Origin: Treponema sp.
GTDB lineage: Bacteria; Spirochaetota; Spirochaetia; Treponematales; Treponemataceae
Assembly (NCBI GenBank): GCA_024687165.1
Contig: JAILEY010000076.1
Coordinates: forward strand, 82 to 64,081
Direction: 5' to 3'
Length of the DNA: 64,000 nt
The notes beneath the pieces are model-generated. The model ran no database searches. It was given only the letters and a program-made list of their open reading frames with translations, and was not told where the DNA came from. Of the stretch, positions 1 to 64,000 are shown in pieces; the first letter of the stretch is position 1; every line of letters begins with the position of its first letter. A program made the position numbers and the translations under genes.

Positions 1-9128: not shown

Positions 9129-9800
9129 ATGGCAGAAAAACTTTCAAACGACCAGATTATTAAGGCTCTTCTTGATGCAGCTTTTTTCAGATCAGCGGGA
9201 GATACAAGTCTGGCAAATGTAGCAGATAATCTTGGAATAAAAAAAGCTTCCCTTTACAATCACTTTGAAAGCAAGCTGGATATGATGAATAAAGCAACTG
9301 AATCCTGCGGTGAATATATCAATGGAATAAATTTTATTCCAAATGACGTTCGGGGTGTTGCCCAGCGATATCCGGCAGAGACTGTTCTTAAGGGACTCGT
9401 TTCAAGATATGTTAAAATGCACGAAAAAGATCCTCTGTTTCAAATTTACACATTTCTTGAAAGTCAGAAATTTTTTGATTCAAATGCAGCAAGACTGATT
9501 GAAGAAAGAAACAAAAGACTTGTTGAACAGACTGAAACAGTTCTGATTGCACTCTTTGAACACAACAAAATTTCAATTCAGAAATTCCAGATTCACGGTG
9601 CGGCAGTTTGGTTCTGTGCAGGAATGAATGATCTTTTAAGCAGTTATCTTCTTACAAGAAAAGAAGTTGTAAAACAGAATCCTCCGTCTGGTGAAGGTGA
9701 ACTTTTTACCCTCGAAGCAGACGAAGAATCAATAGAAAGAATAAACAAATTTGTAGAAGAATTTGCAGTTCTTTTAAAACATTTCCAGGCGGCGAATTAG
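9129..9800 (+). CDS. TetR/AcrR family regulator
   Basis: N-terminal HTH SLANVADNLGIKKASLYNHFESK. Confidence 0.88.
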   Translation: MAEKLSNDQIIKALLDAAFFRSAGDTSLANVADNLGIKKASLYNHFESKLDMMNKATESCGEYINGINFIPNDVRGVAQRYPAETVLKGLVSRYVKMHEKDPLFQIYTFLESQKFFDSNAARLIEERNKRLVEQTETVLIALFEHNKISIQKFQIHGAAVWFCAGMNDLLSSYLLTRKEVVKQNPPSGEGELFTLEADEESIERINKFVEEFAVLLKHFQAAN

Positions 9801-10355
9801 ATTTTCAAGCTTAATGGAATACTGTCTGTCTGCCGCCCAGGTTCCTGCAAGTCCTTCAATCGTTTTTGATTTTCCACGAGGATTAACATATTTATAACGA
9901 CGGTCAATGCACTCGTTTGCAAGAACTTTATCTTCAGTCGTTGCGTATGCGTGAAGATGCTGAATGTGCGCTCTGATTCCAAGACGTTCATTTTCAAAAA
10001 CTTCTCCACGCTGTTCTTCATTTATTGCACCAAGACCACAGTAATTGTGCATTTCAGCAGTAACAAGATTCCCAAAAGTCAAAAATCCGGTTTCATGGCA
10101 CATTTGAACAAACGCACAGTCGCTGTTTATTCCCTCCGCTGAAGCTTCTTCTATATATATCTGAGCAAATTCAAGTATATATTCCGGATCAGCTTCAGGA
10201 TTATTAGCCATAAAAAAATCAGTCAGCTGCTCTGCGGATTTTATTCCATGATCTGCAAGAGTTCGTGAGATTTTAGGTCTTCTAAAGGAAACACAGGATA
10301 CTGCAAAAAAACATGCAAGTGCTGTGATCACAAGTGAAATATTCTTTTTAAGCAT
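9774..10355 (-). CDS. Glucosaminidase-domain (peptidoglycan hydrolase) lipoprotein
   Basis: Lipobox FAVSC; AFVQMCHETGFL, HNYCGLGA, LAGTWAAD..Y motifs of mannosyl-glycoprotein endo-beta-N-acetylglucosaminidase-like family. Confidence 0.8.
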   Translation of the reverse strand: MLKKNISLVITALACFFAVSCVSFRRPKISRTLADHGIKSAEQLTDFFMANNPEADPEYILEFAQIYIEEASAEGINSDCAFVQMCHETGFLTFGNLVTAEMHNYCGLGAINEEQRGEVFENERLGIRAHIQHLHAYATTEDKVLANECIDRRYKYVNPRGKSKTIEGLAGTWAADRQYSIKLENLIRRLEMF

Positions 10356-10357
10356 TA

Positions 10358-11098
10358 TCAGTTCCGGATAGTTGTTCCAACGTAATTTTTATCTTCAAGA
10401 ATTGCGCGAAGATTTTCAATATTTTTTCCGGCAGCACAAATTACTTTAAGTCCCATTTCCTGAGCTTTTTTTGATGCAATCGGATCGAACGGACAATTTT
10501 TTCCAGGAACCCATTCATCACCAACCATCTTGCGGAAATCAGCCCATGAAATTTCATCTATCGGACGTGCATCAGGATTTTTTCTTGGATCATCTGTATA
10601 AACTTTTTCAATATTTGAAAGATTCACAACTGTGTCAGCATTGAACTTTTCAGCAAGAAGAACTGCATCATTATCTGTTGAAAATCCCGGCTTCCATCCT
10701 GCAGCAACAAGAATACGCCCTGTAAAATCACAAGGTGCAGTAGGGTCTGTAACAACAGCTTCCTTACACAAAGGGCCAAAAACTGTTTTTAAAATCTGTG
10801 CATTAAGACGAGTTGCCATAATTCCAATCCAGTCGCATGCATAATCAGTTTCTGCATTATCTGCAAACGACAGCATTTTTTTCTGAGTTTCATTAAAAGC
10901 TGAAGCAACATTTCTGTATGCATTCTGATATACGCGTGCAGGAGCTCCACCACCGGCTACAAAAACAAGACGTTCATCAGGATTTTTTTCAAGCCAGTCT
11001 GCAATCATTGCACTGAAAGCCGTCAAAAGTTCTACATCAGGTTCACCAGGAGCAATAATCGATCCGCCTACAGATAATACTTTAGTTTTCATTTTCAT
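10358..11098 (-). CDS. pyrH: UMP kinase (archaeal/spirochaete type)
   Basis: KVLSVGGS, GGGAPARVYQ, GWKPGFSTD, VYTDDPRKNPDA, PFDPIAS. Confidence 0.9.
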   Translation of the reverse strand: MKMKTKVLSVGGSIIAPGEPDVELLTAFSAMIADWLEKNPDERLVFVAGGGAPARVYQNAYRNVASAFNETQKKMLSFADNAETDYACDWIGIMATRLNAQILKTVFGPLCKEAVVTDPTAPCDFTGRILVAAGWKPGFSTDNDAVLLAEKFNADTVVNLSNIEKVYTDDPRKNPDARPIDEISWADFRKMVGDEWVPGKNCPFDPIASKKAQEMGLKVICAAGKNIENLRAILEDKNYVGTTIRN

Positions 11099-11164
11099 TC
11101 CTCTTATGTATAAAAAATTAAAATAATTCTAACTTCAAATTTCTCTAAAACTATTAAAATTGTC

Positions 11165-11182
11165 TTCCAGTCGCATTGAGCA
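11165..11182 (+). repeat. Modular intergenic repeat, copy B (degenerate, short)
   Basis: TTCCAGTCGCATTGAGCA vs CTCCCAGTCGCGTTGAGCA in copy E. Confidence 0.6.
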
Positions 11183-11220
11183 CCAATTTTATAAAATTTA
11201 TAAAAATTAAAATTAAATCC

Positions 11221-12942
11221 TTAATAAATTCCAAGCACTACAGGATTATTCCACAAAGAACTGTAACTTGAAGTTGCATCTCCTGCTTCTTCCCAGATTG
11301 ACTGGAATGCATAAGTTCTTGGTCTATACACAGTCTTGCTGTTTACACCCGACTGACGAATCTGCTTCCATCCGCGGCTAAAAGCAATATGCTGATTATC
11401 AAGATTTCCAAAATAAAATTCTTTTACATCACCGATATAACTGAAGTTCTTGAATTCAAGTCCTGCGGCAAGGGCAACATCAACCGGGGACCATCCGTAA
11501 TCTTCAAAATAAATTTCGCACCACCAGTGTGCAGATGAAACATCTTTTTCCTGAACAAGAATTCCACTTACAGGAAGTGCAGGGATTCCAGCCGCACGAC
11601 AAACGGCAGCATACAGAATTGCAAAATCATAAGCATCACCCTTCTTCTTTCTGATCAGATCGATTACAGAAACATCTCCGGATCTAATTTTTGAAGAAAG
11701 CTTATATTCATGAAGGAAGAAATCATAAATCATTCTTGCTTTTTTATACGGATTTTTTTCTGCACCACAAATTTTCTTCATCAGTGTGATAACAGCAGGA
11801 TCCGCTGCAGGCACAAGCTCATCTTTTCTTGTTGCAATTGTATACAAAGCGCTGTTATTTCGTTTGTAAGGACTTACCGCTTCCGCCTTTATATTTGATT
11901 TTACTGCATACGAGCTGACAATATACGTCTGAGAAAATCTCTGTTTTGCAGAAGAATTTTTTGACATGGAAACTTTGTAAATCATATTGTCTGCATCATC
12001 GGGAATAAAAGGATCCGGGAAAATTTCATTAAGCTGTGCATAAGGCTGAAATGAAGTCACAACCGGCTTTGGGACATAAAGCATGATTGTAGAATCTTTT
12101 GAAGCAGAATAATTTGAAATATCTGCAACACTCTGAACAACATAAGTTCTTCTTGCCGAATACTGTTTTTTTCCAACAGGATAACTTACGGTGATTTTTT
12201 TAGATGTACTTGTTCCTTTTGAAGTCTCTACAAAAACTGAACCGCTGTCTGCACCATCCGGCACCTGAATAATAATTTCAGTATCGCTCCAGGAAACATA
12301 ATCCCTGTCCTGAACATTTGCAGCAATATAAATGTCACTCTGATTTTCTTCCTGTCCAGACTGAAGTCCTTTCTCACCGCCACCCGCATAACCGTCTCCA
12401 TTTCTGTTAGCAGTAAAATAAACGGTAGAATTTTCGCGAGTAGAGCCGAAGTTTGAACCAGTGATAATAATATGCTGACCGACAACAACTTTTTCCGGAG
12501 AAACAGAAGCAATTTTTGGGACAGAAATAACAGGATCAAGCTTCACCGCAACCGGGATATTAACTTCATTTGCAAAAAAAGCCGGTTCAGATCTGCCTTC
12601 AGAAGTACCAACAATTACAAGACCGTCCTGAACATTATCCGGAAGAACAAGCCTGATTTCATGATCACGCCAGATTCTGTAATTTGAAGAAGTGATTTTT
12701 GAACCTGAAATTTCAACATAAGAAGTTCCACGTGAAGTACCAAATCCTGAGCCTGAAATTACAAGCTCATCACCAGGTGCACCTATCTGAGGAGAAATCT
12801 CTTTTATCTCAGGAATCTTTTTTACAGTTTTATCGATTATTGAATAAAGCAAAATTCCCAGCACTGCAACGGATAAAAAAGTTCCTATCCGTACTGCCGG
12901 GAATCTGAAAAAGAGTTTTTTATATGTGTCAAAAATTTTCAC
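11221..12942 (-). CDS. Membrane-anchored IPT/TIG + transglutaminase-like protein (catalytic Cys replaced by Ala)
   Basis: GTG start; N-terminal TM; two IPT/TIG repeats (ISPQIGAPGDELVISGSGFG; VSPEKVVVGQHIIITGSNFG); GDAYDFA, AHWWCE, GWSPVD. Confidence 0.85.
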   Translation of the reverse strand: MKIFDTYKKLFFRFPAVRIGTFLSVAVLGILLYSIIDKTVKKIPEIKEISPQIGAPGDELVISGSGFGTSRGTSYVEISGSKITSSNYRIWRDHEIRLVLPDNVQDGLVIVGTSEGRSEPAFFANEVNIPVAVKLDPVISVPKIASVSPEKVVVGQHIIITGSNFGSTRENSTVYFTANRNGDGYAGGGEKGLQSGQEENQSDIYIAANVQDRDYVSWSDTEIIIQVPDGADSGSVFVETSKGTSTSKKITVSYPVGKKQYSARRTYVVQSVADISNYSASKDSTIMLYVPKPVVTSFQPYAQLNEIFPDPFIPDDADNMIYKVSMSKNSSAKQRFSQTYIVSSYAVKSNIKAEAVSPYKRNNSALYTIATRKDELVPAADPAVITLMKKICGAEKNPYKKARMIYDFFLHEYKLSSKIRSGDVSVIDLIRKKKGDAYDFAILYAAVCRAAGIPALPVSGILVQEKDVSSAHWWCEIYFEDYGWSPVDVALAAGLEFKNFSYIGDVKEFYFGNLDNQHIAFSRGWKQIRQSGVNSKTVYRPRTYAFQSIWEEAGDATSSYSSLWNNPVVLGIY

Positions 12943-12944
12943 TT

Positions 12945-13646
12945 TCAGTTTCCTTTTTTCAAGGTTGAACTGTCAGACGGCAAAAATGATTCCATCTGAA
13001 AATTTCCAGCATTATTCAAATCATTTTCTGCTGAATAAAACACATCATAACTTGTAAGCTCAGGTCTGATATAATTTACAGATCTGCTTCTGTTGATTTT
13101 TTTCATAGAAGTTCCTGCAGTTACATTTGAAACAACGCTTGCGTGATATGACGGAGTTTCTTCACCGAGGAATGAATTTATGTGTTCAACATTGAGTGTT
13201 CCGGAAGCCATTACATGATCCACCGAAGGTCCAACTTCTCTATGTGCAACAGGAACAAACTGAGTCTGAGCCGCAGATGAAACAGTCTTTGTCTTTACAG
13301 GGAGAATAACTGCAACAACTAAAGCCGCTGCAACTCCTGTAGCAATATATTTCAAGCTGCTTGAAAATGCCGGGAACTTTCTGACATTTTTCTCACTGAA
13401 TTTCAAAGTTTTGCTGTAAGACATTTTTGCCTGAAGACGTTCAAAACTTGAATCAAGCTGTGCCTGAGAGAATTTGTATGAATCTCTGTCTTTTGCAAAT
13501 ACACTCTGAACTTCCTTCAATGTATCAAGAATCATCTTGCATTTAGGGCAGGAAGCAACATGAGCTTCATATTCCGCAACATATTTTGCAGGAAGCTCTC
13601 CGTCGAGATAAACTGAATGAAGATCTTTTTCAGGACAGGTAGACAT
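12945..13646 (-). CDS. Zinc-binding anti-sigma factor
   Basis: YLDGEL...HVASCPKC ZAS motif; single TM; directly downstream of ECF sigma. Confidence 0.88.
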   Translation of the reverse strand: MSTCPEKDLHSVYLDGELPAKYVAEYEAHVASCPKCKMILDTLKEVQSVFAKDRDSYKFSQAQLDSSFERLQAKMSYSKTLKFSEKNVRKFPAFSSSLKYIATGVAAALVVAVILPVKTKTVSSAAQTQFVPVAHREVGPSVDHVMASGTLNVEHINSFLGEETPSYHASVVSNVTAGTSMKKINRSRSVNYIRPELTSYDVFYSAENDLNNAGNFQMESFLPSDSSTLKKGN

Positions 13647-14181
13647 CTTCTTCTCCTATTAATTTTAAAAGCTGAGCTCTTGCACGGAACACCCTGATTT
13701 TTACGTTCCCCTCCGTGATTCCAAGCTGCGCCCCAATTTCCTTATAATTCATATCTGCATATTCACGCAGGATAAGAACCTCTCTTAAATTTTCGGGCAG
13801 TTTATTCAAAGCCTCAAGTGCAATCTGTTTTGATTCGCCCTTTAAATAATCAACCTCACCGCTGTTGAACTGTCTGCGATCTTCATAAAGAGCCTTGTGA
13901 TAAGCATTCGACTCTCTGATTTTTCTTTTCGCATAATTCAGCGACGCATTTTTCACAACACGAATCAGCCAGTAAGTTGCATCATTCATCGATGGGAAAA
14001 CCATTTCTTTTTCACTGGCTTTGATAAAAGAATCATGAACCAGATCTTCAGCGGCTTCCTCATCAAGAACGATTTTCACCGAAATTTTAAACAAAAGTTC
14101 AAACGTTGAGTTATATATCTTTCTAAAATCTACCAGATCGGCACACTTTAATTCCGCCGGCTCACTCTTACCTAATAACAA
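13630..14181 (-). CDS. ECF RNA polymerase sigma factor
   Basis: AEDLVHDSF, WLIRVVKN region 2; LREYADMNYKEIG...GNVKIRVFRAR region 4. Exact start uncertain. Confidence 0.9.
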   Translation of the reverse strand: MLLGKSEPAELKCADLVDFRKIYNSTFELLFKISVKIVLDEEAAEDLVHDSFIKASEKEMVFPSMNDATYWLIRVVKNASLNYAKRKIRESNAYHKALYEDRRQFNSGEVDYLKGESKQIALEALNKLPENLREVLILREYADMNYKEIGAQLGITEGNVKIRVFRARAQLLKLIGEEDVYLS

Positions 14182-14204
14182 ACTTCTTTCCTTTTAGTTA
14201 CAGA

Positions 14205-15737
14205 TTATTTTCTTGTCCAGACTGGTCCGCTTGGAGTATCTGTAACTGTAATTCCCTTACTTGTCAGCAGATCACGAATTTCATCACATCGTGCAAAATT
14301 CTTTGCTTTTTTTGCTTCTACACGTTCAGCAACAAGAGCATCGATTTCTGCAGCCTCAGGATCATTTGAGTGATCAGGAAGTGCAGCTTTTGCAGCTTTT
14401 TCTGCTTCTTCATTATATTTTGCAGCGCTTTCAATAAGCTTAAGGCTTATAACGCTGTCCATTCTGTTTATAATTTCAGCAGCTTCTTTTGCATCAAGAG
14501 AGCCGTCTTTACAAACTTTCTGGATACAGCTGAGTGCAACAGGCATTGCAAGATCATTTTCAAGGGCACTCTGGAATTTTGCAAGATGCTCCTTTGCCTT
14601 TTCTGAAAGCCCAGTTACATCTGCGGCTTCACCTTTGGCATACACCTTCTTGAATGAAGATGCGTCTGCCCCGGATGCAGCAAGAATTTTTGCGACACGC
14701 TGAATAAGTGCAAGTCTTGAAGCTTTTGCTCCATCCATTGCTTCCCAGCTGAAGTATACCTGCTTACGGTAATGTGCACCAAGAAGGAAGAAACGGTAAT
14801 CAAGAGCATCATATCCTTTGTCTATCAACGACTGAAGTGTCAAAAAGTTACCGCTTGATTTTGACATCTTTGTTGCACCCTGAAGAACTAAAAATTCATT
14901 GTGCATCCAGTAATTTACCCAAGGTCCCTGCTTTCTCTCTTCTTCTGTAAATGCACCTTCAGACTGAGCAATTTCATTAGTATGATGAACAGGAACATGA
15001 TCGATTCCGCCTGTATGGATATCAAAATGACGGCCCAGATATTTCATACTCATTGCAGAACATTCAATGTGCCATCCAGGATATCCGCGTCCCCATGGGC
15101 TGTCCCAGGTTAAAGCCTGATTTTCAAACTTTGACTTTGTAAACCATAATGCAAAATCCTGAGGATTTCTTTTATTTTCATCAATTACAACTTCTTTTCT
15201 TCGGCCCGCACCTTCTTTAAGCTCATCAAGATTCAGGTTTGCAAGCTTTCCGTAATCCTTGTATGTAGAAACATCATAGTAAAGATTTCCACCAGCCATA
15301 TATGTATGACCATTTGCTTCAAGCTGCTTTATAAGTTCAATCATCTCATTGATATGTTCTGTTGCCTTACAAACAACATCAGGTCTGCGGATATTCAGAC
15401 GGTCAATATCATTATAAAAAGCTTCTGTATAAAATTTTGCAATTTCAAGAACACTCTGATGCTTTTCTTCTGCAGTCTTTACCATTTTGTCATCACCGTC
15501 ATCGCTATCCCCGCTCAAGTGACCAACATCGGTAATGTTCATGACATGCTTAATATCATAACCAAGATAATTGAAAGTCTTATCAAGAGTATCAAGAAAA
15601 ACATAGGCACGAAGATTTCCAATATGAGCATAATTGTAAACAGTAGGACCACAGCCGTAAAATCCGACAAAACCTTCCTTAAGCGGCTTAAATTCCTGCA
15701 TTGTGCGTCCCATTGTATTATATAATCTTAAAGCCAT
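14205..15737 (-). CDS. cysS: Cysteinyl-tRNA synthetase
   Basis: CGPTVY, HIGN, PGWHIEC, KMSKS. Start moved to ATG 15737, which has a GGAGG SD. Confidence 0.97.
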   Translation of the reverse strand: MALRLYNTMGRTMQEFKPLKEGFVGFYGCGPTVYNYAHIGNLRAYVFLDTLDKTFNYLGYDIKHVMNITDVGHLSGDSDDGDDKMVKTAEEKHQSVLEIAKFYTEAFYNDIDRLNIRRPDVVCKATEHINEMIELIKQLEANGHTYMAGGNLYYDVSTYKDYGKLANLNLDELKEGAGRRKEVVIDENKRNPQDFALWFTKSKFENQALTWDSPWGRGYPGWHIECSAMSMKYLGRHFDIHTGGIDHVPVHHTNEIAQSEGAFTEEERKQGPWVNYWMHNEFLVLQGATKMSKSSGNFLTLQSLIDKGYDALDYRFFLLGAHYRKQVYFSWEAMDGAKASRLALIQRVAKILAASGADASSFKKVYAKGEAADVTGLSEKAKEHLAKFQSALENDLAMPVALSCIQKVCKDGSLDAKEAAEIINRMDSVISLKLIESAAKYNEEAEKAAKAALPDHSNDPEAAEIDALVAERVEAKKAKNFARCDEIRDLLTSKGITVTDTPSGPVWTRK

Positions 15738-15795
15738 GATTCCTCCAGGCAAAATCTACTCGATTTTTTTTTATTCTTCATATATTATTAAAATA

Positions 15796-16764
15796 ATGTT
15801 AAGCATAAGAGAATTGAGCGAAAAATTCAATAACTCACCCGATTTCAAAGGTTCTGCAGTTATGGAAGAAGACATGAAGAACCACACCACGATGAAAGTC
15901 GGAGGAAATGCAGCTCTTTTTATTCAGCCTGAAAACACAGAAAGCCTTTTATTTGCAGTTTCAGAATGCGCCAGAAATGAAATCAATTTTTTTACAACAG
16001 GCGGAGGAAGCAATCTTGTTTTTTCTGACAACGGCTTCAGCGGAGCAATAATCAATACCCTGAAAATGAATAAAATTCAGCAGATTGATGATACACACAT
16101 AAAATGCGATGCGGGTGTTCTTACCGATGATCTCGTACAATTTTGTGCAGAAAGAGGAATTGCGGGAACAGAAACTTTTGCAGGTCTTCCAGGAACAGTT
16201 GGAGGTGCCGCTTTCATGAACGCCCGATGCTACGGAAAGGAAATGGCGGACATTCTCACAAGCGCTGAATATATTGAAGCAAAAAAAATTACCGATTTTT
16301 CAGACAAATTTATTGAAGAGTACGTTAAAATATATCATAATAATAAAGATAAATCGGACTGGGCATATAAACATTCTCCACTTGCAGATGGATCAAAAAT
16401 CATTGTAAGTGTCACAATCGAAGTTACCCCTGCTGATTTGTCAAAAAAAACCAGTTTATGCGCTGAATGCAGGAAATATGTTGATGACCGGACGCAGAAA
16501 GGACACTTCAAATTTCCAAGTTCAGGAAGCGTATTCAAAAATGACCGTAACTTCGGGAAGCCCAGCGGTGTTCTGATTGATGAAGCCGGATTAAAGGGAA
16601 CCAGAATCGGAGGAGCACAAGTTGCCCCATTCCACGGAAACATAATAATCAATGCAGAAAACGCAACTGCATCTGATATAAAAAAGCTGGTAGAATATGT
16701 GCAGCAGAAGATTAAGGAGAAAAACGGATATCTTCTGGAGCCGGAAGTAATATTTGTAAATTAG
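15796..16764 (+). CDS. murB: UDP-N-acetylenolpyruvoylglucosamine reductase
   Basis: HTTMKVGG, GGGSN, GLPGTVGGA..MNA, PSSGSVFKN, H.N, LEPEV. Start moved to ATG 15796. Confidence 0.95.
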   Translation: MLSIRELSEKFNNSPDFKGSAVMEEDMKNHTTMKVGGNAALFIQPENTESLLFAVSECARNEINFFTTGGGSNLVFSDNGFSGAIINTLKMNKIQQIDDTHIKCDAGVLTDDLVQFCAERGIAGTETFAGLPGTVGGAAFMNARCYGKEMADILTSAEYIEAKKITDFSDKFIEEYVKIYHNNKDKSDWAYKHSPLADGSKIIVSVTIEVTPADLSKKTSLCAECRKYVDDRTQKGHFKFPSSGSVFKNDRNFGKPSGVLIDEAGLKGTRIGGAQVAPFHGNIIINAENATASDIKKLVEYVQQKIKEKNGYLLEPEVIFVN

Positions 16765-16775
16765 GTGGTAAAAAG

Positions 16776-17981
16776 GTGTTACAGCTTTCATTTGTAAAAT
16801 TTCCCCAGAATTCCCTCATTCTTATTGAAGGAACTCCTGCTTCCGATAAATTCTACATCATTCAGACAGGCAGAGTTAGATGTCACTGCGATGTTGCAAC
16901 TCCTGGAAGTCAGCCGGAATTTCTTGGTCCCGGAGACTTTATCGGCGTTATTTCGTGCATGTCCGGAAAAAGTCAGGCAAAGAACGTTACAGCTATAACA
17001 GAAGTTACATTAATCTGCGTTCAAAAATCACAGTATCCTGATCTCATCGCAAAAAATACACCTGTTGCTTTAAAAATTGTAAAATCATTCGCACGTGATA
17101 TGAGAACTGTTAATGATCAGCTTACAAAAATAACAGCAGCAAAAGCAGCACCTGAAACTCCAGAAAATATTTTTGCAATTGCAGATTATTATGAACAGGC
17201 AGGTCAGAACGACATTGCAGCCTACGCATATTATCAGTATCTCAAAGAATGCCCTACAGGAGCTAATATTGAAACTGTAAAAAGACGATTTGTCGGTCTC
17301 AAGGCAAGATCTAAAGCCGTTTACTACGAACCGACAACTGATCCTATAAGAGAATACCCTGCAAACACAATGATTATGGTCGATAATCAGCATGGAAATG
17401 ATATGTTCATCATTCAGCAGGGATCTGTAGCGATTACAAAAGTTGTAAATGGAAATGAAATCGTTCTTGCAGTTCTGAAAAAGGGCGACATGTTCGGTGA
17501 AATGGCACTTCTTGAAGACAAACCAAGATCAGCAAATGCAATAGCCAAAGAAAACTGCCGTCTGATGGTAATCAACAGAGCCAACTTTAATCAGATGGTT
17601 TCTACACAGCCACAGATGATTTCAAAGCTTACAACAACTTTCGCAGACCGACTCTGGGGTATGTTCCGCCAGCTTGGAAACACACAGCTTACAGATAACC
17701 GTGAAAAGATGATTGATATGCTTGCTCTTCAGATTGAAAAATCTAACGTGCAGTGGATCAAAGGCTCTCCTTACTCTACAGGATATACTGTTATGGATCT
17801 CTTAAAATTCTGTAACATTCCGCAGAAAAGCCAGAACCTTGCTTACAATCAGCTTCAGTCAGATCAGCTTGTAAAAATTAAAGGCGCTAAAATTGACATT
17901 CCAGATGTTGATGAACTTATTAAACAGGCAGCCTTCTACAGAAAGCAGCTTAAGAAGAGACAGAATGCAGAAATTCACTAA
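16776..17981 (+). CDS. Crp/Fnr-like protein with two cNMP-binding domains
   Basis: GTG start; domain 2 FGEMALLEDKPRSANA canonical; domain 1 degenerate; TPR-like linker (AYAYYQYLKECP). Confidence 0.85.
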   Translation: MLQLSFVKFPQNSLILIEGTPASDKFYIIQTGRVRCHCDVATPGSQPEFLGPGDFIGVISCMSGKSQAKNVTAITEVTLICVQKSQYPDLIAKNTPVALKIVKSFARDMRTVNDQLTKITAAKAAPETPENIFAIADYYEQAGQNDIAAYAYYQYLKECPTGANIETVKRRFVGLKARSKAVYYEPTTDPIREYPANTMIMVDNQHGNDMFIIQQGSVAITKVVNGNEIVLAVLKKGDMFGEMALLEDKPRSANAIAKENCRLMVINRANFNQMVSTQPQMISKLTTTFADRLWGMFRQLGNTQLTDNREKMIDMLALQIEKSNVQWIKGSPYSTGYTVMDLLKFCNIPQKSQNLAYNQLQSDQLVKIKGAKIDIPDVDELIKQAAFYRKQLKKRQNAEIH

Positions 17982-18519
17982 AATTCTTTCAGCATTATTT
18001 TTAGCCTCAGTTTTTACATCTGCAGTCTTTGCAAAAGACCCACTTCCATCAGGGTACAAAAACATTAAATTCGGAATGACGCTTGATGAAGTAAAAAAAG
18101 CACTCAAAAAAGACCTGAACTTCGGTTACCGCGGAGACAGAGACGTTTCCCTTTTACCGGGCGGAGAAAACAGAGTGCTTATTGAAACTGACACCTCAAA
18201 AAATGCACCGTATTCTTTCCTTGAAAAATGCTGGTTTCAGTTTCATGACAACAAACTTTATACAATCACAATTACAATGCGCCGCTCAAAAATTGACCAT
18301 TACTCAATCTACACAAAGCTTGTAGAAAAATACGGCGAACCTTCAACCCTCAGTCCTGAAAAAACTGAGTGGATAGACGACAACACGATTATATCTCTTG
18401 AACGACCACTTACATTAAAATACACAGATAAAAAAGTCTTTGAAAAGATGCAGTCAGACGCAATGGTAAAAAAGAGCGCTGAAGAACAGGCAAAACAAGA
18501 CTTTCTGGACCAGCTTTAA
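17965..18519 (+). CDS. Exported hypothetical protein
   Basis: Start moved to ATG 17965, giving signal peptide MQKFTKILSALFLASVFTSAVFA. Confidence 0.75.
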   Translation: MQKFTKILSALFLASVFTSAVFAKDPLPSGYKNIKFGMTLDEVKKALKKDLNFGYRGDRDVSLLPGGENRVLIETDTSKNAPYSFLEKCWFQFHDNKLYTITITMRRSKIDHYSIYTKLVEKYGEPSTLSPEKTEWIDDNTIISLERPLTLKYTDKKVFEKMQSDAMVKKSAEEQAKQDFLDQL

Positions 18520-18521
18520 TT

Positions 18522-18989
18522 ATGAAAAAACAAATTCTTCTCATCATACTTGCCGGTACACTGATTTTAAACTTCTCTTCTTGCAGGGAAAACAAAAAAG
18601 ACAACAGAAAATTCAATTTGCCGGTAAAAGAGCTTACAATTCAAACAAAGGACGGAAAAACAGTCTGCGTACAAGCTGAAATTGCATCAAAAAAAGAAGA
18701 GCGAAACTGGGGATTCATGGAAAGAAAAAACATTCCAGATGGAACCGGCATGCTTTTTGTTTTTGAATATGATCAGCAGTTGAGTTTCTGGATGCACAAC
18801 ACTCCGACAGCACTATCAATCGCATATATCACTGCGGACGGAACAATTGCAGACATTCTTGACATGACACCTTACAGTGAAGCTTCAGTTAAAAGCAGCA
18901 GATCCGTACGTTACGCACTTGAAGTTCCTCAGGGATGGTATAAAAAAACCGGTATTTCTACCGGTGATAAACTCAAGCTTCCTTATTAA
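18522..18989 (+). CDS. DUF192-family lipoprotein
   Basis: Lipobox FSSC; GFMERK, GMLFVF, FWMHNT, YALEVPQG. Confidence 0.88.
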   Translation: MKKQILLIILAGTLILNFSSCRENKKDNRKFNLPVKELTIQTKDGKTVCVQAEIASKKEERNWGFMERKNIPDGTGMLFVFEYDQQLSFWMHNTPTALSIAYITADGTIADILDMTPYSEASVKSSRSVRYALEVPQGWYKKTGISTGDKLKLPY

Positions 18990-18995
18990 ACAGGA

Positions 18996-20138
18996 TTATT
19001 CAAGATTTTCAAGCTGAGCCTTTGCAATTTTATCTTCAGGGCAAATCTCAAGAACGACATTAAAGAATTTTTTTGCGCTCTCTTTATCCCCAAGTTTAAG
19101 ACAAACGCATGCCAGATTGCTCAAAGTTCTTACATCTTCAGCATCCAGAGAAAGTGCATCCATAAGGATTTTCTTTGCCTGCTCAACATCTCCGGTTTCT
19201 GAAAGACAAATTGAAAGTTCATTGATTACATCAAGATTCTGACCACCTTCACATTCAAGAGCTTTTTCAAAAGCCTGCCTTGCATCAGAAAAACGTTCAA
19301 GAAGACGAAGGCCCCAGCCAAGAAGGAACCAGCCATTCCATACAACAGGATTATCACGAATAAACTTGCGGATTTCTTCAATCCCCTTTTCTTCCTGACC
19401 ATTGCAGATAAAATCATAGGAATCACGAATTCTGTCATCTTCAAGATTACGGTTGGAAATATTATTTATGATTTCCTGTGCACGCTCTTTTCTGTACATG
19501 CCGTCATCACCAAGCTCCTCATCTGTAAAATCTGCAGTAAGGGCAAGAAATGATTCAAAACATCCTTTTGCATCAGCATAATTTCTCTTTTTCAGATAAT
19601 AAAATCCAAGATTAAAATACGAATCAGGAATTTCATTTTCAGTATCAAGCGTAATTTTATAATACTTAAGTGCAAGCTCATCATATGCATCAGCTTCATC
19701 ATTAAGACTTGCAGTTCTAAGACTATCTGCTCTCAAATCATAAAAAAGAGCCATATTCAAAATGATATGAAGGTCTTCAGGATCCACACCATGAACCGCA
19801 TTCCAGATTTCTTCAGCAAGATCCCACTCTTCATTATGAGTCTTAAGATATGCAGCCTCAGAAAGTTCCTTCTTAATATCAGGACGAACATCTACAATCA
19901 ACTTTCTGTAATAATCTGCATTTACATTCTGTTTATCATAAGTAAGAACTGTAAGGATTCCAGAAAGAATCTGTTCCTGCGAAAGCTTTACAAAATCAGT
20001 TTCAATTTCATCATCCACATTTTTTTTCTGAACAGGAAGCTCAATTGCCGGATCGATTTTAAAAGCGGCAGAAGAGAACTGTGCATTTTCCGGAATTTTT
20101 ACAAAATAAACGGAATTAAGAGAATTTGTGTCGTACAT
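18996..20138 (-). CDS. Tetratricopeptide repeat protein
   Basis: Repeated TPR-like helices (YFNLGFYYLK, WFLLGWGLRLL, LSNLACVCLKLG). Confidence 0.8.
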   Translation of the reverse strand: MYDTNSLNSVYFVKIPENAQFSSAAFKIDPAIELPVQKKNVDDEIETDFVKLSQEQILSGILTVLTYDKQNVNADYYRKLIVDVRPDIKKELSEAAYLKTHNEEWDLAEEIWNAVHGVDPEDLHIILNMALFYDLRADSLRTASLNDEADAYDELALKYYKITLDTENEIPDSYFNLGFYYLKKRNYADAKGCFESFLALTADFTDEELGDDGMYRKERAQEIINNISNRNLEDDRIRDSYDFICNGQEEKGIEEIRKFIRDNPVVWNGWFLLGWGLRLLERFSDARQAFEKALECEGGQNLDVINELSICLSETGDVEQAKKILMDALSLDAEDVRTLSNLACVCLKLGDKESAKKFFNVVLEICPEDKIAKAQLENLE

Positions 20139-20161
20139 AAATTTTCCTTTAGATTAAACTT

Positions 20162-21160
20162 TTACTGAGCTGAAGCAGTTGTTGCTGCCGGAGCTGCAGT
20201 TTCAGGTTTAGCCACTGGTGCAGCAGCAGGTGCTGATGCCGAAGCAGCTTGTGTTGCCTGAGGAGCAGGTGCAGCGGCTGTCTGTGCCGACTGTGCAGCT
20301 GGAGCAGTATCAACAGGTTGTGCAACTTCAACGTTCTCTCCAAACTTAGAATTAAGCTCAGTCTTGCGAAGTGTAGTAATATACTTGTTGATATGAATCT
20401 TATACGAAAGATTTACAGATTCTTCATTGAACTTAATACTTGCACCAATAATATCCTTTCGACCTTCAATGAAAGCAGCTCCTACGATAATTCCCTTAAG
20501 CGAAATAACTTCGTACGGATCATCAAACTCAAGCTGAAGAATAGTTTCTTTATTCATAAGGTATTGAGCAAGTCCAAGAAGAATTACTTTTGCGCCACCA
20601 AACGACAAGTCCTGAAGAATACAATGACGAGGAACTCCCTGAATTGTAATAACCATCTCTTTCTTTGGGATTCCAAGTTTACGCATACTTTCCTGTGTAA
20701 TAAGAATGCGCTCTTCCTTTCGTTTAACGGCATTTACATTTGCATCAAGCAGATTTCCGATCATCTGAATAAGATCATCAGGCGGACGCTGTGTATATGT
20801 AATTGAAACAATAGCAAGATCAGAACTGTTCATGTAAGGCTGAACATTAAGCACCTTCCCGGCGATAAAAAAGCTCAAAATCTGTCCATCAGGCTGATAA
20901 AAACTGAATCTAATGCTGACTGGTGCAGGAACAGGCTTTGTAAGCACCTGATATGCCCCACTTTTTGTTCCAAGAATTATTTTTGCACTTGAAAAAGATG
21001 TAGAATTTATAATACACGGCCACTGCAATCCACCGCTTTTAATATAAATCTGACGTGGATCCATTTTAAGAGTATGCATGATCTCTTTTGAAAAAGTCAC
21101 TTCTGTATTTTTATAATCTTCGTAGTACTTGTTCAGTGCCTGTGCTGTAAGTATAGCCAT
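20162..21160 (-). CDS. PilZN3 + PilZ domain protein with Ala/Pro-rich tail
   Basis: RKEER (RxxxR) and DLSFGG (DxSxxG) c-di-GMP motifs; spirochaete-type N-terminal domain; APAAQ-type tail. Confidence 0.82.
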
Positions 21161-21244
21161 AATCCTAATAATACCTTATTAAAAACAAATTAGCAAGTTT
21201 TTATCAATCAATATTATAATACACTATTTTTCAGAAATTCATTA

Positions 21245-21273
21245 TTTACATAATAAAATAAATTCATTAGAAT
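21245..21273 (+). promoter_or_regulatory. Sigma70 promoter of rpsD
   Basis: TTTACA-17-TAGAAT, followed by a ~70-nt hairpin-rich leader and an AAGGAG SD. Confidence 0.65.
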
Positions 21274-21350
21274 AGGGCAGATGATTTACCATCCCTCACC
21301 GCGGCAAACAAAATGATTTTTTCATTTTAAGGTGAAAAGGAGTAAAAATT

Positions 21351-21944
21351 ATGGCAACTAGAAGAACACCACGTTTTAAGGAATGCAGAAGACTTGGAGT
21401 TAACGTTTGTGGACATCCAAAGGCATTGAACAGAGCAAATGCACCAGCTTTCAAGAAGACAAAGAAAACTTCTGAATACGGAAAGCAGCTTTGTGAAAAG
21501 CAGAAGGTTAAGGCATACTACGGTATCCTTGAACGCCAGCTTCGCCGCTACTACGACATTGCTTCCCGCAAGGAAGGAAAGACAGGTGAAAACCTCATCG
21601 TAGGATTGGAAACACGTTTGGACAACCTGGTTTACAGATGCGGTTTTGCAAACTCAATCCGTTTCGCACGCCAGCTTGTTACACACGGTCACGTAACTGT
21701 TGACGGAAAGAAAGTTAACATTCCTTCATTGCAGGTTAAAGTTGGTCAGGTTGTTTCTATCCGTGAAAAGTCACAGAAGAACGAACAGATCAAGGCTAGC
21801 TTCCTCAACGGAAACCGCCGCCCATTGGACTACATCGAAATTACTGAAGAGAAATTCGAAGGTAAGCTTGTAATGATGCCAAAGCGTGAAGAAGTGCCGG
21901 TAGAAATCAACGAACAGCTCGTTGTTGAATTCTACTCAAAATAA
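21351..21944 (+). CDS. rpsD: 30S ribosomal protein S4 (stand-alone)
   Basis: SEYGKQL.EKQK, LETRLDNLVYR.GFA, ARQLVTHGH, VVEFYSK. Confidence 0.97.
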   Translation: MATRRTPRFKECRRLGVNVCGHPKALNRANAPAFKKTKKTSEYGKQLCEKQKVKAYYGILERQLRRYYDIASRKEGKTGENLIVGLETRLDNLVYRCGFANSIRFARQLVTHGHVTVDGKKVNIPSLQVKVGQVVSIREKSQKNEQIKASFLNGNRRPLDYIEITEEKFEGKLVMMPKREEVPVEINEQLVVEFYSK

Positions 21945-21966
21945 TCTGAAGGAAACTGAAGATTAC

Positions 21967-22001
21967 AAAAAAAGGGACTGCCCGACGGACAGCCCCTTTT
22001 C
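21967..22001 (+). terminator. Intrinsic terminator after rpsD (probably bidirectional)
   Basis: AAAAGGGACTGCC-CGAC-GGACAGCCCCTTTT stem with A/T runs on both sides, between convergent genes. Confidence 0.7.
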
Positions 22002-22043
22002 TGTTTTAAATCAGCAGTAAAAAACCGCTGACTAAATTAATGT

Positions 22044-22712
22044 CTATTCCTGTGATTCTTCTTCAAGTTTTGAAAACTTTGATTTTCTTCCCTTAACGAT
22101 ATAAGTACTTCCAGCAACAGCTACTGTAATTACAACAGCACCTGCCATTTCAAGAAGCCCGTTTGAAAGAATTGCTGATGCAAGAATTATAAGATACATC
22201 TTAAATCCTGAAATACCATCAACGTTATATCCGTATTTTGCAAAAGTTCCTGCCATTTTAGAAACAAGATCACTTGCATAAAAAATATAAATTGAACCCA
22301 TAACAAAAATTGTATTAAACAAAGTTCCTACTGCTGCAGAAATACCTGCACTAACAGTTTTTGGCATATGAGGAATCATATTCAAAGCACGGAATGCAAG
22401 CCATGCCATGACAGGGAACATCATACGTGGAACGATAGAAACCATCGGATTTGCAAAGAACAAAGACCATGCACCAGGATTAATAGAATTTAAGATTATG
22501 CTTGAAAGTCCAAACACAAGACCTGTTACAATCCCCGGAATAAGACCGCCCAAAACTGTAACAACAAGAGCCGGAATATGAACGATTGTCATATGGATAA
22601 AAGGAGTGAGCTTCAAATATCCAAATGGAGTAAAAGCAAGAAGTACACAAAGAGCACTGAATAACCCTGTAAGTGCAATCTTGTAGTTTCGGGAGAGATT
22701 TTTTAATTTCAT
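22044..22712 (-). CDS. ECF transporter S component (PanT-like)
   Basis: TPFGY...TIVHIPALV...GG; PRMMFP; about 6 TM segments. Confidence 0.8.
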   Translation of the reverse strand: MKLKNLSRNYKIALTGLFSALCVLLAFTPFGYLKLTPFIHMTIVHIPALVVTVLGGLIPGIVTGLVFGLSSIILNSINPGAWSLFFANPMVSIVPRMMFPVMAWLAFRALNMIPHMPKTVSAGISAAVGTLFNTIFVMGSIYIFYASDLVSKMAGTFAKYGYNVDGISGFKMYLIILASAILSNGLLEMAGAVVITVAVAGSTYIVKGRKSKFSKLEEESQE

Positions 22713-23557
22713 TTTAATACCTCATCAAATGATTTTTTATAGCACAAGGCAGTAACAAAAGGTCTTCCGATTAAAACCTCCTGAACTCCCCATGATGCCG
22801 CTTTTTTAACATCAGCCTTATATCTTATCCCTCCGTCTACCCAAAGCTGACCACAATATTTTTTAAGCTCAACTGCATTCGCTGCAAGAAAATCCACAGA
22901 ACTACCTTCAATAGTCGGAACACGTCCCCCGTGATTTGAAACAAATGCAACATCAGGCTTTATCATGCGCACAAGTTCTACATCTTCCCTGGTAAAAATT
23001 CCCTTTAAAACAAAAGGAAGCCCTAGAGCGGAAAGACGATTTTTTATTTCCACAAGATTTTTCTCAGTTTTTTTTTCAAGATTAACTTTATTGCGCATAG
23101 TGACAATATTGTAAGCATCTATATCGACTCCGATACATTCTGCAGCAGATTGAGACCATTCTATACGCTCAAGAATTTTTTTATTTTCATACGGCTTAAT
23201 GAATACAGCAGCTTTTTTATTTACGCTTTTAACGGCTTCAATGCCCCACAAAAGTTTTTCATCGGGACAGCCGTCGCCAATACTTAAAGGCACATTTGAT
23301 TTTACACACTGATTGATTAGATCAAAATAAAATTCTTTCTCGCTCCCGTAGCCGACATTTTCAACGGCACCAGTCATCGGAGCAAGACGAATTTTTGTTT
23401 TTTGATTTAAGAACGGACCTGAAGAAATTCTGGACCAAGAAATGCAATTAGAAATAAAATTTTTATTATCATCAACACCGCCCATTCCCGGAAGCTGATT
23501 GATACAGGCTTTTCCAAGACAGACAGTGCAGTTTTTGCATTTAAAATTTATTTCCAT
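22709..23557 (-). CDS. FMN-dependent alpha-hydroxy-acid oxidase-like protein
   Basis: LAPMTG, LKGI, VSNHGGR, VDGGIR, IGRP; N-terminal CxxCxxCxxxxC-PGMGG. Confidence 0.82.
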   Translation of the reverse strand: MEINFKCKNCTVCLGKACINQLPGMGGVDDNKNFISNCISWSRISSGPFLNQKTKIRLAPMTGAVENVGYGSEKEFYFDLINQCVKSNVPLSIGDGCPDEKLLWGIEAVKSVNKKAAVFIKPYENKKILERIEWSQSAAECIGVDIDAYNIVTMRNKVNLEKKTEKNLVEIKNRLSALGLPFVLKGIFTREDVELVRMIKPDVAFVSNHGGRVPTIEGSSVDFLAANAVELKKYCGQLWVDGGIRYKADVKKAASWGVQEVLIGRPFVTALCYKKSFDEVLK

Positions 23558-24549
23558 AAATTTGCAGGATTTACGGTTCGACCGTTTTTATAAACTGTAA
23601 AATGAAGATGAGGACCAGTACTCATACCTGTACTTCCAACTCTTCCAATAACTGTATTTGTATCAACGTAAGCACCTTTTTTTACATCGATTTTACTCAT
23701 ATGTCCATAAAGTGAGCGGTATCCGGAATGATGCTGAACGATAACATACTTTCCAAATACATCACTCCAGCCGGCTGTTGTAACTTTCCCAGGGAGTGCT
23801 GCATAGATTTTCGTACCTGTACTGCAAGCCAGATCGATACCGGAATGATAAGTACGTTTTGATGATTTTCCAAACGGATCTTCACGCCAGCCGTAACGAG
23901 ATGAAATTCTGAATCTTGCTTTTATAGGCTTGATGAAAAGATCACCATTAATTTCCTGTCTTGTTACCCAGTCAAGTGCTGCATCCGGAACAAACATAGT
24001 TTTTCCTGCAGAAAGGCTTGCTGTAAGTTCGATTTTATTTGCTGAAGCAATTTTACCTGCATCAACTTTATATTTTGCTGCGATTGTATCAAGAGTTTCT
24101 CCGTCTTCCCTGACTGTATAAAGGATTCCAGGCATTGAAGGAACTTTGATGTACTGTCCAGGCTGAATAAGGCGTGAAGCATGAATGTTGTTTACGCTGA
24201 TGATAGTATCCTGTGTGATTCCAAATTCATCTGCAATAAAACCAATCATATCGCCTTCTTTGATGCGGTATGAGATGTATGAAAGTGAACCTTCATCAGA
24301 TGGAATTTCAAGTTCTGCGTCCGTAAGCGTACCTTCTGCAAGCCTGATCAAGGCCGGGTTCTGAACACCACCTTTACCATCTGGAGAAGTTAATTTTACG
24401 GCTGCCATTGTAATGCCTAATACAATTCCTGCTATTCCTATAACTGCAAGTGAACAGAGGATAATACATTTTGAATACACTTTCATTTTCAATTTGGAAC
24501 TATACCATATTCCGTCAAAAAACTCAATTTTTTTATTTTTTTCTTCCAT
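23548..24549 (-). CDS. LysM + M23 metallopeptidase
   Basis: Two LysM repeats; HSGID, Y.H, STGPHLHF. Confidence 0.92.
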   Translation of the reverse strand: MEEKNKKIEFFDGIWYSSKLKMKVYSKCIILCSLAVIGIAGIVLGITMAAVKLTSPDGKGGVQNPALIRLAEGTLTDAELEIPSDEGSLSYISYRIKEGDMIGFIADEFGITQDTIISVNNIHASRLIQPGQYIKVPSMPGILYTVREDGETLDTIAAKYKVDAGKIASANKIELTASLSAGKTMFVPDAALDWVTRQEINGDLFIKPIKARFRISSRYGWREDPFGKSSKRTYHSGIDLACSTGTKIYAALPGKVTTAGWSDVFGKYVIVQHHSGYRSLYGHMSKIDVKKGAYVDTNTVIGRVGSTGMSTGPHLHFTVYKNGRTVNPANLWK

Positions 24550-24553
24550 GATT

Positions 24554-25162
24554 TTACATCCCTTTTTTATTCAAGCCGATTAAATATGTTTCAAAAGATT
24601 CCTGTCTGCATGCTTCCGGTTTAAATCCCTTTGCCTGCTCAAAAATCTCTCTCATCTTCATAAGAAGCTTCTGCTGATCACCGTTCTGAAAAATTTTTAC
24701 ACAGAAATTTCCGCCAGCTTTAAGCATATCCTGCGCATACCAGATTGCCATTTCTACGAGACCTTTTGAGCGTAATGTATCGATTGTTCTGTTTCCTGTT
24801 GTAGGAGGTGCTGCATCGCACACAACAAGATCAAACGGACCTTCTGCCTTTATTTTGTTACGAATTTCTTCTTCAAGAAGGTCTCCCTGAAAAAATACGA
24901 GATTATCTGATTTTACATCTTTTGAAAGAGGATTAAGATCACAGGAAACAACTTTGCCGTTTTCGTTAATATTCCTCAAAAGCCATGTAGTCCAGCTTCC
25001 TGGGGCAGCCCCAAGATCAAGCACAACGCGGCTCTTTTTCAACATGCTGAATTTTTTATCGATTTCTTCCAGCTTATAAACGCTTCGTGCTGGGTACCCT
25101 TCCCTAAAGGCTTTCTGCGACCAGAAATCAGGCTTTCCATAAAGATCTTTCTTACATCCCAT
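24554..25162 (-). CDS. rlmE: 23S rRNA Um2552 methyltransferase
   Basis: ARSVYKL, LDLGAAPGSW, CDAAP, VKIF, SFETY (K-D-K-E tetrad). Confidence 0.93.
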   Translation of the reverse strand: MGCKKDLYGKPDFWSQKAFREGYPARSVYKLEEIDKKFSMLKKSRVVLDLGAAPGSWTTWLLRNINENGKVVSCDLNPLSKDVKSDNLVFFQGDLLEEEIRNKIKAEGPFDLVVCDAAPPTTGNRTIDTLRSKGLVEMAIWYAQDMLKAGGNFCVKIFQNGDQQKLLMKMREIFEQAKGFKPEACRQESFETYLIGLNKKGM

Positions 25163-25210
25163 AACTTTTTTATCGGGAGAAATTTATAGAGAGTTTAGAG
25201 GTTCAAAATA

Positions 25211-25235
25211 AAATACTCAGAAATCAACTCCCAGC
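25211..25235 (+). repeat. Modular intergenic repeat, copy C
   Basis: AAATACTCAGAAATCAACTCCCAGC matches 62258-62280 and 9020-9039. Confidence 0.8.
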
Positions 25236-25263
25236 AAAGTACTCAATACAAGTAATAATAGAG

Positions 25264-25824
25264 CTATTTAAATGAATAACCAACTGCAGCTACATTTTTC
25301 AATTCAAGATATTTCTGCATGTTGTCACGATTTATTCCGCCGGTTGCAATAAATTTTACATTCGGAAATGGACCTGCAAAAGCCTTAAGCATATCAGCTC
25401 CCCCCATCATTTCCGCAGGGAAAAATTTCAAAAGATTTAAGCCGTAATTCATGGCATTTTCAATTTCTGTCGGAGTACAAACGCCCGGGACAACCGGAAC
25501 TTTTTTCTTAAGACAATATTTTACAGTCTGCGGATTAAAGCCTGCTGAAACAATAAATTTTGCCCCGGAAGCAATTGCCATTGCAGCAAGCTTTTTATTT
25601 ACAACAGTTCCTGCCCCGACAAGAAGAGAAGAAAATTTGAGCGAAACATTTTTTATTGCCTCAGCAATCATTTTAAATCCTTCTTCGCCATTCGTAGTTC
25701 TGAAAGTAATTTCCATGCACTTAAGTCCTGCCGATTGAATTTTTTCTGCAAGCTCAAGAGCATTATCAATACTTTCAATTTTACAAACTGAAATCTGATC
25801 AATATTTTCAAATATACTGTTCAT
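25264..25824 (-). CDS. eda: KDPG/KHG aldolase, C-terminally short
   Basis: EITFRT, VGAGTV, PGVCTPTEI, LKFFPAE (Schiff-base Lys), GGI; stops just after VGYS. Confidence 0.85.
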   Translation of the reverse strand: MNSIFENIDQISVCKIESIDNALELAEKIQSAGLKCMEITFRTTNGEEGFKMIAEAIKNVSLKFSSLLVGAGTVVNKKLAAMAIASGAKFIVSAGFNPQTVKYCLKKKVPVVPGVCTPTEIENAMNYGLNLLKFFPAEMMGGADMLKAFAGPFPNVKFIATGGINRDNMQKYLELKNVAAVGYSFK

Positions 25825-25827
25825 TTT

Positions 25828-26814
25828 TTACTCTCCGTTAAATCCACTTTTAAAATGCCACACAGTTTTTGACAAGGCATTACTGAAAGGCTGATGACGC
25901 TCAAAATCAGGAAGCCAGCTGTCATCGTCACTCAAATCCTGATAAAAAAGATATTCAAAATCATAAAAGTCAATAAGTTCACGAAGTCTTTTGTCTTCAT
26001 CAGTATTTATCAACCTGTTCTGAAATGCGCCAAGAGATTTTTTTCTCCACTCAAGCTCTTTTTCATCTCCTCGGAAAGGAACCGGTGTATACTGCGACAT
26101 AAGTGAAATACAGGCTTTTCCGTCCGCATGTTTTTTTAGCCATTCCAGCGCAAGGACAGAATCATCAAGTCTTCCCGGCAGAACAAGATGACGGATAATC
26201 ACGCCACTCATCATTTTAGGATGATCTGAATCTTCATCTTTAATTTCTGTCTTTGTATTTTCAATCATCCATCGAACGGCTTTTTTCGCAACTGATGGAT
26301 AATCTTCTGCAGCAAAAAGTTCCTTACTCATAAGCGGGTTTAAAGTTTTAAAATCAGGCAGCCAGATATCAACCGCACCACGAAGAAGCTCAAGGCTTTC
26401 AACAGATTCATAGCCGCTTGAATTCCACGCTACAGGAATTTTAAGACCTTCTGACTTTGCGCCTTTTAAATATTCTGCAAGTAGCGGAATCTGATGACTT
26501 CCCGTTACGATATTTATATTTTCTGCACCAAGCTTTTGAAGCTCAAGACAGATTTTTACAAATTCTTCTTTTTCAACAATTCTGCCCATTCCCTGCTGAC
26601 TGATCTGATAATTCTGACAGAAGGAACAGCGCAAAGTACATCCCGAAACAAAAATCGTACCGCTTCCGCCTTTTACCGTTATCAGAGGCTCTTCTCCAAA
26701 GTGAAGACAGGCAAGTGCAATTTTTAATCTATCTGATTCACCGCAAAAAGCACAACCTTTAGTACGGTCTGCACCACATTTTCTCGGGCACTGAACACAA
26801 CTTCTGTAAGGCAT
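25828..26814 (-). CDS. Radical SAM protein (PflX-like)
   Basis: CTLRCSFCQN CxxxCxxC; HFGEEP..GSGTIF; IIRHLVLPG; MSQYTP. Confidence 0.85.
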   Translation of the reverse strand: MPYRSCVQCPRKCGADRTKGCAFCGESDRLKIALACLHFGEEPLITVKGGSGTIFVSGCTLRCSFCQNYQISQQGMGRIVEKEEFVKICLELQKLGAENINIVTGSHQIPLLAEYLKGAKSEGLKIPVAWNSSGYESVESLELLRGAVDIWLPDFKTLNPLMSKELFAAEDYPSVAKKAVRWMIENTKTEIKDEDSDHPKMMSGVIIRHLVLPGRLDDSVLALEWLKKHADGKACISLMSQYTPVPFRGDEKELEWRKKSLGAFQNRLINTDEDKRLRELIDFYDFEYLFYQDLSDDDSWLPDFERHQPFSNALSKTVWHFKSGFNGE

Positions 26815-26816
26815 TT

Positions 26817-27221
26817 TCAGACTGCACCCTTATCAAGAAAAATACTCATAAGATCATTCAAAAGATCTACATCCATATCTTCAGCTTCGTACCCGGTCAA
26901 TTCACAAAGCTCACTCCAGTCTTTTTCAGAAAGAGCATCAGTCATCTCAACATCATTGTCAATCAGAGACTGCATTGCGGCTATTTTATCAAGATGCTCC
27001 TGAGTTGGTTCATTTTGCATTTCTGCGGAAGGAAGGATATATTCGCTCATCCAGTAATCTGTGTATGATTCTGCAAGTGAGCGGACATGAGCATTATTTT
27101 TTACAAACAGCGATTTAATATCAGCACAAACTCTTTCTCCGGAATATGAAGAAGAATGTTCTGCGTATTCATGTTTTTTAATTCGGGCAACATCGGCCAA
27201 AAATTTCTGAACATTATCCAT
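26817..27221 (-). CDS. Hypothetical acidic protein
   Basis: Start moved to ATG 27221 (TATAAT 7 nt upstream); abuts the radical SAM gene. Confidence 0.7.
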   Translation of the reverse strand: MDNVQKFLADVARIKKHEYAEHSSSYSGERVCADIKSLFVKNNAHVRSLAESYTDYWMSEYILPSAEMQNEPTQEHLDKIAAMQSLIDNDVEMTDALSEKDWSELCELTGYEAEDMDVDLLNDLMSIFLDKGAV

Positions 27222-27365
27222 GCGGAAGATTATACAAAATAAATTCAAATTAAACATCAATTTAGTAAAGATAAGAATAAAAAATTACCATTTAAAATTA
27301 AGAAAAAAGAGTGGAAAATTATTGAAAATCTTGACAAATTCTAGAGGTGAACATAATATATAGAC

Positions 27366-27812
27366 ATGGACTTAAGAACAGTATTAACATCAGAAACTGT
27401 AGACCTTCATTTGAAAGGAACTACAAAAGAAGAAATCATCGACGAACTCCTGGAGATTCTCGTTAAAGCTGGAAAAGTAACAGATAAAGTAGCAGCAAAA
27501 GAATGTGTTCTCGACCGAGAACGCAAGATGTCTACTGGTATGAAACATGGAATCGCTATTCCACACGGAAAAACTGATACTGTTTCTGATCTTGTTGCTT
27601 GTATTGGCGTGTCTGACAACCCTGTTGATTTTGACAGTCTTGATCAGGAACCATGCCGCATTTTCATTATGACTTTGTCACCTGTAAACAAGACAGGTCC
27701 TCACCTTCAGTTCCTTGCTGAAGTAAGCCTCTTGTTCAAATCTGCAGACAAACGTGCTCAGATTCTTAACACACAGGATAAAGCAGAAGTTATCAAGATT
27801 CTTACAGAATAG
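27366..27812 (+). CDS. PTS EIIA (fructose/Ntr-type) stand-alone domain
   Basis: RE..MSTG..GIAIPHGK phospho-His motif; HLQFLA. TTGACA-17-TAATAT promoter at 27331-27359. Confidence 0.9.
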   Translation: MDLRTVLTSETVDLHLKGTTKEEIIDELLEILVKAGKVTDKVAAKECVLDRERKMSTGMKHGIAIPHGKTDTVSDLVACIGVSDNPVDFDSLDQEPCRIFIMTLSPVNKTGPHLQFLAEVSLLFKSADKRAQILNTQDKAEVIKILTE

Positions 27813-27833
27813 TCTTATTCTTTTGCGGATAAC

Positions 27834-27864
27834 AAGGCCCCGGATTTTCCGAGGTCTTTTTTTT
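27834..27864 (+). terminator. Intrinsic terminator after EIIA
   Basis: AAGGCCCCGG-ATTTT-CCGAGGTCTT followed by a T-run. Confidence 0.7.
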
Positions 27865-27896
27865 GCTCTGATTTTTTTCAAACATAAATTTGGTGC

Positions 27897-27935
27897 ATAA
27901 AAAAGCCTGCACAAACAGCTGTTCATGCAGGTTTA
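27897..27935 (-). terminator. Terminator downstream of tRNA-Thr
   Basis: Minus strand AAACCTGCA...TGCAGGCTTTTTT. Confidence 0.6.
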
Positions 27936-27945
27936 AAATATCTTG

Positions 27946-28018
27946 AGCCAACTCCCGGACTTGAACCGAGTACCTGCGCGTTACGAGGGCGCTGCTCTAC
28001 CAGGTGAGCTAAGTTGGC
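27946..28018 (-). tRNA. tRNA-Thr(CGT), 73 nt, CCA not encoded
   Basis: GCCAACTTAGCTCACCTGGTAGAGCAGCGCCCTCGTAACGCGCAGGTACTCGGTTCAAGTCCGGGAGTTGGCT; cloverleaf, GGTTCAA T-loop, anticodon CGT. Confidence 0.95.
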
Positions 28019-28031
28019 AATGAATGTTTAA

Positions 28032-29300
28032 TTATTTCTTTTCATTTTCTGCAGAAATCTTGATGTAGTAAGCATCTACCGTTCTGCGGATATCGTGAAT
28101 ATTCTTGATTACGATATAATTTTCAAAAATTTCAATCTTGCCACGGTCAGAAAGCTTTGTAAGCTGCTCTCTTGCTTCCTGAACAGTAATTGCAGCCCAT
28201 CCGGCAACATCATTTATCGTAATGTTAAATTTACGCTTTGAATTTTCATCATCTCTCTTGATTCCCTGGAGTTCATCATACATCAGGAAAACATCACATA
28301 CACGTGCAGGAATATCTTTAATAAGAATGATCTTAAACTGTCTGTTCTGATCGTAAATACGCTTACAGAAAAGTTTAAGCAGGTTCATAACAATCTGAGG
28401 ATTACTCAAAACAAGAGCCTTAAAGTTTGCCTTATTGAATTCAAGACACGAAACATTTGTTCTGGCAATACATGATGCACTGCGCTGACTGCTGTCAAGA
28501 ATCGCCATTTCACCGAAGAATGCACCGCTTCCAAGGATATCAAGGTTTTTATTCTGATTATTGATACATTTTGAAATCTGAACTTCACCTTCCTTGATAA
28601 GATAGAAAGTTTCGCCCGGTTCAAATTCACTGATGATTACAGCACCCTGTTCATATTTTTTTGTAAATCTGTCAAAAACAGGAAGATCAAACTGACTGAT
28701 TGAAAGGGAACCTGTTCGAACTGTCTGATCTCCAGCAGACATAAAAGAACCTGAGTTGCTTCTTGAAGAAGACATTTTAGCTTCTTTCATAAGCTTTTGA
28801 ATTTCTGAAAGATTTGCAGGATTCGGATTGATTTTTAAAATTCTCTCAAGAACATCAAGACATGTTTTAAACATATCATCTGCATAGAAAGACTGAGCTA
28901 CCATGTACATTCCTTTTTCAGGAGAAACCATGAAATCAGAACTCTTTAAAAATGCGCTTGTTTTTCTATGAATATCGCGGAGGGATTTACTAAAAACACG
29001 AAGCATTTTTTCTGTAATTGCCTGCTTCGTACTAAAAAGCTTTTCAAATTCACTGATTGTCATCTGAACGACCTGTGAATCTTCGAGGACAGATGCCGTT
29101 ACAAGGCTAGGCATGTGTGCCAATGCACTCTTTACACCAAAGAATTCCCCGATCTTTACCTGTTCACCTACTTTACCGCCAGTTTCAAGATCACGGCTTG
29201 TAAGAAGAATGGCTCCAGACTGAAGAATATAAAGATTTTCGTCCTTATCACCTTCAAAGAAAATTATAGAACCTTTTGTATACAAAATTGACTTTGGCAT
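28032..29300 (-). CDS. Crp/Fnr-like protein with two cNMP-binding domains
   Basis: Domain 2 FFGEMAILDSSQRSASC canonical; domain 1 degenerate; C-terminal HTH (ITINDVAGWAAITVQEA). Confidence 0.87.
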   Translation of the reverse strand: MPKSILYTKGSIIFFEGDKDENLYILQSGAILLTSRDLETGGKVGEQVKIGEFFGVKSALAHMPSLVTASVLEDSQVVQMTISEFEKLFSTKQAITEKMLRVFSKSLRDIHRKTSAFLKSSDFMVSPEKGMYMVAQSFYADDMFKTCLDVLERILKINPNPANLSEIQKLMKEAKMSSSRSNSGSFMSAGDQTVRTGSLSISQFDLPVFDRFTKKYEQGAVIISEFEPGETFYLIKEGEVQISKCINNQNKNLDILGSGAFFGEMAILDSSQRSASCIARTNVSCLEFNKANFKALVLSNPQIVMNLLKLFCKRIYDQNRQFKIILIKDIPARVCDVFLMYDELQGIKRDDENSKRKFNITINDVAGWAAITVQEAREQLTKLSDRGKIEIFENYIVIKNIHDIRRTVDAYYIKISAENEKK

Positions 29301-29434
29301 TAATGATTCCTCTAGCTATTAAATTCCCACCTAATCTCGTTTATTCTACCACAATTTTGAGATTTATGCTACATTTTAATTAGGATAATACATAAGTATC
29401 TGAAAAACAAAAAAAAACGGTAATAGTTGAAAAA

Positions 29435-30295
29435 ATGATAGATTTACACACACATTCAACAGCTTCTGACGGAACTTTTTCACCAGAGAGACTGATGGAA
29501 TACGCCGCTGAAAAAAATATTAAGGCAATTGCACTGACAGATCATGATAATGTAGACGGAATTTGCAGTGCACAGGCAAAAGCAAAAGAACTTGGACTGG
29601 AATTTGTTCCTGGAATAGAAATTTCAATACAATGGCCTACAGGTGAATTTCATCTTCTTGGGATGGGATTACAGACTGCAAGCCGTGAACTTTTAGAGTT
29701 AATAGAGTTTTTAAGGGAAGAGCGTCACTCAAGGAATCATAAAATTATAGAAAAGCTTAATGCAAACGGAATAAATGTTTCTTATGATGAAGTAAAAGCT
29801 GTTGCAGGATCAGAAACCATTGGCCGACCTCATTTTGCGGATGTTCTGCTGAAAAAAGGTATCGTAAAAAACAGACAGATGGCCTTTGACCTGTATTTTG
29901 CAAAAGGACGCCCCTGTTATGTTGACAGAGCCGGAGCGGATCTTGAGGAAGCTGTAAAAGCCATAAAAAACTCAGGAGGAATCCCAGTTCAGGCACATCC
30001 TTTATCTATGTATATTTCATGGGGAAAACTTGAAGACAAGATTATAGAAATTCAGGGAATGGGTGTGGAAGGTCTTGAAGCATGGCATCCGGGTGTAAGG
30101 GTTGCAGAAGCCTACAGACTTGAAGAAATCGGTAAAAAACTGGGGATGATTATTACTGCAGGAAGTGACTTTCACGGTGAAAAAATACGTGCAGACAGAA
30201 AAATCGGATTTACAGCGGGAAGAAGCAAAATCGAAGAAAAATACTGGTACGAAGAACTTAAACCAAAGCTTTCCATGAAGGAATTTAAGCTTTAA
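29435..30295 (+). CDS. PHP-domain metal-dependent phosphoesterase
   Basis: DLHTHSTASDG, LTDHD, GRPH, AHP, GSDFHG. Confidence 0.92.
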   Translation: MIDLHTHSTASDGTFSPERLMEYAAEKNIKAIALTDHDNVDGICSAQAKAKELGLEFVPGIEISIQWPTGEFHLLGMGLQTASRELLELIEFLREERHSRNHKIIEKLNANGINVSYDEVKAVAGSETIGRPHFADVLLKKGIVKNRQMAFDLYFAKGRPCYVDRAGADLEEAVKAIKNSGGIPVQAHPLSMYISWGKLEDKIIEIQGMGVEGLEAWHPGVRVAEAYRLEEIGKKLGMIITAGSDFHGEKIRADRKIGFTAGRSKIEEKYWYEELKPKLSMKEFKL

Positions 30296-30348
30296 AACAA
30301 AAAGATCCGCTCATAAGAACGGACCTTTTAATATTTTGCAGTTAAAAA

Positions 30349-30756
30349 CTATCTGCAGCAAACCCAGATTGCACCGAATACAATCAAGTCTTTTGAAAGC
30401 TGGAGAAGCCATGCAAGAACATTCGGTTTTGCAATTCCGTTAACAATATCTGCAAGAACGATAACTACAATCCATACAATTACAACGATGAGAGAAATGA
30501 TGTTTCCCAAAGAACCCATTCTGTCACCGATAAATGTCTTAAGAATAATGAAAATACCTGCAAGAAGTTCAATTACTCCAAAAACAGTTACAACAAGCTT
30601 GCATGCGTCCCCTTTAAAAATCGACTTGAGGCCTGCAACTGCAAGATCTCCTGCAGCCTTGTTCTGCAAAGCATAAATTCCGCTGATTGCGAGCATACAT
30701 CCTACAGCAAGTGTAAGAATAAGAGCTGCAACAACATTAACATCTTTCTTTCCCAT
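30349..30756 (-). CDS. 4-TM hypothetical membrane protein
   Basis: Four hydrophobic segments; AGGA SD upstream. Confidence 0.7.
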   Translation of the reverse strand: MGKKDVNVVAALILTLAVGCMLAISGIYALQNKAAGDLAVAGLKSIFKGDACKLVVTVFGVIELLAGIFIILKTFIGDRMGSLGNIISLIVVIVWIVVIVLADIVNGIAKPNVLAWLLQLSKDLIVFGAIWVCCR

Positions 30757-30822
30757 TTTTTTCCTCCTTAAATGTGAAAAGATAAAAAAAATTTAATGCA
30801 TTACGCATTTTATTTCAATAAA

Positions 30823-31125
30823 TTAAGACCTTTTTGAAGCACGCACAATCATCAGTATAAAAGCGATGATAAAAAAAACGTACGGAACTGCTGTGAACAA
30901 AAGAGATGTTAGCGGAAGACCCATAAATTTTAATTTATCCACAGTCAGGATTCCGACATTTACAAGAAGGTCATAAACGATTCCAGCATAACTTACGACG
31001 ATTCCGGCAATCATGCTCATCCATGCAGGATCTCCGGTTTTGCTCCACAGAAGGATTGCAAGGAATGCAACAAGACCGCCAAGCACAAGCTTTATCACAA
31101 AAAATATCAAATCAACCTGTGACAT
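30823..31125 (-). CDS. 3-TM hypothetical membrane protein
   Basis: Start moved to ATG 31125 (GGGGAG SD); hydrophobic. Confidence 0.7.
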   Translation of the reverse strand: MSQVDLIFFVIKLVLGGLVAFLAILLWSKTGDPAWMSMIAGIVVSYAGIVYDLLVNVGILTVDKLKFMGLPLTSLLFTAVPYVFFIIAFILMIVRASKRS

Positions 31126-31135
31126 TTCTCTCCCC

Positions 31136-31912
31136 TTAAAATTCAAAAGGATTTTTTTTAAGTACATTCAAGGCACCTTTATCAGCACCGAACGGAACAA
31201 TAGATACTGCTTTATATTCAGGATTAATGCAGATTCCAAGAGAAAGACAATGATCTGCAAAAGCTTCATATTTTGATTCAGAAACTTTCGGAAAAAGATA
31301 CGGTCCTTTTCTCAGCCAGTATTTTGTCAAAATCTGATCATAAATAAACCAGTCTTTTTCACTTCTATACTGAATTGCTGAAATCAGATTATAAACGGAT
31401 CTTGTAACTGCTTCTTCAAGAGGTGCAGGGATTTTTTCATTAGGGACATCCTTTGCATATTCAGCTTTTACTGCCAAAAGAAAAATTCCTTCTGTCCATG
31501 GAAGACAAGGTTCAAAAATTACAGCATCAGAATTGATTACTTCAGGAAGATTTTCTGCCCACGGTTTATACTCAGCTGCATCTTTTCCAAAAAAATCACG
31601 GCTTACTTTTTCCGCATCTTCTTTTTTGTAATAAACAAAAACTTTTCTTTCCCCTGACAAAAGTTCACTCACGGATTTTTGCAAACGGTAAAATGATGAA
31701 GTCTTAAAGCTTCCTGTAAATCCGCGGTTCAATGAATTTTTGAGCATGGTAAAAGCACTGCTTCCACCCCAGCCTAAAATAGCTCTTCCGTTTTCCTGAA
31801 AAAGATCAAGCAGACGAACGCCTTTTTCTGTGTAAAGATAAGGTCCCCTCGCTCTTTTTATATTTCCGTATTTTTCAAAAATTTTTTCTGCAAGCTGTTC
31901 AATTTTTGTCAT
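31136..31912 (-). CDS. Hypothetical protein with degenerate class-III aminotransferase-like fold
   Basis: RARGPYLYTEKGVRLLDL...GRAILG and AVIFEP resemble class-III aminotransferase motifs; no DEV..GF or PLP-Lys motif seen. Confidence 0.65.
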   Translation of the reverse strand: MTKIEQLAEKIFEKYGNIKRARGPYLYTEKGVRLLDLFQENGRAILGWGGSSAFTMLKNSLNRGFTGSFKTSSFYRLQKSVSELLSGERKVFVYYKKEDAEKVSRDFFGKDAAEYKPWAENLPEVINSDAVIFEPCLPWTEGIFLLAVKAEYAKDVPNEKIPAPLEEAVTRSVYNLISAIQYRSEKDWFIYDQILTKYWLRKGPYLFPKVSESKYEAFADHCLSLGICINPEYKAVSIVPFGADKGALNVLKKNPFEF

Positions 31913-31973
31913 AGTGAACATTATAGCAGATTATGATAAAGTTGAATATAAGAGAGGCAGCTTCAAAACTTTT

Positions 31974-32351
31974 ATGAAATATTCTCTGCGCATTTTTGAT
32001 TTTATACTCGTATCTCTTTTTGCAGTGGCAGCAATTTTCTGCTTTACAAGATTTTTCTCATCATCAAATAAAAAAAATAAAATTCTGATTGTAAAAACAC
32101 CTCACGAAAAATACGCCTACAGTCTGAATAAAAATGTTGAATTCACCACGAAAGGCTCAATCGGGAAAACTAAAATTAAAATAGAAAACGGCAAGGCATT
32201 CGTCACGGAATCCTGCTGCGATAATAAAAACTGCATCAACATGGGAAAACTCTCACGGGTAAATGATTATGCGGCATGTCTACCAAACGGAATTATTCTT
32301 TACATCGAAGGTGAAGATGAAAAAGAAAAAATTGATGCAATTGTAAATTAA
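31974..32351 (+). CDS. NusG domain II-containing protein
   Basis: N-terminal TM; G.IG.T.I.IENGKA.V.ES.C.NK.C...G......ACLPNG. Start moved to 31974. Confidence 0.85.
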   Translation: MKYSLRIFDFILVSLFAVAAIFCFTRFFSSSNKKNKILIVKTPHEKYAYSLNKNVEFTTKGSIGKTKIKIENGKAFVTESCCDNKNCINMGKLSRVNDYAACLPNGIILYIEGEDEKEKIDAIVN

Positions 32352-32424
32352 ATATTCAGAAATCGACTCAACACTCCTTCGCGCAAATTTTATTAAATCT
32401 ATAAAAAATCGAAATTAACTCCCA
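32351..32424 (+). repeat. Modular intergenic repeat, copy D
   Basis: AATATTCAGAAATCGA-CTCAACACTCCTTCGCGC-AAATTTTATTAAATCTATAAAAAATC-GAAATTAACTCCCA. Confidence 0.85.
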
Positions 32425-32443
32425 ATGTGCACTATTTTTATCA

Positions 32444-33451
32444 TCAATACTTTTCAAGAGAGTTAAGTTCGCCGATAGAACTCCAGGAGCCGTCGCTCAT
32501 TACAAAGACGACTGAAAAATCTACGCCGAGTTCTTTTTTTATTCTTTCAAAATTTTCTTCAGTTTTTTTTCTGCCCATGACAAAAAGAGATGTTGAAAGT
32601 GCGTCTGCATATGTACTTGATTTACAGATTACTGTAACTGAATCAACTCCATTTTCAGAAGGATAGCCTGTTTTATAATCAAGAATGTGGTGATATTTTT
32701 TTCCGTCCTGTACAAAATATCTTTCATAATTTCCGCTTGTTACAACGGATGCTTCAGTCGTTTTAAAATATAAATACGGATCTTCCGCATCAGGATTTTT
32801 TGGATTTTTAATTCCAAGCGACCACTTTTCACCATTTTCTTTTTCCCCGACGACATAAACATTTCCGCCAAGATTTACGACCGCTTTTTTCACATTATGA
32901 TTTTTAAGAATTCTGACACATTCATCTGCAGCATAACCTTTTACAATTGCACCAAGATTTATTTTTGCACCAGATTTTTTTATTTTGATTTTTTTTGAAT
33001 CACAATCAAAGAGAATTTCACTTGAATCAATTAAAGATTTTTCTTTTTGAATCTGTTCAGCAGAAGGAACCTGAGGATCAATTTTGCCGACTCCCCACAA
33101 GTCTATAAGATTCCCTATTGAAGGCATAAAAGCTTTGTTTGTAATTTCACTGAATTTAAAAGATTCATCAAGAAGATTAAATACCTCTGGAGAAACTTCA
33201 ATTTCTTCGCCGGATTTTAAATTGTTGATTTTTGAAATTTCTGAATCAGGATTTGTGATACTAAACTTAAAATCAATCTCACGAAGTCTTTTAAAAATCT
33301 CGTCATAAAGGTCTTTTGTTCCATCGTCAAATGCATTAACAGAACACACAGTATCCATCAGCTGCATTGTCCGCGGATTTTCAAAATTCTTTTTTTTACT
33401 GCAGGATAAAAACAAAGAAACAGTAATCATCAATATAAAAATCTTTTTCAT
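32444..33451 (-). CDS. apbE: FAD:protein FMN transferase lipoprotein (ApbE/Ftp)
   Basis: Lipobox FLSC; MDT, NLGAIVKGYAAD, NLGGN, TSGNYERY, HHILD..TGYP, ADALST. Confidence 0.93.
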   Translation of the reverse strand: MKKIFILMITVSLFLSCSKKKNFENPRTMQLMDTVCSVNAFDDGTKDLYDEIFKRLREIDFKFSITNPDSEISKINNLKSGEEIEVSPEVFNLLDESFKFSEITNKAFMPSIGNLIDLWGVGKIDPQVPSAEQIQKEKSLIDSSEILFDCDSKKIKIKKSGAKINLGAIVKGYAADECVRILKNHNVKKAVVNLGGNVYVVGEKENGEKWSLGIKNPKNPDAEDPYLYFKTTEASVVTSGNYERYFVQDGKKYHHILDYKTGYPSENGVDSVTVICKSSTYADALSTSLFVMGRKKTEENFERIKKELGVDFSVVFVMSDGSWSSIGELNSLEKY

Positions 33452-35658
33452 AAATCTTCCACAATCAAACTATTTTTCTGATACTTCGGCAAAAACTTTT
33501 TTATTCCGCCGGTTTCAAAACTTACGGTAATCACATACTCACCATCTTCTGAGTAGCGTCCATTGATTATCTGTCCGTGTCCATAATCATCGTGGTAAAC
33601 ACCCGCACCCAGATGATATTTTTCTTCAAGCGGATCCTTCTGTCTTTTTTCAGCGGTAAAATTCTCAGGTTTCTGACCAAGAATGCGCACATTATCTTTT
33701 CCAAGTTCATTAAGAAAAAGGCTCGGCATCATCGGATTTGTTCTGCCATAAAGACGTCTCATTGCACACGATGTAAAATAAAGCTCATCTTTTGCACGCG
33801 TAATTCCAACATAAAAAAGACGGCGTTCTTCTTCAATTTCTTCTGCAGATTTTTCTGGACGTGGGAACAGACCGCTTTCCATTCCGGTAATGATTACACG
33901 CTTAAACTCAAGACCCTTTGTATTGTGCAGAGTAATCAGGGTAACTTTGTCAGTATCAGGATCTTCTTCTTCCTGAGATGTCTTATCAAGATTTATATGA
34001 TCAATAAAATCAACAAGTCCCTGCAGCGTACACGGATAAAGCAGTGCAGAGTTTACAAGTTCTTCAAGGTTGCTGATTTTCTGAGTTCCGTCTGAATCAT
34101 CCTGCTCTTTATGATATTCTTCAAGACCGCTTTCTTTAATTACAGTTTCAACAAATGACGAAAGCTTTTTTACGGAATTACGGATTACTGTTTCATCTTC
34201 AGGAAGAGATGCTTCCTGCGCAAGAGATTTTGCTTCTGATGTTTCCGGCACATTTGGGAGCATTGCTACAAATTTTTCTACGAGATTTTTAAAATTATCA
34301 AATCCCTCTTTTGCTTTTTTTGAAAGCTTAACATTTGATGCACCGGACAAAATCGAATCACCAAAGCTTGCGTCGATTATTTTTTCCTGAGTTGTATTTC
34401 CAATTCCGCGCACAGGTTTATTTACAATTCTGCGAAATGAAATTTCATCCTTCTGATTTAATATAAAACTCAACCAGCAGACAATATCTTTTACTTCTTC
34501 ACGCTCATAAAATTTTAAAGTTCCTACAACTGAATAAGGAATTTTTTCATGAATAAATTCTGTTTCAAAACCAAGAGACTGCGCATTTGTTCTGTATAAA
34601 ATTGCCCAGTCGCTGTAAGGAACGCCTTTTTCACGAGACTGCTCAATTATACTTTTGCAGAATTCTGTTTCGTCATCCTGAGTCGGTAAAAATACAAGTG
34701 TCGGCTTTTTCCCTTTTCCACGTGCTGAAATCAAACTTTTTCCAAGACGTCCCTGATTATTCGAAACAACACTTTCTGCGCAATTTAAAATTTCCTCGCA
34801 GGAGCGGTAATTTGTTTCAAGACGCACGATTTTTGTGTCAGGAAATTCTTTTTCAAAATTCAAAATATTCTGAACTTCTGCACCACGGAATTTATAAATA
34901 CTCTGATCATCATCACCAACAACGCAGACATAAGTGCCGCTATTTTCCTCAGCACCAGAAAGAGCCTTTAACAATTTAAACTGAGCGACATTTGAATCCT
35001 GATACTCATCAACCATAATCACTTTAAATCTGTTCTGGATGCTTTTTCTGACCGCAGCATTTTCTTTTAAAATCAGATAAGGCAGAAGAATTAAATCACC
35101 AAAATCAACATTTCCTGTCGCACGAAGACGCTCTTCATATTTTGAATAATATTCTCCAAAAGACGGATCATCTTCAATCGTATAAAGCGCATCACTATCA
35201 GGAAGAAGGCAATAATCCTTTGCAAGAGAAATTTTATGCGCATAATGTTTTGCATCTTTTTTTGTAAGATGAGGAACTGCTTTCGTCAGAAGAGAAATCA
35301 TGTCATCGTCATCATAAACTGTAAAATTCGGCGAGACAGGAAAATCACTTTCTTCAGCATAACTTCTAAGAAACCACGAACCAAAAGAATGAAAAGTTCT
35401 GATCTGAGAATATAAAGAACGTGGCTCAAGATAAACTGCACGCTCTTTCATTTCATTTGCAGCTTTTTTTGTAAATGTTACGGCAAGAATCTGAGAAGGA
35501 CTATATCCAAGCTCACTAATAAGATATGCAATTTTTGTCGTAATTACTCGGGTCTTTCCAGAGCCTGCACCTGCAAGAATTAACAGAGGAGAGCCTTGAT
35601 GAACAACAGCTTCTTTCTGATCTGGATTTAAAACTGAAAGATATTCCTGAGAAGTCAT
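33448..35658 (-). CDS. UvrD/PcrA ATP-dependent DNA helicase
   Basis: AGAGSGKT, TFT.KAA, VDEYQD, VGDDDQSIY, NYRS, KGLEF, EERRLFYV.ITRA. Confidence 0.95.
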   Translation of the reverse strand: MTSQEYLSVLNPDQKEAVVHQGSPLLILAGAGSGKTRVITTKIAYLISELGYSPSQILAVTFTKKAANEMKERAVYLEPRSLYSQIRTFHSFGSWFLRSYAEESDFPVSPNFTVYDDDDMISLLTKAVPHLTKKDAKHYAHKISLAKDYCLLPDSDALYTIEDDPSFGEYYSKYEERLRATGNVDFGDLILLPYLILKENAAVRKSIQNRFKVIMVDEYQDSNVAQFKLLKALSGAEENSGTYVCVVGDDDQSIYKFRGAEVQNILNFEKEFPDTKIVRLETNYRSCEEILNCAESVVSNNQGRLGKSLISARGKGKKPTLVFLPTQDDETEFCKSIIEQSREKGVPYSDWAILYRTNAQSLGFETEFIHEKIPYSVVGTLKFYEREEVKDIVCWLSFILNQKDEISFRRIVNKPVRGIGNTTQEKIIDASFGDSILSGASNVKLSKKAKEGFDNFKNLVEKFVAMLPNVPETSEAKSLAQEASLPEDETVIRNSVKKLSSFVETVIKESGLEEYHKEQDDSDGTQKISNLEELVNSALLYPCTLQGLVDFIDHINLDKTSQEEEDPDTDKVTLITLHNTKGLEFKRVIITGMESGLFPRPEKSAEEIEEERRLFYVGITRAKDELYFTSCAMRRLYGRTNPMMPSLFLNELGKDNVRILGQKPENFTAEKRQKDPLEEKYHLGAGVYHDDYGHGQIINGRYSEDGEYVITVSFETGGIKKFLPKYQKNSLIVEDL

Positions 35659-35748
35659 GAACTAAGAATAATCGATTTTAAAAATTAATAAAAGAGAGAA
35701 TGGATTTAAAAATACCGGCTGCTCAAAATTCAGATGCAACCGGCAGAA

Positions 35749-37122
35749 TCATTCTACAAAAACAGAATCGATATCTACACCACTAGCTGCAACCGCTTTT
35801 ACAGTTACAACTTTTCCCGGAATAATTTTTTCAACCGCATTTTTATCATCAAGGTCATAACGGACAACAACGTTTCCATCAACATCCGGTGCTTCAAACC
35901 AGGTTCTTCCGATTGCAAGACCTTCATCAGTACCTTCAAGATTTTCCACGATTTCTTCTATAAGTACGCGATAATTTTTTTCGCATCTTTTTTCAAGACT
36001 TTCTGCAGTAATTTTATCCTGTATTTTTTTGAGCGCTGAAGATCTTTTTTCTGCAACTTTTTTTTCAACCTGATTTTCCATTTTTGCGGCAACAGTATCT
36101 TCTTCCTGTGAATAGGCAAAACAACCGCTCCAATCAGGCTTAATTTCTTTCATGAACTTCTGAGTTGTTGCAGCATCATCGTCAGTTTCTGAAGGGAAGC
36201 CGTTGAGGAATGTTGTACGAATGCAGCTTTCAGAGAATGCACTGCGGATTGTTTTTATAAGCTCCACGTACTTTTTAAAATTACCTTTTCTATTCATCAA
36301 ACTGATAATTCTGTCACTTCCAGACTGAAATGGAATATCAAAATACGGAAGAAAGCGTTCATCTTTTTTCATTATCTCAAGAATGTCTGAGTTAAAGTGA
36401 TCCGGATGAATATACAAAAGACGAATCCAGAAATCTCCTTTAAGCTTTGAAATTTCTTCAAGAAGATTTGCAAGTTCACTCTGCGAATTTTTATGGTTTA
36501 CAAAATCTGAACCAAATGCTGCAAGATCCTGCCCGATTAAATTGATTTCAAAAATTCCCTGATCAACAAGCTGTTTAATTTCTTCAACTATTTCTTCAAT
36601 TTTTCTTGAGCGAAGATGTCCGCGAATAATCGGGATTGCACAGAAAGAGCAGCAGTTATCACAGCCTTCAGTAATTTTTACAAATGCACTTCCAGGATAT
36701 GAAAGAAGCTTTTTTCTTTCACCGCAGCAGACACCTTCCTGAGCAGGCTTTACAACGGGACGTTCACCATCAAAAAGGGATTTCACAAGTCCATCTATTT
36801 TTGAGAGATCTCCATTTCCAAAAATTGCATCTGCTTCAGTAAGTTCATCTTTAAAATACTCAGCGTATCGTTCAGCAAGACATCCGCCAAGAATGATTTT
36901 TGCATCAGGATATAAATTTCGTGCATTCATCAAAGATTCAATGCTTTCAGTTTTTGCACTTTCAATAAATCCACAGGAATTAATAAAAATAACATCAGCC
37001 TCAGATGCGTCAAAAGTCTGAGTAAAACCAAGATTAACAAGCCTGTTCATTATCAACTCGCCGTCAACCTGATTTTTTGCGCACCCGTGCTGATCTAAGA
37101 AAAATTTTTTGTTATCTGACAT
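35749..37122 (-). CDS. rimO: Ribosomal protein S12 methylthiotransferase
   Basis: GCAKNQVD, NSCGFI, GCLAERY, EGCDNCCSFC.IP.IRG, APDVDG (TRAM). Confidence 0.92.
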   Translation of the reverse strand: MSDNKKFFLDQHGCAKNQVDGELIMNRLVNLGFTQTFDASEADVIFINSCGFIESAKTESIESLMNARNLYPDAKIILGGCLAERYAEYFKDELTEADAIFGNGDLSKIDGLVKSLFDGERPVVKPAQEGVCCGERKKLLSYPGSAFVKITEGCDNCCSFCAIPIIRGHLRSRKIEEIVEEIKQLVDQGIFEINLIGQDLAAFGSDFVNHKNSQSELANLLEEISKLKGDFWIRLLYIHPDHFNSDILEIMKKDERFLPYFDIPFQSGSDRIISLMNRKGNFKKYVELIKTIRSAFSESCIRTTFLNGFPSETDDDAATTQKFMKEIKPDWSGCFAYSQEEDTVAAKMENQVEKKVAEKRSSALKKIQDKITAESLEKRCEKNYRVLIEEIVENLEGTDEGLAIGRTWFEAPDVDGNVVVRYDLDDKNAVEKIIPGKVVTVKAVAASGVDIDSVFVE

Positions 37123-37125
37123 ATT

Positions 37126-38241
37126 TTACTCAACATCAAGAACTACGACTCTGTATTTTCCGTCGCTGTCTTTAACCCACTTGATGTCGCGAACATTTAC
37201 TTCGCCTTCATTTCCAATCTTCAAATCATAATTTGAAAGTCCGGCTGTAATCTGAATCTTCATTGCATTATTGTTGCTTGTCCAGAATCTTACGCTGTTC
37301 TGTGCACTTGCAGCAATTCCACTTTCACCAGATTTAAAATAACGTTCAATGTAAGTCTGATTATCAATCTTGTATCTGAAAATACATGGAGCGCGGAAAG
37401 TTACGTTAAATGTAAACGGATAAGGACGAGTATCTTCATGAAGAACTGTTCTTGTTGCATTATTTCTCAAAGATGATGCAATCGGAATTGAATCAACGGA
37501 TTCTTCTGAAGCTTCAACCATTGCGATTGAAATTCCAGATTCATTTTTTGCAAGCAGACGAATTTCAGCACCGGCAGATTCTTTTTTATCATCGATGTCG
37601 CTGAGGTAAACAATCAAATCTTCTCCACCGTCACCATCAATATCAAGTGCACGTTCTTCACTCAAATCAACAGTTTCTCTTCCCTGAGGAGTTTCGATTT
37701 GGAACTTTCCGAGTGTTCTGGAAACAATCAGAACAATATTTCCTTTTCCATCTTTTGAAGGAACAAGAATCTGATCACCTTTATAAAATCTTTTTGTTTC
37801 AGGCTTACCTGTAAAAAGGTACTGCTGATTTTTCTTCTGATTTTTAGATTTCTCTGCACTCTGCGCAATTTTCTGAGGAACATTGAAAACAACAAAATAA
37901 AGATAAATTCCAAGACCAATAATTATAGCTGCAGAAACAGATGCAATAAGCGGAATCAGATACTTTGGCTTTGATTTCTGAAGCAGTTCAACAGGAACAG
38001 GAGCTTCCTGAATTTTCTTCGCATGATACAAAGCCCTGATTTCATTTTTATCAATACCAAGATATTCACAGTAATTGTCCAGGGCACCGATAAAATATGT
38101 TTCACCAGGAAAATCATCAACGCGTTCTTCTTCCAAAGCTTCAAGATAATTTTTTGGAAGTGCAGTATCTCTGGCTATATCGGAAATAAACAAGCCCTTT
38201 AACTCTCTTTCATTACGTAAAATTTCTCCGTAGCTTTCCAT
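37126..38241 (-). CDS. RodZ-like HTH membrane protein
   Basis: GEILR..RE.KG...ALEEE...FPGE.YF; one TM; lies in a lolA-rodZ-rimO run. Confidence 0.82.
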   Translation of the reverse strand: MESYGEILRNERELKGLFISDIARDTALPKNYLEALEEERVDDFPGETYFIGALDNYCEYLGIDKNEIRALYHAKKIQEAPVPVELLQKSKPKYLIPLIASVSAAIIIGLGIYLYFVVFNVPQKIAQSAEKSKNQKKNQQYLFTGKPETKRFYKGDQILVPSKDGKGNIVLIVSRTLGKFQIETPQGRETVDLSEERALDIDGDGGEDLIVYLSDIDDKKESAGAEIRLLAKNESGISIAMVEASEESVDSIPIASSLRNNATRTVLHEDTRPYPFTFNVTFRAPCIFRYKIDNQTYIERYFKSGESGIAASAQNSVRFWTSNNNAMKIQITAGLSNYDLKIGNEGEVNVRDIKWVKDSDGKYRVVVLDVE

Positions 38242-38244
38242 TTG

Positions 38245-38910
38245 TTACTCCGAAAGAAGAAAGTTGCTGTAGTTATTTGCAGATGAAGGCGGATCATAAA
38301 GGAAACGCTGCTCACTCATTGCTGTATTAAGTTTATAATCCAAAAAATCGATTTCATAATTCTCTGTTGAAGAACTTGAATAAGCAACAACTCTGCGGAT
38401 TAAATTTGTAGCAGGATCAATAGACATGATTATTTCCTTAAATGCCTCCGTTGAAGAGCGGCGCTGGAACTTAAGCTTTATTACCATCTCATTTGAATTG
38501 TCATCAAGAGGAACTTCACTCTGTCCTGAAACATATGAAACTGTATAATATCTTTTTAAGAGTGCAAGACCATCTGCAGTTGCAACTTTTTTTGCAGAAG
38601 AAGTAACTTCCTGTTCAAGAATTGCAGAGTTTCCCGGAAGATAAACAACAAGCTTGTCTCCGTTAAAAACGATAGTCTGTTCTGCAGGATCAGAAAAATC
38701 AATTCTCAGCATTTCAGGACGCATAAAACTTACACGGCCTTCCATATCAGTTTTTCCAATTTTTATTTTTACATTTGCTTCGTAATTTTTAATTGAACCG
38801 TATTGAGCACTTACCTTTTTAAAAAAATCATTTGCAGTCATAATCGACTGAGCAAAAAGACCAGCTGACATTGCGGCTGATACAATAAGGCATGATATTA
38901 ACTTTTTCAT
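38245..38910 (-). CDS. LolA-family lipoprotein carrier
   Basis: Signal peptide; P..LRIDF..P..Q.IVFNG..L.VY.P; F.Y.PP end. Start moved to 38910. Confidence 0.85.
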   Translation of the reverse strand: MKKLISCLIVSAAMSAGLFAQSIMTANDFFKKVSAQYGSIKNYEANVKIKIGKTDMEGRVSFMRPEMLRIDFSDPAEQTIVFNGDKLVVYLPGNSAILEQEVTSSAKKVATADGLALLKRYYTVSYVSGQSEVPLDDNSNEMVIKLKFQRRSSTEAFKEIIMSIDPATNLIRRVVAYSSSSTENYEIDFLDYKLNTAMSEQRFLYDPPSSANNYSNFLLSE

Positions 38911-38969
38911 GCGTATATAATAAGAAAATAATAACAAATATGCAACCAAGGGAGAAAAAACGCTTTTTA

Positions 38970-39995
38970 TCAGATTAAAAACGACTTTATTTCCTCAAGT
39001 ACTTTAAGTGCAGAAATTCCATTTTTAAGAGTTGAACGAAGTGATTTTGAACCGTCCAGATAATCAACCGCATTCTGTACCATATTTGCAAAATACAAAG
39101 TTTTTTTCGGCTTCCTGATTTTTACGGATGAAAGAGAATAGAATCCAGTGTAAAGCTTTGAAGATTTTCTTCTGTAAAATTTAAGCATTCCATTTCCAAC
39201 AACGATTCTGCCTTCAGTTCCTGTGATTATTACTTCGAAGCCAAAGAATCTTGAACGACCGCTGATGCTTACAGATACCTCAGGGCATTTTTCAGTTGAA
39301 TAGTGAGCACAAAGCTGACGGACATTATTTTCTTCATCCCGGAAAATTCCACTCATAACAGGATTTTTTAAAATCGCCTCACTGTTTTCATCTTCAAGAA
39401 GATACATCACAACATCAACAAGATGAGTTCCATCGTGAATCAGACTGTAACCGCCTGTACTTTCTTTCTTTGGATTATAAACGCAAAGGCTTGAGCAAAG
39501 TTCAGCCTTAATGCTCTGCAGAGGTCCGATTATTTTCATAAAATCTTTTGCAAGAATATAATCTTCAGCAAAACGCCGCTCATGATTAATCAGAACATCA
39601 ACTTTATTTTTTTCAGCTTCTTCATAAATCAATTCTGCTTCCTGAGAATTGAGCGCAACAGGTTTTTCAAGGATTACAAGCTTCGGTTTAGTACGGATTG
39701 CATTCAAAGCTTCCTTTAAATGTGCATTTTCATTTACCGCAATCACAACGATATCAATCTTACATGCAGAATAAAGTTCATCACTCGATTCATAAACATT
39801 CTGAACTTTTGTATATTTTTTCCAGTTTTCAAGATTTTCTTTATTTGTGTCGCATCCGGCAATCAGTTTTATTCTTTTATTTTCAAGAAGAGCCATTGTG
39901 TGACTTGCAGGCTGTTCACGTTTTTTATCAAATCCAAGTGTAAAACCAATTCTTCCGCAGCCTACAATTGCCGCTGTGTAAATTTTATTTTTCAT
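38970..39995 (-). CDS. Gfo/Idh/MocA oxidoreductase
   Basis: IVGCGRIG, LEKPVA, NHERRF, HDGTHLVD. Start moved to 39995. Confidence 0.87.
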   Translation of the reverse strand: MKNKIYTAAIVGCGRIGFTLGFDKKREQPASHTMALLENKRIKLIAGCDTNKENLENWKKYTKVQNVYESSDELYSACKIDIVVIAVNENAHLKEALNAIRTKPKLVILEKPVALNSQEAELIYEEAEKNKVDVLINHERRFAEDYILAKDFMKIIGPLQSIKAELCSSLCVYNPKKESTGGYSLIHDGTHLVDVVMYLLEDENSEAILKNPVMSGIFRDEENNVRQLCAHYSTEKCPEVSVSISGRSRFFGFEVIITGTEGRIVVGNGMLKFYRRKSSKLYTGFYSLSSVKIRKPKKTLYFANMVQNAVDYLDGSKSLRSTLKNGISALKVLEEIKSFLI

Positions 39996-40108
39996 ACAGA
40001 TATTATCGGAAAGAATCCGCCGCTGATTGATCACAACAAAAATCATTTTTTTTTGAAAAATTTCTGTTTTAATTTGCAGTTTTTATTTTTTTTCGGTTAA
40101 TACTATAT

Positions 40109-41683
40109 ATGACTGAAATTCAAATTGATGAACTTAAAAAAGACGGCGTCAGATTTTTTGAAGAAGGAATCGATTATCCTGCGCAGAAAGCTGATTATGA
40201 AGAAAATGGTTGTGATGATGAGGTTCTGCTTGCTGCAAGAAAAGCTTTTGGAATATCTTATCTTTATCCGTGGCAAAGAATAGTGATTGAAAATATTCTT
40301 TCGGCACAACAAGAACTTCCGGAAGAAGAACTCAAGAATCTTGAAGAAAACAACACGGCCTTTTACAACGGAAGGCAGATAGTTCTTTTACCGACAGGAG
40401 CAGGAAAATCACTTTGTTTCCTTACACCGGCGCTTATTCTTAACGGACCGACAATGGTTCTCTACCCGCTTCTTGCTTTGATGTCAGACCAGAAAAGGCG
40501 AATGGATGAAGGAGGAATGAAAAGCGTTGTATTTAAGGGCGGACAGACTCATGAAGAAAGAGAAGAAAATTTCCGTCTGATAAAAGAAGGTGCAAAAATC
40601 ATTCTTGCGAACCCTGAAATTCTCCAGAGTGAAGAACTTGTACAGCGTCTTTCAGAATGCAACATTGCCCACATTGCAATTGACGAAGCTCACTGCACAA
40701 GCGAATGGGGTGATTCATTTCGTCCTGCATACCTCAATCTTGGAAATGTAATCAAAACAATTAACCCGAAAGCAGTAACTGCCTTTACCGCAACAGCAAG
40801 TCCTGAAGTTCTTTCCCGAGTATCTGAAATTCTTTTTGGAGGAAATGTTCATATTGTACGCAGCGACAGCGACAGACCGAATATTCACTACGAAGTGATA
40901 AATGCCTATGCAAAAAAAAGAGCCGCTTTCATGCTTGCTTTAAGTCGTCCCAAACCACTGATTATTTTCTGCGGAACAAGAGCAAAAAGTGAAGATATGG
41001 CACGAGAACTTGCTTCATATCTTGGAACAGATAAAGTTAAATTTTATCACGCAGGATTAAGCCGTGAAGAAAAAACAAAAGTTGAAAAATGGTTCTACAA
41101 TAAAACCGACGGAATACTTGCTGCAACCTGCGCTTACGGAATGGGAGTTGATAAAAAAGATATTCACACAGTCATTCATCTAGAGCCAAGTGAAACTGCA
41201 GAAGCATACATTCAGGAAGCAGGACGAGGGGGAAGAGACGGAAGTATAGCAACTGCAATTCTTTTATGGAGCAGCGAAGATTCAGAAAAAGCCTCTGTAT
41301 TTGAAAAAGGAAGCCGCAAGCGGGTACTTAAAACATTTGCAGAAAGCACTACATGCAGACGGCAGATTCTTCTTGATGCACTTGGAGGAGAACAGGCAGC
41401 CTGTGATGGATGCGATATCTGTAAAAGAAAACGCCCCGCAGACTTTGCACATGACGCAAAAATCATGCTGGATTTTGCAAAAAAGAACAAAAATAAATTC
41501 AAGAAAAATCAGTTTTTTTCTGAAATAGAAAATGAATTCAACAAAAGAAGCATAAAAAAAATCGGAATGAACATCTGGGAACATTCCGACATAAAGGAAA
41601 TTTTCCTGCAGCTTACAAAACAAAAAATGCTTACTTTAAGAAAATTTCCATTCAAGGGATTAATTAGTCCTGGCCAAAATTAA
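40109..41683 (+). CDS. recQ: RecQ-family helicase (no HRDC domain seen)
   Basis: PTGAGKSLC, DEAHC.SEWG.SFRP, TATA, YHAG, QEAGRGGRDG, CRR...C..CD.C. Confidence 0.9.
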   Translation: MTEIQIDELKKDGVRFFEEGIDYPAQKADYEENGCDDEVLLAARKAFGISYLYPWQRIVIENILSAQQELPEEELKNLEENNTAFYNGRQIVLLPTGAGKSLCFLTPALILNGPTMVLYPLLALMSDQKRRMDEGGMKSVVFKGGQTHEEREENFRLIKEGAKIILANPEILQSEELVQRLSECNIAHIAIDEAHCTSEWGDSFRPAYLNLGNVIKTINPKAVTAFTATASPEVLSRVSEILFGGNVHIVRSDSDRPNIHYEVINAYAKKRAAFMLALSRPKPLIIFCGTRAKSEDMARELASYLGTDKVKFYHAGLSREEKTKVEKWFYNKTDGILAATCAYGMGVDKKDIHTVIHLEPSETAEAYIQEAGRGGRDGSIATAILLWSSEDSEKASVFEKGSRKRVLKTFAESTTCRRQILLDALGGEQAACDGCDICKRKRPADFAHDAKIMLDFAKKNKNKFKKNQFFSEIENEFNKRSIKKIGMNIWEHSDIKEIFLQLTKQKMLTLRKFPFKGLISPGQN

Positions 41684-44522
41684 GTTTTTCCGCATCATCA
41701 GGACCTGTTACAGCATACCAGTTTCCTGTATCGAACCAGTACTTATTGAAAACCCGGAGAATATCTTCTGACGTACATTTTCTCAGACTTTCAAGATTTT
41801 TTTCATCATGATGCAGATCGTTATAGCGCAGAAGATTGTAAGCAAGATTAAAACCGACTGAAGAACTTGTCTGCTGAGACTGATATGTGGAATTGATAAA
41901 TGAATTTTTATATCCCTCAATTTTATCTTTTAAATCCGCAAAAATATATGTTCCATCCTCATTAACGCCATCAACAAGCATTCCCTGCTTCATATAATTT
42001 CTTGCTTCATCAAGTGCAGTTTTAAAATTTTCAAAATCAGAAACCTTAAAAAGATATTCAAATCCTACAGGCGCTTCTGAAGAACCGACAAAAGAAGACG
42101 GTGTATAGCATATTCCGTTTTTTTCGCGGACAACATTAAACATTACAGTGCTGTAAATATCCGCCGCAAGACAAGATGGAATAAAATCTTCTGATGAACC
42201 TGATGGAGATTTAAACACACGCGCAACGTATGCTGTACCTGCTGCAGACGGAAGGACTTCAATGCAAGGTTCAGCCGCAGATAATTCAATCTGTCCTACA
42301 ACAAGTTCTTTTTTATTTTTAGAAGAACCTCTTTTGATTTTACCAAATTGAGCATTCAGCTTTTCAACAATTTCCTGTTCATTCACATCACCTGCTACAA
42401 CAATAAACATCAAATCAGAAGCAAGAATATTCTTATGATATTTTTTCATTGCACTGACTGTAATATTTTTCAAAGAATCATCTGTTACACCTACGCCAAC
42501 ACTGTAAACATGACCTTCATAAATTTTATCAGAAACTTTTTTCTGAAGCAGATTATCAGCCTTAGTTTTTTCTGCATGAAGAGACTCTTTATAACTGTTA
42601 ATCATATTGTCATAAACAACCTGTTCAAAAGCCGGATTAATAATTCCATCTGCAAAAACAGGAAGAATTTTATCTAAATCTTTATCCATCACAGTCAAAC
42701 GCATGATGCTGCCGTTAACTTTAGAAACAGAACTAATCGAAGCTGATGTGTCAAAAAAAAGTTTTTTTCTATAATCGTAGCTGTATTTTTTTGAACAGTT
42801 AGACATCATATTAAAAAGCGATTTTTCAAGGCCGCTTGTTTCAAGTGTAAGATTTTTAATTCCGGATTTAAATGCAACATTCATCGAAAGGATTCTGCTG
42901 GAAGTTTTATTTATATAAACAGGAATTCCATTTTTAAGTTTAAACTCTGAAATCGATTTCTGTTTTCTCTTTGAGCCATTTTCGGATTTATTTTTTGACG
43001 GGCTGAAAATATTTTTATCTTCCGTGTATGAAATTTTATAATCAATTTTTTTCGGAGCAAATTCCGGAAGCTTCCACCAGCATGATTTTTCTTCTGTAAC
43101 AACTTCAAATCCAAGTTTTTCAAACTGAGCTTTCTGCTGATCATAAACTTCAGGGTTTACAATTACAGCAACAAGAGGCTGATTGCGGAAATATTTTTCA
43201 ACACAATACTCAAGGTCACTCTTTTTAACCTCAGAAATTTTATCGATGTAGGAATAATAATATTCAGCAGAAGAATTTTCCCAGCATCTGGAAATGTTAC
43301 CCAAAAGTCCGGTTGCAGTTTCTCCGTTTCGGATTCTAGAATCAAGCATAGAATCAACACAACGAGTCATTCTTTCTTTTGTAAAATTCTTTTCATCTTT
43401 AAGAATTGCATCAATGATTTCTTTTTCAATTACATCAGCAAATTTTACAGTACGTTCTGCAATATCTTTTTCAGGCTCAAGCATCACTGCATCAAATTCA
43501 AAACAGCCGTTTGCCCTTACAGTTGCATACCCTGCAGAAACATAACTTTCTGCAGGAATCTTAAATTCTTTTTTTTCTATTATATTTTTTTTGAAAGTTC
43601 CATCAGGTTCAGCACAAAGTTCGCATAAGTAATCCATCGGATATGTATCTTCAATTTCATGGTCTGTATCAGGTCCGCGATACTCAACAATAACTTCTGC
43701 CATATTCGGAGAAATCTGAGGATGAGGCATTACGCACAATTTTCTTTTTTCAAAAACTTTATGCTTTTGTTTAGCGCCTTTTTCTGGAGCTGAATTTCCG
43801 TTATTACTCCAGCTGCCGAAAATTTTATTTACAAGCTTATAAGTATCTTCCGGATCTACATCTCCACCAACAAACAATGCTGCATTACACGGAATATAAA
43901 ACTTAGTCTGAATATCACGAAGTTGTTCTACAGTTGCATTTCTTACAACATCAAAAGATCCACTCGGGTCAACTCTGTACGGAGCTTCAGGGAAAAGATT
44001 AAGTCTCAAGTATCCGCCTAAAATTCTTCCAGGCTCAGATTTTTCACCTTCTATTTCTGCAAGAACAACTTTTTTCTCTTTTTCAAACTCATTCTTATCC
44101 ATCAATGGAGAACGAATTGCAGCATTCCAGAAAGCAAGCCCTTCCTCAAGTCTGTCTGACGGGACTGTAAAAAAATAATTCACCCGATCAACGCCGGTTG
44201 TTCCGTTCCATGAAGAAACCCCAAGTTCAGAGATTGCATTTTGAACAGATGCTGCATCTTTATACAATGCATTTCCCTTGAACATCATGTGCTCATACAA
44301 ATGGAAAAGCCCCGCATTTTCTGGAGTCTGAGTTACAGCACCAGCCTTTACCGCAATTTCAATATATGCAAGCGGAACAGTGTGATTTTCTGCGACGAAA
44401 AGTTCAAGCCCGTTATCAAGCTTATATTCATAAAGTCCTTCAACGGGAGTTTCTCTGGCAGATACAGAAAACGTTAAAACGCATATTGCCAGAACCAGTG
44501 AAAAGAAATTTCTTTTTTTCAT
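41664..44522 (-). CDS. Exported M16 zinc peptidase (PqqL-like, duplicated halves)
   Basis: Signal peptide; HLYEHMMFKG HxxEH motif; second LKNGI repeat. Confidence 0.9.
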   Translation of the reverse strand: MKKRNFFSLVLAICVLTFSVSARETPVEGLYEYKLDNGLELFVAENHTVPLAYIEIAVKAGAVTQTPENAGLFHLYEHMMFKGNALYKDAASVQNAISELGVSSWNGTTGVDRVNYFFTVPSDRLEEGLAFWNAAIRSPLMDKNEFEKEKKVVLAEIEGEKSEPGRILGGYLRLNLFPEAPYRVDPSGSFDVVRNATVEQLRDIQTKFYIPCNAALFVGGDVDPEDTYKLVNKIFGSWSNNGNSAPEKGAKQKHKVFEKRKLCVMPHPQISPNMAEVIVEYRGPDTDHEIEDTYPMDYLCELCAEPDGTFKKNIIEKKEFKIPAESYVSAGYATVRANGCFEFDAVMLEPEKDIAERTVKFADVIEKEIIDAILKDEKNFTKERMTRCVDSMLDSRIRNGETATGLLGNISRCWENSSAEYYYSYIDKISEVKKSDLEYCVEKYFRNQPLVAVIVNPEVYDQQKAQFEKLGFEVVTEEKSCWWKLPEFAPKKIDYKISYTEDKNIFSPSKNKSENGSKRKQKSISEFKLKNGIPVYINKTSSRILSMNVAFKSGIKNLTLETSGLEKSLFNMMSNCSKKYSYDYRKKLFFDTSASISSVSKVNGSIMRLTVMDKDLDKILPVFADGIINPAFEQVVYDNMINSYKESLHAEKTKADNLLQKKVSDKIYEGHVYSVGVGVTDDSLKNITVSAMKKYHKNILASDLMFIVVAGDVNEQEIVEKLNAQFGKIKRGSSKNKKELVVGQIELSAAEPCIEVLPSAAGTAYVARVFKSPSGSSEDFIPSCLAADIYSTVMFNVVREKNGICYTPSSFVGSSEAPVGFEYLFKVSDFENFKTALDEARNYMKQGMLVDGVNEDGTYIFADLKDKIEGYKNSFINSTYQSQQTSSSVGFNLAYNLLRYNDLHHDEKNLESLRKCTSEDILRVFNKYWFDTGNWYAVTGPDDAEKLNFGQD

Positions 44523-44584
44523 TTTTACCTCTATGGAAAAACACCAGTTCAGGCATATGGTTTCAATTCATTTTTTTAAGAATT

Positions 44585-45205
44585 TTATTTAACTGAAAAA
44601 TATATCCTGTCAATGATGTTTTTTGCCGTTGTAATTTTATCAGAAAATTCCGTATGAATCATGCCGTCACTTCCGTCAACAGAACCAGTTCCTGCAAACG
44701 TAAGTGTAACTTCCTGTTCAGATCCATCAGGAGTAATCAGTCCTGTATAGATTACAGAAGGCTGTCCGTTAACTCCAGAATTTTCTTTGGTCCAGGTTTC
44801 ATTGTAGTCAAAACTCTGATTAAATTCAGCCTTAATAACATAAGTTTTTCCAGGTTCAAGTTCAGAATCGATTTTTATTACGGTTCCTTTTTTTGGAGTT
44901 GCACCGGTTGAAGCATCAAGTTCATTTTTCTTAAGCTTCTTTGCCGGATCCTGACCTTTTGCAGCATACCATACCGGAAGCGATTCAGGACGCCCTTCAT
45001 CAGGTCCAAAAGTCCACCCCTTTGAACTTGCACTTTTTGTAACATAAAGTGTTTTTACAAAAGTTCCGTCTGTATTTTCAACCCACACTGCAAACTGAGG
45101 CTTTCTCTCTCCCCAGATTTTTCCAGGTCCTATAAAGACGGTTAAAGCAGTTGCAGCAGCAGCCACAAAACAACAGATAATTATATTCATCGTAATTTTT
45201 TTCAT
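44585..45205 (-). CDS. DUF2271-like exported protein with flavinylation motif
   Basis: Signal peptide; PQFAVWVE..DG.FVKTLYVT; RPESLPVW; DASTGATP. Confidence 0.75.
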   Translation of the reverse strand: MKKITMNIIICCFVAAAATALTVFIGPGKIWGERKPQFAVWVENTDGTFVKTLYVTKSASSKGWTFGPDEGRPESLPVWYAAKGQDPAKKLKKNELDASTGATPKKGTVIKIDSELEPGKTYVIKAEFNQSFDYNETWTKENSGVNGQPSVIYTGLITPDGSEQEVTLTFAGTGSVDGSDGMIHTEFSDKITTAKNIIDRIYFSVK

Positions 45206-45235
45206 ACTACACTCCCTTTATACGACATTCTTAAT

Positions 45236-46204
45236 TTAAAACTTATGAGTAAAACTGCACCCGATTCTTCTAAAATACCATTCACGGCCTTTTTTTGAAA
45301 GAAGCGGCTCATCCTCAAGATCATCATGATTTTCTGCAAAGCTTCTGCGGCTTCCAAATTCAACAAGAACTACAATCGAATTTTTTTCATCAAAATCATA
45401 ATTTGCAAGCCCCGCAATATTTATGCTCATAAAATCACCATCAAACTTTGAATAATATGCAGAATCAGAAAAATAATCACTCAAAGCACCAGTAAACTGA
45501 AGCTTAACTCCCACAAGAGAAAGTTTTGACGGCATCTGATAACCGAGAATATAATTTGATTCATAACCTGCACCTTTTGAAAGTCCGCCATCAGAATGAA
45601 ATTTAAAAAGCTCATCATCATCCTGAGCATTCAAAAGCCCCTGATAATTAATTTCCCAGCTTGCAACTGCTATAATGTGATGCCAGTCTCCCGGCCAGAT
45701 TGCAGCAGCATCAAACATAAGCGTTGAACAAAACCATGCAAGATATCTGTAAGTTTTAAAAGGAGTCTGCTGAACATATTCTCCTTCAGTTGGATCATAA
45801 CAGGCAAGACTCTTTATCCCTAAGAATTTCCATGCAGCAGAAATATTTGCACCTGCGCTGAAATTTAAAAATGCAACCGGTGTAAAAGAAATCTTTGCTT
45901 TTGGAGTTACAGAAACAGGAGTTAAAGCAAGTGCTCCTTCAAGAATAAGCTTATTATCAGCAAAAAGGAAATTATCGCTGAAAGGAACCGGAATAATGCA
46001 GTCAGCCTTTAAAGTTTCCTGAAGCTCAGCTCCATCGTACACTCCTGTTATTGGTGCAAAATGTCTATTTCCTGATTTGTAATCTGCTTTCGGATAATAT
46101 GCAAAATCAGTTACCGACGAAAATTCAAAACTAATATTTTTGTCTGATTGAGCATAAACAAAAGCTGAAAAAGCAAATAATGCAGCAAGTAATCTTTTTT
46201 TCAT
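45236..46204 (-). CDS. Putative outer-membrane beta-barrel protein
   Basis: Signal peptide MKKRLLAALFAFSAFVYA; alternating aromatic beta-strand pattern; terminal Phe (CSFTHKF). Confidence 0.65.
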   Translation of the reverse strand: MKKRLLAALFAFSAFVYAQSDKNISFEFSSVTDFAYYPKADYKSGNRHFAPITGVYDGAELQETLKADCIIPVPFSDNFLFADNKLILEGALALTPVSVTPKAKISFTPVAFLNFSAGANISAAWKFLGIKSLACYDPTEGEYVQQTPFKTYRYLAWFCSTLMFDAAAIWPGDWHHIIAVASWEINYQGLLNAQDDDELFKFHSDGGLSKGAGYESNYILGYQMPSKLSLVGVKLQFTGALSDYFSDSAYYSKFDGDFMSINIAGLANYDFDEKNSIVVLVEFGSRRSFAENHDDLEDEPLLSKKGREWYFRRIGCSFTHKF

Positions 46205-46216
46205 TTTTTTACCTCT

Positions 46217-46804
46217 CTACGTTCTGAAAAAAATATTCATCATTTTTTCAATAAAACAATCCGTAAAATCTTTTCCGCGGTTCCAGAATTCAGGATCATT
46301 TCTTTTGGACAGGGAAATCTGAATACATCCCCACAGCCCCGCAATCATTATTTCAGTATCAAGCTTTGGATTTTTTGAAACTGCAATTTTTTTTCTTACA
46401 CATTCTTCAAAAAGCTCCAGACCGAATTTGTTGCAGACATAAAATGCAGGCAGTTCTGTATCCCCGATATTTTCAGAGAACTTGCTTAAAACGGCAACTG
46501 CAACTGTCGGATTTTCAAAACACCAGTCCCTGAAGGATTCAAGCGCAAAGCGTACTTTTTCCTTACAGTCATCAGTTTTTGAAACATCAGCTTCCATTCT
46601 GTCCCTTAAGCCGGCAAGACAAGTAATGGAAATCTTTTTGAACAATTCGTTCTTGTCCTTAAAATAATGATAAATTGAAGTTGCGCTGACATTGCACATT
46701 TTTGCAACATCACGCATCCCGATTTCAACAGGCTCCTTTGTTTCAAGAAGTTTTAACGTTGCATCGAGAATTTCTTTTTCCAGTGTTAAGTTTTTTGGTC
46801 TCAT
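46217..46804 (-). CDS. TetR/AcrR family regulator
   Basis: IGMRDVAKMCNVSATSIYHYFKDK HTH. Confidence 0.9.
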   Translation of the reverse strand: MRPKNLTLEKEILDATLKLLETKEPVEIGMRDVAKMCNVSATSIYHYFKDKNELFKKISITCLAGLRDRMEADVSKTDDCKEKVRFALESFRDWCFENPTVAVAVLSKFSENIGDTELPAFYVCNKFGLELFEECVRKKIAVSKNPKLDTEIMIAGLWGCIQISLSKRNDPEFWNRGKDFTDCFIEKMMNIFFRT

Positions 46805-46829
46805 AACACAGTTAATTTAACATTGTTAA
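46804..46829. promoter_or_regulatory. Tandem TAAC-N3-GTTA operator over the TetR promoter
   Basis: TAACACAGTTA 46804-46814 and TTAACATTGTTAA 46817-46829, within a minus-strand TTGACT-17-TAAATT promoter. Confidence 0.6.
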
Positions 46830-46920
46830 TTTTTAAAGTCAACAACTTTATGATTTTTTTTCTTTTACATAAAAACTTTTTTGATTGAATAATTAAATCT
46901 GTTCGATTATTATAGACGAT

Positions 46921-48456
46921 ATGGGTAACAGTTTTTTATCTAATCTATTCAGTTCTCTTTTTGGCGGAAATGATCCAGAAGCACAAAAGAAACGTCAGTT
47001 GAAAAACATTTATAAGTCTCTTTCAAAAACAAAATATAAAGTTTACAAGCAAAACTCAAATGAAATAGACGGTTCCTTTGCTAAAATCTACTATGATATA
47101 TACAAGGTTATTTCTCCGGCACAAGTTATGTTCCAGTCAATGACACCAAATCAGATTAAGAGAATGGTTCTTGAATTCGGAATGACAAAAAATCAGAAAG
47201 CCGCTCTTGATCAGCTTACTGAACAGGCAATTTCTGAAAATGCAAGAAAAATGCCGCTTAAAGATCTTGCTGTAAAAGTAAAAAAAGACCTTGAAGCACT
47301 CACAACAGAATTTGATTCAACAAGAATCATGAAAATTGATGATCTTTACACAAAGCTCGTTCTTTTTTCAGCATTCTGTCAGTACGATTTCTACTTTACA
47401 CTCAGAAAGTTCGACAACAACCTCAAGGAAAGATCTTTTAATGCAACACCGAAATTCAATACAATCAATGGAACTTACATTATTGAAGATCTTAAAAACT
47501 TTATAGACGTTGCTTTTGTTCTTCCGTTTGATGATGACTGGGAACCTCTTTTCAAAATGCTCAAGACTGCAAAAAGTGTTGAACCGGTAACAATGAGCGC
47601 ATGGAAAAAAGTGATGGCAAGAGTAAGACAGCTGAGGGATCAGCATATTTTTGAGATGCTCATTCAGCTCACTTCAGAAAATCCACTTTATAAAGAAGAG
47701 TACAAACCTAAAACATATACAATCGTTGAAGACTTCATTCAGGAAAACAGAAATCTTGCAGAAAACACTCTTGAAAGCCTCAAGGCACAGCAGACTGCAG
47801 GAAAGATTGAAGGGCTTCTTACACAGATTTTCGGAACACCTGAAATTGAACCGCTCAAGTACTACAATGAAGCAGGCTCAGCTCCTTTTGAACGCAAGGG
47901 AATCGGTGCTTACGAATATCATGAACCATTGTGTTATCTTAAGCACTTCATCATGGATTACGTAAAAAAGAATGTTAAGGAACTTTCAGATATTCTTCTT
48001 GTCCGCGGAGAATGGATTAATCAGCAGCTTGCAAAACCGATGAGTGATGCACAGCACATTCTTTCAGATATGCTTCAGGATATCATAAAGCTTGATGAAA
48101 GCCTCAATGAAACTGTAGACCTTGGATTAAAAATGAAAACTCTTCTTCCACGCTCAGACAGAGATAAGGAATCAAAAGGAATCATTCTTTCAACTTTGAA
48201 CATAATTAACGATACAGCAGGGAGAATGATTCTTAATTCAATCAAACAGTTCATCACTTATGACAGAAACCTTAAGATGGTTCTTGAAGACAGTGCAAAA
48301 CAGCATCCGTCCCTCATCATGAACTGGAAGGATCTAGATCACTTTGCAGAAGGCAATTTGAAGAACATGTGTATTGATACATACAAGAAAATCTACAATC
48401 TTGTTCAGATTCTTCAGAGTTACAACATCTCTGTAGAAGAAGACGAAGAAGAATAA
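46921..48456 (+). CDS. Conserved spirochaete helical protein (DUF5312-like)
   Basis: LFSSLFGGNDPEAQKKRQLK start typical of this family as I recall it; 511 aa ORF. Confidence 0.7.
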   Translation: MGNSFLSNLFSSLFGGNDPEAQKKRQLKNIYKSLSKTKYKVYKQNSNEIDGSFAKIYYDIYKVISPAQVMFQSMTPNQIKRMVLEFGMTKNQKAALDQLTEQAISENARKMPLKDLAVKVKKDLEALTTEFDSTRIMKIDDLYTKLVLFSAFCQYDFYFTLRKFDNNLKERSFNATPKFNTINGTYIIEDLKNFIDVAFVLPFDDDWEPLFKMLKTAKSVEPVTMSAWKKVMARVRQLRDQHIFEMLIQLTSENPLYKEEYKPKTYTIVEDFIQENRNLAENTLESLKAQQTAGKIEGLLTQIFGTPEIEPLKYYNEAGSAPFERKGIGAYEYHEPLCYLKHFIMDYVKKNVKELSDILLVRGEWINQQLAKPMSDAQHILSDMLQDIIKLDESLNETVDLGLKMKTLLPRSDRDKESKGIILSTLNIINDTAGRMILNSIKQFITYDRNLKMVLEDSAKQHPSLIMNWKDLDHFAEGNLKNMCIDTYKKIYNLVQILQSYNISVEEDEEE

Positions 48457-48472
48457 ACTGATTTAAAAAGAG

Positions 48473-48504
48473 AAAGGTCACTCCGCAAAGGAGTGACCTT
48501 TTTT
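48473..48504 (+). terminator. Strong intrinsic terminator between convergent genes
   Basis: AAAGGTCACTCC-GCAAA-GGAGTGACCTTT 12-bp perfect stem followed by Ts. Confidence 0.85.
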
Positions 48505-48518
48505 ATGCTTCGGATTTT

Positions 48519-48746
48519 TTATTTAAGCACACTGTCCACAAGAGCCTTAAGCTTTGGATCCTGCACCACAGATTCAGTTTCCACGCTCTGGCTGATTGTA
48601 AAGATTCCGTTTTTTTCTGTAATAACATTTGCTGTCTGTTTCATAGATGTACTTCCCTGTTTTTGAAATCTGAGAGCCTTACCCATTAAACCTTTTGCAG
48701 TATTTGAGGATGCAGAATTTTTCTTTGGATTATCAGACTCTACCAT
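48519..48746 (-). CDS. Small hypothetical protein
   Basis: Starts 3 bp after the upstream stop, ends at the terminator; genome-typical codons. Confidence 0.6.
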   Translation of the reverse strand: MVESDNPKKNSASSNTAKGLMGKALRFQKQGSTSMKQTANVITEKNGIFTISQSVETESVVQDPKLKALVDSVLK

Positions 48747-48749
48747 AGT

Positions 48750-50678
48750 TTAATTTTCGTCATCTAATTCTGAAAAGTTTAGAGAAGAAATTGTAAAATT
48801 ATCTCTTGCTTCCTCTTTTATCTTCTTGCCTTCTTCAGTTTCTTGTTTTGGAAAATATTCCGCTGTATATTCTTCAATTGACTGAACAAGAACTTCATCC
48901 GCAGTTTTTTCCTTCTTCAATGAAATTGCGGCTGAAAGAAGTCCACCCTTGCGTTTTGGTGCAGTTTCTGATTCTGGAGATGCATTTTCAATTTCTTTTA
49001 CTTCTTCAGTTTCTGCAGGAACAGCTGATTCTACGGGTTCTGCAGCAGCAACTTCTTCAAGTTCTTCAACAGACTCTACAGATTCAGCATCCTGTATTTC
49101 GTCAAGCTCTTCTACATCTTCAACAGATTCCGCTTCTTCTACAGATTCAGCTTCCTCAACAGGCTCAACTTCTTCAACATCTTCGAGTTCCTCAACATCT
49201 TCAACAGGCTGAACTTCTTCTACCTCTTCAAGCTCCTGTAATTCTTCAAGTTCTTCAACTTCCTCTACAGGCTCTGCATTCTCTGCTTCTTCAAGTTCCT
49301 GAACTTCCTCAAGTTCTTCAACATCAACAAGTTCTTCTATATCTTCAGCTTCTTCAACATCCTCAACCTGAACCGGCACAACAGGAGCAACCACAGGCTG
49401 ATTTTTTACAGGAGCCGTCTGAACCTGAACAGGAGTGAGTTCTTCCTTCGGGTCAAGAGTATTTTCATTTCTCATGCGGCGAAGTGCTGCAACATTTCCC
49501 CCCATTGCAGACATAATGTCAGTCCAGCTGGCTTCAAGCATTTCATCAACTTCCTTGCTGTACTTTCTGCCTTTTCTGCCGAGACTGCGCTTTATTTCAC
49601 TATTAACATCAACTTTTCTCAAAGAAATTTCTCGGGAAAGAGCCTTCCAGTTCGAACTGTCTTTTCTGTCAATATATTCCTTCAAAAGTTCATACTGGAA
49701 TTTTTTAATCCTTCGTCTGATCAAAACCATTTCATCATGGCGCATATTGAAAACAAGGAAAACAACCAGGAATAAAGTTATGTAAAAACAAATCAGAATT
49801 GCAAATTTTTCAAAATCAGAAAATTCAAATTCGTCCTGACTGCAGATCCATCCGATTCTTATTCCGGAACGTTCATTTGCAACCACAAAAAGATTTTCTT
49901 CTTTTCTTGAAGATTCCGTAATTTTTTCAATATTTACAAATGATTTCTTCCAGCACTCCTGAATTTTTGAAACAAGACTTGAACGGATTGCATAAGGAAT
50001 TTCAAAAACAAATCCACGCGGACTAATTACAGTTCCTCTTGAATTCAGTGCAACAATATCGCGGGTAACAAGATAACGAGTAAAATCATCGCCGGAAACA
50101 TAAAACAACATCGTTCCACGGTATGCGGTATATAAATCATAAAAAGGATAACTGAATACAAGAAGATTTTTGGAGCTGTCAAAATAAATCTTTGTGTTGC
50201 TTTCACCCTCTTTAGATTCTACAAGAGAAAAAGGGATTCTGTTTCCGTCAAGATAATTTGTGTACGAAACAAGATCTTTTGTTTCTTCAAGAATATCTTC
50301 TTTGAAAGTACTGAAGTGAATGTGAATGCCGTCATTTTCTACAAGACGGACTCCCTCAAGCCCCGGCTCACTCTGAAAAAGACTGCCTTCAAGATTTGCA
50401 CGATTTTTTAAATCTTCCTGAGAAGGCTCACGTTCAATGTATGAAGTACTGCATTTTTCCTTCATAAAACTGCGGAAACGAACATCAAGTCCGTTTGAAT
50501 ATTCACTGTATGCAGACTGAATTTTTTCAAGTCGTGAATTTATATTTCCGATTACTCTCGGCTCATAAAACTGAACCTCAAGATATTTAAATCCACCTGC
50601 AAAAGAAAAAAACATGCAGCCAATAAAAATGAGAATCGATATCAATAAACTTAATGCTACTTTTGGCGCCGTAGACAC
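48750..50678 (-). CDS. Two-TM protein with periplasmic domain and acidic repetitive cytoplasmic tail
   Basis: GTG start with SD; TM1 at N-terminus, TM2 about residue 300; E/D/V-rich tail. Confidence 0.8.
   Translation of the reverse strand: MSTAPKVALSLLISILIFIGCMFFSFAGGFKYLEVQFYEPRVIGNINSRLEKIQSAYSEYSNGLDVRFRSFMKEKCSTSYIEREPSQEDLKNRANLEGSLFQSEPGLEGVRLVENDGIHIHFSTFKEDILEETKDLVSYTNYLDGNRIPFSLVESKEGESNTKIYFDSSKNLLVFSYPFYDLYTAYRGTMLFYVSGDDFTRYLVTRDIVALNSRGTVISPRGFVFEIPYAIRSSLVSKIQECWKKSFVNIEKITESSRKEENLFVVANERSGIRIGWICSQDEFEFSDFEKFAILICFYITLFLVVFLVFNMRHDEMVLIRRRIKKFQYELLKEYIDRKDSSNWKALSREISLRKVDVNSEIKRSLGRKGRKYSKEVDEMLEASWTDIMSAMGGNVAALRRMRNENTLDPKEELTPVQVQTAPVKNQPVVAPVVPVQVEDVEEAEDIEELVDVEELEEVQELEEAENAEPVEEVEELEELQELEEVEEVQPVEDVEELEDVEEVEPVEEAESVEEAESVEDVEELDEIQDAESVESVEELEEVAAAEPVESAVPAETEEVKEIENASPESETAPKRKGGLLSAAISLKKEKTADEVLVQSIEEYTAEYFPKQETEEGKKIKEEARDNFTISSLNFSELDDEN
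49029..49367 (-). repeat. Intragenic degenerate tandem repeats (EELEEV / EEAESV / EPVEEV units)
   Basis: About 110 aa of Glu/Val/Asp repeats; near-identical adjacent 18-bp units around 49128-49163. Confidence 0.85.
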
Positions 50679-50736
50679 TTAATAAAACCTCACCCCGATT
50701 ATCGACATAATACGGTCGACACATTATACTAAAAAC

Positions 50737-51996
50737 ATGGTTGAAGTAAAACTAGAAGAAGAAAAAAAAGTACGCTGTTTTTTAGTAGGCGCTCCAAATA
50801 AATTAAATCAGGAACCAGTTGAACTTAAAGGACTTGTAAAAACATTGGGAATGGAAGTCGCAGGAATTCTTACTCTCACACGAATTGAACCGACACCAGC
50901 TTACGGAATGGGAACAGGAAAAGCTCAGGAAATTGTTGACCGTGCAAAAGAATGTTACGCAGAATGTATAATTTTTGACTGGACAATTGATCCTTCTAAA
51001 CAGCGCAACTGGGAAAAACTTGCACTCATGCCATGCTTCGACCGAAATGAAGTAATCATCAGAATTTTTGCTCAGCGTGCACAGACAAAAGAAGCAATTC
51101 TACAGGTTGAACTTGCAAAGCTTACATATTCACTTCCAAGATTAAGCCACATGTACGGCGATATGGCTCGTCAAAGAGGCGGTGCATTTGGAAACAAAGG
51201 AAGCGGAGAAACTCAGAAAGAGCTTGACCGTCGTCAGGTTGAAGAAAAAATTCTTCAGATAAAAAAGGAGCTTGAACAGGTTGCAGTAAACAGAGAAACT
51301 CAGAGAAAGCAGCGGGAACGTACTGCAATTTCAAGTTGTGCACTTGTAGGTTACACAAACGCCGGAAAATCGAGTCTGCTTAATGCATTGACAGGTGCTG
51401 ATGTATTTGTAAAAAATGAACTTTTTGCAACACTTGATCCGACAACAAGAAAATTAAATCTCGCGGAAGCAAGCCAGATTCTGATTACGGATACTGTTGG
51501 ATTTATTTCAAATCTTCCGCACACACTCATCGATGCATTTAAATCTACTCTTGAAGAAACTGCTCTTTCAGATTTTCTTCTGATTGTTGTAGACGCAAAC
51601 GATGATTACTGCGAGTTCCAGTACAATCAGGTTTTAAAAGTTCTTGAAGAAATCGGTGCAAATAAAATTCCGCACAAGGTACTTTTGAACAAATATGATC
51701 TTGTTAAAAATAATCTGATTGCAGTTTCAAAGCTGAATAAAGCATTTCCAGACGCACTTCACGTAAGCGCAAAAACTCAGGAAGGTTTTGAAGATATTCT
51801 TTCATGCCTAACAGAAAATCTTCTTGGAAAACTTAACAATTATTCTTTCCCGCTTGAACAAAGCAATCTTGTTGAACTAATCCGCAAAAACGGAACGATT
51901 GAAAGTGAAGAATGGAAAGAAACAACCGTTGAATTAACAGCAAGAATTAAAACAGACACTCGAACTTACAACATGACAAAGGATTTTATATGCTGA
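50737..51996 (+). CDS. hflX: Ribosome-splitting GTPase
   Basis: IF..RA.T.EA..QVELA, G.GET..E.DRR, GYTNAGKSS, FATLDPT, DTVGF, NKYD. Confidence 0.95.
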   Translation: MVEVKLEEEKKVRCFLVGAPNKLNQEPVELKGLVKTLGMEVAGILTLTRIEPTPAYGMGTGKAQEIVDRAKECYAECIIFDWTIDPSKQRNWEKLALMPCFDRNEVIIRIFAQRAQTKEAILQVELAKLTYSLPRLSHMYGDMARQRGGAFGNKGSGETQKELDRRQVEEKILQIKKELEQVAVNRETQRKQRERTAISSCALVGYTNAGKSSLLNALTGADVFVKNELFATLDPTTRKLNLAEASQILITDTVGFISNLPHTLIDAFKSTLEETALSDFLLIVVDANDDYCEFQYNQVLKVLEEIGANKIPHKVLLNKYDLVKNNLIAVSKLNKAFPDALHVSAKTQEGFEDILSCLTENLLGKLNNYSFPLEQSNLVELIRKNGTIESEEWKETTVELTARIKTDTRTYNMTKDFIC

Positions 51997-52427
51997 ACAA
52001 AATTCTTGCCGCAACAGCCGGAATCATCGCTTCAATTATTTTAATCGTAACGATTACAACTTTTGCTGTACGAGGCTGTGATTCTTCTTCGTCAGGAAAA
52101 AAATCTTCACAAAGAAAAACTCCTTCAATGTTTGAACTTGGACAAATCAGAATCAGTTTAAAAGCAGATGAAGGAACTTCTGTCGCTGTAATAGATCCAT
52201 GCATGTCTTTCAGTAAAAATGACGAATCGCTGTATGAAGAAATTTTACAAAAGCAGCTTAAGATAAAAGAAGAAATTTCAAAACAGATATCGCAGTATTC
52301 GCGGGAAGAATTAAAATCAAAAGGTGAACTGCTGATTAAAGACGAACTTGTTAAATGCATAAACAGACAACTTGTAATGGGAAAAATTGATTCCATTTAT
52401 TTCAAAAAATTTATCTACATCGACTGA
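51990..52427 (+). CDS. FliL-like single-TM protein
   Basis: N-terminal TM; ...ELK...L.K.IN..L..GKI..IYF..F end typical of FliL. Confidence 0.65.
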   Translation: MLNKILAATAGIIASIILIVTITTFAVRGCDSSSSGKKSSQRKTPSMFELGQIRISLKADEGTSVAVIDPCMSFSKNDESLYEEILQKQLKIKEEISKQISQYSREELKSKGELLIKDELVKCINRQLVMGKIDSIYFKKFIYID

Positions 52428-52458
52428 CTTTTTTTCTTTTTTTTAATATCATAGCTTC

Positions 52459-53772
52459 ATGAAAGTTATTGTTGTTGGAAATGGTGGACGTGAACATGCA
52501 ATTGCCTGGAAACTGGCACAGAGCAGTTCAGTTGAAGAAGTAATCTGTACTCCAGGTAACGGTGGTACAGCTTTTGAAAAAAAATGCCGCAATGTCGAAG
52601 GCAAAACACACGAAGATTTCATTAAAATCGCAAAAGACAACGGATGCACACTCTGCGTTGTTGGACCAGAAGATCCACTTGCAGCAGGACTTGCAGATAA
52701 ACTTTGGGAAGCAGGGATTCCTACTGTAGGTACAAAATCAGCTCCTGCTCAGCTTGAAGCAAGTAAAGACATGGCAAAAGACTTCATGAAGAAGTACGGA
52801 GTTGCCTGTGCAGATTCAAAAACATTCACAGACAAAAAAGAAGCTCTTGAATATGTAAAAAAACACGGAGCTCCAATCGTTCTTAAAGCAGACGGTCTTG
52901 CAGCAGGTAAAGGTGTTGTTGTTGCCCTCAACATGGAAGATGCACTTAAAGCTGTTGAAGATCTTATGGAAGGTGCACTTGTCGGGGATGCAGGACGCAA
53001 GCTCGTAATCGAAGAATACATGCGCGGTGTTGAAATCTCAATTCTTGCAGCAGTCAGCGTAACACCAGAACTTTCAAAAGAAAACAAATCTGTAATCATT
53101 CCGTTCATGAGTGCCCGCGATCACAAAAGACTTCTTGATGGAGCAAAAGGACCAAATACAGGCGGAATGGGAGCTATCTGTCCGGTTGATGATGTTACTG
53201 AAGAAGTTCTTGCAAAATTCAATTCAAACATTCTTGAACCAACTCTCAAAGGAATTCAAGCAGAAGGCTGGGATTACAGAGGATTTATTTTCTTCGGTCT
53301 TATGATTACAAAGGACGGTCCAAAAGTTATTGAATACAACGTTCGTCTTGGAGATCCTGAAACACAGGCAGTTCTTCCTTTGATGGATTTTGATTTTGCT
53401 CAATTGTGTAAAGCAATTACAGAAGGTAAACTCAAGGAATTTAAAACTGCATGGAAAAAAGGATATGTAGTAGCCCCTGTTGCAGTCAGCGGAGGATATC
53501 CAAAGTCATACAAAAAAGGTATGGCAATCAAAATTGACACACAGAAAATTGCAGAAACAGGAGCTAAAGTTTTCTTTGCAGGAGCTTCCGAAGACAGAAG
53601 AACTGAAGGCGGAATTTTCACAAGCGGTGGAAGAGTTCTTGCATGTTCTGCACAGGCTGACACTTTTGATGAGGCATGGAAGAAAGCATACGAAGCAATT
53701 GAACATGTAAGCTTTGACGGAATGTTCTACAGAAAAGACATCGGACTTCCTGGAGCAGCAGAATCAAACTAA
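52459..53772 (+). CDS. purD: Phosphoribosylamine-glycine ligase
   Basis: GNGGREHA, PGNGG, VGPE.PL, KADGLAAGKGV, D..GPNTGGMG, EYN.R.GDPE, GGRVL. Confidence 0.97.
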   Translation: MKVIVVGNGGREHAIAWKLAQSSSVEEVICTPGNGGTAFEKKCRNVEGKTHEDFIKIAKDNGCTLCVVGPEDPLAAGLADKLWEAGIPTVGTKSAPAQLEASKDMAKDFMKKYGVACADSKTFTDKKEALEYVKKHGAPIVLKADGLAAGKGVVVALNMEDALKAVEDLMEGALVGDAGRKLVIEEYMRGVEISILAAVSVTPELSKENKSVIIPFMSARDHKRLLDGAKGPNTGGMGAICPVDDVTEEVLAKFNSNILEPTLKGIQAEGWDYRGFIFFGLMITKDGPKVIEYNVRLGDPETQAVLPLMDFDFAQLCKAITEGKLKEFKTAWKKGYVVAPVAVSGGYPKSYKKGMAIKIDTQKIAETGAKVFFAGASEDRRTEGGIFTSGGRVLACSAQADTFDEAWKKAYEAIEHVSFDGMFYRKDIGLPGAAESN

Positions 53773-53792
53773 ACTTTTAATTTTCTGATATA

Positions 53793-53832
53793 AACCGTCT
53801 GTCTGGTTTTCAGGCTGACGGTTCTTTTTTTC
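53793..53832 (+). terminator. Intrinsic terminator after purD
   Basis: AACCGTC...GACGGTT stem followed by a T-run. Confidence 0.7.
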
Positions 53833-53846
53833 TTACAGGGCATAAC

Positions 53847-54437
53847 ATGAATCTTGTTTTTATCTTTAACAGCATAGCACTAGGGGTCGGACTTGCGATG
53901 GATACTTTTTCTGTTTCCATTGTAAATGCACTCAACGAACCGAAGATGAAGCGCTCAAAAATAATCTTCTGCAGTTTTATCTATTCATTCTTTCAATTTC
54001 TGATGCCAATGACCGGCTGGATCTGCGTTCATACAGTCATCGAATATTTCAAATCGTTTCAGAAAGTAATTCCGTGGATTGCACTTATGCTTCTTCTTTA
54101 CATCGGCGGCAAAATGATCTGGGAAGCTTTTCATCCGGAAAGAGATGATGAAGGAAACATCACAGGACGAACCTTAACTTTTGGAATTCTAATAATGCAG
54201 GGAATTGCAACTTCTATTGATGCACTTTCAGTAGGCTTTACAATTGCTGAATATAATCTAATTAAAGCTCTTATCTGCGGATTATTGATTGCTGTCACAA
54301 CATTCATAATCAGTTTTTCTGGAGCAATTATCGGGAAACAGGCAGGAGCTCATCTTTCACACAAATCGGGAATTCTCGGCGGAATAATTCTGATTGGGAT
54401 CGGAATAGAAATTTTTGTCAGCAGCATGTTCTTTTAA
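53847..54437 (+). CDS. mntP: Manganese efflux pump MntP-family
   Basis: GLAMDTFSVS and ATSIDALSVG duplicated DUF204 motifs. Confidence 0.85.
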   Translation: MNLVFIFNSIALGVGLAMDTFSVSIVNALNEPKMKRSKIIFCSFIYSFFQFLMPMTGWICVHTVIEYFKSFQKVIPWIALMLLLYIGGKMIWEAFHPERDDEGNITGRTLTFGILIMQGIATSIDALSVGFTIAEYNLIKALICGLLIAVTTFIISFSGAIIGKQAGAHLSHKSGILGGIILIGIGIEIFVSSMFF

Positions 54438-54478
54438 AAAACAAAAGCCGCTCAAAATCGAACGGCTTCTGTAATCAA

Positions 54479-55327
54479 TTAAAAATAAAAGATTCCAAAT
54501 AATCCCAGAGGAATCAGATAAAGTGCAAACCAGTGGAGTCTGCCCTTTTTAATCATCGTCATTAAAAACTTAAGAGAAAGGTATCCGCTTACAAAAGCAG
54601 TTGCAAATCCAACGATAAGCGGAATAATTCCAACAGAACCGGTAACTTTTCCTAGATCCTTAAACTCAAGAATAAAAGCTCCAAGAATTGCAGGAATTGA
54701 AACTATAAAAGAAAACTCACCGGCTGTTTTTCTATTTACACCACAGAACAAAGAAGCAGAAATTGTTGAACCGCTTCTTGAAATTCCAGGCAACGTTCCT
54801 ATCCCCTGTGCAAAACCTATAATCAAAGACTGAATAAGCCCCGGAGCTTTTTCTACAGCTTCACTTTCTGTTACAGCTTCATCCTTTTTCTTATGATACT
54901 TTTCATACAGGCTTGAAAGAACAAGAAAATCCGCAGTAATAATAAAACCTGAATAAACAAGTTTTAAATTTGCGTTAGAAATAATTTTTGATGTAAAAAT
55001 TCCAATCGCACCGGTTACTACCGTCGCTGCAATTATTGCAACAATGTAGCGTCTTCCTTCTTTCTGAACGGATACTTCTTCTTCACTTAAATTTTTCTTA
55101 GGGAAAATCACTCTTGCAAAAATACACAAGAGACTGAAAATTTTCTTTCTGAAAAAAATACAAACTGCAAGCAATGTTGCAAGATGAAGAATCACATCGA
55201 ATAAAAGCGGAACCTCTTCAAGACCAAAAAGTTTACGGGCAACTGCCAGATGTCCTGAAGAAGACACTGGCAGAAACTCAGCAACTCCCTGAAGAATTCC
55301 AAGAAAAATACTTTGAAGTATTGTCAT
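54479..55327 (-). CDS. uppP: Undecaprenyl-diphosphate phosphatase
   Basis: QGVAEFLPVSSSGH, HLAT, PGISRSG.T, EFSF...P. Confidence 0.95.
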   Translation of the reverse strand: MTILQSIFLGILQGVAEFLPVSSSGHLAVARKLFGLEEVPLLFDVILHLATLLAVCIFFRKKIFSLLCIFARVIFPKKNLSEEEVSVQKEGRRYIVAIIAATVVTGAIGIFTSKIISNANLKLVYSGFIITADFLVLSSLYEKYHKKKDEAVTESEAVEKAPGLIQSLIIGFAQGIGTLPGISRSGSTISASLFCGVNRKTAGEFSFIVSIPAILGAFILEFKDLGKVTGSVGIIPLIVGFATAFVSGYLSLKFLMTMIKKGRLHWFALYLIPLGLFGIFYF

Positions 55328-55330
55328 ATT

Positions 55331-55933
55331 TTACTTTGCTCTTTTTGCTTCAATATACTTGTAGATTAAATCTGCAGTTCCATCTATGCCGAGTTTAGAA
55401 GCATTGATACAAAGCTCGTATGAAGAATAAACACCCCACTTGCCATGCTTTGCAAAATAGTCGTGATAAGCAGCACGCTTCTTGTCGTGAGTTGTAATTT
55501 TTTTCATTGCTTGCTTACGGTCTATTCCTTCATGCTTTTCAATTACGCGCTGAATTTTTGATTCCATATCTGCATAAATAAAAATGTTGATGCAATTCGG
55601 ATAATCATGAAACAAATCATCTGCGCAGCGTCCAACAACGATAAATGAGTCACCATCTGCAGCCTTTGACTTCAAAAGAGCAAACTGAAGTTCAGCAATA
55701 TTTTCTTCAGGAGAATTTGTCATTCCTCTTACTCTTCTGCTGAAAAAACGGCTTCTTGGTTTTTCGTCATATCTGCTCAAATTATTTGTATCAACTTTTT
55801 TAATTCCTGCAATTTCTTCAAGGATATTTCGGCCAAGCACTTCAATTCCAAGCTTTTCTGCAACCTTAGAAGCAATAACATGACCTGCACTTCCATATTC
55901 GCGGCTAATACTGATAATAATCTGTTCGTCCAT
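55331..55933 (-). CDS. Cytidylate kinase-like family protein
   Basis: IISISREYGSAG, IVVGRCAD, D..R..Y, YELCIN.S.LG. Confidence 0.87.
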   Translation of the reverse strand: MDEQIIISISREYGSAGHVIASKVAEKLGIEVLGRNILEEIAGIKKVDTNNLSRYDEKPRSRFFSRRVRGMTNSPEENIAELQFALLKSKAADGDSFIVVGRCADDLFHDYPNCINIFIYADMESKIQRVIEKHEGIDRKQAMKKITTHDKKRAAYHDYFAKHGKWGVYSSYELCINASKLGIDGTADLIYKYIEAKRAK

Positions 55934-55957
55934 AAAATCTACCCCGCCTAACCATCA

Positions 55958-57307
55958 TTACAAATATCTGATAAAGATAAATACTGTACTGATAACCATA
56001 ACGATTATTGTAGCAGGAACAGCTTTTGCACAATAAGTTCCCCAGCTTACAGGGTAACCAGCTTTGGCAGCAACAGATGTTCCTACAACATTTGCACTTG
56101 CACCAATTGGAGTTGCACTTCCACCGATATCAGTACCCATTGAAAGAGCCCATGTCATTGTTCTTAAATCAACACCGCTTGAACCTGCAAGAGACTGAAT
56201 GACAGGAATCATAGTTGCAGCAAACGGAATGTTATCAACAAATGCACTGGCAATTGCACTTACCCAAATGATGATTGCTATCATCAAGTATACGTTACCT
56301 TTTGAAATTTTGCCAATAAATCCTGCAACGATTTCAAGAACACCAGTTTCTTCAAGCCCGCCTACAACAACAAAAAGCCCAATAAAGAAAAGCACTGTCT
56401 TGTAATCAACTTTCTTCATTATTTCACCAACATGACGTGGAGCTGTAAGAAGTGTAATTACAGAAATAAATGCACCGATTGAAGCAACCGAAAGTCCTGT
56501 CTGAGCATGAGTAACAAGAAGAACAACTGCAATTCCAAAAATGATTGAGCTGATTATAAATCCGCCTTTATCCGTGATAGCACTTTCCGGTGTAGGGAAT
56601 GTAGATGTATCAACAGTTTCATCAGCCTTCAAATCTTTTCTGTATGCAAGGAAAAAGAACAAAAGTGTAAACAACAGCGAGATTCCGGCAATTACACCAG
56701 TATTCATAACGAAATCTGTAAATGAATAATGGAATGACGTACCGATTATGATGTTTGGAGGATCACCGCACATTGTTGCGGAACCACCAAGATTTGCACA
56801 GAAAATTTCAGAAAGAATCATCGGAAGAGGATTGAACTTAAGAAGCTGACTCAACTCAACTGTAACAGCTGCAAGGAACAGAATAACTGTAATTGAATCG
56901 ATGAACATTGCGAGAACAGCAGACATAATCATGAAAGTTACAAAGATAGGAAGTACCTTGTATTTAACTGCCTTTGCAAGCTTCATGCACAGCCATCGGA
57001 AGAATCCGACACGAGCCATTCCTTCTACCATAATCATCATGCCGGCAATAAAGATAATTGTTGCCCAGTTGATTCCGGAACTGCTTTCTTCTGCAGCGCC
57101 ATTTGCATACCAGAAGCTGGCTGTAAAAATACTTTTAACATTGAGCGTTTTCATGCATGCTTCTGCGCTATGCATACCCAATCCAAAAACCAATGCAAGA
57201 GTCAAAGCTCCGCAGACCAGAGTTGTCCACTGTCTTTCAAAAAGTTCAAGGATGATTAAAAGAAACATCACTACGAAAATTGAGACAGCTAAAATTTGTG
57301 CTAACAT
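55958..57307 (-). CDS. ArsB/NhaD (SLC13-like) ion transporter
   Basis: INW.TI.FI.GMM, NLGGSATMCGDPPNIIIG, SAFVDNIP, T.IGASANV. TTGAAA-17-TATAAT promoter 7 nt before ATG. Confidence 0.88.
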   Translation of the reverse strand: MLAQILAVSIFVVMFLLIILELFERQWTTLVCGALTLALVFGLGMHSAEACMKTLNVKSIFTASFWYANGAAEESSSGINWATIIFIAGMMIMVEGMARVGFFRWLCMKLAKAVKYKVLPIFVTFMIMSAVLAMFIDSITVILFLAAVTVELSQLLKFNPLPMILSEIFCANLGGSATMCGDPPNIIIGTSFHYSFTDFVMNTGVIAGISLLFTLLFFFLAYRKDLKADETVDTSTFPTPESAITDKGGFIISSIIFGIAVVLLVTHAQTGLSVASIGAFISVITLLTAPRHVGEIMKKVDYKTVLFFIGLFVVVGGLEETGVLEIVAGFIGKISKGNVYLMIAIIIWVSAIASAFVDNIPFAATMIPVIQSLAGSSGVDLRTMTWALSMGTDIGGSATPIGASANVVGTSVAAKAGYPVSWGTYCAKAVPATIIVMVISTVFIFIRYL

Positions 57308-57376
57308 GGAAACGATTATAATTTTTTATAGAAAAGGTTTCAATAAATGAAATACTATACACAAATCAAGATATAC

Positions 57377-57480
57377 TTTATTTTCCTACGCAGAATGCCG
57401 CAGCAAAGCTGCTCACCGAGTTTTCCAGCGAAAACTCGCACAACCCGCATATTTAAAAGTTTTATTTTCCTACACAGAAT
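57377..57480 (-). repeat. 20-bp direct repeat of the mnmE 3' end flanking a 64-bp double-hairpin insert (att-like scar)
   Basis: TTTATTTTCCTACGCAGAAT 57377-57396 vs TTTATTTTCCTACACAGAAT 57461-57480; hairpins GCAGC-AAA-GCTGC and CGAGTTTTC-CAGC-GAAAACTCG in between. Confidence 0.85.
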
Positions 57481-58841
57481 CTTGAAAAAATGTTTCCGAG
57501 GACGTCATCCGGCGTTACGTCGCCTGTTACTTCACCAAGACTGTCCAGTGCATCTTCAAGATCCTGAACAACTGCATCAAGGCCATACTCGCCGCTTTTT
57601 GAAATTTCAATTGCGTGAGAAATTCGCTCAAGTGCTTCTTCAACGGATTTTTTCTGTCTTGCTGACCCAAGCCCGCTTTGCTCACGAATTTTATTTTCTC
57701 CGCTGAAAAGCAATTCCTTAACACTATGAACAAGCTCTTCTATACCAATTCCTTTTTTTGCAGAAATTTTTACTGTCTTTACAGCAGATGAAATTTCTTC
57801 ATTAAATACAGAATTTTCATCACACTTATTAAGGACTGCAATCACAGGAACATTTTTCTGATTTTCAATAAATTTTCTGTCATCATCAGAAAGTTCTTTT
57901 GTAGAATCAACAAGATACAAAATCACGTCTGCTTCATTACTCAAGTCTTTTGTAAGTTCAACACCACGTGCTTCAATCACATCATCAGTTTGTCTTAATC
58001 CTGCTGTATCAAAAAGTCGTACAGGAAGCCCTTCAAAATCAGCATAACTTTCAAGCCAGTCTCTTGTAGTTCCTTCAATATTGCTTACAATTGCACGCTC
58101 TTCTTTTAAAAGAGTATTGAACAAGCTTGATTTTCCTGCATTTGTTTTTCCGCACAAAACGACTCGTGCTCCATCCTGATACAATTTTTCACTTTTCCAT
58201 GATGAAGCGAGTTCTTCAAGTTTTGTCTTTACAACTTCAAGTTCACTGCAGTCAAAATAATCCGCAATATTTTCTTCATCTTCAGGATATTCAATTTCAA
58301 CTTCTATTGAACCAAGAACATCAACAACAGATTTTTTTATTGAATCAATCTGATCAAATAAATTTCCACAGAGTCTGCCCGCTGCTCTTCCACGGCTCAC
58401 ATCAGTTTTACTGTCGATTATTTCTTTTACAGCTTCTGCTTTTGTTAAATCAGTTTTTCCGTTTATGTAAGCCCTGAAAGTATACTCACCACGCTCTGCT
58501 TTTCTGAATCCGTTTGCAAGAAATGCATTTAAAACAGCAGTAACAACAGCAACTCCACCATGACAAAAAACTTCCACCATATCTTCACCGGTAAAAGATT
58601 TTGGAGCACGGTACACGCCGACCATTACTTCATCGATTTTATTTTTTTGCGAATCAAGAATCCAGCCGTAAACAAGAGTATTTCCTGCTGCATCACAAAG
58701 AGCTTTAGGACGAGAAAAAATTTTAGAAGCAAGTTCAATCGAGTTTTTACCGCTTGCACGAACAATACCGATTGCACTTGGAACTAAAGCAGTTGCGATT
58801 GCAACAATTGGTTCTTCCGGTGTGTATTTTAAATTTGTCAT
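57462..58841 (-). CDS. mnmE: tRNA modification GTPase
   Basis: IVAIAT, FTGED.VE..CHGG, GEYT.RA.INGK.DL, GKTNAGKSS, GTTRD, DTAG, IFSRFCVGK end. ATG 58841 chosen. Confidence 0.97.
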   Translation of the reverse strand: MTNLKYTPEEPIVAIATALVPSAIGIVRASGKNSIELASKIFSRPKALCDAAGNTLVYGWILDSQKNKIDEVMVGVYRAPKSFTGEDMVEVFCHGGVAVVTAVLNAFLANGFRKAERGEYTFRAYINGKTDLTKAEAVKEIIDSKTDVSRGRAAGRLCGNLFDQIDSIKKSVVDVLGSIEVEIEYPEDEENIADYFDCSELEVVKTKLEELASSWKSEKLYQDGARVVLCGKTNAGKSSLFNTLLKEERAIVSNIEGTTRDWLESYADFEGLPVRLFDTAGLRQTDDVIEARGVELTKDLSNEADVILYLVDSTKELSDDDRKFIENQKNVPVIAVLNKCDENSVFNEEISSAVKTVKISAKKGIGIEELVHSVKELLFSGENKIREQSGLGSARQKKSVEEALERISHAIEISKSGEYGLDAVVQDLEDALDSLGEVTGDVTPDDVLGNIFSRFCVGK

Positions 58842-58842
58842 T

Positions 58843-61236
58843 TTACTTTCCAAGCCCCGGATTTACATGAAGAAAATATTTTGGAACAGATTTTTCATCT
58901 TTTTCTTCCGGAAATTCTTTTTCCCGCACATAGTTCCACAAAGAAATCATTTCTTCCTGATTCTTTATTTCTTCCTGTAATTCTTCTTCACTCATTTCCT
59001 GACTTTTAATGCCGCTTGAAAATGCAGGAACTCTAGTCTGAAGATCAACTTCATCTTTTCTCCAGGGTGACATTTCATTTTCTTCAGGATCAGGACTGAT
59101 ATCATCATAGAATCCGCCGCTGTTGTTCCAGTACATATATCCGCGGTTTAAACCGTCCCTTACACCAAAAACTTCACGCTTAACATAATTCTTATCATAG
59201 AATTTTCTGTCATAACGGACTCCCATGTAAAATGCCTGAACCCAAGGGCGAACAATAATTTTATTTCGACCCATGATTGTGTTTCTATATGAGCCGTAAA
59301 AATAAATTCTATACGGTCGTTCAGCAAGAGGTGCATACTCAAGGAAGTTCTGTTCAAAATGAGACGGATAGAACATAGGGCAGATTACATCAACATAATC
59401 ACTCATAAGTTCAACATCCTGTCCAGTTCTTGTACCGCTTCTATACCAGCCGTTTGCGCCGTAAATATCAATTCCAATTGGAGCATTAATATTTTTTCTT
59501 GCATAAGAAAGGAATGAAACAAGTGCACTTTCTTTATCCATGCCTTTATCTTTCCAGCGGTAAGTTGCTTCATGCATGTTAATTCCGTCAGTCGGGAATC
59601 TTATGTAATCGAACTGAATTTCATCAAATCCGCGTTCAACAAGTTCCTTTGCAATTTCAATGTTATATTCCCAGACTTCTTCACTATACGGATCAACCCA
59701 GTTTTCATCGTAGTAAAGAACTTTTGTCCCCGTAACATTTCCGTTTTCATCTTTGATTTCTTCAGTACCTTTTTTACCCATCCATGGAGTTCCGGTTTTT
59801 GAGTTCCAGACTGAATACTGCTTCTTGTCATAATTTGCAAGATTTTTATCTTTAAACACAACGATGCGTGCAATCAAATAAACGTCATCCTCCTTAAACT
59901 GTTTTACAAGCTCATCAACATCAATTTTATATTGAGTGACGGTTCCTTTCTTTTTGAGCAGTTCACTTTTTGGAGTAAAACGCAGAAGCCCATAATCATC
60001 CTTCATATCGATTACGATTGCATTGAGTTTATTATCTTTTGTAATTTTTCTGTATTTTGAAATTCCAGTCTGATTCCTAAGCTGATAAACAGAAGAATAC
60101 ACAGCCTTCTTTTTATTTGCAGTTTCTCCGTAAGTTGTTCGGATTCTTTCAGGATCAAGAAGATAGATTTCACTTAATTCAAGCGGCGTCTTTAATCCTG
60201 ATTCATTTTTTGGAATGTAAACAGAATTAACAGTTAAATCAGAACGGCAGACTTTACTGTACCAGCTTTTATTTATATCAACCTCAGAAACTGATCCGTC
60301 ATTTAAAGAATAAGAACTTACTTTTCCAGGAGAGAGGAACACGATATTGCTGTTGCTCTGACAAAGGCTTTCAATCGTGTCGCACTTTTCTTTTCCAGTG
60401 TAAATTTTTTCCGCACGTTTTGTTTTCCAGTTAAATTTAAAAATATTAGGGATATAACTCTGACTTGCAATAATTTCCGGATAGAGATTTCCTTCCTCAT
60501 CCTTGCAGACAACAGGAATTATATCCGCAATTTCATCAACCTGAGTCATACTTGGCATTGCAGAAAATCCTGCGCTTATATCAACCCAGATTGGATTTTT
60601 TGCGTCTGCTCGGTAATAGCTGAAACCGTAAATCGGATGTGACATAAAAACTACAAGCTCATTTCCGCTAACTTTTCCCTTTTTGTCATAGACAGGCATT
60701 GTTGAACAGGCAACGGCTTTTACACCTGAAGTATATTTACTTGCTGACCCAAGCGACTTCCAGGTTTCTCCACCGTCTCTTGTTAAATACACGGCATCTT
60801 TTGTTGCAGTTACGAGAACTTTTGGATTAAATGGATCAACTGCAATATCTTTTAACAGAGCTACCTGCTTAACAAGATTTTTTGTTTTGTTTTCATAAGT
60901 TTTGACAGTCAAAAAAGGAAGACCTTCATTGCATTCTTTAAATATTTCAAGATCAGCTGAAGATAAAATTCCTTTTGATGTAATAAAATACCATTTTTCG
61001 GAAGTGCGCAAAATTCTTTCAACTTTTCCTTCTGTCCATAATGGTTCAAGAGTTGTTTTTGAATTTACTCTGTAAAGGCCTTCATTACAGCCAAGTAAAA
61101 ACGCACCTTTTTTTTCTGTTGATTTTTTGGCCGGTAAATCTTCCGGCAGCTGGTAAAGCGGTTTTATTTCTGCAAAAACCGGTAATTTACTAAAAATTAA
61201 AATTAATAAAATCCATTTTTTAAAGATAGTTCTCAT
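58843..61236 (-). CDS. Exported putative glycoside hydrolase (Asp-box propeller + DUF4015-like TIM barrel)
   Basis: Signal peptide; TRDGGETW Asp-box; NAIVIDMKDDYG, IARIVVFKD, WVDP, GFDEIQFDYIRFP, PM.YPSH, RPW.QAF. Confidence 0.8.
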   Translation of the reverse strand: MRTIFKKWILLILIFSKLPVFAEIKPLYQLPEDLPAKKSTEKKGAFLLGCNEGLYRVNSKTTLEPLWTEGKVERILRTSEKWYFITSKGILSSADLEIFKECNEGLPFLTVKTYENKTKNLVKQVALLKDIAVDPFNPKVLVTATKDAVYLTRDGGETWKSLGSASKYTSGVKAVACSTMPVYDKKGKVSGNELVVFMSHPIYGFSYYRADAKNPIWVDISAGFSAMPSMTQVDEIADIIPVVCKDEEGNLYPEIIASQSYIPNIFKFNWKTKRAEKIYTGKEKCDTIESLCQSNSNIVFLSPGKVSSYSLNDGSVSEVDINKSWYSKVCRSDLTVNSVYIPKNESGLKTPLELSEIYLLDPERIRTTYGETANKKKAVYSSVYQLRNQTGISKYRKITKDNKLNAIVIDMKDDYGLLRFTPKSELLKKKGTVTQYKIDVDELVKQFKEDDVYLIARIVVFKDKNLANYDKKQYSVWNSKTGTPWMGKKGTEEIKDENGNVTGTKVLYYDENWVDPYSEEVWEYNIEIAKELVERGFDEIQFDYIRFPTDGINMHEATYRWKDKGMDKESALVSFLSYARKNINAPIGIDIYGANGWYRSGTRTGQDVELMSDYVDVICPMFYPSHFEQNFLEYAPLAERPYRIYFYGSYRNTIMGRNKIIVRPWVQAFYMGVRYDRKFYDKNYVKREVFGVRDGLNRGYMYWNNSGGFYDDISPDPEENEMSPWRKDEVDLQTRVPAFSSGIKSQEMSEEELQEEIKNQEEMISLWNYVREKEFPEEKDEKSVPKYFLHVNPGLGK

Positions 61237-61290
61237 GAACTACTTATCGGCATAAAAAAAACAGTATTTTAATAATATTACCGTAAAATT

Positions 61291-62208
61291 TTAGAAGAAC
61301 TTCCATTCTGTTTCGTTGACTTTTTCTACAGATAAACCTTTTTCAAGGCAATTCAGAATTTTCATCAGTTTTTTTTCATAATAAGTTTCAGGGACAACGG
61401 AAAGTGAAATTTTATTTTCAAAGATTTTATACAGACCTTCTGTTGATGCATTAAGACATACTACAAAAGAATCTTTAGACAGCGTTCTTCCTTCTTTAGA
61501 AAGCGCCTTTGCAGCAAGAACAGCCTCTTTTTCAGAGAAAGCAAAAATCAAATTGATTTCAGGATGAAGCTCACAAAAATCTACTGCTTCCTGCAAATTT
61601 TCAGAATTAGTTCCATTCAAGATTTTCTTTTGTACGAACGAATTTGTATCCTTTTGCTGCATCGTTTTTAACACGCCGGAATACATCAGCCTGTAGCTTG
61701 AAGAATTTTTCCCATCATGAAGGATTGCATAATTTAAATATTTAATGTCAGGATTGATTTCTTTTATCTGCTTTTGAATTTTTTCCGCAGCAAGGCTTGA
61801 ACTTTTTTCAAAATCACAGCCAATTCTGCAGTAGTACAAATAATCCTTTGTGTTGCCGACATAATTTCCGCAGAAGATAACAGGAATCCTTTTTTTGTTT
61901 ATTTTTTCAAGAAGCTCATGCCAGATAGGTTCGTCGATCGGATCTATTAAAAAAAGATGAACGTCAGCATCAAGATATTTTTCAACAACTCTCAGCTGTT
62001 CTTTAGAATCCCCTTTTGCATCTTCAACAACAAGCTTGTAGCCGGAAAGTGCTTTTTTTACGGATTCAATTTCACTCATGCGCCCGTTATTTCCGAATGA
62101 ACTGGTGGAATAAACTACAAGTTCTTCTTTCAGCTTGTTTTTATCAACACAACCGCAGAGTATAAAAATAAAAAAAGCCGTAAAAATCAGGCAGAATCTT
62201 CTGTTCAT
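61291..62208 (-). CDS. Sugar-binding periplasmic lipoprotein (RbsB-like)
   Basis: Lipobox LCGC; DAKGDSKEQ, LLIDP, IPVIF; class I periplasmic binding-protein pattern. Confidence 0.78.
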   Translation of the reverse strand: MNRRFCLIFTAFFIFILCGCVDKNKLKEELVVYSTSSFGNNGRMSEIESVKKALSGYKLVVEDAKGDSKEQLRVVEKYLDADVHLFLIDPIDEPIWHELLEKINKKRIPVIFCGNYVGNTKDYLYYCRIGCDFEKSSSLAAEKIQKQIKEINPDIKYLNYAILHDGKNSSSYRLMYSGVLKTMQQKDTNSFVQKKILNGTNSENLQEAVDFCELHPEINLIFAFSEKEAVLAAKALSKEGRTLSKDSFVVCLNASTEGLYKIFENKISLSVVPETYYEKKLMKILNCLEKGLSVEKVNETEWKFF

Positions 62209-62251
62209 ACCTTCAATTTTACGGCAATATAAGTTAAATGTCGAGTTTCTC

Positions 62252-62350
62252 TATAAAAATACTCAGAAATTAACTCCCAGTCGCGTTGAGCAGTCCAAAA
62301 CCGATGATCAACACTCCTTCGCGCTAATTTTACATCTATAAAAAATCAAC
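62252..62350 (+). repeat. Modular intergenic repeat, copy E (most complete)
   Basis: TATAAAAATACTCAGAAATTAACTCCCAGTCGCGTTGAGCAGTCCAAAACCGATGATCAACACTCCTTCGCGCTAATTTTACATCTATAAAAAATC. Confidence 0.88.
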
Positions 62351-62361
62351 ATCTACTATAT

Positions 62362-63429
62362 TTAAGCTTCAAGGAGAAGATCTCCGTCTTTTATCCAGCC
62401 GATTTTTCTGAATAAAAGTCCGAATGCCCATGCAAGTACACCCGGCAAAACAAAACAAACGAGTAAAAGTCCAAGCCAGTCAAAAGCTCCAGGCGCGATT
62501 GCAACAGCTCCGTGTTTTAATGCAGCTGCACTAGGTTCAAACCATCCTGTGATTACACCAATCTGACCAACAAGTCCGCATGTTCCCATTCCGCTTGAAA
62601 CTGCAGCACCATTCATTTCCATTTTGAAAATACATGTACTTACAGGACCTGTGATTGCACTTGTAATAATTACAGGAAGCCACACTCTCGGATTTTTTAC
62701 GATATTTGGCATCTGAAGCATAGAAGTTCCAAGCCCCTGAGAAAGAACGCCGCCCCATCTGTTTTCACGGAAACTCAAAATTGCAAAGCCAACCATATTT
62801 GCACAACAACCTGCAACTGCAGCTCCACCGGCAAGCCCAGTCAATCCAAGTGCAGCACAAATTGCAGCAGAACTTACAGGCAATGTCAAAAGAACACCAA
62901 CGATTACAGAAACAAGGATTCCCATTACAAACGGACGCTGCTTTGTTGCCCACATAATAAGCTCGCCGAATTTACTTGCACCCATTCCGATGTATTTTGC
63001 AAACAAAACTGTACAAAGACTTCCTGCAAGAATTGTTACAAGCGGAGTTACAATGATATCAACCTTTGTTTTTTTGCTTACAAGCATTCCACATTCACAG
63101 GCAATAATTGCAACAATCAAAACTGCAAGAGGACCACCAGCTCCACCTGTTACATTTGCAGCAGCTCCAACACCCGCAAGAGTAAAAAGTACTAGGTTAG
63201 ATGCACCCATTGCATAACCGATTCCAACCGCCATTGCAGCACCAACAACATGTGGCTCTCCTGCAAAAGTTCCTGCAGTTACAAGAAATTCAAAAACTGC
63301 ATTTACATGAAGACGAAGCAATTGCTGTCCCAAAGTCTTCACAATTGTTCCAATCAGCAGAGAAGCAAAAAGCCCCTGTGCCATTCCGCTCAAAGCATCA
63401 ATCAAATAACGCTTAGCATACTTGTTCAT
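62362..63429 (-). CDS. PTS EIIC_2 / PfoR-like membrane protein
   Basis: DALSGMAQGLFASL.IG, P.SSAA, GC...M.GF, GTSMLQ.PNI, SGMGTCGLVG. ATG 63429 with GAGG SD. Confidence 0.85.
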   Translation of the reverse strand: MNKYAKRYLIDALSGMAQGLFASLLIGTIVKTLGQQLLRLHVNAVFEFLVTAGTFAGEPHVVGAAMAVGIGYAMGASNLVLFTLAGVGAAANVTGGAGGPLAVLIVAIIACECGMLVSKKTKVDIIVTPLVTILAGSLCTVLFAKYIGMGASKFGELIMWATKQRPFVMGILVSVIVGVLLTLPVSSAAICAALGLTGLAGGAAVAGCCANMVGFAILSFRENRWGGVLSQGLGTSMLQMPNIVKNPRVWLPVIITSAITGPVSTCIFKMEMNGAAVSSGMGTCGLVGQIGVITGWFEPSAAALKHGAVAIAPGAFDWLGLLLVCFVLPGVLAWAFGLLFRKIGWIKDGDLLLEA

Positions 63430-63609
63430 ACGCACCTCTTTTCTGAGAAAAAAATAAAATGTGTTTGATTTTTGATATACTTGCTGATGTAGTGATAGGA
63501 GCGGTTCGTGTGCTCGTTAGACAGTATAATTTCTGTCGACAGTCATCCCAAACGTAAAATCTTGCAGTAAATGTATCAAATTTTTTCAAAAAACGCTATA
63601 ATCTTTGCG

Positions 63610-64000
63610 ATGAATAATTTCACCAGTTACATACTTGCTCACAGCGTATTAGGTCAGTTTTTTCTCTTTGTATTATCAATTCTCGTGCTGATTTTGATGG
63701 CATGTGTCATACTTCTGATGCTTTCAAAAAAGAACAAAGATAAAGATTTTACAAAAAAAATGTTTCAGGTTCAGGATGAAGAGCGGCAAAGAATCTACCG
63801 AGACCTTCATGACACCGTTGCACAGGACCTCAGGTATTCTCTGCTTTTGATGTCACAGCTTGAAGACGAATCGATATCAAATGAAAATAAAATTAAAATC
63901 CTGGAGCAGCTCAAGGAAAATCAGAAGCAAAATCTTGAAATGGTAAGAAACATCTGCTACAACCTCACGCCGTCCCAGATAAGCGCAACTTCAATTGCAA
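63610..64000 (+). CDS. Sensor histidine kinase (HisKA_3), partial
   Basis: Not in ORF track. MNNFTSY..., one TM, then QDEERQRIYRDLHDTVAQ H-box; runs off the window end. Confidence 0.88.
   Translation, partial: MNNFTSYILAHSVLGQFFLFVLSILVLILMACVILLMLSKKNKDKDFTKKMFQVQDEERQRIYRDLHDTVAQDLRYSLLLMSQLEDESISNENKIKILEQLKENQKQNLEMVRNICYNLTPSQISATSIA

Follow-up and report, generated by a model that had tools for sequence, protein, structure and literature searches.

The 2.38-Mb genome of a ruminant-gut Treponema carries, on the minus strand of the window (the whole 64,000-nucleotide stretch of DNA that was analyzed), a module of three genes encoding a TetR-family repressor, an outer-membrane beta-barrel, and an exported long-form DUF2271 protein. 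We consider, with roughly even confidence, that the module is the principal transcription unit of a small-molecule-inducible, TetR-repressed redox regulon, probably responding to a quinone or electrophile. DUF2271 has previously been discussed in PepSY-like, iron-associated clusters, where its physiological role is unexplained, and a TetR-regulated inducible setting for this known family is undescribed. The family is here the constant output of a predicted ligand-gated regulon in anaerobic gut spirochaetes that lack its usual partners, and the ligand of the repressor and the inducing condition would offer a route to the physiological role of the flavoprotein.

The operon, its operator, and the predicted regulon

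The repressor gene (positions 46217 to 46804, minus strand; 195 aa) matched the TetR_N profile PF00440 with 43.2 bits and could be aligned with its orthologues, while a sequence search of the PDB returned only distant relatives. It is followed on the same strand by the barrel gene (45236 to 46204; 322 aa) and the DUF2271 gene (44585 to 45205; 206 aa). The intergenic gaps are 12 and 30 nt, and a Shine-Dalgarno sequence precedes each gene. A consensus scan placed a sigma-70-like promoter (TTGACT, 17 nt, TAAATT; 46814 to 46842, minus strand), with a TG ahead of the -10, upstream of tetR. The predicted tandem TetR operator (46803 to 46829, minus strand) lies between the -35 TTGACT and the tetR ATG and is made of two 13-bp palindromes, TTAACAATGTTAA and TTAACTGTGTTAT, joined by an A, with centers 14 bp apart. 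Site 1 falls in the promoter spacer and site 2 just past the -10, abutting the ATG, and the tetR mRNA is probably nearly leaderless.

The consensus of this operator across Treponemataceae loci is two copies of TTAACAnTGTTAA, 14 bp apart, overlapping the promoter, and in 19 of 23 related loci the tandem motif precedes tetR. The operon operator was the top-scoring tandem match genome-wide; the pattern occurred twice in the 2.38 Mb, where about 0.05 tandem sites of such quality are expected. The strict pattern AACANYGTTANNNNNWCNNNGTT gave one match per DUF2271-positive genome, but two in the Treponema genome under study, and none in the three DUF2271-negative genomes searched. In every retrieved locus that covered the match, it lay at the operon promoter. 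The first-pass annotation had proposed a TetR-controlled operon with a tandem operator. The repressor identity and the operator itself were confirmed, and the control of the operon is supported, by the profile match and by this conserved, genome-specific site, to which the repressor is predicted to bind, over its own promoter, as an autoregulator. Among 19 repressor orthologues, Cys62 is invariant (19/19) and Cys37 nearly so; Cys62 may be the sensor.

The second-best tandem operator of the genome, with 3 mismatches, was found 40 to 66 nt upstream of an Isf-like gene on another contig, outside the window (C28, 29869 to 30387; operator at 30427 to 30453). Like the operator of the operon, it spans 27 bp. 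The promoter of this gene (TTGACT/17/TAAATT) has an arrangement identical to that of tetR. Since both promoter and operator match those of the operon, we counted the Isf-like gene in the TetR regulon despite its location on a separate contig. Its product is a cytoplasmic FMN/quinone-type reductase (PF03358, 63.3 bits; PF02525, 62 bits). A CX2CX2CX5C motif is kept in all seven Isf-like proteins (7/7), and their profile matched the structures of NADPH:quinone oxidoreductase, SsuE, and AzoR. The C28 protein thus combines the FMN_red/flavodoxin-like fold with the compact CX2CX2CX4-7C motif of the Isf type, the Fe-S cluster being putative. The neighboring gene, transcribed divergently, encodes a Fur-family regulator, and metal-homeostasis genes, CobW-like and ZnuA-like, come next. 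This Fur-family neighbor was found in the Treponema genome under study only. A further candidate regulon member, at C12:8800, was discarded because it has one exact half-site only, which is too weak; this half-site is flanked by a PNPOx-like gene and a gene for a small membrane protein.

An M16 peptidase gene (41664 to 44522, minus strand; Pfam M16 and M16_C) starts 62 nt downstream of the DUF2271 gene, and no terminator was predicted in this 62-nt gap, so that it may be cotranscribed with the operon at this locus. The first-pass annotation had the module possibly feeding this peptidase gene; we rejected the peptidase as a member of the module, since it adjoins the module in none of 22 related loci (0/22). 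The sequencing runs containing the locus were DNA metagenomes only.

The exported DUF2271 protein and its predicted flavinylation

The product of the last gene matched the DUF2271 profile PF10029 with 31.3 bits (cut-off, 27.3), the family to which it had been provisionally assigned. The match spans residues 34 to 109, corresponding to profile positions 17 to 77 of 136 only. We retrieved 754 homologues, mostly from Treponema and annotated as DUF2271, nearly all of which carry PF10029; they include proteins of Treponema sp. JC4 and C6A8, cultured non-pathogenic relatives from the rumen. Inspection of the N terminus revealed MKK, a hydrophobic stretch, and an A-x-A site, a pattern common to the homologues, and the protein is accordingly predicted to be exported, with a mature form of residues 22 to 206 approximately. 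Its AlphaFold2 model has a beta-sandwich fold (pLDDT, 76.6), with low confidence in the loop around the motif described below; a fold search with the model gave no match at E<=1e-3, and a sequence search of the PDB gave none. A weak match to CBM_4_9 (E=0.003) was also observed.

The predicted ApbE flavinylation site, DASTGAT, corresponds to residues 97 to 103 and, by codon arithmetic, to positions 44917 to 44897 of the minus strand, exactly where the first-pass annotation had located it. Its conservation is that of an ApbE-type motif: five residues (D97, A102, T103, P104, and K105) do not vary among 32 Treponema homologues, and among 149 distant representatives the D is kept in 138, the [ST] in 141, the A in 134, and the last [TS] in 146 (about 90% or more), with position -2 varying between G, S, and A. 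In another species, experiments showed that ApbE modifies DUF2271 at this motif (PMC8238504). Family membership and the invariant motif lead us to expect the attachment of FMN-phosphoryl at Thr103 by ApbE. The protein combines a Pfam score above the gathering threshold, the sequence D-x-x-[S/T]-G-A-[S/T], a signal peptide, and an exported ApbE encoded in the genome, as in the DUF2271 class of ApbE substrates. Similar motifs are present in the resident clients RnfD (DAVSHAT and DAVSQAT) and RnfG (DAITGST) and in an FMN_bind protein (DAVSGAT).

The first-pass annotation had also noted an ApbE lipoprotein and a NusG-II protein nearby and read their proximity as a functional link. Both genes are present, the first at 32444 to 33451 (minus strand; PF02424, 276.8 bits; lipobox LFLSC) and the second at 31914 to 32351 (plus strand; PF07009, 69.7 bits), about 11 kb away, with seven genes between apbE and the DUF2271 gene. 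The link does not hold. ApbE was found in 140 of 151 Treponemataceae genomes, almost always in one copy, and in the complete genomes of relatives apbE lies at least 100 kb from DUF2271 (125 kb in G063, 106 kb in G003). In the genome under study, it is single copy, has no operator nearby, and has RnfD and RnfG as ordinary clients. The nearness of apbE is therefore incidental, since the gene is near-universal, single copy, and unlinked to DUF2271 elsewhere, and ApbE acts in trans, outside the TetR regulon. A flavinylation-associated cluster in the sense of Meheust et al. (2021) has apbE within five genes of the substrate gene, which is not the case here.

The outer-membrane barrel and the organization of related loci

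The barrel protein has no Pfam or NCBIfam match at E<=1. An AlphaFold2 model built on a 44-sequence alignment (mean pLDDT, 90.5; pTM, 0.83) showed 12 long antiparallel strands, and a Foldseek search with this model gave 170 matches at E<=1e-3, every one an outer-membrane barrel, in agreement with the initial proposal. The top matches were the COG4313 channel 4RL8, OmpG, porins, FadL, and KdgM; their TM scores were low, approximately 0.4 to 0.56 (best query-normalized TM, 0.40). No sequence-model match or close structural match assigned the protein to COG4313, FadL, OmpG, KdgM, or DUF3570. The signal peptide (MKKRLLAALFAFSAFVYA, cleaved before QS), the closed antiparallel barrel, and the aromatic C-terminal residue (Phe, in THKF) are those of an outer-membrane channel. 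Two conserved motifs, PGDWxH and GYQMP, fall in turns of the model that are predicted to face the periplasm.

This is a new outer-membrane family without a Pfam model, found mainly in Treponemataceae and in about two-thirds of their genomes (103 of 151), mostly without DUF2271 and in other contexts. The family is thus not dedicated to the DUF2271 system. Nor is the barrel a constant companion of DUF2271: the 30 best barrel loci of other genera have no DUF2271 or TetR gene within 1.5 kb. A KamA-like radical SAM gene often follows the barrel in these 30 loci. Two apparent Flavodoxin_2-barrel fusions (P0126 and P0129, 531 to 536 aa) were rejected as read-through gene calls, with the Met and signal peptide of the barrel inside.

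The synteny survey of 23 Treponemataceae loci showed TetR adjoining DUF2271 in 20 of them, an in-operon barrel in 9, and an in-operon Isf-like gene in 8, in seven gene orders. Of the 19 genomes with both, 13 have the barrel next to DUF2271, and the operon-linked barrels form two clades separated by long branches with 100/100 support. Strong DUF2271 matches were patchily distributed (28 of 151 genomes). The conserved core is therefore TetR followed by DUF2271 behind the tandem operator, and the barrel and the Isf-like reductase are optional. The idea of a porin-plus-flavoprotein module survives in part: the pairing of barrel and DUF2271 recurs, in two deep clades and several orders, but the barrel is not part of the core. 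The import-and-reduce role given to the module in the first-pass annotation is putative.

The exported DUF2271 protein, the motif in the same loop, and the presence of ApbE in the genome are shared with the PepSY-like/DUF2271/DUF4198/ApbE clusters (Meheust et al. 2021, eLife, PMC8238504). In contrast to those, the Treponema cluster has no PepSY-like, DUF4198, or apbE gene. PepSY_TM (PF03929) was found in none of 11 genomes checked, and DUF4198 (PF10670) in 1 of the 11, which is not the Treponema under study; the pairing of a PepSY-like membrane protein with a DUF4198 partner is thus missing. The Treponema DUF2271 protein is also longer (about 205 aa, versus a domain of about 135 aa), matching only the first half of the Pfam model, and its unit has TetR control, a defined operator, and barrel and cytoplasmic Isf-like partners. 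In distant relatives, the long-form domain is joined to DUF4405/cytochrome-b561-like membrane domains, and DUF4405 cytochromes are, as a class, associated with flavinylation (Huang et al. 2024, mSystems, PMC11334425). These fusions support an electron-acceptor role for the DUF2271 domain, although the Treponema proteins are stand-alone and soluble, and DUF4405 is absent from 9 of the 11 genomes, including the one under study. No membrane electron conduit was found in the cluster, and none is evident in the genome.

Proposed function and alternative readings

In the reading that we favor, a small molecule would release TetR from its operator. Induction would then yield the exported DUF2271 protein, loaded with covalent FMN at Thr103 by the single constitutive ApbE, together with the outer-membrane channel of about 12 strands, while the second promoter with the same operator, on the other contig, would yield the cytoplasmic Isf-like NAD(P)H:FMN/quinone-type reductase. 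The trigger would be a redox-active or electrophilic compound, a likely candidate being a plant- or microbe-derived quinone of the ruminant gut, which would cross the outer membrane via the barrel and be handled reductively in both cytoplasm and periplasm. A redox or electrophile response fits best because a flavoreductase, a periplasmic covalent flavoprotein, and a channel share one ligand-sensing repressor. Against this reading stand the lack of an evident membrane conduit for electrons, a barrel family that mostly occurs apart from DUF2271, the variable position -2 of the motif, and the partial Pfam match. Periplasmic proteins predicted to be flavinylated may thus be made conditionally, as factors in the response to stress or xenobiotics, and need not be permanent components of a respiratory chain.

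The suggestion of a quinone or electrophile as ligand draws on pairs of a TetR protein and a reductase. An example is NemR-NemA of E. coli, a TetR-type electrophile/quinone sensor with a flavin reductase, to which the quinone regulons QsrR and YodB/MhqR-AzoR are functionally alike. What is shared with this type is a repressor that autoregulates an operon for an NAD(P)H-dependent flavin or quinone/azo-type reductase, with a conserved cysteine as possible sensor. The likeness seen between the repressors is that of the TetR fold, and these systems are not known to have a periplasmic covalent flavoprotein or an outer-membrane barrel.

The invariance of Cys62 in all 19 repressors and the conserved Isf-type Cys motif could instead reflect a defense against O2 or H2O2, in which Cys62 would sense the oxidant, and O2 or peroxide would be reduced by the Isf-like protein in the cytoplasm and by the DUF2271 protein in the periplasm. 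Archaeal Isf proteins reportedly reduce both compounds. We regard this as unlikely, since the ligands of TetR regulators are usually organic, O2 and H2O2 diffuse freely and have no obvious need of an outer-membrane channel, and the patchy spread (28 of 151 genomes) would be odd for a general defense.

Reductive acquisition of metal, with the periplasmic flavoprotein reducing Fe(III) or a chelate that enters via the barrel, would agree with published DUF2271 clusters tied to iron reduction and uptake (PMC8238504) and with the location of the operator-bearing Isf-like gene near Fur-family, CobW-like, and ZnuA-like genes. Yet the regulator is a TetR protein with its own conserved operator and not Fur, the Fur-family neighbor is confined to one genome, and none of the 23 loci has an iron transporter, TonB receptor, PepSY-like, or DUF4198 gene, which leaves this explanation rather improbable.

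A further reading, to which we assign a similarly small chance, is an inducible envelope electron route without a membrane conduit. In it, one diffusible quinone-like compound would act as inducer and as shuttle, entering via the barrel and being reduced by the Isf-like protein in the cytoplasm. It would pass electrons in the periplasm to or from flavinylated DUF2271, docked on the barrel at its conserved periplasmic rim. An outer-membrane barrel paired with a carrier of an extracytosolic redox cofactor would be shared with the flavinylated outer-membrane protein DUF3570 and with the MtrAB-type porin-cytochrome complexes. However, the Treponema barrel lacks an [ST]GA[ST] motif and a DUF3570 Pfam match. 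One of about 12 strands is too small to sheath a 20-kDa protein in the way of the much larger MtrB barrel. If true, the docking of DUF2271 on the barrel would give a cytochrome-poor anaerobic spirochaete a "porin-flavoprotein" equivalent of the porin-cytochrome complexes.

The least probable alternative is that DUF2271 is here not a flavoprotein but an exported beta-sandwich binder (e.g., of a glycan or hydrophobic ligand) with the barrel as an unrelated neighbor, as the CBM_4_9 match, the position of apbE outside the cluster, the lack of an evident electron donor, and the frequent occurrence of the barrel family without DUF2271 might suggest; it is opposed by the retention of D..[ST].A[TS]P in 32 of 32 close homologues and in about 90% or more of the 149 distant ones, by the fusions of DUF2271 relatives to cytochrome-like DUF4405 domains, and by a barrel linkage that was gained or maintained in two distant clades whose gene orders differ.

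The operon and its operator

Three tightly packed genes occupy positions 44585-46804 on the minus strand, and the order given in the first-pass annotation (TetR, outer-membrane barrel, exported DUF2271 protein) was confirmed by Pfam for TetR and DUF2271 and by AlphaFold2 and Foldseek for the barrel. The tetR gene (46217-46804, minus strand) encodes a 195-aa protein matching PF00440 (43.2 bits), with weak, mainly N-terminal similarity to named TetR equivalogs and with distant PDB relatives. The barrel gene (45236-46204, minus strand; 322 aa) starts 12 nt past the tetR stop after a GAGAGG ribosome-binding site. It is followed 30 nt beyond by the DUF2271 gene (44585-45205, minus strand; 206 aa), whose product exceeds the Pfam gathering score (31.3 vs. 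27.3 bits). Nearby, 48750-50678 encodes a 642-aa membrane-anchored protein with a long acidic tract and repeated E/V/P-rich motifs (EEVEE..., VEELEE...), for which there was no Pfam match.

The region upstream of tetR reads TTGACT-ttaaaaa-TTAACAATGTTAA-a-TTAACTGTGTTAT-G. In the putative operator, two 13-bp palindromes are spaced 14 bp apart; one falls inside the spacer of a TTGACT/17/TAAATT promoter and the other just past the -10, abutting the tetR ATG. The tandem arrangement noticed initially is real and is kept in 19 of the 23 loci compared, with its core, AACAnTGTT, in the same place in loci of at least five genera. Cys62 is conserved in all of 19 TetR orthologues, and Cys37 in nearly all. 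The tetR ATG is only about 9 nt past the -10 and lacks a Shine-Dalgarno sequence (46802-46842), as in the closest relative; in other genera a GGAGG leader is present. Judging from this sequence, the tetR mRNA is probably leaderless or near-leaderless here.

Full-length strong DUF2271 matches were found in 28 of 151 Treponemataceae genomes. We compared 23 loci (20 fetched DUF2271 loci, the window, and two found via barrel homologues), mapped by tblastn and operator search. TetR was immediately upstream in 20, the barrel was within the operon in 9, and a gene for a cytoplasmic iron-sulfur flavoprotein-type (Isf-like) reductase of the Flavodoxin_2/FMN_red type (Flav) was within it in 8. Seven gene orders were observed: TetR-barrel-DUF, TetR-Flav-barrel-DUF, TetR-DUF-Flav-barrel, TetR-DUF-barrel, TetR-Flav-DUF, TetR-DUF-Flav, and TetR-DUF. 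From these counts and orders, TetR and DUF2271 form the core, and the reductase and the barrel are accessories. The proposed module of porin and flavoprotein thus holds in that the pairing recurs, but the conserved unit is TetR plus DUF2271. The M16 peptidase gene, suggested as possibly fed by the module, adjoins the operon in this genome only; the 62-nt gap between them holds no predicted terminator, so that read-through into it is conceivable here.

A predicted regulon of two transcription units

The tandem operator was searched in the whole 2.38 Mb assembly. The best match was the operon itself (1 mismatch), and the second best (3 mismatches) was at 30427-30453 of another contig, C28, where first-order Markov simulations gave an expectation of 0.05 sites of this quality. 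An identical TTGACT/17/TAAATT promoter contains this site, which precedes by 40-66 nt the gene at C28:29869-30387, the sole homologue in the genome (47% identity) of the Isf-like reductase that relatives encode within the operon. The strict pattern AACANYGTTANNNNNWCNNNGTT had a single match in each of ten DUF2271-positive relatives, always beside the respective DUF2271 gene, and the eight matches inside fetched loci were at the operon promoter. It matched twice in this genome and never in three DUF2271-negative genomes, and a reversed-pattern control gave almost no matches. Taken together, the scan and the pattern matches indicate a predicted regulon of two transcription units here, apbE not being among them.

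The Isf-like proteins match FMN_red and Flavodoxin_2, all those compared keep a compact CX2CX2CX5C motif, and their profile matches structures of NADPH:quinone oxidoreductase, SsuE, and azoreductase. On C28, the gene for the 172-aa product and a Fur-family regulator gene point away from each other, and the regulator gene is in turn followed by CobW-like and ZnuA-like genes. Just one further exact TTAACAATGTTAA half-site exists in the genome (C12:8800-8812, on a third contig), flanked by genes for a PNPOx-like FMN-binding protein of 141 aa and a membrane protein of 131 aa; it was rejected as a regulon site, a single half-site being too weak.

The DUF2271 protein and its flavinylation motif

Residues 97-103 of the DUF2271 protein are DASTGAT, and codon arithmetic reproduced the reported position of the motif (44917-44897). 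In 32 Treponema homologues, D97, A102, T103, P104, and K105 are invariant and position 101 is G, S, or A. A long-form DUF2271 profile run against 1.84 billion representatives retrieved 1106 proteins at E<=0.001 (133 at E<=1e-30). Among the 148 best matches plus the query (n=149), the motif columns were D at position 97 (138), S or T at 100 (141), A at 102 (134), T or S at 103 (146), and P at 104 (121), so that the motif is a family-wide feature. It is also comparable in sequence to the motifs of the canonical ApbE clients of the same genome: RnfD (DAVSHAT and DAVSQAT), RnfG (DAITGST), and an FMN_bind protein (DAVSGAT). The Treponema protein shares this ApbE-type motif with a proteobacterial DUF2271 protein, which was shown to be flavinylated there by ApbE using co-expression and a Thr-to-Ala mutant (Meheust et al.; PMC8238504). 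We infer that the Treponema protein is flavinylated, and a binding role as a non-flavoprotein is less likely. The AlphaFold2 model is a beta-sandwich (pLDDT 76.6) with a low-confidence motif loop, and no PDB counterpart was found by fold or sequence.

An N-terminal membrane domain of several helices is present in seven distant DUF2271 representatives (334-364 aa). Five of them were scanned and gave weak but repeated matches to DUF4405, a haem-binding, flavinylation-associated membrane cytochrome (PMC11334425), and three also to cytochrome b561. These fusions support an electron-acceptor role for the long-form domain. In the 11 DUF2271-positive genomes searched, PepSY_TM was absent, DUF4198 was present in one, and DUF4405 in two, this genome not included. 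The partners described for DUF2271, PepSY-like and DUF4198, are therefore missing here, and TetR, the Isf-like reductase, and the barrel are found instead. No membrane electron conduit is evident from these searches, and it is here that any mechanism is chiefly incomplete.

The window does encode the ApbE lipoprotein (32444-33451; PF02424, 276.8 bits; lipobox LFLSC) and the divergent NusG_II protein (31914-32351; PF07009, 69.7 bits) noted earlier. The functional link drawn from their proximity did not survive: the 11-kb spacing is incidental, as ApbE is found in 140 of the 151 family genomes, nearly always single, and lies far from DUF2271 in complete genomes of relatives (for example, 125 kb in G063 and 106 kb in G003). 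A housekeeping ApbE is explained by RnfD and RnfG, both encoded in this genome. The apbE start overlaps by 4 nt (33448-33451) the stop of an upstream UvrD/PcrA-type helicase gene (33448-35658), suggesting translational coupling to this DNA-repair gene.

In the literature searched, no paper treats DUF2271 together with Treponema. Treponema is not named in either of the two flavinylation surveys, nor are TetR contexts in that of 2021. That ApbE acts on DUF2271 is already known. The new elements are the regulation of DUF2271 by a TetR with a defined operator, its long stand-alone form, its occurrence without PepSY-like and DUF4198 partners, its Isf-like and barrel accessories, and the barrel family itself.

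The barrel and the possible role of the regulon

The barrel protein has a signal peptide and a C-terminal Phe, and matched no Pfam or NCBIfam model. Its AlphaFold2 model, from a 44-sequence alignment, is confident (mean pLDDT 90.5, pTM 0.83) and shows 12 long antiparallel strands; Foldseek against the PDB returned exclusively outer-membrane barrels, bearing out the original prediction. The top matches were the COG4313 channel 4RL8, OmpG, general porins, FadL, and KdgM. Because TM scores were low (query-normalised <=0.40, although target-normalised up to 0.56), the modelled barrel is placed outside every solved family. The conserved regions (residues 109-112, 165-176, and 221-225), with the motifs PGDWxH and GYQMP and the invariant P109, D165, H176, Y222, and P225, cluster on predicted periplasmic turns, an uncommon arrangement for a simple diffusion pore. 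Speculatively, a periplasmic partner could dock on such turns.

The barrel family is present in 103 of 151 Treponemataceae genomes and is mostly employed outside the DUF2271 context: the 30 best-scoring loci of other genera had neither DUF2271 nor TetR nearby. In genomes carrying both the barrel and a strong DUF2271, the two were adjacent in 13 of 19. A maximum-likelihood tree placed operon-linked barrels in two clades separated by long branches (100/100 support), requiring at least two changes of linkage. This recurrence argues for a functional connection.

Sequence evidence strongly supports a TetR regulon that is autoregulated through a defined operator. At its core it yields an exported DUF2271 protein whose ApbE-type site is intact; the accessory genes add a channel in the outer membrane and a reductase of flavin or quinone type in the cytoplasm. 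The repressor may be freed from the operator by a small compound that is redox-active or electrophilic; the barrel would give this compound passage across the outer membrane, and it would be reduced by DUF2271-FMN in the periplasm and by the Isf-like enzyme in the cytoplasm. Quinones from plants or microbes would be plausible compounds, since the source metagenomes of the organism are from sheep and bovine gut. Reductive metal uptake and oxidant defence are both less likely than reduction of such a compound.

Some other barrel contexts were observed. In other Treponemataceae genera, a KamA-like radical SAM gene (CxxxCxxC) is next on the same strand in 17 of 29 loci, and a gene for a small exported protein (140-180 aa) precedes the stand-alone barrel gene in seven. 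Two proteins from Logan assemblies, P0126 (531 aa) and P0129 (536 aa, representing 216 member sequences), join an Isf-like reductase in-frame with a barrel; as both contain internally the Met and signal peptide of the barrel itself, the most likely explanation is that gene calling read through two abutting genes. The most distant homologue with complete-genome context (Oceanispirochaeta crateris CP036150.1, 6001-8212) is directly upstream of a split ChrA chromate-transporter gene pair, which hints, weakly, at a possible role of the family in the movement of oxyanions or xenobiotics.

Follow-up and report, generated by a model that had tools for sequence, protein, structure and literature searches.

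Comparison of alleles across strains showed that a gene-less insert of 84 bp directly follows mnmE in a minority of strains of one gut Treponema species. The insert is a true insertion/deletion polymorphism bounded by direct repeats, and empty alleles dominate the species. A second, related module and tandem arrays of the two (modules A and B) were found at the same gene end and are new in this analysis. Tentatively, we favour the view that the modules are a passive, gene-less family of CIME-like remnants at the att core of mnmE, which would be spread by homologous recombination and lost by repeat-mediated deletion. The DNA analysed, here called the window, is a stretch of 64,000 nucleotides, and positions given without a locus name refer to it.

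In the window, mnmE encodes a tRNA U34 carboxymethylaminomethyl-synthesis GTPase of 459 aa (57462-58841, minus strand; TIGR00450, 379.7 bits; P0001). A 20-mer, TTTATTTTCCTAC[G/A]CAGAAT on the plus strand, occurs in two copies at 57377-57396 and 57461-57480, with a start-to-start distance of 84 bp. The copies of this repeat (TTTATTTTCCTACRCAGAAT, plus strand) are identical at 19 of 20 positions, and the single mismatch is synonymous. Read on the minus strand, the copy at 57461-57480 (DR1) contains TTC TGT GTA GGA AAA TAA, the final six codons of mnmE including the stop (57479-57462), and forms the functional 3′ end of the gene; the repeats span these six codons plus one base on either side. The copy at 57377-57396 (DR2, minus strand) is a non-coding mimic of the gene end, reading TTC TGC GTA GGA AAA TAA A and thus differing from the true end by one synonymous change. 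When the window was shuffled, the mnmE-end repeat was matched with three or fewer mismatches 0.10 times on average, and two matches occurred in one of 100 shuffles.

Between the repeats lies a core of 64 bp (57397-57460, minus strand) without an ORF, which contains two perfect hairpins, one with a 9-bp stem (CGAGTTTTC-CAGC-GAAAACTCG, 57417-57438) and one with a 5-bp stem (GCAGC-AAA-GCTGC, 57400-57412). The 64-bp core and the 20-nt copy of the mnmE end that closes it together make up the 84 bp of module A. An earlier sequence-only reading of this DNA had described both the near-perfect 20-bp repeat of the gene end, 84 bp apart and with one synonymous mismatch, and the gene-free stretch of 64 bp with its two hairpins; re-reading of the sequence bore out both descriptions, coordinates included.

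Exactly these 84 bp were absent from Logan gut-metagenome contigs about 97-99% identical to the window in 15 runs (X1-X7, X10, X12-X17 and X19), with position 57376 joined to 57461, or 57390 to 57475. The gap between mnmE and the permease gene that follows it was 70 nt, not 154 nt, in 11 loci of the same species (L080-L086, L098-L100 and L102), all on contigs encoding an identical or 99%-identical MnmE. In the sister lineage, whose MnmE is 89% identical, all ten of ten loci had the single-copy arrangement, with a gap of 69 nt and no second copy of the gene end. Module A was present in the window, in an independent assembly (L087) and in X11, X20, X25 and X26, its core being 98-100% identical to that of the window. 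Of the 19 DNA runs with contigs crossing the junction, 4 had the module, and the contig of one more run (X8) breaks there. At the mismatched codon, some empty alleles had TGT and others TGC. DR1 follows the host haplotype, with TGT GTA in the window, TGC GTT in L087 and TGT GTT in L101 (a locus with module B, see below), and DR2 is invariant in all haplotypes bearing module A (window, L087 and X25/X26).

The comparison of mnmE downstream regions across strains, which the sequence-only reading had proposed as a check, yielded exact empty sites in the 15 runs and 11 loci above. Of the observations that this reading had named as counting against it, an arrangement shared by all relatives is excluded by the dominance of empty alleles in the species, and an assembly artefact by the identical arrangement in the independent Logan assembly L087 and in the X11 and X20 contigs, where module A shows 100% identity. 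No larger island with the same ends was found at mnmE, and no copies of the 64-mer were found elsewhere: module A has one copy in the 64-kb window and none elsewhere in 102 related loci, and in the metagenomes holding it (X11 and X20) matches lie at the mnmE locus only. In the larger collections, exact-match scans gave no match for the A core in metagenome contigs (two patterns) or viral contigs, none for the module end shared by A and B, and none for the start of module B in viral contigs.

Module B, tandem arrays and divergent flanks

One locus of the same species (L101) carries a different insert past the mnmE stop, in which AAATTTTATGCAAGCAGAGGGGCGGCTTTAGTCAGAAAAATCAGTTATAAGCTTTACTGTGGC leads into a degenerate gene-end copy, TTCTGTGCGGGGAAATAT, and the normal promoter region of the permease begins after it. 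This insert, module B, is 83 bp long and about 60% identical to A, and its mimic of the gene end is more decayed. Alignment of A and B over their whole length gave a score of 87, against 27 ± 7 for shuffles (maximum 58), and the two align well at both ends (AAnTTTTA... and AGCTTTrCTGyGGCwTTCTG). In X25/X26, a lineage about 5% diverged, the contig runs from mnmE through DR1, A and DR2 directly into the start of B, and in an RNA run of the same lineage (X29) B alone follows mnmE. Depending on the strain, the mnmE end carries no module, A, B or A+B. A mimic of the gene end closes every module. Decay is greatest in the distal copy, behind B, and the copies closer to mnmE are intact, which fits successive insertions at an intact gene end. 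The divergence between A and B is about 40%, against 1-5% between host strains.

The cores of A and B resembled neither the 66 nt that precede the repeat in mnmE (101 loci) nor the spacer of the empty site. A local tandem duplication, whether of the terminal 84 nt of the gene or of its end together with the spacer, therefore does not explain them and was rejected. The A core weakly resembles the spacer of the sister lineage (p ~0.02, in one test out of 8), in an alignment that partly competes with the true -35 homology. An 'SSFAAAFCVGK' reading of module A was not above chance, and degenerate copies of the mnmE end downstream of the gene in other Treponema species were not in excess (7 seen, 5.5 expected). 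A dispersed miniature repeat of the MITE or REP-like type has many copies per genome, terminal inverted repeats and a short target duplication; the modules, with a single locus and a 20-nt target repeat, are not of this type. They do share with minisatellites the head-to-tail units in variable copy number (0, 1 or 2 in different strains).

A perfect 18-nt repeat found 1161 bp downstream in Treponema sp. Marseille-Q4130 (L045) was considered as a small island and rejected, being a plain tandem duplication of 1.16 kb (L045 5374-6553). The duplicated unit comprises the last ~100 nt of mnmE and an outer-membrane-like protein (OMP) gene, and the two OMP paralogues are 224 and 221 aa long. The locus resembles the window in having a downstream copy of the mnmE 3′ end, but its two halves are recognisably paralogous and include ~100 nt of mnmE, whereas in the window the match is 20 nt and the 64-bp core is unrelated to local sequence.

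Filled and empty alleles also differ in the coding sequence next to the module. Of the final 81 nt of mnmE, 10 differ between the window and the empty allele L080, whereas the rest of the gene shows 0-2 differences per 100 nt, and the same terminal pattern was seen in the filled alleles L087 (6/81) and L101 (8/81), for which L081 and L100, respectively, are the near-identical empty counterparts. By comparison with empty alleles, the synonymous divergent patch that accompanies the module in the window extends over 57481-57513 (minus strand), and the window has a private patch of 5 changes in 22 nt (57492-57513). Just before DR1, the three filled alleles of the window's own lineage share AAC ATT TTY TCA AGA, codons typical of the clade, and the empty alleles carry the derived codons AAT ATC TTC TCA CGC; X25/X26 are a recombinant exception to this pattern. 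From DR2 onward, L087 is identical to the gene end and downstream DNA of L081 itself. It looks as if a patch consisting of a new gene end and the A core had been inserted ahead of the recipient's original gene end, a footprint of short-armed homologous recombination.

Because divergent patches lie beside the module in every filled allele with readable flanks (window, L087 and L101), the modules appear to have spread by homologous recombination and not by site-specific insertion. As for loss, a precise deletion is expected from recombination or slippage between 19/20 repeats separated by hairpins. In the RNA run X29, A's variant base lies within the first 8 nt of B. This hybrid junction, a single base, is a weak indication that a crossover outside the 20-nt core removed A from an A+B array. 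Active site-specific mobility of the 84-bp element, which the sequence-only reading had entertained, is thus not borne out by the filled alleles, which bring divergent flanks with them, and both gain and loss look homologous or repeat-mediated.

Within this one species, the last 25-80 nt of mnmE (57481-57513 in the window; L080-L102) form a mosaic of highly divergent synonymous patches with two codon sets, a pattern that suggests frequent short-tract recombination.

The mnmE end as an attachment site

The attB of SGI1 is the last 18 bp of thdF/trmE (mnmE), where tandem arrays and mixed bases within the repeats have been reported (PMC2297512). DR1 and DR2 cover the same 18 bases, namely the last five codons and the stop (F-C-V/I-G-K), with the same TTC start, so the equation of the repeat with the SGI1-type attB was correct as to the bases (PMC2297512). 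As in the SGI1/MGI family, the gene is kept intact and tandem arrays occur. SGI1 itself is a 42-kb element of Gammaproteobacteria with Int/Xis next to attL, backbone genes, an oriT and IncA/IncC (IncA/C) helpers, whereas the insert in the window has a gene-less core of 64 bp and a spirochaete host, and no integrase is known for it. Of the attributes of SGI1-type elements, the direct repeats were found; integrase and Xis, the backbone genes, oriT and a gammaproteobacterial host were not. A link to the SGI1-type islands themselves, which are gammaproteobacterial, does not follow from the shared bases.

The CIMEs known to us are kilobase-sized and homologous to a parent ICE or IME. Unlike them, module A is 84 bp long and has no identifiable parent and no recombinase tied to its repeats. 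It agrees with CIMEs, which are documented together with tandem accretion at att sites, in having no genes for recombination or transfer, in being flanked by copies of the target gene end and in standing in tandem with a second element (PMC5704250). The absence of integration and transfer genes is as in a CIME; the homology to a parent ICE, IME or prophage is missing, no parent-element homologue of A or B having been found in 102 Treponema loci or, by exact-match scans, in the viral and metagenome contig collections. The anatomy read from the sequence is attL/attR-like, with an exact, repeat-bounded indel, exact empty sites and an A+B tandem laid out like accretion, and the idea of an integration hotspot also holds up. 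No integrase or larger element with these ends was found, and the flanking patches point to homologous recombination.

Islands at tRNA/tmRNA genes leave displaced 3′ fragments of the gene, and these copies delimit the elements that inserted one after another. The Dehalococcoides ssrA islands are likewise integrated at the 3′ end of a conserved gene present in single copy (PMC3146451). In islands of the ssrA type the repeats bound gene-carrying islands with integrases, whereas the inserts studied here are gene-less and near-constant in size (83-84 bp).

IMG/VR was scanned with a 19-mer of the mnmE end, which led to a 15-kb phage contig (L103). In this contig a mimic of the gene end, TTCTGCGTTGGAAAATAAA, lies between the lysis gene and a tyrosine integrase gene, 181 nt before the integrase start and with no mnmE ORF upstream (region 11078-12422, minus strand), and this core is identical to DR1 of strain L087. 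The integrase family (Arm-DNA-bind_5 + SAM_5 + Phage_integrase) comprises 4046 proteins at E <= 1e-80, and further integrase loci were located in L107-L111, L113 and L114 (2412-5203). In six of six IMG/VR members, that is, the query contig (L103 = L106) and five relatives (L107-L111), the 18-mer stands 181-221 nt upstream of int. In L108, L109, L110, L113 and L114 it is the end of a real mnmE gene; these five loci are therefore attL junctions of prophages integrated at the mnmE 3′ end. In L109 (68-105), only 2 nt separate the host mnmE end TTTTGTGTGGGAAAGTAA from another core of different sequence, TTTTGCATCGGCAAGTGA, beyond which lie the phage arm and int; this is a core duplication with no element between the cores. 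Evidently, at least two integrase families, unrelated to each other, use the mnmE end as their att site.

The host of this phage family is Bacteroidales, one member being so named, and the host MnmE is 33% identical to that of the window. The att arms of the family contain repeated TTGTTGC motifs. A possible homology of A and B to the L103 att arms (p ~0.005 in the first test) was rejected when other parts of the contig, scanned over its full length, scored as well or better. An integrase targeting mnmE, for which the sequence-only reading had asked, did not turn up in Treponema: none was found in the 64-kb window (integrase HMM and tblastn), and none of the phage family within 4-10 kb of mnmE in ~100 Treponema loci (HMM). 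In the loci of other Treponema species, the 4 kb past mnmE hold 119 ORFs, and no integrase family ranks among their 25 commonest Pfam families. No viral contig encoding a Treponema-like MnmE was found.

Origin and turnover of the modules

The remnant reading, which we hold tentatively, would run as follows. An integrative element, either a prophage or an IME, with a tyrosine integrase would have used the last 18 bp of mnmE as attB, and an att-flanked remnant of that element may have decayed into a CIME-like scar. Homologous recombination would then carry the module, along with some tens of flanking bases, from strain to strain, and precise loss would restore the intact mnmE end, probably via recombination or slippage between the direct repeats; the resulting empty alleles are observed. 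A remnant origin is favoured because presence and absence are exact, A and B are homologous at one site, the modules end in mimics of the mnmE end and their cores are not local. Of the two origins offered in the sequence-only reading, the remnant of a deleted island remains the best by analogy, given the att-like repeats, the empty sites and the tandems, although the parent element that it supposes was not found.

Several observations count against a remnant. A and B are two leftovers of near-equal size and collinear homology, which is unlike the outcome of independent random deletions. Their near-equal size and collinearity would fit a single ancestral mini-module that diversified or, more speculatively, related elements in which the same deletion between repeated arm sites recurred. 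Conservation in mnmE is highest over the last 18 nt, and a homology-dependent accident with foreign mnmE DNA would share the same boundary. Finally, no integrase, larger element or parent was found, and the phages at mnmE ends are of Bacteroidales, not Treponema.

Rather less likely than a remnant, but to be taken seriously, is an origin with no site-specific recombination at any time. A rare illegitimate or microhomology event, for example when a staggered break was repaired or when mnmE-flanking DNA of foreign origin recombined, would have put filler or foreign DNA beside a duplicated gene end, and unequal crossing-over between the 20-nt repeats would then have produced a diverging, minisatellite-like array of 0, 1 or 2 units, shuffled by homologous recombination. 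The homologous units and their copy number agree with this, as do the divergent flanking patches, which indicate transfer by homologous recombination, and the X29 junction, where the base of A in the first 8 nt of B looks as if A had been deleted by crossover outside the 20-nt core. The absence of an integrase or parent element is also as expected, the boundary of the repeat coincides with the end of strong mnmE conservation, and L045 shows that an ordinary tandem duplication can copy the mnmE end. However, the cores are unlike both upstream mnmE and the downstream spacer, so that the first unit was no local duplication; a divergence of ~40% between A and B is hard to square with duplication in place when hosts differ by 1-5%; and a copy of the repeat stands at both ends of the array, as insertion at the repeat would give.

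If the remnant reading is true, the mnmE 3′ end would be an integration site well beyond the Gammaproteobacteria that bear SGI1, and such sites could gather tiny gene-less modules that mimic the target and persist as strain-level polymorphisms, providing a cheap marker of past integration and of strain type in gut Treponema. If an illegitimate event followed by unequal crossing-over is the true origin, the insert would be an ordinary small indel and an example of how conserved gene ends attract microhomology-based accidents. Module A encodes nothing, and no phenotype is suggested in either reading; the 84-bp insert is only mildly unusual. The alleles 0, A, B and A+B form a natural test case for separating integrase-mediated from repeat-mediated turnover at an att site.

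That A and B are integrative modules in their own right appears improbable. Such gene-less modules of ~84 bp would carry the target copy as att site, accumulate in tandem and depend on an integrase in trans, most plausibly through accretion with a helper phage or IME and co-excision. To our knowledge, they would be far smaller than any known cis-mobilizable element, all of which are kilobase-sized, and we know of none at mnmE in a spirochaete. Slightly more doubtful again is a tiny non-autonomous element still active today, with the 20-nt end as an attP-like site for an integrase from elsewhere in the genome or from an incoming phage or ICE; here the module itself would move or, more plausibly, undergo accretion with a helper and co-excision (CIME-type cis-mobilisation). 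Such activity would account for the presence of the module in several backgrounds and in a ~5%-diverged lineage with at most one change in 64 bp, for a constant DR2 beside a DR1 that tracks the host, and for an A+B tandem laid out like accretion (PMC5704250). On the other side, no helper integrase is known, a double-stranded circle of 84 bp is sterically implausible, and the module is rare (4/19 DNA runs) and confined to the mnmE locus. Site-specific insertion would moreover spare the flanks of the recipient, and the readable filled alleles bring a divergent patch. Mobilisation in trans, the second origin proposed from the sequence, therefore loses ground to homologous recombination, with no helper integrase in sight and flanks that point to the latter.

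Read in mnmE sense, the RNA of module A has a folding energy of -32.3 kcal/mol (z = -2.9), whereas module B does not exceed its shuffles in structure (z = +0.6). The double hairpin, described at first as a feature of the element, does not hold for an unstructured B, and the hairpins are incidental to module A. A terminator scan of 57377-57480 made no call, and neither hairpin has a U tract after it, the bases after the two being GUGAGC... and GGCAUU...; for the 9-bp stem, a T/U tract is lacking on both strands. An intrinsic terminator of mnmE was rejected, since there is no U tract and no scan call and the hairpins are not kept in B; the possibility, raised earlier, that the 64-mer is merely the mnmE terminator fails at least for a canonical one. 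The best match in Rfam 15 (E = 1.7) scored 16.9 bits, where the gathering score is 105. No hairpin lies between mnmE and the permease promoter in the empty allele. An RNA-level role, with mobility secondary, in which the module serves as a structured 3′ UTR or as a partial terminator or insulator uncoupling mnmE from the permease-kinase-uppP operon, is unlikely: the folding of A and the lack of a hairpin in the empty allele speak for it, and an RNA-run contig across the empty-allele junction would fit read-through, but RNA contigs may hold DNA carry-over, the hairpins have neither U tract nor terminator call, B is unstructured, the best Rfam match is far below the gathering score and most strains have no module.

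The neighbourhood of mnmE

On the minus strand, the gene order is DUF4015 protein (797 aa), mnmE, the 84 bp, an ArsB/CitMHS-type permease, a Cytidylate_kin2 protein and uppP. The mechanically called ORF of mnmE (57462-58853) begins at TTG 58853 and overlaps the upstream gene. The identical protein of 459 aa (P0001) was called on 9 public contigs and starts four codons later, at ATG 58841, one base past the stop of the 797-aa DUF4015 gene (region 58839-58853); position 58841 is probably the real start. The permease gene (55958-57307, minus strand) is the first gene past the module and lies outside it, as does the sigma-70-like promoter of the permease operon (57315-57343, minus strand), which consists of TTGAAA, a 17-nt spacer and TATAAT, matches 11 of 12 consensus positions and is unchanged across all alleles aligned. 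An RNA-seq run (X28) gave a contig spanning the permease 5′ region into mnmE with the empty allele (57168-57395 of the window), which would imply that mnmE and the permease operon are co-transcribed by read-through, barring DNA carry-over.

The nearest genomes are gut and rumen Treponema MAGs, with a MnmE identity of at most 79%. In eight of the closest species uppP is the next gene after mnmE, directly in seven and after ~360 nt of non-coding DNA in L005, and the permease and kinase were absent from the 4 kb downstream of mnmE in 79 of 79 loci. The permease and Cytidylate_kin2 genes between mnmE and uppP (55331-57307, minus strand) were found only in the window's species and the sister lineage, and 3 nt separate the kinase stop from the uppP start. 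Since uppP follows mnmE in the eight related species, this 2.1-kb permease-kinase block is an older insertion at the same mnmE end, without a repeat on its distal side.

Two further observations concern the DNA just past mnmE. In runs X8 and X26, a short contig matches 38 nt of the window (57350-57387, part of DR2 and the spacer) with 5 mismatches and has unrelated sequence on both sides; it may come from another species or be a chance match. In other Treponema species (L034 5381-5420, L061 5430-5530 and L069 5400-5470), short palindromic intergenic elements lie directly after mnmE, examples being GTCATTCCGGACTTGATCCGGAATCC and GTCATTGCGAGC...CTCGCAATGAC, which are unrelated to modules A and B.
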